Shown here in pieces: positions 1-35,481 of a stretch of 35,481 nucleotides of DNA. The stretch is from Vulcanimicrobiota bacterium. Lineage in GTDB: Bacteria; Vulcanimicrobiota; Vulcanimicrobiia; Vulcanimicrobiales; Vulcanimicrobiaceae. The translations under genes were made by a program, and so were the position numbers. The notes under the pieces were generated by a model. That model ran no database searches. It saw only the letters and a program-made list of their open reading frames with translations, and was not told where the DNA came from. The stretch is from positions 1-35,481 of the forward strand of contig PLCF01000043.1 of the NCBI GenBank assembly GCA_003135555.1, read 5' to 3'. Within the stretch, counting starts at the first letter, position 1; the number at the start of each line of letters is the position of its first letter.

Positions 1-38
1 ACATTTCTACTTGGGGCCGATACGCGCACGTTCTTCGC

Positions 39-68
39 TTGACGCGCGCGGTGGGGTTCTGGTACTGT
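39..68 (+). promoter_or_regulatory. sigma70-type promoter for met leader/operon
   Basis: TTGACG (39-44), 18 nt spacer, TACTGT (63-68) preceded by extended -10 TG (60-61); predicted TSS ~75, just before ATG at 78. Confidence 0.6.
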
Positions 69-77
69 GGCCCGACA

Positions 78-152
78 ATGAACGGACGCTGTATGGCGAT
101 TATGGCGATGTGTGCCTCCCGCGAGGGACGGTGTAGATCGTCGTCGCCCTGA
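78..152 (+). CDS. Met/Cys-rich attenuator leader peptide MNGRCMAIMAMCASREGRCRSSSP (24 aa)
   Basis: Hand-translated; 4 Met and 3 Cys (all TGT); directly upstream of a terminator and metY; 121-136 is complementary (14/16) to 169-184. Confidence 0.75.
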   Translation: MNGRCMAIMAMCASREGRCRSSSP

Positions 153-175
153 CCAGGCGGACGACAGACTACAGC

Positions 176-208
176 GGCCCTCGCCACTCGGCGGGGGCCT
201 TTTCGTTT
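176..208 (+). terminator. attenuator terminator upstream of metY
   Basis: GGCCCTCGCC-actc-GGCGGGGGCC stem (one G-U pair) followed by TTTTCGTTT. Confidence 0.85.
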
Positions 209-240
209 CCCACCCCCCTCTGCGCTCGACGCATTCGTGA

Positions 241-2641
<2,401 letters not shown>

Positions 2642-2645
<4 letters not shown>

Positions 2646-3649
2646 CCGAACGCGTTTTTCAGACCGCCCGGCACACGAGCACGTATCTCGAGAGCGGGCC
2701 GCCGGAGGGACCGCTCATGATCTTCGTGCACGGCTGGCCGGCGTTGTCGATCATGTGGCGCGCGCAGCTCGGGCATTTCGGCGCGCTGGGGTACCGCTGC
2801 GTCGCGCCGGACATGCGCGGCTACGGCGGCTCGAGCGTGCCGGCGCGTGCGGAGGACTATGCGCTCGAGGCGATCGTCGAAGACATGGTCGAGCTGCAAC
2901 GCGGGCTCGGAGCCGAGCGCGCGATTTGGGTCGGCCACGACTGGGGCGGTCCGGTCGTCTGGGCGCTGGCGGGGCATCATCCTGAGCTGTGCCGCGGCGC
3001 GGTGAGCTTGTGCGTCCCGTATTTCGCGCGAGGTTTCGCGCCGGATACGCTCGTGCCGCTGGTCGACCGCACGATCTACCCCGAACCAAAGTATCCCGCT
3101 GGTCAATGGGACTACCAGCTGTTCTACCAGACGTCGTTCGAGGCGGCGACCGCGGCGTTCGAAGCCGATCTGCCGGCCACGTTCAAGGCGTTGTTTCGGC
3201 GTGGCGACGTACGGGAGAAGGGCCGGCCCGCGCTCACAGCGCGGATCAATCGTGACGGCGGCTGGTTCGGCGGCGCCGGGCGCGCGCCCGATCTTCCCCG
3301 CGACCCTGCGGTCCTCTCGGAGGACGATCTGGCGCGCTACGTCGCCGCGTTCGAGCGTACGGGATTCTGGGGAGCCGACGCCTGGTACGTCAATCCCGCG
3401 CGCAACATGGGCTATGCGGCCCGCGCGCTTGACGGCGGGACGCTGCACTTGCCGGTGCTGTTCCTGCACGCCGCCTACGATGCCATCTGCGAAACGGTCG
3501 ACTCGCGCATGGCCGAACCGATGCGCCGCGATTGCCGCGATCTCACCGAGCACGTTCTCGAGACCGGGCACTGGATGGCGGCCGAGCAGCCCGCGCAGGT
3601 CAATGCGGCGCTCGAGACCTGGCTCGCCGCGAAACACAAGGCTTGGTAA
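2642..3649 (+). CDS. alpha/beta hydrolase, epoxide hydrolase-like (335 aa; start GTG 2642, not 1670)
   Basis: HGWP, PDMRGYG, GHDWGG nucleophile Asp, C-terminal TGHW; GTGA overlap with metX stop. Confidence 0.88.
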
Positions 3650-3654
3650 ACCTC

Positions 3655-3683
3655 TTGCGCCGGCGCCTCAGGCATGGTAGGGT
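3655..3683 (+). promoter_or_regulatory. sigma70-type promoter for thr leader/hom
   Basis: TTGCGC (3655-3660), 17 nt spacer, TAGGGT (3678-3683) with TG at 3675-3676. Confidence 0.5.
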
Positions 3684-3692
3684 CGTCCAACG

Positions 3693-3773
3693 ATGGCCGC
3701 GATCAGCATGATCACGACGACGACGATCACGACTACCCTCGGCGAGGGCAGGTCTGGATTGACGTCGGCGTAA
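3693..3773 (+). CDS. thrL: Thr/Ile attenuator leader peptide MAAISMITTTTITTTLGEGRSGLTSA (26 aa)
   Basis: 8 Thr and 3 Ile, composition like enterobacterial ThrL; upstream of hom; CGGCGAGGGC (3740-3749) complementary to terminator 5' arm (3799-3808). Confidence 0.9.
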   Translation: MAAISMITTTTITTTLGEGRSGLTSA

Positions 3774-3796
3774 CGCAGCCGACTAGAAACAGATCG

Positions 3797-3827
3797 AGGC
3801 CCTCGCCGCTGCGGCGAGGGCCTTTTT
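3797..3827 (+). terminator. attenuator terminator upstream of hom
   Basis: AGGCCCTCGCCG-ctg-CGGCGAGGGCCT perfect 12-bp stem followed by TTTT. Confidence 0.9.
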
Positions 3828-3874
3828 CATTCCCTCGCCCGTTCTTACCGATACTCTAGACCATGGAGGCCCCA

Positions 3875-5062
3875 GTGCAGGCTCTACCGCGCGTCCTCTG
3901 CTCGTCCGAAGCGTCATCCCCCGCGATGCCGCCCACGACCACGCGCGCGCAGGGCGTCGGCCTGCTGGGTTGCGGCACCGTCGGATCGGGCGTCGCGCGC
4001 CGCCTGCTGGCTTCGCATCCCGGGCTGATCCGCGCGATCGCGGTCCGCGATCCGCGCAAGCCGCGCGACGTGGCCTGGGACGATTTCGCGAGCGACGCCT
4101 TCGACGTCGTCGACGATCCCGGGGTGCGGGTCGTGGTGGAGTGTATCGGCGGCCTGGGGCTGGCACGCGAGCTGGTCCTGCGCGCGATCGCGCGCGGTAA
4201 GGACGTGGTCACCGCCAACAAGGATCTCATCGCGACCGAAGGACCGTGGCTGGCGGCCTTCGCGGCGCGCACCGGGGCGTCGCTGCGTTACGAAGCCGCG
4301 GTAGGCGGGGCGATACCGATCGTGCGCGCGCTGCACGGTTCGCTCGCCAACGAGGACGTCATCGAGATCGGCGGCGTTCTCAACGGCACGACCAATTTCG
4401 TCCTCGACGCGATGGAAGCCGGCGCGGAGTACGCCGACGCGCTCGCCGAAGCGCAGCGGCTCGGCTTCGCGGAGGCCGATCCGCGCAGCGACGTCGACGG
4501 ACACGATGCCGCGCACAAGCTCGCGATCCTCGCCGGCCTCGCTTTCCGCCGGCCCTCCGTCTCGCCGGCGCTGGCGCGGCGGGGAATCGGTGCGATCTCA
4601 CGCGACGACGTGCGCGCGGGCGCCGAGCGCGGATTGCGGTTGAAGCTCGTCGCCGTCGCTCGGCGCGCCGGTGATGCGATCGAAGCGGGCGTGACGCCCG
4701 CGTACGTCGCCGACGACCATCCGTTTGCGCGGGCGCGCGGCGCAGAGAACGTCGTGCGCGTGCTCGGGCGCGGTTGCGGCACGCTGGTGTTTTCGGGCGC
4801 GGGCGCGGGCGGCGACGCCACCGCGTCTTCGGTGGTCGCCGACGTGCTCGCAGCGCTGAGCGAGCGCGAGCGCTTGGTCGCATTCAACGGGGCCGACCTC
4901 GTAGCGCGGCCGTTGCGCATCCCGCTGCTGGTGCGTTTTGCCGAGGGCAGCGTGATCACCAGCGATGCGGTTTCGCTCGACGCCCTGGAAGCAGCTGCTC
5001 GCGGGTTCGGCGGCCGGGGCGTGGTGCGGTCGGTCATTCCGGTCTGGCGCGACGCCGCGTAG
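3875..5062 (+). CDS. hom: homoserine dehydrogenase
   Basis: GCGTVG Rossmann motif, VVTANK, YEAAVGGAIP, LNGTTNF, AQRLGFAEADP, GAGAGGDATAS; GTG 3875 follows GGAGG (ATG 3863 is an alternative start). Confidence 0.93.
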   Translation: MQALPRVLCSSEASSPAMPPTTTRAQGVGLLGCGTVGSGVARRLLASHPGLIRAIAVRDPRKPRDVAWDDFASDAFDVVDDPGVRVVVECIGGLGLARELVLRAIARGKDVVTANKDLIATEGPWLAAFAARTGASLRYEAAVGGAIPIVRALHGSLANEDVIEIGGVLNGTTNFVLDAMEAGAEYADALAEAQRLGFAEADPRSDVDGHDAAHKLAILAGLAFRRPSVSPALARRGIGAISRDDVRAGAERGLRLKLVAVARRAGDAIEAGVTPAYVADDHPFARARGAENVVRVLGRGCGTLVFSGAGAGGDATASSVVADVLAALSERERLVAFNGADLVARPLRIPLLVRFAEGSVITSDAVSLDALEAAARGFGGRGVVRSVIPVWRDAA

Positions 5063-5139
5063 CCGTGTGATGTTCGTCTCCGCTCGAAAACGGGAATAAG
5101 GCAAGTTACACCGGGGCGGAACGAAAGGACTACGAAGCG

Positions 5140-5805
5140 ATGAAGCGCCACACCGCGACGCGCGGGTTGGCGGCGCTGGCGCTCGGCACCGCATTGTGCG
5201 CGACTGCCGGCGCGCCGGGCACCGCCGCAGCAGACTCGATCCCCAGCGCGGGACGCCTGCTGGCGCTCGTCTGCACCGGCGACACGGGACTCGACTCGTA
5301 CACGGTACCGGTGCACATCGACGTGCGCGTGCGCAAGGTCTTCACCTTTCACCTGGGCCTCAACGGGATGGAGTACTTCAAGCGGCCCAACAAGCTGGCG
5401 CTGGAGATGCCGCGGATCCCCGACCAATCGCGCAAAGTCTTCGGCGAGCTCGGCACGCCGTTGAGCTGGCCCGCACAGTACGACATGAACGTCGCCGGAA
5501 CGACGGTCGCCGACGGCCGCACGACCTACCATTTGCGCGGCGTCCCCAAGCGCGCCGGTAACGTCGACGAGATGCTGGTTGATCTCGACGGTGATCCGGC
5601 AGCGCCCATGCACGTGCAGTGGCTGATGCACGACCGCAGCACGATCGCGATGACGCTGCGCTCCGCGTTCGACGGGACGCACGAGTTGCCCAAGCACGCC
5701 GACCTCGACCTGGTGGCCGGCGGCTACAAGATTCACGCGGCGATCGACTACGGCGCCTACACGGTGAACGAAGCCGTCGCCGACTCGGTGTTCACCGGCG
5801 TCTGA
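5140..5805 (+). CDS. exported hypothetical protein (possibly LolA-like beta fold)
   Basis: RBS AAAGGA, N-terminal signal peptide, GC3-rich codons; fold is a guess from FKRPNKL and the beta-strand pattern. Confidence 0.7.
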   Translation: MKRHTATRGLAALALGTALCATAGAPGTAAADSIPSAGRLLALVCTGDTGLDSYTVPVHIDVRVRKVFTFHLGLNGMEYFKRPNKLALEMPRIPDQSRKVFGELGTPLSWPAQYDMNVAGTTVADGRTTYHLRGVPKRAGNVDEMLVDLDGDPAAPMHVQWLMHDRSTIAMTLRSAFDGTHELPKHADLDLVAGGYKIHAAIDYGAYTVNEAVADSVFTGV

Positions 5806-5808
5806 CGG

Positions 5809-7392
5809 TCAAACCGCCGCGGCGGCCAACAGCGGCTCGTCCGCGACGACGCGGTTGCGTCCCATCGTCTTGGCGATGTAGAGCGCGCTGCTCGCGCGCC
5901 GCATGACCTCGCCGCCGTCGCCGTGGGCCTCGGGCACGACCGACGCGACGCCGATGCTGACGCTGAGGCGTTTAGCGGCGACGCCGCCGTGTGCGATCTC
6001 GAGGCCGGCGACCGCGTCGCGCACGCGGCCCGCGATCACCTGTGCGCCGCTCAGATCCGTGTCGGGAAGCAGGAGCAAGAACTCCTCGCCGCCGTACCGG
6101 CCGGCTAGGTCCGCACCGCGCGCGGCGTGCGGGCTCACCGACCCCGCGATGCGCCGCAGCACGTCGTCGCCCGCGTGGTGCCCGTAGGTTTCGTTGTAGC
6201 TGCGGAAGTGATCGATGTCGATGAGGACGGCCGCGAACGGCGAGCGCGCGCGAGCCGCTCGGTTCCAGCCCCGCGCCAGCGCATCGTCGAGCGTGGCCCG
6301 ATTCGCGATCCCGGTGAGCCCGTCGAGGTGCGCGACGAGCGCCGGGCGGCCGCGCTCGCGTGCGGCGCCGCGCAGCTGCACGAGGAGCGCGAATGGGAGG
6401 AGCAGCGCTGCGGCGGCGTTGCCGATCGACGGCGCCGCCGCAAGCGCGGCCGAGCCCGGGGCGAGAACCGCGGTCAGCGCGCCCAGCGCGGCGAGCGCGG
6501 TACCGGCCAAGAAGTACGGCGCGCCGGCGACCCGGCGGCGCTGAGCGACCGCGCCCAGCGCGACGTAGCTCGCATAGAGTGCGACGAGGATAGCCGGCGA
6601 AACGGCGTCCGGCAGCGGCCAGAGATCTTGCATCACGTCGCCGCCGGCGACTGCGACGCCGTTGAGCGCGGTGAGCGCCCACAAGCCGCGCGTGACCAAG
6701 CGCTCCGGCGCCGCGCCGCGCAGGTACGTCAGCGTACATGCGGCGAGGCTGACGAGCACGAGCGCTTGCAGCAGTGCGTGCAGCGGCTGGCTGACCTCGG
6801 GCGGCGGGCGCACGATCCCTAGCCAAGGGATCAGCAGCGCGGCTTGACCCGCGGTCGCGGCGGCGTACCACGCCAACGCCGAGGACCGCAGCGCGCGCGC
6901 GGCCACGGCGAGCGCGACCGCCAACGCGGCGAAAACCCCGCAGAACAGGGCGTACCACCAGGTGCGCCAACCGATCGCGGCGAGCGCCTCGGTGGGCAGC
7001 AGATAGGGCGGCGCGGCAGAACTGACCGTCGTCGCGGTCAACTCGATCCGGTCGGCTCCCCAGGCGTCGTCCGGCAGCCGCAGCCCCAGCAGATGGCCGG
7101 GAAGGTCGGCGCTCGCGGCGATGGTCTGGCGGCGGTCGGCCGGCCCGACGACGGTGACGACGAGGTCGCGCACGTACCAGGGCGTGCCGATGTAGAGCGC
7201 GGTGCCGTCGGTGCGCGGGACGCGGAAGGCAGCGCGCAACGTGACCGGCCGCAACACCGACGCGGGCGGCGCGTCGGCGGCGAGCGGGGCGCCGATCGCC
7301 GCAAGCGGCGGCTGGGCCTGTGCGTCAGCGAGCGAGGCCGTTGGAAGAAATGCGGCTGCGAACGCGGCCAGGGCCGCGGCGCGAGGGCTCAC
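5809..7392 (-). CDS. membrane-bound diguanylate cyclase (signal peptide, extracellular domain, ~7 TM, GGDEF)
   Basis: DGLTGIANR, IDIDHFRSYNETYGH, GRYGGEEF, ALYIAKTMGRNRV; multiple hydrophobic helices. Confidence 0.9.
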   Translation of the reverse strand: MSPRAAALAAFAAAFLPTASLADAQAQPPLAAIGAPLAADAPPASVLRPVTLRAAFRVPRTDGTALYIGTPWYVRDLVVTVVGPADRRQTIAASADLPGHLLGLRLPDDAWGADRIELTATTVSSAAPPYLLPTEALAAIGWRTWWYALFCGVFAALAVALAVAARALRSSALAWYAAATAGQAALLIPWLGIVRPPPEVSQPLHALLQALVLVSLAACTLTYLRGAAPERLVTRGLWALTALNGVAVAGGDVMQDLWPLPDAVSPAILVALYASYVALGAVAQRRRVAGAPYFLAGTALAALGALTAVLAPGSAALAAAPSIGNAAAALLLPFALLVQLRGAARERGRPALVAHLDGLTGIANRATLDDALARGWNRAARARSPFAAVLIDIDHFRSYNETYGHHAGDDVLRRIAGSVSPHAARGADLAGRYGGEEFLLLLPDTDLSGAQVIAGRVRDAVAGLEIAHGGVAAKRLSVSIGVASVVPEAHGDGGEVMRRASSALYIAKTMGRNRVVADEPLLAAAAV

Positions 7393-7469
7393 GCTAGTGT
7401 TTTCGGCCCGAACCCCGCCTCTCGCGACCCCAGCAAGTGCTTTGGCGCCCGGTCGAAGAACGGCGCCGG

Positions 7470-8486
7470 GTGTCGATCCCCAACGCGCAGCGCGTTCGAA
7501 CGGTCCTGACCGGGGTCAAGCCGACCGGGAAGCCGCACCTGGGCAACTATCTGGGCGCCATGCTGCCCGCGCTCGAGCTCGCGCGCTCGCACCGGGCGCT
7601 GCTGTTCATTGCCGACTACCACGCGTTGACCGACCTCGAAGAGGCCCGCACGGTGCGGGCGGAGACCTACGAGGTTGCCGCCGCCTGGCTCGCCGCCGGG
7701 CTCGACCCCGAAAACGTGACGTTCTACCGGCAGTCGGACATCCCCGAGGTTTTCGAATTGTTCTGGCTGCTGAGCTGCGCGACACCCAAAGGGATGATGA
7801 ACCGCGCGCACGCGTACAAGGCAATGGTCGAGGCGAACATACAGCTCAAGCGCGATCCCGACTACGGCGTGGGCATGGGACTCTTCGCCTATCCGGTCCT
7901 CATGGCGTCGGACATCCTGTTGTTCGACGTCGACGTGGTGCCGGTAGGCCGGGATCAGTCACAGCACGTCGAGATGGCCCGCGACATCGCGCAGCGTTTC
8001 AACAACGAGGTCGGCGACGTGCTCAAGGTGCCGGAACTGGTGCTGGCTGCGGAGCCCGAACCGGTGCTGGGCCTCGACGGCCGCAAGATGAGCAAGTCGT
8101 ACGACAACACGATCCCGCTGTTCGCATCGCGCGACGAGCTCTGGAGGCTGCTGCGCCGCTACAAGACCGACAGCAGCGCCGCCGATGCGCCCAAGGACCC
8201 GGACGCCAACGGGCTGTTCCGCATCTACGCGGCGTTCGCCGCGCCCGCCGATGTCGTGGTGACGCGCGCGGCGCTCGCCGCCGGCGCGCTGACGTGGGGG
8301 GGCCTCAAAGAACGCACGCTCGAAGCGCTCGACGCGGTGCTGGCGCCGCTGCGCCAACGGTACCAGGCGCTACTCGAGGACACGCCGCAGATCGACCGGA
8401 TCCTCGCCGACGGGGCGCGCCGGGCGCGTCCGTTCGCCGAGGCGACCATGCGCCGAGTGCGCCGCGCGGTCGGGGTCGGCGTCTGA
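7470..8486 (+). CDS. trpS: tryptophan--tRNA ligase (start uncertain, 7437-7470)
   Basis: TGVKPTGKPHLGNY (HIGH), YPVLMASDIL, VPVGRDQSQH, KMSKS. Confidence 0.95.
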   Translation: MSIPNAQRVRTVLTGVKPTGKPHLGNYLGAMLPALELARSHRALLFIADYHALTDLEEARTVRAETYEVAAAWLAAGLDPENVTFYRQSDIPEVFELFWLLSCATPKGMMNRAHAYKAMVEANIQLKRDPDYGVGMGLFAYPVLMASDILLFDVDVVPVGRDQSQHVEMARDIAQRFNNEVGDVLKVPELVLAAEPEPVLGLDGRKMSKSYDNTIPLFASRDELWRLLRRYKTDSSAADAPKDPDANGLFRIYAAFAAPADVVVTRAALAAGALTWGGLKERTLEALDAVLAPLRQRYQALLEDTPQIDRILADGARRARPFAEATMRRVRRAVGVGV

Positions 8487-8517
8487 ACTTCCCTCGCGCG
8501 GTGCCGATAACGAGAAC

Positions 8518-8742
8518 ATGGACGCCAGGACGTCGTCGCTCCCACCGGAGCTGCGAAGGCCCGTCAAAGGACTCCGCGCCGCGGCGGATCGCCTCATGCT
8601 ATGGGACCGTTGGGAACTGCAGCAGTGGGTAGAGGCGACGCGCTCGCGCGGCCTGGCGTTTCTCACCCTCGACGCCGAGGTTCAGCGGCGCATCATCGCC
8701 GCGATCGACGAACCGATCGCGGCGGTCGCGGTAGCCTCCTAG
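8518..8742 (+). CDS. small hypothetical protein (74 aa)
   Basis: ATG start, host-like codon usage, fills the gap after trpS. Confidence 0.55.
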   Translation: MDARTSSLPPELRRPVKGLRAAADRLMLWDRWELQQWVEATRSRGLAFLTLDAEVQRRIIAAIDEPIAAVAVAS

Positions 8743-8942
8743 CCCGTACGCGCGATCGCGGCGGAGTCGCCGCCGTCGTGCTCGAGCCCCCACGGGTTTC
8801 GCGCCGCCTCGGCTACCGCCGCGTCGAGCGCCCGTTCGGCGTTGAGCGGGCAGTTGCAGCGTGCCGGCCCGTCGCCGCCGCAGCCGTATTCCCCATGCCG
8901 GTCGAGCGCGTGCGCGCACGGGCACATCACCAAGTATTTCAC
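8739..8942 (-). CDS. small Cys/His-rich hypothetical protein (67 aa)
   Basis: CPC-x-H-x4-H-x4-C-x7-CNC pattern; G-rich RBS-like sequence upstream of GTG. Confidence 0.6.
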   Translation of the reverse strand: MKYLVMCPCAHALDRHGEYGCGGDGPARCNCPLNAERALDAAVAEAARNPWGLEHDGGDSAAIARTG

Positions 8943-9068
8943 GCCAATCGCCCCCCGTCGTACAAAGCGATCATGGCCAGGTTATAGCGTGCGACCGGCG
9001 CCTCGTCGCGTCGCTAACGTACGCCCCGAGACGGGAATTTCGGCCCTAACGACGAGGACGTTCGGTCC

Positions 9069-9470
9069 GTGCGACGTACGCTCGGGTTGGTGGCGCGCCG
9101 TCCGGGTCTGACGATCACCGAGCTTCAGCAGCAGATCTTCGATCGTGAGGGGTTTCGGGTCTCGTTCGAGCGGCTCGGCGCGGCCAAGGACGAGCTGCCG
9201 CCCTACGACTTCGCGGTAATGGCGCCCACCGCTTGGAAGGTCAGCGACTGGCAACGGATCCGGTTGGCGCGCTACGTGCTGCTGTTCCGAGGCGTCACCG
9301 TGTATCGCGGGGACGACACGCCGCTGGCGCGCGACGTGAAGCTCGGGCACTTGCGCGATTCATACTACGAAGCGCAGTACGGCACGCTCAGCCCCGAGAC
9401 GCCCGACAACGTCGTCAACATCGACACCGCGAAAAGCGCGCCGCGCCACCGCCGCAACCGCACGGAGTAG
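9069..9470 (+). CDS. hypothetical protein (133 aa)
   Basis: RBS GAGGA upstream of GTG; host-like codon usage. Confidence 0.7.
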   Translation: MRRTLGLVARRPGLTITELQQQIFDREGFRVSFERLGAAKDELPPYDFAVMAPTAWKVSDWQRIRLARYVLLFRGVTVYRGDDTPLARDVKLGHLRDSYYEAQYGTLSPETPDNVVNIDTAKSAPRHRRNRTE

Positions 9471-9472
9471 CG

Positions 9473-11266
9473 CTACGGCAGCGAGTGATCGACGATTTCG
9501 ATCACCGATACGTCGTCGTAGAGCGCTTGACCGCCGGCGGCGACTTGGACCTTGACGCGGGCGGGTACGGCTGCCGCGCCACGGTTGGGAGAGCCGGCCG
9601 CGAAAACGTACTCCCACTCGCCGCTTCCCGAGTGCGCCGCGTTTGCGAAGTCGGTCCACGTGTCGGTGGTCTGTAAGCGCACCGTCGCGCCGGGCGTGCT
9701 CGACTTCACCCACGCGCCGGCGCCGTAGCTCTTGGAACCGTCCAGCGCGAGACCCGCGCAGCTGATCCACGTCTCGCCATTCGATGCGTCGACCTTCAGA
9801 CTCTGATTTCCGGGCGTGCTGAAACGCATCTGATTCGCGAGCGCGGCGGGGTCGGCCGGTGTCGCCGCGACGGTGCCGGCACCGTCGCGTATCCAGCCGG
9901 TCGGAACGCCGCCGGTCCAGTCTTCGAAACCGGCGTTGGCGACGGCCACCGCCGGCGGGCTATCGCGCGCGAGCTCGCGCAGCACGCGTTGGGTGATCCA
10001 ATCCACGGGGGTCGAGTCGCCGCCGCCGCTGAGCCCGCCGACCCAGTTCACCGTACCGCCCGTGAACGCGATGCCGTTGCGCTGATACAGGCCCATCGTC
10101 GCGCGACCCGCCTGTCCGCCCGGCCCCCAGTCGGTGAGATCCGCGTCGGCGAGCGTCGTGAAAGTACGCGGTGTCTCGGCGTCGCCGTTGACATGCGCGG
10201 CGTCCGTCTCGTAACCAAGAATCGTGTCGTCCTCGCTGGTTCCGTTACCGAACACGTTGCCGTTGGACAAACCGGTGCCGGCGTAGACCCAGTGGGATGC
10301 GTCGGTTACCGTGTAGCCGCGAAACCGTTTTAGCGGATCGATCGGATTCGGGTACCACCAGCCCGCACCGTATTTATAGCTGACGCCGGTCAGCCGGCTT
10401 TCCGGGCGCAGAACCGGGGCTTCGTACCAGCGCACGGTGACGCGCCGCGGATCGGCTCGCTGCGGATCCGGCGGTCGCTTACTGCCGTCGGGAGCCGCCT
10501 CGGTTTCTTTGTAGCAGGTCATGATGCGCCGGCCGTTCAGATCCAGCCGCACCTGCCAATAGCACGTGTTCGCGCTGAAGAACGCGACGTTGCCGCCGCC
10601 GGCGATGAACGCTTCGACTTGGTCGCGCATCTCCAGCGACCAGTACTCGTCGTGCCCCAAGCTGATGAGCAACCGGTACGGCGCAAGGATGCGCGGATCG
10701 GTGTGCAGGTCGAGGCTCGAACAGTACTCGAGGTCGATCCCGTTCGTCTCGGCCCAGCCCAGAAACGGCAGCTGATATTTCTCGTAGAGCCCGGGCACGT
10801 CATCGTAGGGACGGTCGAAGGAGATGTTCGGTACGTGCGGCTCCGTGTAGAGGCTGCGCCCGCCCCAGCCCGTGTACGCCTGCGCCGTTGCGTCGCTGAA
10901 CTTGAGCAGAATTCGCGACGTCGTCCCGGGCGCGGCCGAGCGCACGATGAACGGGATCCACGTCGAGGCGTCGCCCGACGTCAGCTTCGCGACGTAGTAG
11001 CCGCTGCCCCATTGCGGCGGAATCAGCGTGCGACACGCTTGTGCCGCGGGCCAATCGCAACCGTTGACGGCTAGTGCTGCGTCGTCTTGCGCCCCGGCGA
11101 CGTAGGCATCGCCATCGACGGTTTGCACGAGTTGGTCGACCGATGCGCGCCGATAGATCTGCATCGTGAACCGGCTATGAGCTTGATCGGCACGGACGTG
11201 AAAGTCGACCGTTTCGCCCGGTGCCGCCGAGCTGACCGAAGCGTAGCCCTCGATCGCTGCTGCCAT
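9473..11266 (-). CDS. N,N-dimethylformamidase beta-subunit family domain protein with C-terminal CBM-like domain
   Basis: IEGYAS..SAAPGETVDFHV, SGYYVAKL, SFDRPY, LGHDEYWS, FFSANTCYWQVR, GYETD; C-terminal NAGFEDW...PTGW; GGAGG RBS before ATG 11266. Confidence 0.82.
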   Translation of the reverse strand: MAAAIEGYASVSSAAPGETVDFHVRADQAHSRFTMQIYRRASVDQLVQTVDGDAYVAGAQDDAALAVNGCDWPAAQACRTLIPPQWGSGYYVAKLTSGDASTWIPFIVRSAAPGTTSRILLKFSDATAQAYTGWGGRSLYTEPHVPNISFDRPYDDVPGLYEKYQLPFLGWAETNGIDLEYCSSLDLHTDPRILAPYRLLISLGHDEYWSLEMRDQVEAFIAGGGNVAFFSANTCYWQVRLDLNGRRIMTCYKETEAAPDGSKRPPDPQRADPRRVTVRWYEAPVLRPESRLTGVSYKYGAGWWYPNPIDPLKRFRGYTVTDASHWVYAGTGLSNGNVFGNGTSEDDTILGYETDAAHVNGDAETPRTFTTLADADLTDWGPGGQAGRATMGLYQRNGIAFTGGTVNWVGGLSGGGDSTPVDWITQRVLRELARDSPPAVAVANAGFEDWTGGVPTGWIRDGAGTVAATPADPAALANQMRFSTPGNQSLKVDASNGETWISCAGLALDGSKSYGAGAWVKSSTPGATVRLQTTDTWTDFANAAHSGSGEWEYVFAAGSPNRGAAAVPARVKVQVAAGGQALYDDVSVIEIVDHSLP

Positions 11267-11435
11267 TGCGCCTCCCCCCGAGCCAGCGCGGCTCGCCATG
11301 TTTGCGTGGCCGATTCGCGGCCCGCAGCGACTCTCCCACGTGAAAAAAGTCTGAAGCCTTCGCTCAGACAAAATTCATGAAGGTCTGTCACTGTTCGCGT
11401 TGACCCGCTGACCTTTTTTACGAGGGGACCACGAG

Positions 11436-11948
11436 ATGAAGAGATACCTGTCCGCAGTTGCGGTAGTTTTGTCATTGGCTTTTGCCGGGTGCGGCGGAGG
11501 CGGCAGCAGCGGCGGCGGCGGCGGCGGCGTTCCGGGGCCTGTCCCGACGCTCGCGCCGGACGCCAACATCCCGCAGCAAGCCCAGGTCAAAGCCAACACC
11601 GCATGGGTGACCGCGCCTGCGGGGATGACCCTGTACACGTTCGATCTCGATACGCCCGGCGTCTCGAAGTGCAACGCGACGAGCGGTTGCACCGGAAATT
11701 GGCCGCCGCTGATGGCCGCTGCCGGCGCGTTTGCGCAAGGCAACTTCACGCTCATCACGCGCACCGATCCGGCCGGTCAACAGTGGGCGTACTTGGGCTC
11801 ACCGGTCTACCAGTACTTCAACGATCTTGCCTCAGGGCAGGCGACAGGCGACGGCGTCAACGCCTTCGGCGCCGTATGGCACGTCGCGCGTCCCGCCGGC
11901 GTAACCGGCGGCAACACCGGCGGCTGCACCAACAGCGTCTACTGCTGA
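11436..11948 (+). CDS. lipoprotein with Yx(FWY)xxD repeats (COG4315-like)
   Basis: lipobox FAGC; GMTLYTFDLD, C-x4-C..NWPP, QWAYLGSPVYQYFND, GDGV..WHVA. Confidence 0.85.
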   Translation: MKRYLSAVAVVLSLAFAGCGGGGSSGGGGGGVPGPVPTLAPDANIPQQAQVKANTAWVTAPAGMTLYTFDLDTPGVSKCNATSGCTGNWPPLMAAAGAFAQGNFTLITRTDPAGQQWAYLGSPVYQYFNDLASGQATGDGVNAFGAVWHVARPAGVTGGNTGGCTNSVYC

Positions 11949-11956
11949 GATCCATC

Positions 11957-11999
11957 GCTTGCCGGCGGGGTGCGTGGCACCGCACGCCCGCCGGCAAGC
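11957..11999. terminator. inverted repeat between convergent genes (likely bidirectional terminator)
   Basis: GCTTGCCGGCGGG / CCCGCCGGCAAGC perfect 13-bp stem; no U tract. Confidence 0.65.
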
Positions 12000-12004
12000 A
12001 CTCC

Positions 12005-13111
12005 TCACACGCCGCAGCGCAGCGCGGCGTCGCTAGGGACGGGTGAGCCGAGCCGGGCGATCACCGCGCTAGCGAACGCCTCGGTGCTGGCCGGGTTGGT
12101 GTCGTCGAGGTCGGCGGTGCGTGGGCCGAGCGCGAGCGCCTCCGCGACGGCATGCTCGATGCGCCACGCAACGTCGTCGTCACCGAGCGAGAAGCGCGCG
12201 AGCAAGGCCGCTGAGAGAATAGCGGCGCCCGGGTTGGCGATGTTACGCCCGGCGATGTCGGGGGCGGTGCCGCTGATCGGCTCGTAGAGGCCGAAGCCGC
12301 GCGCGCCGGGCGGCCCGTTCAGGCTCGCGCTGGGGGCGGTGCCGATCGTGCCGGTGATCATCGCCGCTTCGTCGGAGAGGATGTCTCCGAACATGTTCTC
12401 GGTGACGATGACGTCGAACTCCCGCGGGTCGCGCACCAGCTGCATCGCGGCGTTGTCAACGAGCAAGTGGTCGAGCGCGACGTCGGGGTATTCGCGCGCG
12501 ACGTCGGTCACGATGCGCCGCCACAGCTGCGAGCTCATCAGGACGTTGGCTTTGTCGACCGACGTCACGCGGCGGCGCCGCGTGCGGGCCAAATCGAACG
12601 CGAATCGGGCGATGCGCTCGATCTCGAAATCGCGATAGATCAGCGTGTCGGTCGCGGTGAGCGCCCCGGCCGCGTCGCGTTCGAGGCTCTTGGGGCCGAA
12701 GTAGAGCCCGCCGGTCAGCTCGCGCACGATCGCGCAGTCCATCCCGCGCACCAACTCGGGGCGTAACGGCGAGCGGTGCTCCAGGCCCGCAAACGCGCGG
12801 GCCGGGCGCAGGTTGGCGTACAGGCCGAAGGTCGCGCGCAAGCCCAGGATCGCGGCTTCGGGGCGCCGCTCGGGCGGCGCGTCGTCGAAACCCGGGCCGC
12901 CGACCGCGCCGAACAAGATCGCGTCGCTGGCGCGCGCGACGGCGAGCGTCTCGTCCGGGAGCGGCGTCCCGTGCGACGCGATCGCCGCCGCGCCGACCGG
13001 CGCTGCGACGAAGGTGCACGCCGGGCGCGCGGCATGCAGCACGCGGACCGCGGCCGCCGTGACTTCCGGACCGATTCCGTCACCGGCCAGAACGGCAACC
13101 CGCTGCGTCAA
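12005..13111 (-). CDS. leuB: 3-isopropylmalate dehydrogenase
   Basis: GDGIGPEV, VRELTGGLYFG, VDKANVL, NMFGDILSDEA, EPISGTAPDIAG; TTG start overlaps leuD stop. Confidence 0.95.
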   Translation of the reverse strand: MTQRVAVLAGDGIGPEVTAAAVRVLHAARPACTFVAAPVGAAAIASHGTPLPDETLAVARASDAILFGAVGGPGFDDAPPERRPEAAILGLRATFGLYANLRPARAFAGLEHRSPLRPELVRGMDCAIVRELTGGLYFGPKSLERDAAGALTATDTLIYRDFEIERIARFAFDLARTRRRRVTSVDKANVLMSSQLWRRIVTDVAREYPDVALDHLLVDNAAMQLVRDPREFDVIVTENMFGDILSDEAAMITGTIGTAPSASLNGPPGARGFGLYEPISGTAPDIAGRNIANPGAAILSAALLARFSLGDDDVAWRIEHAVAEALALGPRTADLDDTNPASTEAFASAVIARLGSPVPSDAALRCGV

Positions 13112-13632
13112 CGGCCCGCTTCCCAGGCCCGAATCGCCGGGATCTTCGCGTTGAGAAACTGCAGGAACCCGCCGCCCAGCACGAACTGCTTGCGCAGCGG
13201 ATCGAGCGTGAACGCGATCGGCTCGCCGTCGTCGGCGCGCAGCGTCTGGGCGGCGACGTCGATCGTGACGTGCCGCGCGCTCAGTAGCGCTTCGGCGACC
13301 GCGGGCGCCACGACGACCGGGACCAGGGCATTGGTGTACGCGTTCTCCTCGAAGATGCGCGCGAAGCTCGGCGCGACCACCGCTTTGAAACCGCGGCCGA
13401 GCAGCGCCCAAGCCGCGTGCTCGCGGGACGAGCCGCAGCCGAAATTCTCGCCCGCCACGACGATCGACGCGCCGGGATGCTGTGCGAGCAGTTGCGGGCC
13501 GTCGGGCATCCCCTCGAAGAGATGCTCGCCCATGCCGGCCGAATCGATGCGGGTGAGATAGCGCGCCGGGATGATCTGGTCGGTGTCGACGTTGGCGCGC
13601 CGAACCGGCAGGACGCTGCCTTCGATTTTCAT
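13108..13632 (-). CDS. leuD: 3-isopropylmalate dehydratase small subunit
   Basis: NVDTDQIIPARYL, GENFGCGSSREHA, SFARIF. Confidence 0.95.
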   Translation of the reverse strand: MKIEGSVLPVRRANVDTDQIIPARYLTRIDSAGMGEHLFEGMPDGPQLLAQHPGASIVVAGENFGCGSSREHAAWALLGRGFKAVVAPSFARIFEENAYTNALVPVVVAPAVAEALLSARHVTIDVAAQTLRADDGEPIAFTLDPLRKQFVLGGGFLQFLNAKIPAIRAWEAGR

Positions 13633-14993
13633 GCGAGGGCCACTTCCGCTATGTCATCCTGAGCCTGTCGAAGGACGAGAGCGGGGAGCTCGGCGGGGGA
13701 GCCGATCCGGCCCAGGATCGCCGAGGCCGCGACGACGACCGGCGCGGCGAGGTGAACGCGGCCGCCGTCGCCCATGCGTCCGGGGAAGTTGCGGTTGGAC
13801 GACGAGACGCAGCGCATCCCCGGCGCGAGCACGCCCATCGACATCCCCAGGCACGGACCGCACGACGAGTGCGTCCACAGCGCGCCGGCGTCTTGGAAGA
13901 TGTCGTGCAGCCCCTCGCGTTCGGCTTGGCGGCGCACGGTCTGCGAGCCGGGCGTAACGATCGTCGGAACGGTCACCTTGCGGCCGCGGAAAATCTCGGC
14001 GGCCGCGCGCAGATCGCTGATCCGCGCGTTCGTGCACGAGCCGATGAAGGCTTGATCGACGGCGATGCTGGTCAGCCGCTGCCCCGGCTGCAAGTCCATG
14101 TAGGCGAGCGACTCGGGCGGCGCATCGAGCGGCACGACGCCGTCGATCGGCGAGCACTCGCCCGGATTCGTCCCCCACGAGACGACCGGCCGCACCGCGC
14201 TGCCGTCGATCGTCACCGTCGCCGCGTACGGGGCGTCGGGGTCGGCCGCAAGGCCGACCGGGTACGCAGGCGCGTTGGGGATCGCGGCGAGGTACGCGGC
14301 GGTCGTTGCGTCGGCGGCGATCATTCCCGTCGTCGCGCCGGCCTCGATGGCCATGTTGCACAGCGTCATGCGCTGCTCCATCGTCAGCGCCCGAATCGCC
14401 GAGCCGGTGTACTCGAGCACGTAGCCCGTGCCGCCGCGAAAGCCGATCGTCGCGATGACGGTCAGCGCGAGGTCCTTGGCGGTCGCACCGGCCTGCAGCG
14501 TTCCGGTCACCTCGACCCGCATCACCTTGGGGCGCTGCAGGATCAAACAGCCGGCCAGCATCGCACCGGCCTGCGCCGTCGTGCCGATTCCGAGCGCGAA
14601 CGCTCCGAACGCGCCCAGCGTGCAGGTGTGGCTGTCGCCGCAGCAGGCCGTCATCCCGGGGCCGATGTAGCCGCGCTCGGGGACGATGACGTGGCAGATG
14701 CCGTTGTCGCCGATGTCGTGGAACGGGATCCCCTGCCGTTTCGCCCAGTTGCGCACCGTCTGCCCTTGGAGCGCGGTCGCCGAGTCCTTCGCCGGCGCGA
14801 CGTGATCGATCATCGCCACGATGCGCTGCGGCGCATAGAGCCGGTCGCCGAACTCCTTTTCGATCGTGATCGCACCCGGCGGCGTGGTGATCTCGTGCGC
14901 CACCACGAGGTCCATGAACACCAGCGCGTTCCCGCCCGGCAGCTCCTCGACGACGTGGGCGTCCCAAACCTTGTCAAACAACGATCGCGGCAT
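13629..14993 (-). CDS. leuC: 3-isopropylmalate dehydratase large subunit
   Basis: GICHV, GDSHTCT, FIGSCTN, CGPCLG, SSSNRNF; AGGAGG RBS before ATG 14993. Confidence 0.95.
   Translation of the reverse strand: MPRSLFDKVWDAHVVEELPGGNALVFMDLVVAHEITTPPGAITIEKEFGDRLYAPQRIVAMIDHVAPAKDSATALQGQTVRNWAKRQGIPFHDIGDNGICHVIVPERGYIGPGMTACCGDSHTCTLGAFGAFALGIGTTAQAGAMLAGCLILQRPKVMRVEVTGTLQAGATAKDLALTVIATIGFRGGTGYVLEYTGSAIRALTMEQRMTLCNMAIEAGATTGMIAADATTAAYLAAIPNAPAYPVGLAADPDAPYAATVTIDGSAVRPVVSWGTNPGECSPIDGVVPLDAPPESLAYMDLQPGQRLTSIAVDQAFIGSCTNARISDLRAAAEIFRGRKVTVPTIVTPGSQTVRRQAEREGLHDIFQDAGALWTHSSCGPCLGMSMGVLAPGMRCVSSSNRNFPGRMGDGGRVHLAAPVVVAASAILGRIGSPAELPALVLRQAQDDIAEVALA
13652..13675 (+). repeat. REP-like element TGTCATCCTGAGCCTGTCGAAGGA inside the 3' end of leuC
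   Basis: Matches, from memory, a widespread bacterial palindromic repeat half; translates to LRQAQDD in the LeuC tail; single copy in this window. Confidence 0.5.
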
Positions 14994-16686
14994 GCACGGC
15001 CTCCTGGCGGGCCGGTTCGAGAGACGCGATGCTGCGGCCCGCGGCGCTGACGATCGCCGTGAGCGAGGCGGTGACGATGTTGGGGTCGACTCCCACGCCC
15101 CAGCGCACGTCGCCGCCGATCGAGAGCTCGACGTACGCGACCGCTGGTGCGTCCTCGGCGGGGCCCTGCGACCGCAGGGCGTGCTCGTGGAAGTCGTGGA
15201 CGTGGATCGCCAGGTCGAACGCGCGGCGCAGCGCGTCGACGAAGGCGTCGATGGGGCCGGTACCGTCACCGTAGATCGTGCGCGACACGACGCCGTCGGT
15301 GAGCGTCGCGTCGATCGTGCACGGCGTGCCGGCGACGCCGTCGTTGGTCGTCTCGTAGCCGGCCAGCCGCAGGCGGCCGGGCCGCACGTACGTCGCTTCG
15401 AACGCGTCGCGAATCTCGTCGGGCGAGATCTCGCCGCCCGACGCTTCGGCGCGCGCCTGGATCACGCGGCTGAAGTCGACCTGCAGCGCGCGCGGCAGAT
15501 CGAGCCCGTGCTCGGCGAGCAGCACGTACGCGACGCCGCCCTTGCCCGATTGGCTGTTGACGCGCACCACCGCGTCGTAAGTGCGTCCGATGTCCTTGGG
15601 GTCGAGCGCCAGATACGGAACTTCCCAGCGCGCGCCGCCGCCGGCCTCGAGCGCGGCGAAGCCCTTCTTGATCGCGTCCTGGTGCGAGCCCGAGAACGCG
15701 GTGAACACCAGCTCGCCGCCGTAGGGGTGGCGCGCGTGGACGGGGAGGCGGTTGCAGTCCTCGACGATGCGCACGATCTCGGGCACGTTGGAGAGATCGA
15801 GCCGCGGATCGATTCCCTGCGAGTACAGGTTGAGCGCGAGGGTGACGATGTCGACGTTGCCGGTGCGCTCGCCGTTGCCGAACAACGTCCCTTCGACTCG
15901 GTCGGCGCCGGCCATGACGGCCAGCTCGGTGGCGGCGACGGCGGTGCCGCGGTCGTTGTGCGGGTGGACGCTCAGCACCACCGCTGCGCGGCCGCGCAGG
16001 TGGCGATGGATCCACTCGATCTGATCGGCGTAGACGTTGGGTGTCGCCATCTCGACGGTGGCCGGAAGGTTGAGGACGAGCGGCTCGTCGCGCGTCGGTC
16101 CCCAGGTTGCGATCACCGCCTCACAGATCGTCTTGGTGAAGTCGAGCTCGGTCGCCGAGAACGTCTCGGGGGAATACTCCAAGCGGATCTTCGTCCGCTC
16201 GGCAACCTCGCCGGCGCGGAGTTTGATGTGCGCGACCGCGCGGACCGCGACGTCGACGATGCCGCGCCGGTCCAGCCCGAACACGACGCGGCGGAACAGC
16301 GGAGAGGTCGCGTTGTAGACGTGCACGATCGCCCGCGGCGCGCCGGCGATCGACTCGAACGTCCGGTCGATGAGGTCTTCGCGCGCTTGGGTGAGGACCT
16401 GGATGGTCACGTCGTCGGGGATGCGCTGCCCCTCGATGAGTTCGCGCACGAAATCGAAGTCGGGTTGCGACGAAGCCGGGAACCCGACCTCGATCTCCTT
16501 GAACCCCAGCCGCACGAGCAGATCGAACATGCGCGCCTTGCGGTCGGGGCCCATCGGTTCGATGAGGGCCTGGTTTCCGTCGCGCAGGTCGACGCTGCAC
16601 CACAGCGGCGCGCGCTCGATGGTGCGGCTGGGCCAGCGCCGCCCGCGCAACGGGACGGGCGGGAAGGGCCGATAGCGTTCGATCAT
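14974..16686 (-). CDS. leuA: 2-isopropylmalate synthase (actinobacterial/yeast type)
   Basis: WCSVDLRDGNQAL, EYSPETF, NLPATVE, HPHNDRG, GNGERTGNVD, AFSGSHQDAIKKG. Confidence 0.96.
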   Translation of the reverse strand: MIERYRPFPPVPLRGRRWPSRTIERAPLWCSVDLRDGNQALIEPMGPDRKARMFDLLVRLGFKEIEVGFPASSQPDFDFVRELIEGQRIPDDVTIQVLTQAREDLIDRTFESIAGAPRAIVHVYNATSPLFRRVVFGLDRRGIVDVAVRAVAHIKLRAGEVAERTKIRLEYSPETFSATELDFTKTICEAVIATWGPTRDEPLVLNLPATVEMATPNVYADQIEWIHRHLRGRAAVVLSVHPHNDRGTAVAATELAVMAGADRVEGTLFGNGERTGNVDIVTLALNLYSQGIDPRLDLSNVPEIVRIVEDCNRLPVHARHPYGGELVFTAFSGSHQDAIKKGFAALEAGGGARWEVPYLALDPKDIGRTYDAVVRVNSQSGKGGVAYVLLAEHGLDLPRALQVDFSRVIQARAEASGGEISPDEIRDAFEATYVRPGRLRLAGYETTNDGVAGTPCTIDATLTDGVVSRTIYGDGTGPIDAFVDALRRAFDLAIHVHDFHEHALRSQGPAEDAPAVAYVELSIGGDVRWGVGVDPNIVTASLTAIVSAAGRSIASLEPARQEAVHAAIVV

Positions 16687-16889
16687 TGGGGAGCCTCATA
16701 GGCGACGATGCGGTCGATCTGCGCGCGCAGCCGAACCAGTGCGACGGCCGCGCCGTCGAACGCGAAGCGCGCCGTCACCGTCGCGTCGGCGTTGGCCGTC
16801 ACGTGGGTGCAGCGGCAGTTGAAACGGTGGGCCAGGTTCACGATGCGCGCCACCGAGCGGACGTCGCGCAGGGTGAGCTCGCAGGTCAC
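16683..16889 (-). CDS. minimal ACT-like acetolactate synthase small subunit (IlvM-like, 68 aa)
   Basis: GTG overlaps ilvB stop and stop overlaps leuA start; VARIVNLAHRFN...LRAQIDRIV fits the ACT pattern. Confidence 0.7.
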   Translation of the reverse strand: MTCELTLRDVRSVARIVNLAHRFNCRCTHVTANADATVTARFAFDGAAVALVRLRAQIDRIVAYEAPQ

Positions 16890-18556
16890 GCCCGCGCCTC
16901 CATGAGATCGTCCACCGTCATCCCGGCGGGGATCATCGGCCACACGTTCTCGGTGGGATGGCACGCGCAGTGCAGCAGCGCCGGACCGCGGGTGGCGACG
17001 AAGCGGGCGATGACGTCGTCGGCGCCGGCCGGCGCGTCGATCGCGAACGCCTCGATCCCATAGGCACGCGCGATCGCGACGAAGTCGGGGTTGTCGGCCA
17101 AGTTCGTCGCCGAGTAGCGCTCGGAGAAGAAGAGCTCTTGCCATTGGCGGACCATCCCGAGGTTCTGATTGTCGATCAGCACGATCTTGACCGGGATCTT
17201 GTAGCGCCGCAACGTCGCGAGCTCGGGCAAGCACATCTGAAAACCGCCGTCGCCGACGATCGCGAACACCGGCACCGTGGGGTTCGCGTACGCCGCGCCG
17301 ACCGCCGCCGGGAAGCCGAAGCCCATCGCGCCCAGACCCGCCGAGGTCGCGTACTTGCGCGGGTGCGCCGGACGCGCCCGCTGCGCCGCCCACATCTGGT
17401 GCTGTCCGACGTCGGTGGTCACGATCGCGTCGCCGGGCAGCGCGGCGAAGACGCGGTCGAGCACGTCGGTCGCCGACAGCACGTCGTCCGCGACCCGGTC
17501 GCTGGGCAGCGGCCCACCCAGCAGCCGTGCTTCGGCGGCCCAGTCGTCGAAGCGCGGGACGTGGCCGCGCGCGAGCTCGTCGACGAGCGCGCGCAGCGTC
17601 TCACCGAGATCGCCGTGCAGGGCGACGTTGGCGGTGATGATCTTGTTGAACTCCGTCGCGTCGATGTCGGCATGGATGACGGTCGCTTCGCGGGCGAAGC
17701 GATCGGGCTTGCCGGTCACGCGGTCGTCGAAGCGCATCCCCAGAGCCAGGATCACATCGGCCCGTTGCACCGCTTTGTTGGCGGCCTTGAGCCCGTGCAT
17801 GCCGAGCATGCCCAGATACGCCGCGTCGCCCGATGCGGCCGCGCCGAGCGCGTTGATCGTCGCCGCATGCGGCAGCCCGAGCATCGCGACGAACATGCGG
17901 TAGAGATCGACCGCGCCGGCGCGTACCCCGCCGCCGACGATCGCGACGGGCCGTCGCGCGGAACGAATCCGCGCGACGGCGTCGCGGACCGCGGCATCGG
18001 AAACACGCGGTCCGGCACCGATCCGCCCCGGCGGCTTCTCCGGAACGGCGGTGACGTCGGTCTGAGCCTTGAGGACGTCGTTGGGGATGTCGACGAGCAC
18101 GGGTCCGGGACGGCCCCGGCGTGCCAGCGCGAACGCTTCGGCCAGCGTCTCGGCGATGCTGTCGACGTCGCTGACGAGCATGTTGCGCTTGGTAACCGCC
18201 TGCGTGATCGCGCAGACGTCGGCTTCTTGAAACCCGTCGGTCCCCATGAGTTCGCGGCGCACCTGTCCGGTGATCGCCACCACCGGAACGCTGTCCATCA
18301 TCGCGTCGAGCAAGCCGGTGACCAAGTTCGTGGCTCCCGGACCGGAGGTCGCGCAGCACACGCCGACGCGACCCGAGGTGCGCGCGTAGCCGCTCGCGGC
18401 AAACGCGGCCGCGGCTTCGTGGCGTACGAGCACGTGCCGCACCGGATGCCCGAAGAGGGCATCGTACAACGGCATGATCGCGCCGCCCGGATAGCCGAAG
18501 ACCGTGTCGACGCCCTCGCGTTCGAGTGCCGCGAGAACGGCCTGCGCGCCGTTCAT
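16886..18556 (-). CDS. ilvB: acetolactate synthase large subunit (IlvG/IlvB type)
   Basis: MNGAQ..FGYPGGAIMP, RHE, TSGPGATN, RFDDRVTG, DVGQHQMW, GDGGFQM...LGMVRQWQ. Confidence 0.95.
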   Translation of the reverse strand: MNGAQAVLAALEREGVDTVFGYPGGAIMPLYDALFGHPVRHVLVRHEAAAAFAASGYARTSGRVGVCCATSGPGATNLVTGLLDAMMDSVPVVAITGQVRRELMGTDGFQEADVCAITQAVTKRNMLVSDVDSIAETLAEAFALARRGRPGPVLVDIPNDVLKAQTDVTAVPEKPPGRIGAGPRVSDAAVRDAVARIRSARRPVAIVGGGVRAGAVDLYRMFVAMLGLPHAATINALGAAASGDAAYLGMLGMHGLKAANKAVQRADVILALGMRFDDRVTGKPDRFAREATVIHADIDATEFNKIITANVALHGDLGETLRALVDELARGHVPRFDDWAAEARLLGGPLPSDRVADDVLSATDVLDRVFAALPGDAIVTTDVGQHQMWAAQRARPAHPRKYATSAGLGAMGFGFPAAVGAAYANPTVPVFAIVGDGGFQMCLPELATLRRYKIPVKIVLIDNQNLGMVRQWQELFFSERYSATNLADNPDFVAIARAYGIEAFAIDAPAGADDVIARFVATRGPALLHCACHPTENVWPMIPAGMTVDDLMEARA

Positions 18557-18565
18557 GTCAACTGC

Positions 18566-19603
18566 CTACAAGACCCGGAAGCGGAGGCCGTCGTCGGCTT
18601 CCGCCGCGCTTTGTCCGCCGTTGAGCCAGGGCATCAGGCCGCGCAGCTCGGTGCCGACGTGCTCGATCTCGTGACTCGCCGACTTGGCGCGATGCGCGCG
18701 GAACGACGGCTTGCCCGAGGCGTGCTCGGCGACCCACTCCTGCGCGAACGCGCCGCTCTGGATCTCGCCCAGGATTTTGCGCATCTCCGTGCGCGTCGCA
18801 GCGTTGATGATGCGTTCGCCGCGCGTGTAGTCGCCGTACTTGGCGGTGTTGCTGATCGCGTCGCGCATGCCTTCGACGCCGCGCTCGTACATCAGGTCGA
18901 CGATGAGCTTCATCTCGTGCAAGCACTCGAAATAGGCCATCTCCGGCGCGTAGCCGGCCTCGACAAGGGTCTCGAAGCCGGCCTTGACCAGCGCGCTCAT
19001 CCCGCCGCACAGCACGGCCTGCTCGCCGAACAGATCGGTTTCGGTTTCCTCGCGGAACGTCGTCTCGAGGATGCCCGCGCGCCCGCCGCCGATCGCCGCA
19101 GCATAGGCGAAGGCGATCGCGCGAGCGTGTCCGCTGGCGTCTTGATGGACCGCGATCAAGCACGGTACGCCGCGTCCCGCTTCGTACTCGGTGCGCACGA
19201 GGCGCCCCGGGCCCTTGGGTGCGATCATGATGACGTCGACGTCCGAGGGCGGCACGATGGTGCCGAAGTGGATGCCGAAGCCGTGTGCGAACGTGAGCGC
19301 CATCCCCGGCCGCAAGTGCTCCACGACTTCGCGGAGATACACACCGGGCTGCTCTTCGTCGGGAATGAGCAGCACGACGACGTCGGCCTTCGAGACGGCG
19401 TCGGGGATCGAGGCGACCGCGAGCCCGTCGCGGCGCGCCACGTCGCGCGAAGCGGAGCCGGGGCGCAAGCCGACGATCACGGCGTGTCGGGAGTCGTGCA
19501 GGTTGAGCGCGTGAGCGCGCCCCTGGCTGCCGTAGCCGATCACGGCGATCGTCTTCGCCTCGAGTGCGCCGCGATCGACGTCGCGGTCGTAGTAGGCTTC
19601 CAT
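18566..19603 (-). CDS. ilvC: ketol-acid reductoisomerase
   Basis: [57 protein letters not shown] before ATG 19603. Confidence 0.96.
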
Positions 19604-19619
19604 GAAATCCTCCGGAGAT

Positions 19620-19652
19620 AAAAAAGCCCCCCGCCTACCGGCGAGGGGCTTT
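19620..19652 (-). terminator. attenuator terminator upstream of ilvC
   Basis: minus strand AAAGCCCCTCGCC-ggta-GGCGGGGGGCTTT followed by TTT. Confidence 0.88.
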
Positions 19653-19679
19653 GCATTTGTGTGCGACTCTGTCGTCGTC

Positions 19680-19757
19680 TTATGCGAAAGCTGCTCGCCG
19701 GTTCGGGGGAACCGTAAGAAGGATAACGCCAAGAACGAGGACGAGCCGAGCGGACAT
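19680..19757 (-). CDS. ilvL: Leu/Val/Ile attenuator leader peptide [25 protein letters not shown] (25 aa)
   Basis: 5 Leu, 4 Val, 1 Ile, using CTT/GTT codons; CCGGCGAGcaGCTTTcGCAT pairs with the terminator 5' arm. Confidence 0.88.
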
Positions 19758-19766
19758 CGTTGCACG

Positions 19767-19795
19767 GTAGTACCACGACGGCCGGGTCCTGTCAA
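19767..19795 (-). promoter_or_regulatory. sigma70-type promoter for ilv-leu leader
   Basis: consensus TTGACA (19795-19790), 17 nt spacer, TG-n-TACTAC (-10 at 19772-19767). Confidence 0.65.
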
Positions 19796-19886
19796 CCCGC
19801 CGGACGGCCGCCGGTACCCGCCTTATCACGGAAAAAACTTTCGTAGCAGCCGGTGCGCGTTGGAAATCGCTCTCCGCCGGGCCGTG

Positions 19887-19915
19887 TTGACGCTGGGCCG
19901 GACGCATGGTACAGT
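19887..19915 (+). promoter_or_regulatory. sigma70-type promoter for ssu leader
   Basis: TTGACG (19887-19892), 17 nt spacer, TG-n-TACAGT (-10 at 19910-19915). Confidence 0.7.
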
Positions 19916-19926
19916 CCTACGCACTC

Positions 19927-20004
19927 GTGACCACGCGCCGCTGCTGTCTCATGCCGATTTTCATGTGCTGTCGCCCCATTCGGGATCGGCAAGGTTCGGC
20001 ATGA
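19927..20004 (+). CDS. Cys/Met attenuator leader peptide MTTRRCCLMPIFMCCRPIRDRQGSA (25 aa, GTG start)
   Basis: two TGC-TGT pairs and 2 internal Met; GGATCGGCAAGGTTC (19983-19997) pairs with 20036-20051. Confidence 0.75.
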   Translation: MTTRRCCLMPIFMCCRPIRDRQGSA

Positions 20005-20034
20005 GCTAGCGCGCGTCGCGCGCAGCACCACTGC

Positions 20035-20070
20035 AGAGCCCTCGCCGATCCGGCGGGGGCTCTTTATTTT
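20035..20070 (+). terminator. attenuator terminator upstream of ssuA
   Basis: AGAGCCCTCGCCG-atc-CGGCGGGGGCTCT followed by TTATTTT. Confidence 0.88.
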
Positions 20071-20106
20071 CACCCGCTTCTCCCATCTCACCAGGAGGCG
20101 TTCCCC

Positions 20107-21096
20107 ATGGCAGCTCTCTCGCGATCCGACTTCCTCAGCGCCGCCGGCGCGGCGGCACTCGCCGCGTCCGTGCCGCTGCGCGCCCGCGCCGCCGGGCTCG
20201 ACAGAGTCGGGCTCGACTACGCCTACTACAACCCGCCCAGCCTCGTCCTCAAGTCGAAGGGCTGGCTCGAAGAGGCGCTTTCGAAGCGCGGGACGTCGGT
20301 CGAGTGGGTGCTCTCGCTGGGCTCGAACAAGGCGAACCAGTTCTTGCAGGCCGGCGTCGTGCAGTTCGGCTCGACTGCGGGCAGCGCCGCGCTGCTGGCG
20401 CGTGCCAACGGCTCGCCGATCAAGACGGTCTTCCTGTACTCGCGCCCGGAGTGGACGGCGCTCGTTGCGCCCAAGGACTCTGCGCTCAAGAGCGTGCGCG
20501 ATCTCAAAGGCAAGAAAGTCGCCGCGACGCGCGGGACCGATCCGTGGTTCTTCTTGCTGCGCTCGCTGCAAGCGGCGGGGCTCGCACCCGGCGACGTGGA
20601 GCTGGTCGACCTCCAGCATCCCGACGGGCGCACCGCGCTCGAACGCGGTCAAGTCGATGCGTGGGCCGGCCTCGACCCGCACATGGCCGCCTCGCAACTT
20701 GATGCCGGATCGCGCCTGCTCTACCGCAACGTCGCCTTCAACACGTGGGGCGCGCTCAACATCCGCGAGGACTTTCTCGCGCAGCATTCCGACGTGGCGG
20801 CGATCGTGCTGCGCCAGTACGACCGCGCCCGCAAGTACGCGGCGTTGCACGTCGAGGAGACCGCGGCGCTGCTCTCCGACGCCTCGCATACCGAACGCCG
20901 CGTCGCCGACCTGCAATTGCGAGAACGCACCTCGTACCCCGGCGACGGCACGCCGGGAAGCGAGTATCACGACGCAATCGCGGGCGTGATTCCGCTCATC
21001 CGCGCCGACAAGCTCGCCAAAGCGGACGCCGACCTCGACGGCGCCGTCGCGGCGCTGATCGACGCGCGCCCCGCCGCGACCGCGCTGCGTGGCTAA
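20107..21096 (+). CDS. ssuA: aliphatic sulfonate ABC transporter substrate-binding protein
   Basis: LDYAYYNP, GSNKA, GSTAG, LKGKKVAATRGTDP, VDAWAGLDP; Tat-like signal SRSDFL; AGGAGG RBS. Confidence 0.88.
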   Translation: MAALSRSDFLSAAGAAALAASVPLRARAAGLDRVGLDYAYYNPPSLVLKSKGWLEEALSKRGTSVEWVLSLGSNKANQFLQAGVVQFGSTAGSAALLARANGSPIKTVFLYSRPEWTALVAPKDSALKSVRDLKGKKVAATRGTDPWFFLLRSLQAAGLAPGDVELVDLQHPDGRTALERGQVDAWAGLDPHMAASQLDAGSRLLYRNVAFNTWGALNIREDFLAQHSDVAAIVLRQYDRARKYAALHVEETAALLSDASHTERRVADLQLRERTSYPGDGTPGSEYHDAIAGVIPLIRADKLAKADADLDGAVAALIDARPAATALRG

Positions 21097-21841
21097 GGTC
21101 GAACGGTTCGCCCTCCCGCTCGTGCTGCTCGCCGGCTGGTGGGCGGCGACGGCGAGCGGAGCGATCAAGTCCTACCAGCTGGCGTCGCCGAGCGACGTGG
21201 TGCGCGAGGTGGTGTACCTCGCGCAAAGCGGCCTGCTGTGGCGCGATCTGGGTGCCAGCGTCGAACGCGTCGGCGCGGGATTCGCCATCGCGCTGGTCTT
21301 GGCGATCGTGTTGGGCTCGCTCGTGGGCGGATCGCGCGCCGCGGAACGCGCGCTCGATCCGACGCTGCAGGCGGTCCGGGCGGTGCCCTCGCTGGCGTGG
21401 GTGCCGCTGATCCTGCTCTGGCTGGGGATCGGCGAGACGGCGAAGATCACGCTGGTCGCGATCGGCGCGTTCTTCCCGGTCTACGTCGCGCTGGTGAGCG
21501 GGATCCACGGCGTCGATCGCAAGCTCGTCGAGGTCGGCACGATGTTCGGGCTCTCGCGCCGTGCGCTCATCGCTCGCGTCCTCGTCCCCGCCACGCTGCC
21601 GCAACTGCTCGTCGGCGCGCGCATCGGGCTCACCCAAGCCTGGCTGTTTCTCGTCGCCGCGGAGCTGCTCGCGGCGACGAGCGGGTTGGGCTTCCTGCTC
21701 ACCGATGGGCAGCAGACCTCGCGCACCGATGAGATTCTCGTCGCGATCCTGCTCTTCGCCGCCTGCGGCAAGCTGTCGGAGAGCGCGATGCGCCGGCTCG
21801 AAAAGCGGCTCGTCGGCTGGACGGACACGGTGCCCGCGTGA
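21089..21841 (+). CDS. ssuC: sulfonate ABC transporter permease
   Basis: VPSLAWVPLILLWLGIGE, EAA-like loop, LVAAEL. Confidence 0.88.
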   Translation: MAKVERFALPLVLLAGWWAATASGAIKSYQLASPSDVVREVVYLAQSGLLWRDLGASVERVGAGFAIALVLAIVLGSLVGGSRAAERALDPTLQAVRAVPSLAWVPLILLWLGIGETAKITLVAIGAFFPVYVALVSGIHGVDRKLVEVGTMFGLSRRALIARVLVPATLPQLLVGARIGLTQAWLFLVAAELLAATSGLGFLLTDGQQTSRTDEILVAILLFAACGKLSESAMRRLEKRLVGWTDTVPA

Positions 21842-22536
21842 GCGCGGCGCGAATTCGTGGCCTGCGCAAGGCGTACGGGACGCACCTCGTCTTCGACGGG
21901 CTCGATCTCGACGTCGGCCGCGGCGAGCGGGTCGCGATCCTGGGTGCGAGCGGCTGCGGCAAGTCGACGCTGCTGCGCTGTATTGCGGGACTCGAGCGCA
22001 GCGACGGCGGCACGATCACCACCGGCGGCGAGCTCGGCGTCGTGTTCCAAGAGCCGCGGCTGTTCCCATGGCTCGACGTCACGCGCAACGTCGCCTTCGG
22101 AGCCCGCGACGCGGGCGAGCGCCGCCGCGTCCCCGACGTCCTCGCCCTCGTGGGGCTCACGCCGGCCGCGCGCCAGCTCCCCAAAGCGCTCTCGGGCGGG
22201 ATGGCGCAGCGCGCCGCGCTCGCGCGCGCTCTGGTCCGCGACCCCCAGCTGCTGCTGCTCGACGAGCCGTTTGCGGCGCTCGATGCGCTGCGGCGGATCG
22301 AGCTGCGCGCGGCGGTGCGCGAGATCCTCATGCTCACGCGAGCGTCGGCGATCTTGGTGACGCACGACGTCGACGACGCGCTTGCGCTCGCCGAACGAGT
22401 GATCGTGTTGGCCGGCTCGCCCGCCGAGATCAGGTTCACCGGGACCGTCGGCGAGACGGCGACGCGAGCCGCGATCCTCGACGCGCTCGGGGTCGGCCGC
22501 GCCGCGCGCGGTCTCGCCCACGAGGCGGCAGGCTGA
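21838..22536 (+). CDS. ssuB: sulfonate ABC transporter ATP-binding protein
   Basis: GASGCGKST, VFQEPRLFPW, LSGGMAQR, LLLLDEPF, VTHD. Confidence 0.9.
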   Translation: MSAARIRGLRKAYGTHLVFDGLDLDVGRGERVAILGASGCGKSTLLRCIAGLERSDGGTITTGGELGVVFQEPRLFPWLDVTRNVAFGARDAGERRRVPDVLALVGLTPAARQLPKALSGGMAQRAALARALVRDPQLLLLDEPFAALDALRRIELRAAVREILMLTRASAILVTHDVDDALALAERVIVLAGSPAEIRFTGTVGETATRAAILDALGVGRAARGLAHEAAG

Positions 22537-22625
22537 CGCTCGCCCGCGGCGTGAGGTCCTACCCGATTTTGTGTATGTGACCGGCCCCAACGAGCGCCTA
22601 GGCTGGAAGCCTAGGAGGATGCTCG

Positions 22626-24449
22626 ATGAGAAAACTTGCGGCTTGGTCCGTCGTCTTGGGGGTAGTCGCCGCCTCGTGCTCGGGGCATGGCGCCGGCACA
22701 GCCTTGCCGCCGGGTCGGGCTGCCGACGCAGCGGCGAGCACGATCGGGGCGCATTCCAGCCGCCCGCAGGCCGTTCTCACCGCGCCCGCCGGCTGGGCGA
22801 CGACGGCGACAGGGGTGCTCGCGCTCGCAAACGCCGCCGATCTCGGTCAGCTCGACCGCGCGAAGACCGTCGAGGTCACCCTCGGACTCCAGATGCGCAA
22901 CGTCGAGGCGGCCAAGTCCGCCATCGCGGCGCGTCAGATCATGTCGCGCGACGCGTTCGTGAGCGGGTTCGCACCTTCGCCCGCTCAAGTAGCCGCGGCG
23001 TCGGCGTACCTGCGCGATCAAGGCTTCACCAACGTGACGGCCGCGCCCAACAACATGCTCGTCACCGCGAGCGCGCCGGCCGCGACCGTCGAGAAAGCCT
23101 TCAACACGACGCTGCACGCCTTTAGCGTGAGCGGCAAGAGCTATTTCGCCAACACGCAGCCGGCGTTCGTTCCGACCGCGCTGGGCGGCAACGTCGTCGC
23201 CGTGCTCGGCCTCACCAACGTCCCGGGTCTGCGGGCGGGGCATCCAGTGCAAGCCGCGCCCGGCGCCGCTCCCGGAACCTTCAACGCCAACGGCTCGCCC
23301 CAGCCGACGCCGTGCACGCAGAACATCAACGGGCAGACGGGCACGCCGGTGTGCCATCGGTTCTACGATCCGGCGACGTTCAACATCACCTACGACGCCG
23401 GCACGACGCCGCCGGCGACGAACACCGGCGTCGGCATCTTGACGATCGGCGACCCCACGATCGGGATCGCCGACTTCCGCGACGGCGCGACGCGCTTCGG
23501 GCTGCCGCAAGTCCCGATCAACATCATCAACGTCGAACCGCAGAGCACCGACGTCACCGGCAACGGCGAGTGGACGCTCGACATGACCTATGCGCAGGGC
23601 ATGGCCTACAACCTCAAGCGGATCGATCTCTACAACGTCGCGTCGTTTTCGTTCCACGACCTCACCGTCGGCCTGAACCGCTGGGTCAGCGATGATACCG
23701 ACCCGATCCTCAACGCCTCGCTGGGCGGGTGCGAAGCCTTTCCGTACGAGTCGGGCGACATGCTCGTCGGCGACATGATCCTCGTCGAAGCCGCCGCGCA
23801 AGGTCAGACACTGTTCGCGTCGACCGGCGACACCGGCGGATATTGCGGCGTCGCCGGCGCGCCGCCCAACGGCGGCGTCGGCGGAGCGCCGATGGTCGAG
23901 TATCCCGCGGCGTCTCCGTACGCGGTAGCGGTCGGCGGCACCGACCTCTTCAGCAACGTCGACGGCACGTACTTGGGCGAAGACGCGTGGCAGTCGGGCG
24001 GCGGCGGGATCAGCCAGTTCGAGTACTCGCCGTACTGGGAATCGCCGACCCAGATCGTCGGCACCACCCCGGCCGGCTTAACGTTCCGCGGCTTGCCCGA
24101 CGTCGCATACGATGCCGGGTTGGAAACGGGTGGGCTGACTTGGAACGGCGGCGCGTCGTTCATCAACGGCGGGACGAGCCTGGCCTCGCCGATGGCTGCC
24201 GGCGTGTACGCGCGCATGCAGAGCGCCCACGGCAACGCGCTCGGCTTCGCGCCCATCCTGCTCTATAGTCTCTACGGCAAGAGCACGCCGCAGCAGCTCA
24301 ACGGGCCGCCGGAGACGCAGCTCTACGGTCCCTTCCACGACATTCTGCAGGGCACCAACGGCCTGTACACGGCGTTGCCGAAGTACGACTACACCACCGG
24401 CATGGGAACGATGGATATCGCACGGCTCGCCTCGGCGATCGGTCCGTAA
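22626..24449 (+). CDS. S53 family peptidase (sedolisin/kumamolisin-like) with prodomain, predicted lipoprotein
   Basis: lipobox AASC; catalytic EWTLD, STGDTG oxyanion Asp, GGTSLASP; YDYTTGMG Ca-binding tail. Confidence 0.92.
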   Translation: MRKLAAWSVVLGVVAASCSGHGAGTALPPGRAADAAASTIGAHSSRPQAVLTAPAGWATTATGVLALANAADLGQLDRAKTVEVTLGLQMRNVEAAKSAIAARQIMSRDAFVSGFAPSPAQVAAASAYLRDQGFTNVTAAPNNMLVTASAPAATVEKAFNTTLHAFSVSGKSYFANTQPAFVPTALGGNVVAVLGLTNVPGLRAGHPVQAAPGAAPGTFNANGSPQPTPCTQNINGQTGTPVCHRFYDPATFNITYDAGTTPPATNTGVGILTIGDPTIGIADFRDGATRFGLPQVPINIINVEPQSTDVTGNGEWTLDMTYAQGMAYNLKRIDLYNVASFSFHDLTVGLNRWVSDDTDPILNASLGGCEAFPYESGDMLVGDMILVEAAAQGQTLFASTGDTGGYCGVAGAPPNGGVGGAPMVEYPAASPYAVAVGGTDLFSNVDGTYLGEDAWQSGGGGISQFEYSPYWESPTQIVGTTPAGLTFRGLPDVAYDAGLETGGLTWNGGASFINGGTSLASPMAAGVYARMQSAHGNALGFAPILLYSLYGKSTPQQLNGPPETQLYGPFHDILQGTNGLYTALPKYDYTTGMGTMDIARLASAIGP

Positions 24450-24471
24450 CTCGAAGCCGTCACGAGATGAT

Positions 24472-24505
24472 CGGAGAGGCGCCGGTGTGGCGCGGCGCCT
24501 CTCCG
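24472..24505 (+). terminator. GC-rich hairpin after the S53 peptidase gene
   Basis: CGGAGAGGCGCCG / CGGCGCCTCTCCG perfect 13-bp stem; no U tract. Confidence 0.55.
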
Positions 24506-24587
24506 GGCCGCGGCGATCGCGCGTTGACGAAGAGTTGACAGTCGCACGGTGCGCAAGGCAACCGTGCGAACCGACAACCGGGGTGCA

Positions 24588-24887
24588 ATGGACAGCGCAA
24601 ACGCGCGGTTTTCCGGACGTTCCAACATCGTCGTTCGCCTGGCGGAAAAGCTCGATCTGAGCACGGCGAACGTCGTTCGCGCGCAGCTGCGCGCCGTCGA
24701 GCGCGCCTGCGAGATCGACCTGAGCCGGGTGCGCAGCATCGACACGGCCGGGATGACGGAGCTGGCGACGCTGGCGCGCCGGCTCGGCCCGCGCTCGGTT
24801 CGCCTGCGTGGCGCCTCGGCGCAGTTCCGCCACGTGCTCGAGCGCGCCGGCTTACAGGCCCTGTTCGACCTCTCCCCCGCGCCCTGA
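24588..24887 (+). CDS. STAS domain protein (anti-sigma factor antagonist-like)
   Basis: LDLSTA, IDLSRVRSIDTAG, VLERAGL. Confidence 0.8.
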   Translation: MDSANARFSGRSNIVVRLAEKLDLSTANVVRAQLRAVERACEIDLSRVRSIDTAGMTELATLARRLGPRSVRLRGASAQFRHVLERAGLQALFDLSPAP

Positions 24888-24969
24888 CCCGGCGCCCCCG
24901 AACGGTCCTTCGCGACCGCGTCAAAGGGTCGAGATAGGGAAACACGCAGGGCTGCGATATTCTCCAGCG

Positions 24970-25740
24970 ATGGCGCTTCCGGTCACGCCTCACGAGGATG
25001 TCAACGGCGTGTTGTTCGCGCTTTCGCGCGACCTGTCGGCAACGTTCGCCGACGATTTCGTCGGCTTGTACCTGACCGGGTCGCTCAGCTACGGCGACTT
25101 CGACCGTGCCAGCAGCGACATCGACTTTCTAGCCGTGCTCGGGCAAGCGGTGAACGCTCAACAGCGCGCTGCGGTGGCGGAGATGCATGCGCGTATCGGG
25201 ACGGCGTTTCCCGAGTGGCAACGCCGGATCGAAGGCTCGTACGTCACGCTCGAAATGCTCGCTAACGCCGAGCCGCCTCGACAGCCCCGGCCGTACGTGA
25301 ACGGCGGCGAGCTGTGGGCGCCCGATCCGACCTACGGCCAGGAATGGATCTTGAACGGGTACGCGCTCTACGAATGCGGGATCGCGGTCGCCGGGCCGGA
25401 CCCGAAAACCCTATTCCGCGATGTCGGCTATGAGGCATATCGCGACGCGTCGATACGGTCGCTGCACGAGGAGTGGGCACCGTTGCTGCGCGACGCGTCC
25501 CGGCTGAAGAACAGTCACTATCAGGCGTACGTCACCCTGACCGTTTGCCGCATTCTGTATACCGCGCGGAACCACGGGCTTGCCTCGAAGCGCACCGCGT
25601 CGCGGTGGGTCAAACAGACGTACGGTGCGCCGTGGCGCGACCTCATCGAGAAGGCGGAGGCGTGGCAGCACGCGCGCGAGCTGCAGGAGGCGCCCGCGGT
25701 GCAGGCTTTCATCGGGTTCGCGCTCGAGCAGGCCGCCTGA
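24970..25740 (+). CDS. AadA-like nucleotidyltransferase (Pol-beta NTase plus DUF4111-like C-terminal domain)
   Basis: GLYLTGSLSYGDF..SSDIDF; LTVCRILYT...SKRTASRW. Confidence 0.82.
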   Translation: MALPVTPHEDVNGVLFALSRDLSATFADDFVGLYLTGSLSYGDFDRASSDIDFLAVLGQAVNAQQRAAVAEMHARIGTAFPEWQRRIEGSYVTLEMLANAEPPRQPRPYVNGGELWAPDPTYGQEWILNGYALYECGIAVAGPDPKTLFRDVGYEAYRDASIRSLHEEWAPLLRDASRLKNSHYQAYVTLTVCRILYTARNHGLASKRTASRWVKQTYGAPWRDLIEKAEAWQHARELQEAPAVQAFIGFALEQAA

Positions 25741-26107
25741 CGATATCCACGTGCACGTATACCTCGAGCACTCGGGCAGCGACGTTCTCGCTCATGTGGG
25801 GACCCGCGGCGGCGCGAGCCAGCACGTACAATTTCTCCATGAAGTGGCATCAAGAGCAACCCCGGAACCAGGACGTTTTGATCGTGGCGTCCGTGCGGAC
25901 CAGCGCAGCGATGGATCTGCCGGCCAGCGGAAACTGCTCGAGGCCGTCGCGAAGAACGTGCGATACCGTCGACGCCCTCTGGTGCGGGGCGAGCGTAGCG
26001 AGCAAGCGGGCGGGCACGAGCTGGACGCCTTCAAGGGTGCCGAGCGCAACCGTTGAATCCAGGGCGTCGGTCCAGCGGAGGGTCGCGGCCGCCCAGGCCG
26101 CTTGTAC

Positions 26108-26150
26108 ACGTTGCCGACGTAGCTCAGTTGGTAGAGCAGCTGTTTCGTAA
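26108..26150 (+). repeat. left att site: ACGTT plus tRNA-Thr nt 1-38 (5' half fragment)
   Basis: identical to 35127-35169; identity stops at the 3' end of the anticodon loop. Confidence 0.95.
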
Positions 26151-26465
26151 TTAACCGCGGCACCTGCACCAAGTATCGTGCGCCGCCGCAACGTACGGCG
26201 TGGTCTCAGGGCACAGAGAATCCCATGCCGCCACGTCTCGCGAGTGCTAGAGCGTGGTCTGTGATTTGGTGGGCCAATTGCGGGCTGGCCGGAAGAAAGC
26301 CGCTGGCCGGACGTCGCCGGTCTGCGCGTAGGTCGGCGGTTCGTAAGAGGGCCGCCTAGTCGGTGGGTCTTGGGGACGCAACGTCGCGCTTCGCGCCGCG
26401 CGCCCCTGAAAAGCCGAGTAGTGTGGTTCCGCTGCGAAACGCAGCGATTGTCTATTGTCGTGAAG

Positions 26466-29108
26466 TCACGGCGGTGTGGCGATATTGACCGGAATCGCGA
26501 TAGTCGCGGAGGTGCCATCGCTGCGGCTCGCGATGAGTGAGGTCTGCAAGGTCGCTTGGCCTACGGGAACCGCGCTAAGGGGGAACGGAAAAGCTGCCTG
26601 CCACTGTCCAGGGCCGGTCTGCACGAGACTGATCGTCTGGGTGCCGACCTGCAGCTTCACGGTGTTGGCGTTTGAGGTCGTGACGACGGCGATGCGTACC
26701 GGCGTGCCGTTGGAGACCACCGTCGGCGCGAGCGTGGCGTAGAAGATCTGGACCGGATCGGTCGGGCGCGCAAAGTTACTCTGCGGCGCCGAGCCGAACG
26801 TGAATACGTTTGTCTGCGCGAACGCCGTCGGCTGCGGGAGCGGCGCCGGCGACGCGGCGACCAGGCCAATCGGCACCGCGATCGCGAGCGGCGATGCCGT
26901 CGGTGCCGGTGCGACGCCGCGTGCGGATGCGGCGGCTCGCGCGTGTGGAATCTGTCCGTTGGGCGCGGGCAGCCGCGTGTTCGGAGGCAGGGTCGGCAGC
27001 GGCGCGGGCGTGGGGATGGTGTGCAGCGCCGGCCCGGGCAGCACGGGAGCACCCGGTTTGACGATGTGCGGGGTCACCACGATGATCAGCTCGTTGCGTT
27101 GACCTTGCACGGAGTCGTTGCGAAAGATGCGCCCGATCAACGGGATATCGCCCAAGAGCGGCAGCTTGGTCGTCGTGCGGGTCTCGTTCTCTTGAATCAG
27201 CCCGCCGATGATGAGCGTCTCGTCGTCGTGCAAGTGCACCGTGGTCTGGGTATCGCGGGTGCTGATCTGCGGCACGCCGTTGTTCGTTCCGATCAGACTG
27301 TTCACCACCGGATGCAGCGTGACGTTGATGCCGCCGTCGGGCGTGACCGAGGGCGTGATGTCCAGTTGGACGCCGGTCTGGAAGCTCTGGACCTGGGTCG
27401 TCGCGATCGTCCCGGCGTTGCCCGAGGTAGTCGTCAAGATCGAGATCGTGTCGCCGGCCCGAATCGACGCGGTGCGCCCGGAAAGCGTGGTGATGCGGGG
27501 GTCGGCGAGCACCCGTCCTTTGCCGTTCTGCACGAGCAGGTTGAGCTGCGCCGTGAAGGAGATCGGGGTGCGAGTGAGCGCCTGGAATTGCCCCAGCCGA
27601 CCTGTAGTCCCGTCGGCATTCGGCGGAGCCGGCATTTCGCTAAAGGTGGTGCTCAGGGCCGCGGTACCCAGCTGCAGGCCCAGGTTCTTGGCCACGCTCT
27701 CATCGACTTCGAGCACCTCGGTGTCGAGCACGACGAGCGGCGGGACGACATCGACCTTGTCGATGAACTGCCGCGCGGAGCGCACGCTGGCGGGCGGACC
27801 CAGGAGCGCGATCTGCCCGGGGGTCGGCAGCTGCACGACCCGTACGTCCGGCGTGACGATCTGCAGCGCTTGGGTGAACGACGTGACCGCATCGACGCCG
27901 CCCTGCGTCGAGCCGGGGATGTACGACTTGAGCGTGACGACATCGGTCGAGCCGTTCCCGGCCGCGGCGGTCTGCCCCACCTGTCCGGTTTGCGCATTCG
28001 GCGGCCCGTCGAGCTGGGTGACCGCGTCCGCGATGCGTTGCTGCTGCGCCGCGTTGGCCGTCACCGCAATCGCGTTGAGCGAGGCGTCGACGGTGACGTC
28101 GAGGTCGCGAAAGCTGCGCCGCAAGAGATCCGCGACGGACGACGCGTCGAGCGTGCGGATGCGATAGACCTGGGTGTAGCGTTCGCCGAAGCTGGGCAGG
28201 TCGAGTTGCGCGACGAGCGCCTTGCCGCGCTGCACGGCCTCGGGCGGCCCGGACAGGACGACGGCGCTGCCGGAGACGGCGGCGTGTAGTCCCGGCACCT
28301 GCGCCGCGAGCGAGCGGGCGACATCGCGCGGCGCGCGCCGCGACACCGGCACGGCCTCGGTCGACAGCGCGACCGGCGGCGGCGTCACGTTGGGCGCGTC
28401 CAACGCGTTGACCGCCGTCTTGATCTGCGCCATCTCGACCGGGCTCGCGGTGACGAGCAGCTGCTTGTCGCCGGCAAGGCCGAAGCGTGCTTTCGGGAAC
28501 GCTTTGCGCAACTGGTCCGCGAGCGCGCCGCCACGCGCTACGCGCAACGGCAATGCTTCGGTCGTGGCCGTCGAGGGGTCGCGCACGTCGATGCCCTGCA
28601 CCACGCTGCGGATCGCCTGCACGTCGGCCGGTGCCGCCGTGACGATGAGGGCATTGGCCCGGTCGTCCTCACGCAGCGAGACTTGTGGGAACAGCGGCCG
28701 CACCAGCGCCGCCGCCCGCTTGGCCGTGACCAGCGACAGCGGGATGACGACCGGTCCGCCCGCACCGGTGCGCGCGGCGCCGTTCGACGCCGCGATGTCG
28801 TACACACCGTCGCGAAGCCGATAGCCGGCGCCCAGCGGCTCGAGAATCGCGCGCAATGCCTGCGCGAGCGTGACCCCGTGCAGCTCGAGCGTCACGTACC
28901 CGCTCACGCCGTCCGAGACCGCGATGTTGGCACCCGTTTGGTGGGCCAACCGCAACAGCACCGCCCGCACCGGCTCGTTCTGCGCGTGCAGCGTCACGCT
29001 CGTTCGCAGCGGCTCGGCCGATCGCGCCGGGGCGCCACCGACCGCCGATGCCAGCCCGAGGCACAGAATCGCGCACCTGCTCCAGCGGTGTGCGCTGCGG
29101 AAATTCAC
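26466..29108 (-). CDS. outer-membrane secretin (GspD/PilQ superfamily): signal peptide, STN, ~5 N domains, secretin core, Pro-rich linker, C-terminal beta domain
   Basis: VLADPRITTLSG, GVQLDITP, ISTRDTQTTV, LIIGGLIQE, KLPLLGDIPLIGRIF, ELIIVVTPHIV. Confidence 0.93.
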   Translation of the reverse strand: MNFRSAHRWSRCAILCLGLASAVGGAPARSAEPLRTSVTLHAQNEPVRAVLLRLAHQTGANIAVSDGVSGYVTLELHGVTLAQALRAILEPLGAGYRLRDGVYDIAASNGAARTGAGGPVVIPLSLVTAKRAAALVRPLFPQVSLREDDRANALIVTAAPADVQAIRSVVQGIDVRDPSTATTEALPLRVARGGALADQLRKAFPKARFGLAGDKQLLVTASPVEMAQIKTAVNALDAPNVTPPPVALSTEAVPVSRRAPRDVARSLAAQVPGLHAAVSGSAVVLSGPPEAVQRGKALVAQLDLPSFGERYTQVYRIRTLDASSVADLLRRSFRDLDVTVDASLNAIAVTANAAQQQRIADAVTQLDGPPNAQTGQVGQTAAAGNGSTDVVTLKSYIPGSTQGGVDAVTSFTQALQIVTPDVRVVQLPTPGQIALLGPPASVRSARQFIDKVDVVPPLVVLDTEVLEVDESVAKNLGLQLGTAALSTTFSEMPAPPNADGTTGRLGQFQALTRTPISFTAQLNLLVQNGKGRVLADPRITTLSGRTASIRAGDTISILTTTSGNAGTIATTQVQSFQTGVQLDITPSVTPDGGINVTLHPVVNSLIGTNNGVPQISTRDTQTTVHLHDDETLIIGGLIQENETRTTTKLPLLGDIPLIGRIFRNDSVQGQRNELIIVVTPHIVKPGAPVLPGPALHTIPTPAPLPTLPPNTRLPAPNGQIPHARAAASARGVAPAPTASPLAIAVPIGLVAASPAPLPQPTAFAQTNVFTFGSAPQSNFARPTDPVQIFYATLAPTVVSNGTPVRIAVVTTSNANTVKLQVGTQTISLVQTGPGQWQAAFPFPLSAVPVGQATLQTSLIASRSDGTSATIAIPVNIATPP

Positions 29109-29119
29109 GGTTGGCCTAC

Positions 29120-29173
29120 TTGACGGGACGAGCGATGAGCGCTTAATATACGGTGCCCTGTACTTTTGGTCAA
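29120..29173. promoter_or_regulatory. overlapping divergent sigma70-type promoters sharing one -10 patch
   Basis: plus strand TTGACG (29120-29125), 18 nt, TAATAT (29144-29149); minus strand TTGACC (29173-29168), 17 nt, TATATT (29150-29145). Confidence 0.7.
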
Positions 29174-29262
29174 GGTGCCGGTATGACTAGGCGCATATCG
29201 TCCTAGGCTATCGGAACAGGCGCATTTTTCGTCTCCGCCTTCCGGGCGGGGGAGCTTTGCTC

Positions 29263-32200
29263 ATGCGTTTGCGCCTTCGGATCACCGTCGTCGTCGTGCT
29301 GTGCCTGTCGCTGGTCGCCCCGCTGCCCGCGGGCATGGCACCCTCCGAGGCCCGCGGGGCAGCGAGGCTTCAACCGGTGGCGATCGCGCTCGCCGCTCCG
29401 CCCGTCCGAGTGCACGTCCCGGAGCCCCCACACGCGCGAGCGTCAATGGTGCCGGCAAGTGCGACGCGTCCGAAGGTCGTCCCCGCCGTTCGACCGCCCA
29501 CCGGTTTGCACGTCGCCGGTCCGCCGATGGCGCGGCCCACCGAGATCGACGGCATTATCAAGGCGGCAGCCCACCGACGCGCATTGGTGCCCGCGGAGAT
29601 CACCGTGAAGCCTGCGGGCAGCGTGCGGCGTGCTGCACCGGGTGCCGCCGCACAGCCGGGCACGCGCCACGCGCAGTCGCTCCCGGGTGATTCCACCGCC
29701 TCGGGAACCGGGATCAATCCGTGGTGGCGCTATCAAGAACAAAGCGTCCCCGGCGGCGGTCGCATAATGGTCAATGTCGGAACCGGCAACCTGTTGCTGC
29801 AAGACGACGACATGTCGGTTCCCCACAAGGGTATCGCCATGGCCTTTCGGCGCACGTACAACTCGCAGAGCGCCGCGAGCGTTCCTCACCAGTTCGGAAG
29901 CTGGACAAGCCTGTACGGAAACGGCTGGACCAACACGGCCGACGCGCACTTTCTCTCGATGTCGTCCACCGTGAAATCGATCTACGACATCGACGGCGCG
30001 CGTTACGACTACTATTCGCCACCCGGAAACCCGGCCGGAACCCCGTTGACCCCACTCACGGCCGGGCAGCACGCCACCCTCGTTTTCGATGGGTCGTGCG
30101 GCTGGCTCTGGACCAAAAAGTCCGGAACCTCGTACTACTTCTACGGCGGCAACCCCACGCTGTGGTGTCCATGGCTCGGCACCGTCGGCGGTTATGCCGG
30201 GCGCCTCTACCAAATCATAGGTCGCAACCGTAATACATATCTGACGTTCAACTACACATGGGACAACGGCGACGCGTCTTCCACCGGGAAGATCAACACA
30301 ATCTCCGCGACAACCGAATCCGGGCTCAATGCGACCCTGGCGTTTGCCGACGTCAACGGACGACGGCTGCTCCAAACGCTCACCTACCCCGACGTAGCGA
30401 CGACAGTCCAGTATGCCTATGATGCCAACGGAAACCTCACCACCGTCTCGCACCCGCCCAATAACGCCGCCGGAACGCGACCGATCCAGTACTTCGGCTA
30501 CCAGACCGTGGGAGCGGACTCGGTGCTGCTGTGGGCTTCGAGCCCCCGTTGGGACGCGGGCCCGTGCTGCATCGACGGCGCATACCTCTATTTCGGCTTC
30601 GCGGGCACAAGCGCAGCTACATCGACGGTCTACTACATCATCCACGAAGGCTTCGCCAACCCAACGATCCCTGATGGCGTGAGCGCCGGCGCAATCCAGC
30701 CGGCATTCGCGAGCGGATACACGAATTTCCTAACCGAGTACTACGGGACCGGCGTCACAACGCCGACGTTCCGCGACACGGACGGCCACTACACCAACTG
30801 GGTCGTCGACGGTTTGGGCCGTCCGACGCAGACGCAAGAATGTACAGCAACTACCGGGACTTGGACGTGCACGGGGACGTATCTCACCACAAACGAGACC
30901 TGGGACGCCAACAACAATCTTACGTCGGAAATGGATCCCCGCGGATATCAGGCCGACTACGCCTACGATGCAATGGGCAACGCGGTTGCCGTGGCACAGC
31001 CGATGGTCACGGTCTCGCAGGGAACCTTTCGTCCCACCTCACTGTTTTCGTACGATTCGTTCAACAACATCACAGCATACTGCGACCCCGACGCGACCCA
31101 CGCTCTGTCAAGTGACTGGACAAGCCCTCCGAGCGGTGACTCGTTGTGCCCGATCACGAGTTTACTTGCGGCACGCTTCATCTGGAGCACTGACCCTACG
31201 CAAAGCGGTAATGCTTCGGCAAGCCCCTCGTATGAGCCGTTCGGCGAGCTCCTAGCCAAGATCGAACCGGGAACGCCCGCGGCCCCGGCCGGGTACCGCG
31301 TCAACTACACCTACGACCCGTCGCGCCAAGGTGGGACAGACTACGGTTTGCCGACGACCGTCGCGGCGGCTGCATCGATCAGCCAGGCTGACGGCACCCA
31401 GCGTCAGCCGTCCCAGAACTTTTGGTATGACAACAACGGCTGGCTGGGGTGTTACAACAAGGGCTCCGGGTTGTGGGTGCTCGGCTACGATGTCCTTGGC
31501 CGCGTTACAACGACCGCAGACCCAGACGATAGCACGAACAACGGCATCTGCAACAAGACGAGTGGGATGACGGGCTGGAACACCGCTTCGACGATAGCCC
31601 GCTTCCCGGACGGCAGCGTTTCGTCAATGCAGTCCCCATCCCAACGCGCCGCGGGCATCAGCAGCACGCTCACCTACGATTTGGACGGGAACGTGAGCAC
31701 CGAAACGCATCATTTCGGCTGCACGTCGGTTTCGTCATGCACGGCCGGCGTCACGAGCAAGTGGTATGACGGCGCAGACCGGCTCGTGGAAGTATCGCTT
31801 CCCTACGACGCATACGACATTCAGGGCTATCCGATGCTGACGCGGTACGTTTACGACCTGAGTCAAAGCGGGACGACGCCATACCAGGGCCTTGGACTTC
31901 GAGGCTACGGCAATCTCGTCAAGACGCAGGAATTTCTCTCCGGCACCGTCATCACTCCGTTTACGTACCAAACGGCCTCAACGTTTGGTCAGCTTCCGCC
32001 TTCAACGGGCACTTGGACCGACATTCGTGCGACGTCGTTCGACGGACTCGATCGGGCCCTATCGGCATATGAAGCAGCCTTTGCTAGTCAGCCCAAGATT
32101 GCAAACTCGTACGACGGCGCACCGCCCGGCGGCGGAGCAGCTCAACTGGGCCTGCTATCCTCCGTCGCGCTGGCGACAAACGAGACTAAGCAATACACCT

Positions 32201-34332
32201 ATGACCCGCTTGGACATTTGACCGACACATCGTACTTGAACGACAATGGCGCCACGTCGCCGGCTCACGTGCGCTACGACGCGAGCGGTCGAGTCGTCTC
32301 TCGCGGCACGGATGCCTTGGGCAATGAGATACTACAGTATGACGCCGCCGGTGAACTAACGACCGCCGCGAAACCCCCGTCGCTTGGAAGTGCGACGATT
32401 GGGTACGACTACTACAGCGACGGAGCACGCAGGGACCTGAACTTCTCGTCTCCGGTGTACACAGCTGCGCTGCTCTATCAGTATTCATATCGATCCGATG
32501 GACATCGATCATCGCTGACGCTCAACAATGGCACAGGATTCACGTGGGCCTATACGCCCGCAGGACGGCTTCAGGTCCAGACTGATCCGCTCACAGGCAG
32601 GGCGATCTCTCCTGACAACTACTTCACCAGGGGGAAGTCGCTTACGCAATGGCCGTACTATCCGTCGTCGGTGACGTATGTTCCGGAGACCTACTCGTTC
32701 GACAGCTACGGCCGAGCGACTGGTGTGACGCTTCCTGCTGGAGTGTTTTCTCAAAGCGTGAGCGGATTCGATCTGGACGACGGCGTCACAGGGTTGAGTG
32801 CCCTTAGCGTGCAGGCACCGACCAATGTGACCATGGTAACGTGCGCGACCTCCAATGTGCGCAACGAGAAGCTGCCCACCTATAGGGGTTCCTGCGCGGG
32901 GCGTTTCTACAACGGGGCAACCTTTGCACTCCAGCAGACTGGCCTAGGCCTCACGCCGTGGACGATCGACGCGCGTGCTGGCATGCTGAAGAGTTGGGTT
33001 GGGCCGATGGGCCCGACCGACGTTAGCTCCGGCCAATTCGCGTATGACGCTTCCGGTCGTCTGACGGCAGACACCGAACAGCTCAACCGGGCGTGGCGCA
33101 GCGGTGACCCATCGATGCCGGGCAACGTCGTCTATTCTACCGGGACGCGCACGAAGAGCTACGATGCGGAAAATCGCTTACGCTCACAGCAAACGTCGCC
33201 TGCGGCACCTCCGACAATCCCGTCGTGGGGGGAGAGCATACTGGGTGGATATTGGAACGACGAAAGCCAGCCGTCTGGAGACGAAATTCAGGCTGTCGAC
33301 TACGCTGCGGACAGTCACCCCGCGCGGTTTGCAATCACACAGACACCCGACGCCGGGACGTCAGCGACGCCCGGGGCGCTGTTCTGGCTCTGGGATGGAA
33401 GCGACCTGCTGGCACAGTGCGGCTATTGGTCCCCGCAGGCACAATGCGCGACGTACGGCTTTTCAGTGGAAGGCCTTGCCAACTACACTCCGTCGAATGG
33501 CTACACCTCCGTGCAAGATCGGGATCTCTCAGGCCAAGTCGTCGCAAGCCATGATGCGATGAGCTTCTCGGGGATGAAGCCCATCGGTCGCAATTCGCGA
33601 ACGTATTTTTATCCCGGGCTCTGGGCATCTGCAGCGCCGAACAGCGCGTCGCCCGAAACTGCCGGAGGACTGCCAGGACCGGCGACGATCTTAGCCGGCA
33701 GCAAGATTGCAATCGATGGGTGGACTTTCGACAACAATACGTGGCAAGGCGTCCGCACGTACGATGCATCGGTTGGCCAATGGAACACCCCCGACGCCTT
33801 CGCTGGCAACGTCCACGACCCCATGAGCCAGAAGCCCTATATGTGGAATCGGAACAATCCGTATGCGTACAGCGACCCGAGCGGGTTCGCCTATGAACCG
33901 GCTTGCGACGCAGTGTGCTCCGAACGCGGAAGTAGGCTGGGGGCCCTCATCTGGAACTTCCTTTTTGGTGACGATATCAAGACAGTGATGTCTGCAGGAG
34001 CGCCCATAGGTGCGCGGGCGCTTGCTGCCGCAAGCTTAGCGTCGACAGTCGTAGACGCGCCAGTTAAGGGGATTTTCAAAGGGCTCGGAATCGCTGAAAA
34101 GGCATTCGCTGGGTTCACCGAACACGGAGCAGCGCAATTTCTGGCTCGCGACGGAGGGAGGGGAGTTTCGACCGACGCACTTCGCGACGCGCTCACCCAT
34201 CCGCTTTCCACGAAGCTGCAGGACAAGGGCACAATAATGGTTACCGGAAGAGATGCGGTTGTGATACTCAACAAAGACGGAGCAGTCGTTACTACGTGGG
34301 CGACGAGCAATCGGGGCATCCGTAAGAAATAG
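29263..34332 (+). CDS. Rhs/YD-repeat polymorphic toxin with predicted Sec signal, DUF6531-like domain and C-terminal putative RNase
   Basis: hydrophobic N-terminus; VNVGTGNL...AFRRTYNS; many YDxxGxL repeats; RTYDASVGQW...NPYAYSDPSG core end (DPSG at 33874-33885); GGGAG RBS 8 nt before ATG 29263. Confidence 0.93.
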   Translation: MRLRLRITVVVVLCLSLVAPLPAGMAPSEARGAARLQPVAIALAAPPVRVHVPEPPHARASMVPASATRPKVVPAVRPPTGLHVAGPPMARPTEIDGIIKAAAHRRALVPAEITVKPAGSVRRAAPGAAAQPGTRHAQSLPGDSTASGTGINPWWRYQEQSVPGGGRIMVNVGTGNLLLQDDDMSVPHKGIAMAFRRTYNSQSAASVPHQFGSWTSLYGNGWTNTADAHFLSMSSTVKSIYDIDGARYDYYSPPGNPAGTPLTPLTAGQHATLVFDGSCGWLWTKKSGTSYYFYGGNPTLWCPWLGTVGGYAGRLYQIIGRNRNTYLTFNYTWDNGDASSTGKINTISATTESGLNATLAFADVNGRRLLQTLTYPDVATTVQYAYDANGNLTTVSHPPNNAAGTRPIQYFGYQTVGADSVLLWASSPRWDAGPCCIDGAYLYFGFAGTSAATSTVYYIIHEGFANPTIPDGVSAGAIQPAFASGYTNFLTEYYGTGVTTPTFRDTDGHYTNWVVDGLGRPTQTQECTATTGTWTCTGTYLTTNETWDANNNLTSEMDPRGYQADYAYDAMGNAVAVAQPMVTVSQGTFRPTSLFSYDSFNNITAYCDPDATHALSSDWTSPPSGDSLCPITSLLAARFIWSTDPTQSGNASASPSYEPFGELLAKIEPGTPAAPAGYRVNYTYDPSRQGGTDYGLPTTVAAAASISQADGTQRQPSQNFWYDNNGWLGCYNKGSGLWVLGYDVLGRVTTTADPDDSTNNGICNKTSGMTGWNTASTIARFPDGSVSSMQSPSQRAAGISSTLTYDLDGNVSTETHHFGCTSVSSCTAGVTSKWYDGADRLVEVSLPYDAYDIQGYPMLTRYVYDLSQSGTTPYQGLGLRGYGNLVKTQEFLSGTVITPFTYQTASTFGQLPPSTGTWTDIRATSFDGLDRALSAYEAAFASQPKIANSYDGAPPGGGAAQLGLLSSVALATNETKQYTYDPLGHLTDTSYLNDNGATSPAHVRYDASGRVVSRGTDALGNEILQYDAAGELTTAAKPPSLGSATIGYDYYSDGARRDLNFSSPVYTAALLYQYSYRSDGHRSSLTLNNGTGFTWAYTPAGRLQVQTDPLTGRAISPDNYFTRGKSLTQWPYYPSSVTYVPETYSFDSYGRATGVTLPAGVFSQSVSGFDLDDGVTGLSALSVQAPTNVTMVTCATSNVRNEKLPTYRGSCAGRFYNGATFALQQTGLGLTPWTIDARAGMLKSWVGPMGPTDVSSGQFAYDASGRLTADTEQLNRAWRSGDPSMPGNVVYSTGTRTKSYDAENRLRSQQTSPAAPPTIPSWGESILGGYWNDESQPSGDEIQAVDYAADSHPARFAITQTPDAGTSATPGALFWLWDGSDLLAQCGYWSPQAQCATYGFSVEGLANYTPSNGYTSVQDRDLSGQVVASHDAMSFSGMKPIGRNSRTYFYPGLWASAAPNSASPETAGGLPGPATILAGSKIAIDGWTFDNNTWQGVRTYDASVGQWNTPDAFAGNVHDPMSQKPYMWNRNNPYAYSDPSGFAYEPACDAVCSERGSRLGALIWNFLFGDDIKTVMSAGAPIGARALAAASLASTVVDAPVKGIFKGLGIAEKAFAGFTEHGAAQFLARDGGRGVSTDALRDALTHPLSTKLQDKGTIMVTGRDAVVILNKDGAVVTTWATSNRGIRKK

Positions 34333-34361
34333 ACTGACGGACGCGACGGAAGGAGATTTCG

Positions 34362-34592
34362 ATGCTGTCAGCCGCGCAGCGGCGCCTTCTTAAGGAAGCG
34401 GTCGAACAATATTCGCCCACGCTGATCGATTTAGCGTCTTGTGATGTCTTGGCGTTGCCACTTGAGCAAAGAAACCAGCTGCGCTCGGCGCTTGGCGACT
34501 ACCTGAGTGCCAAAGGCTTCGATAAGAACTGGAATCCGACGTCGGTCGGACGCGCCATCGAGGAGCTGATCGACGCCTTGGGACCTAGATAG
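34362..34592 (+). CDS. putative cognate immunity protein (76 aa)
   Basis: strong RBS GGAAGGAG; starts ~30 nt after the toxin stop; small helical protein ending GFDKNWNPTSVGRAIEELIDAL. Confidence 0.75.
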   Translation: MLSAAQRRLLKEAVEQYSPTLIDLASCDVLALPLEQRNQLRSALGDYLSAKGFDKNWNPTSVGRAIEELIDALGPR

Positions 34593-35056
34593 CGTTCAAC
34601 GGTGTAACGTCATGGGCTCCGTGACATCGGAAAAGTCGCGAGCGCGTCTGGCGCACCAGGGCAACGCCGACCAGCATTTGCGTTCGGTCGCTGTATTCCG
34701 CGGGAACGTCCACGTGTGGTCGTAGGCGGCGACCGGGCACCCACCAACCTCGGGTCCATTTGCTGAACTCGGACGTCCCGGCCCTAGCCTACCGGGACCG
34801 TCTGGCTCGAAGCTTCGCAATGCGATCCCGCATCCGATCGAGGTCGTGCTCCAAGGCATCGAGTTCAGCATCGGCTCGGGGCTCGGCAAACGCAGTCGAC
34901 CTGGGCAGAAAGCCGGCCTTCGTTGGGCGTAGCACAACGCCTCTCGGGGGAATCGGGCTCAGCCGCTGCCCATGGTCCCAGAACTCCAAGAGACAGGATG
35001 GAATCAGAGGGGGCAAAACCGTACAAGAGAATCCAGGGCCGGTCGCTCTTGGGGTT

Positions 35057-35077
35057 TGTGGGCCAACGGTGGGCCAC
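35057..35077 (+). repeat. tandem GTGGGCCA repeats (candidate integrase arm sites; third copy at 26269-26276)
   Basis: copies at 35058-35065 and 35069-35076 (11-bp period) and at 26269-26276, all inside the island ends. Confidence 0.55.
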
Positions 35078-35131
35078 AGGGCCGAGTGACACCAAGGCGA
35101 GTAGGCGGGGAAAGCCCGCTAGATCAACGTT

Positions 35132-35207
35132 GCCGACGTAGCTCAGTTGGTAGAGCAGCTGTTTCGTAAATAGCAGGTCGCCGGTTCGAGTCCGGCCGTC
35201 GGCTCCA
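35132..35207 (+). tRNA. tRNA-Thr(CGT)
   Basis: 76-nt cloverleaf: GCCGACG/CGTCGGC acceptor stem, GCTGT-TTCGTAA-ATAGC anticodon arm, GGTTCGAGTCC T arm, encoded CCA. Confidence 0.97.
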
Positions 35208-35481
35208 GAGGTTTCCTCGTGAATTGAGCCTCCGCTGCAGAGCCGGACCTATAAGAGTCGGTGCCGCGGTCGGAGGTTCAATCCAGTCACGCTGGCGATG
35301 CGCGTCGGCGACGTCGATATCGACGACGGTCTTGCGGTCACGCGGAAGGTTCCCGACGCGAAAGGACGTTACCGGCCTCCTCGAGCCCTGAGCGGATCGC
35401 TTCCGGCGTCGGGGGACAACCGTGGACGAAGATGGTCGCGCCCAGCTCGACTCCGGCACCCGCACCCGCTTCGGGCGCACC

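Follow-up and report, generated by a model that had tools for sequence, protein, structure and literature searches.

How does a signal-peptide Rhs toxin cross the outer membrane of a diderm when the large gene beside it encodes a secretin? The textbook view holds secretins to be passive gated pores, which have to be opened by a pilus, needle or phage machine that runs on ATP. The question is raised by a ~9-kb island of a Vulcanimicrobiota bacterium, from a diderm phylum of soil and peat bacteria with one cultured diderm member described (PMC9758169), in which an 880-aa secretin, a signal-peptide Rhs protein encoded divergently from it and a small ORF downstream of the Rhs gene lie within the window analyzed here (the whole 35,481-nt stretch of contig PLCF01000043.1). 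An earlier sequence-only reading had named these as the only confident island genes and had noted the absence of T2SS/T4P motor parts, VgrG, PAAR and Hcp. ORF and Pfam searches confirmed both points: domain searches gave no match within the island to an ATPase, platform protein, pilin, VgrG, PAAR, Hcp or integrase, nor to an Omp85-family TpsB or a TPS domain. The 46-nt direct repeat at the island boundaries is the 5' half of tRNA-Thr(CGT), and another copy of the module in the same genome lies at tRNA-Asn on contig C56, both sites being tRNA-targeted islands. The five flanking ORFs of the island include no integrase remnant, and no excision joint between the two repeats appeared in four runs of contigs, which drop rare forms. 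The secretin start and the Rhs start codon are 154 bp apart, and this region holds two divergent sigma70-like sites, against 0.1 ± 0.3 expected from shuffles.

Table 1. Features of the island and its boundaries (positions in the window).
Feature	Position	Strand	Evidence
Left island boundary, displaced copy of tRNA-Thr 5' 46 nt (att-like direct repeat)	26108..26153	+	98% identical to 35127-35172
Long secretin, 880 aa	26466..29108	-	Pfam STN (below cut-off), Secretin_N (two), Secretin
Family-specific secretin C-terminal beta domain	26469..26816	-	pLDDT 75-95; at GspD S-domain position
Overlapping back-to-back sigma70-like promoter sites	29120..29173	.	Consensus match only
Rhs polymorphic toxin, 1689 aa from ATG	29263..34332	+	DUF6531 and RHS repeats (Pfam)
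Rhs variable C-terminal (toxin) domain, 148 aa	33886..34332	+	One of a kind among 88 C-termini
Putative immunity protein, 76 aa	34362..34592	+	Position; one 53% homologue in G035
Right boundary of the island, with the intact tRNA-Thr(CGT)	35127..35207 (tRNA 35132-35207)	+	tRNA search, repeat comparison

The Rhs protein begins with a predicted Sec-type signal peptide of basic, hydrophobic and small residues (MRLRLR-ITVVVVLCLSLV-APLPAG), followed by a ~110-aa Pro/Ala/Arg-rich linker, DUF6531, a YD-repeat shell and the C-terminal domain. The signal peptide was judged from residue pattern and hydropathy (a 12-residue stretch with a mean of at least 1.7), which does not fix the cleavage site. A hydrophobic stretch also opens 41/46 homologues of a first set and 40/44 from other genera (three of the 44 are doubtful, with truncated starts), in keeping with the earlier assignment of this N-terminus as a signal peptide, not PAAR or VgrG. 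Both the YD-repeat shell and the core end motif are present (RHS_repeat, 96.7 bits; DUF6531; PYAYSDPSG), Rhs_assc_core matches residues 1496-1541 below the model cut-off, and the sole solved-structure match is RhsA (7q97, E 1.7e-6). Cys607 and Cys629 are invariant in 91/91 proteins, and Cys279 and Cys302 are found in 72/92 and 67/72, respectively.

The C-termini vary as polymorphic tips do, with 88 falling into 69 clusters. Among 65 tips scanned, the families represented were HNH, AHH, LHH, REase-7, Ntox24/28/33 and SLT, eight tips scoring over a Pfam cut-off (nuclease, toxin or SLT family) or matching Ntox33. For the tip of the island Rhs, which may resemble a colicin-E5-like RNase, searches of PDB sequences, of Pfam and of NCBIfam gave no match. 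Two unrelated proteins of 372-373 aa have C-termini that are 47-48% identical to its last 81 aa, as expected for a swappable toxin tip. The 76-aa ORF begins 29 bp past the Rhs stop, a position that suggests a putative immunity protein; it matches no family, and its homologue in G035 sits among small ORFs ~3.5 kb downstream of an Rhs gene. The toxin-immunity half of the module is an ordinary polymorphic toxin.

The secretin comprises a signal peptide, an N0/STN domain (38-106), five KH-like N domains (120-452), the secretin domain (458-684), a Pro-rich linker and an all-beta domain (765-880). Its AlphaFold model (mean pLDDT 69) is closest in Foldseek to T2SS GspD/PulD chains at 17-20% identity. 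The sequence scores below the curated cut-offs of the GspD, PilQ, MshL and SctC models, the best being the GspD-type TIGR02517 (202 bits vs a cut-off of 351). The C-terminal beta domain has no Pfam match, and a weak atlas lead (matches <0.9, Vulcanimicrobiota clusters first) suggests an Ig-like fold. N0 is often missing from the family, as 28/36 matches outside the host genus (g1) begin after it. We rejected a misplaced PilQ, since a separate 500-aa PilQ-like secretin lies near a pilin on contig C44, outside the long family, and a misplaced RcpA, since the secretins of the three tad clusters form their own 100/100 branch. In a genome-wide pattern scan, the best 80 of 143 matches carried Vulcanimicrobiota titles apart from a few differently labelled bins, and in a representative search ~40 family-like proteins were followed by giant multi-N-domain secretins. 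The long secretin family is probably Vulcanimicrobiota-specific.

The proposal that this secretin serves the Rhs toxin hinged on their adjacency being conserved. We sampled 251 phylum genomes evenly and, outside g1, counted secretin matches spanning at least 400 profile positions. Of the resulting 40, 29 lie within 3 kb of the same Rhs family (two as deletion relics), one beside another Rhs lineage, four beside S8 proteases, two beside neither and four at contig ends. Accordingly, 30/36 assessable secretins (24 genomes, 11 genera) are within 3 kb of an Rhs, against a rough chance expectation of ~1%. Within g1, one starred clade numbers 17 secretins, of which 15 are Rhs-adjacent and two lie at contig ends. 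The adjacency is conserved: the pair occurs in 38 genomes of 12 genera, spans deep branches of the secretin tree and extends to an unrelated Rhs lineage, a 1725-aa signal-peptide Rhs with weak YD similarity only (G163; best 34.7 bits). Full pairs outside g1 are divergent in 21 cases and co-oriented in seven, so the linkage survives rearrangement. Against the proposal, secretin and Rhs distances are uncorrelated within g1 (rho 0.26, 151 of 999 permutations), and the overall rho of 0.49 largely follows host genus. Just two genes recur widely in 43 pair loci, one for a TPR-LuxR regulator (15) and one for a cupredoxin-fold lipoprotein (12); a complex prediction for the lipoprotein and the secretin C-terminal domain (G179 pair) scored 0.00, with controls likewise not folded, and speaks neither for nor against contact. 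The secretin is not reserved for Rhs: sister clades lie beside large exported S8 proteases (mostly ~1500 aa) or at a core prfB-region locus. A large exported neighbour is missing for 16 core-locus and five other secretins.

On evidence that is entirely genomic, the cargo-linked secretin is probably the route by which the Sec-exported Rhs, along with other large proteins, crosses the outer membrane, and it would act in trans as well. The Rhs protein would cross the inner membrane by Sec, form disulfides and fold at least partly in the periplasm, then enter the five stacked N-domain rings and either leave through the secretin or stay held at the surface by it. Additional Rhs paralogues at other genomic sites would use this secretin or its core-locus paralogue in trans. 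The Rhs autoprotease would cut off the tip, which would poison neighbors without the downstream immunity gene. Rhs polymorphic toxins would be the main cargo, and exported S8 proteases that of sister clades.

No motor gene lies beside any member of the long secretin family, and the 43 pair loci contain no GspE ATPase, GspF platform or N-methyl pseudopilin. Genus g13 carries secretin-Rhs pairs, and all eight of its genomes with a long secretin also have Rhs. A PilB/GspE query matched in 0/61 g13 genomes (control, 10/12), and N-methyl pilins were found in 0/9 g13 vs 19/19 other genomes. Tad is present in five of six g13 pair genomes checked. The exception, G185, is the one genome with a pair in which an ATPase, a platform protein, pilins and any further secretin are all absent, and its Rhs is frameshifted early. 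Short PF00437 matches in g13 were considered as hidden PilB/PilT; the one inspected of five, in G205, lies with coupling-protein and VirB3/4-like ORFs and is of the conjugative TrbB/VirB11 type. T4aP and three Tad systems are encoded outside the island in the same genome as the island, which makes a borrowed motor possible in this host. The earlier suggestion was that the secretin acts alone or with host T2SS/T4P inner-membrane parts; borrowing T2SS/T4aP parts is not an option in g13, though Tad parts are usually there. Among other secretion systems, the T6SS sheath gene VipB was found in 0/251 phylum genomes and ShlB/TpsB in 1/29, the latter with a control set that gave no matches.

These data bear on the direction of transport. 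HofQ/PilQ-type secretins take in DNA, and it is conceivable, if unlikely, that the long secretin works inward, importing DNA, peptides or other remains of neighbors that were killed or digested, while Rhs and the S8 proteases exit by vesicles, lysis or another route. Import would account for the toxin and protease partners and for intact Rhs in secretin-less genomes, and the shared promoter-like region fits co-regulation of any kind. However, secretin-based DNA uptake requires a retractile type IV pilus, and g13 is without PilB and N-methyl pilins. Secretin and Rhs have duplicated one to one (G205, G179, G173, G142 and G042 hold two pairs each, G025 three), a pattern more in line with cargo specificity than with general uptake, and import gives no exit for a 180-kDa periplasmic protein.

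Counted from the Rhs side, 51 loci have a secretin or remnant upstream, 43 of 94 assessable loci do not, and 12 are at contig ends; within g1, 29/47 assessable loci are without an adjacent secretin. Most such loci are in genomes with a secretin elsewhere. Re-searching 17 Rhs-bearing genomes with the family profile found a full long secretin absent in 14, eight of them fragmented or with Rhs fragments only. At least two well-assembled genomes, G159 (40 contigs, 96%) and G189 (10 contigs, 93%), combine an intact single-ORF Rhs with no full long secretin, and G168 and G202, whose Rhs ORFs are split, have zero secretin-domain matches. The Rhs loci with no adjacent secretin speak against strict dedication of the secretin to Rhs. 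Split Rhs ORFs, considered as decay without the secretin (4/10 vs 4/39 linked and 9/40 unlinked loci), are a weak sign because long-read indels also split ORFs and the count missed the G185 frameshift. On the supporting side, deletions remove the 5' parts of secretin and Rhs together and leave the tip and immunity gene, as on C30 and C56 of the same genome, at G179 L219 and in a sister strain; there the secretin is lost with 1.8 kb in its place, a junction with 0 matches in a scan of metagenome contigs.

The loss in the sister strain would suit hitchhiking, in which both genes share small mobile cassettes, Rhs leaves via vesicles or the general T4aP/Tad secretins, and the function of the long secretin is unrelated. 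The tRNA-targeted sites of the module in this genome and the secretin-less Rhs loci agree with this account, and pair counts are inflated by kinship, as related genomes are not independent. We nevertheless rate it as quite unlikely. No mobility gene is common to the 43 pair loci, and a tRNA is present in only four; linkage is kept at 47-54% secretin and 31-41% Rhs identity (minimum-median) and through orientation flips; and partner swaps always retain a large exported neighbor, including the unrelated Rhs.

The fit of cargo to pore cuts both ways. The RhsA shell measures 86 x 65 Å in the portion of its report available (PMC8765631), and secretin lumens are tabulated at ~72-79 Å below the gate and pass the 65-Å cholera toxin (PMC12114550, Table 2). 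In the available part of a review, open GspD gates are 53 and 48 Å (PMC9251779), narrower than a folded 65-Å shell, which counts against export. It is very unlikely that the Rhs protein is instead lodged in or tethered to the pore as a surface anchor or scaffold, or that only the cleaved tip is exported from a periplasmic shell: the narrow gate, the lack of a linked motor and an unusually long N-domain stack that could hold the shell agree with this, but the S8 protease partners have no known small cleavable tip here, and the account departs from secretin-mediated export only in what passes the gate.

For the energy of export through the secretin, we regard no motor (a folding-driven ratchet) and a borrowed Tad/T4aP motor as about equally likely. 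That a motor-less, secretin-only system suffices for a 170-190-kDa Sec-exported Rhs shell, or a giant protease, to cross the outer membrane is a tentative suggestion that may well be wrong. In some lineages it would consist of the secretin and one cupredoxin-fold lipoprotein, and it would amount to a two-partner system with a T2SS-type pore, the main toxin route of a phylum without T6SS.

By the defining tests applied, the proposed export arrangement fits no known system. On the sequence evidence, the pairing in a lineage without a type II/type IVa motor points to a possible undescribed route for large toxins. We found no paper on the secretin-Rhs pair in literature coverage that leaves out most subscription journals and supplements; the novelty falls if export is secretin-independent. 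If true, a secretin travelling with its cargo through T2/T4a motor-less lineages would be a new secretion type, a minimal system to ask what opens a secretin gate, and an interbacterial weapon for a widespread soil phylum without a detected T6SS sheath gene. It would also offer an answer to an old gap, namely how signal-peptide Rhs toxins cross the outer membrane in diderms.

Two-partner secretion/CDI (TpsB-TpsA, CdiB-CdiA-CdiI) likewise joins one pore gene, a giant Sec-exported variable-tip toxin and an immunity gene, with no cytoplasmic motor, but uses an Omp85-family TpsB instead of a secretin oligomer and a beta-helix with TPS domain instead of an Rhs shell. T6SS Rhs effectors (RhsA, Rhs1) and WapA-type proteins share the DUF6531/YD shell, core end motif, polymorphic tips and downstream immunity-like ORF; the former differ in that there is no PAAR/VgrG here and no T6SS in the 251 phylum genomes. 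WapA carries a signal peptide too, and the differences from it are the diderm host, conserved Cys pairs and linked secretin. Filamentous phage pIV works with a phage ATPase, whereas no ATPase or phage gene recurs at the secretin-Rhs loci. Like the long secretin as proposed, pIV is a secretin acting away from pilus and T2SS machines, as the accessible text states (PMC12114550). Signal-peptide Rhs toxins in diderms have a precedent in Zhang et al. 2012, whose available text places 'T2SS/Sec-dependent' toxins, signal-peptide proteins with RHS repeats included, across all bacteria, as its commonest trafficking class and with no signature neighbor gene (PMC3482391). That text does not use the word secretin, and the dedicated upstream envelope partner it describes for Neisseria MafB, MafA, is not one (PMC3482391).

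The T2SS offers the same two-step logic, signal-peptide cargo and a secretin with N0 and KH N-domains, PulD/GspD/ExeD being the best structural matches of the island secretin, and T2SS models allow gspD to stand by itself as a lone gene, according to the part available (PMC6668835). In contrast, GspE, GspF and pseudopilins are missing beside every long-secretin family member and were not found genome-wide in g13, and the long secretin has five KH domains, often no N0, an extra C-terminal beta domain and a gene beside its presumed cargo. It also lies outside the tad clusters and is not of RcpA type. With regard to the type IVa pilus, pairs persist without PilB, and the long secretin is not a PilQ orthologue. 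A PilQ-like secretin does lie 1.3 kb from an Rhs 3' end in one genome (G015, L041), which we take as a chance insertion.

Long secretins, relatives of the 880-aa secretin in the window, are conserved neighbors of Rhs toxins. Outside the host genus, every secretin match and every Rhs match was fetched, except the Rhs of genome G254. This gave 40 secretin hits covering 400 or more profile positions: an Rhs of the window's family is found within 3 kb of 29 (two of these are deletion relics), a different Rhs adjoins one, and S8 proteases adjoin four; two have neither as neighbor, and four sit at contig ends. The adjacency anticipated by the sequence-only reading thus recurs in 30 of 36 assessable secretins (24 genomes, 11 genera), with full pairs divergent in 21 cases and co-oriented in seven. 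Within the host genus, 15 of the 17 secretins in the starred clade are Rhs-adjacent, with two at contig ends; the 53 fetched loci, a subset of the hits, comprise 18 with Rhs, 13 with S8 proteases, 16 core loci, three with none of these, and three at edges. Rhs linkage is scattered across deep branches of an 87-sequence secretin tree, built by a quick method and carrying two long-branch warnings. At the gene level, the association is solid.

The toxins are predicted to take a Sec-dependent route across the inner membrane. Signal-peptide-like starts, proposed earlier for the window Rhs, are usual in the family (41/46 in the first homologue set and 40/44 in other genera). Cys pairs are conserved, with pair 607/629 present in 91 of 91, which would fit an oxidizing periplasmic stage. 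The C-terminal tips are polymorphic (88 tips in 69 clusters), with matches to HNH, AHH, LHH, REase-7, Ntox24, Ntox28, Ntox33, and SLT; the window tip matched no family, and two unrelated proteins end in sequence 47–48% identical to it. The earlier view of Sec-exported Rhs as typical of monoderms was too narrow, as signal-peptide RHS toxins are a known class, described in an excerpt of one survey as having no signature neighbor gene (PMC3482391), but its setting apart from T6SS held: the sheath family VipB was found in 0/251 phylum genomes (control positive in E. coli). The Rhs family has the range of the secretin, occurring in 51/251 genomes, 35 of them common to both; chance within the host family would give about 13, although kin are not independent. 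Sixteen genomes, including the unpublished G254, are Rhs-only.

We judge it fairly probable that the long secretin is a cargo-linked outer-membrane exit for Sec-exported Rhs and other large proteins, also in trans; the mechanism of export is our inference. Secretin-only, motor-less export of the Rhs shell or a giant protease is a more doubtful extension. Tad with its own secretin is retained in five of six pair-bearing genomes checked in genus g13; genome G185 yielded no ATPase or platform gene, no pilin, and no other secretin, and its Rhs is frameshifted after the linker, through either decay or long-read error. RhsA measures 86 × 65 Å (PMC8765631). Secretin lumens below the gate measure 72–79 Å and pass the 65-Å cholera toxin (PMC12114550), while published values for the open GspD gate are 53 and 48 Å (PMC9251779), making the fit of shell to pore borderline.

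Hitchhiking, in which secretin and Rhs co-occur without a functional tie, is argued against by three observations. The secretin of G163 is paired with a 1725-aa signal-peptide Rhs that the family profile missed and that shows only weak YD-repeat alignment to the window Rhs; secretin neighbors other than Rhs are usually exported S8 proteases; and in the 43 pair loci, wide recurrence was limited to two genes, one for a TPR-LuxR regulator (15 loci, 4 genera) and one for a lipoprotein of 200 aa (12 loci, genera g13 and g3). The sequence-only reading had also allowed for host T2SS/T4P inner-membrane parts, but a T2SS or T4aP encoded elsewhere in the genome cannot be needed in general, because in g13, which serves as a natural test, PilB was found in 0/61 genomes, including seven of the eight that bear pairs (control set 10/12), N-methyl pilin motifs in 0/9 g13 versus 19/19 other genomes, and no PilB in pair-bearing G097 (genus g17).

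Counting by Rhs locus gives a looser link: 51 have a secretin or its remnant upstream, 43 have none, and 12 are at contig edges. Many unlinked copies are paralogues of linked ones in the same genome, and 11 of 12 host-genus genomes with unlinked Rhs carry a long secretin elsewhere, which fits use in trans; such toxins would exit through the distant secretin. A full long secretin was missing from 14 of 17 re-searched Rhs-bearing genomes, six of the 14 being well assembled. Two of these (G159, G189) have single-ORF Rhs, while in G168 and G202 Rhs is split, with relic neighbors, and no secretin domain whatsoever was found. Inside the host genus, secretin and Rhs gave no signal of co-divergence.

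In the window's genome the module also survives as two copies with internal deletions, where the 3′ end of the secretin runs directly into a 3′ portion of Rhs that retains the tip and a putative immunity ORF. Joint loss of the export half and toxin N-terminus, with the putative immunity ORF kept, is as expected for one functional unit. In three of four peat runs, a sister strain's contig jumps from 25745 to 30266 across ~1.8 kb of other sequence, too short for the secretin; run X2 holds this and the intact-span form together. A database protein that begins at Rhs residue 335 is also known.

The long secretin family is narrow (46/251 phylum genomes, 45 within the host family). The predicted model of the window's secretin begins with N0, followed by five KH-like N domains and the secretin domain; a Pro-rich linker modeled as disordered then leads to a β domain, predicted with confidence, at the C-terminus. 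Its nearest solved chains are T2SS secretins, and no cut-off was reached against curated GspD, PilQ, MshL, and SctC models. N0, the part of T2SS secretins that contacts the inner-membrane platform, is missing from 28/36 hits outside the host genus. Seven secretin domains occur in the window's genome: three belong to tad clusters, one is PilQ-like and close to a pilin (PilB/PilT/PilC lie on a different contig), and three are long paralogues (the island, the secA–prfB interval, and beside a 1590-aa exported S8 protease), none with a motor gene nearby. The next-best profile matches are giant secretins of 2400–5500 aa with 12–46 matched stretches of N-domain repeats (P0038, P0043, P0050, and many more).

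Among known systems, the module most resembles two-partner/CDI secretion in logic and T2SS in pore, but it does not show the full defining set of features of either, nor of T4aP, Tad, or T6SS. Secretin co-option is common, and gspD may be a lone gene, according to one account (PMC6668835); no description of the secretin–Rhs pair was found in the literature searched.

Features in and around the module (G000, the window's own genome; C, contigs; L, fetched loci; g, genera)
Feature	Location	Remarks
S8 module	L018:9082-18429 (G000:C73); L094, L096, L100, L103, L105, L254, L258-L264	Another conserved module, the second: 1500-1600-aa exported S8 protease, long secretin, and a pair of small exported proteins (no Pfam family); often a 600-aa NHL-like lipoprotein
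Module relic	G000:C30:2161-6971 (L019)	Internally deleted; different toxin tip, with immunity-like ORF
Module relic	G000:C56:95607-97084 (L020)	Internally deleted; different toxin tip, with immunity-like ORF; in 4.3-kb island, ends are tRNA-Asn and 44-nt copy of its 3′ part
Secretin remnant	G000:C58:91481-91573	Last 31 codons only
Core long secretin, host genus	L017 (G000:C95:8255-11110); L086-L101	Between secA and amidohydrolase/prfB region, or beside rpmE/prfA; no motor gene or evident cargo seen
Cupredoxin-fold lipoprotein	L241:12694-13353 and 18 homologues	Downstream of secretin in g13, g3, g29, g34, g39; invariant Cys pair, HSAV motif, no Pfam family
TPR-like + LuxR HTH regulators	L066, L070, L071, L074-L076, L234, L235, L239, L246	450-550 aa; in or beside module
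Tandem full-length Rhs around one secretin	L224/L235 (G155:C4); L247 (G239:C181)	Four; two
S53/kumamolisin-like protease, exported	Window 22626-24449 (+)	Left of island; outside module in relatives
STAS protein	Window 24549-24887 (+)	Left of island; outside module in relatives
AadA-like nucleotidyltransferase	Window 24808-25740 (+)	Left of island; outside module in relatives

The S8 protease is a candidate second cargo class, and the TPR-LuxR protein is likely the module's regulator. The lipoprotein, directly downstream of the secretin and absent from the window's genome, has a predicted cupredoxin fold (Z 8.3 to amicyanin over 103 aligned positions, rmsd 2.8); a pilotin role is a guess. Genus g13 (61 genomes) apparently lacks a type IVa pilus ATPase throughout.

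The source genome is 3.57 Mb and 84% complete, the window being its contig C74. Among the best 80 of 143 secretin homologue records, titles are Vulcanimicrobiota or Ca. Eremiobacterota apart from a few bins labelled otherwise, with Ca. Elarobacter often closest. The phylum's cultured representative is described as having type IV pili and an envelope of inner membrane, thin peptidoglycan, and LPS-bearing outer membrane (PMC9758169). As first read, the island yielded no pilus or T6SS genes, nor any mobility genes. Its three ORFs are flanked by a 46-nt repeat corresponding to the 5′ half of tRNA-Thr, with 9019 bp from one copy to the other. GC is 0.69 (host-like) in the secretin versus 0.61 in Rhs, and the 154 bp between these two genes are taken up by a pair of promoter-like sites that overlap and point in opposite directions.
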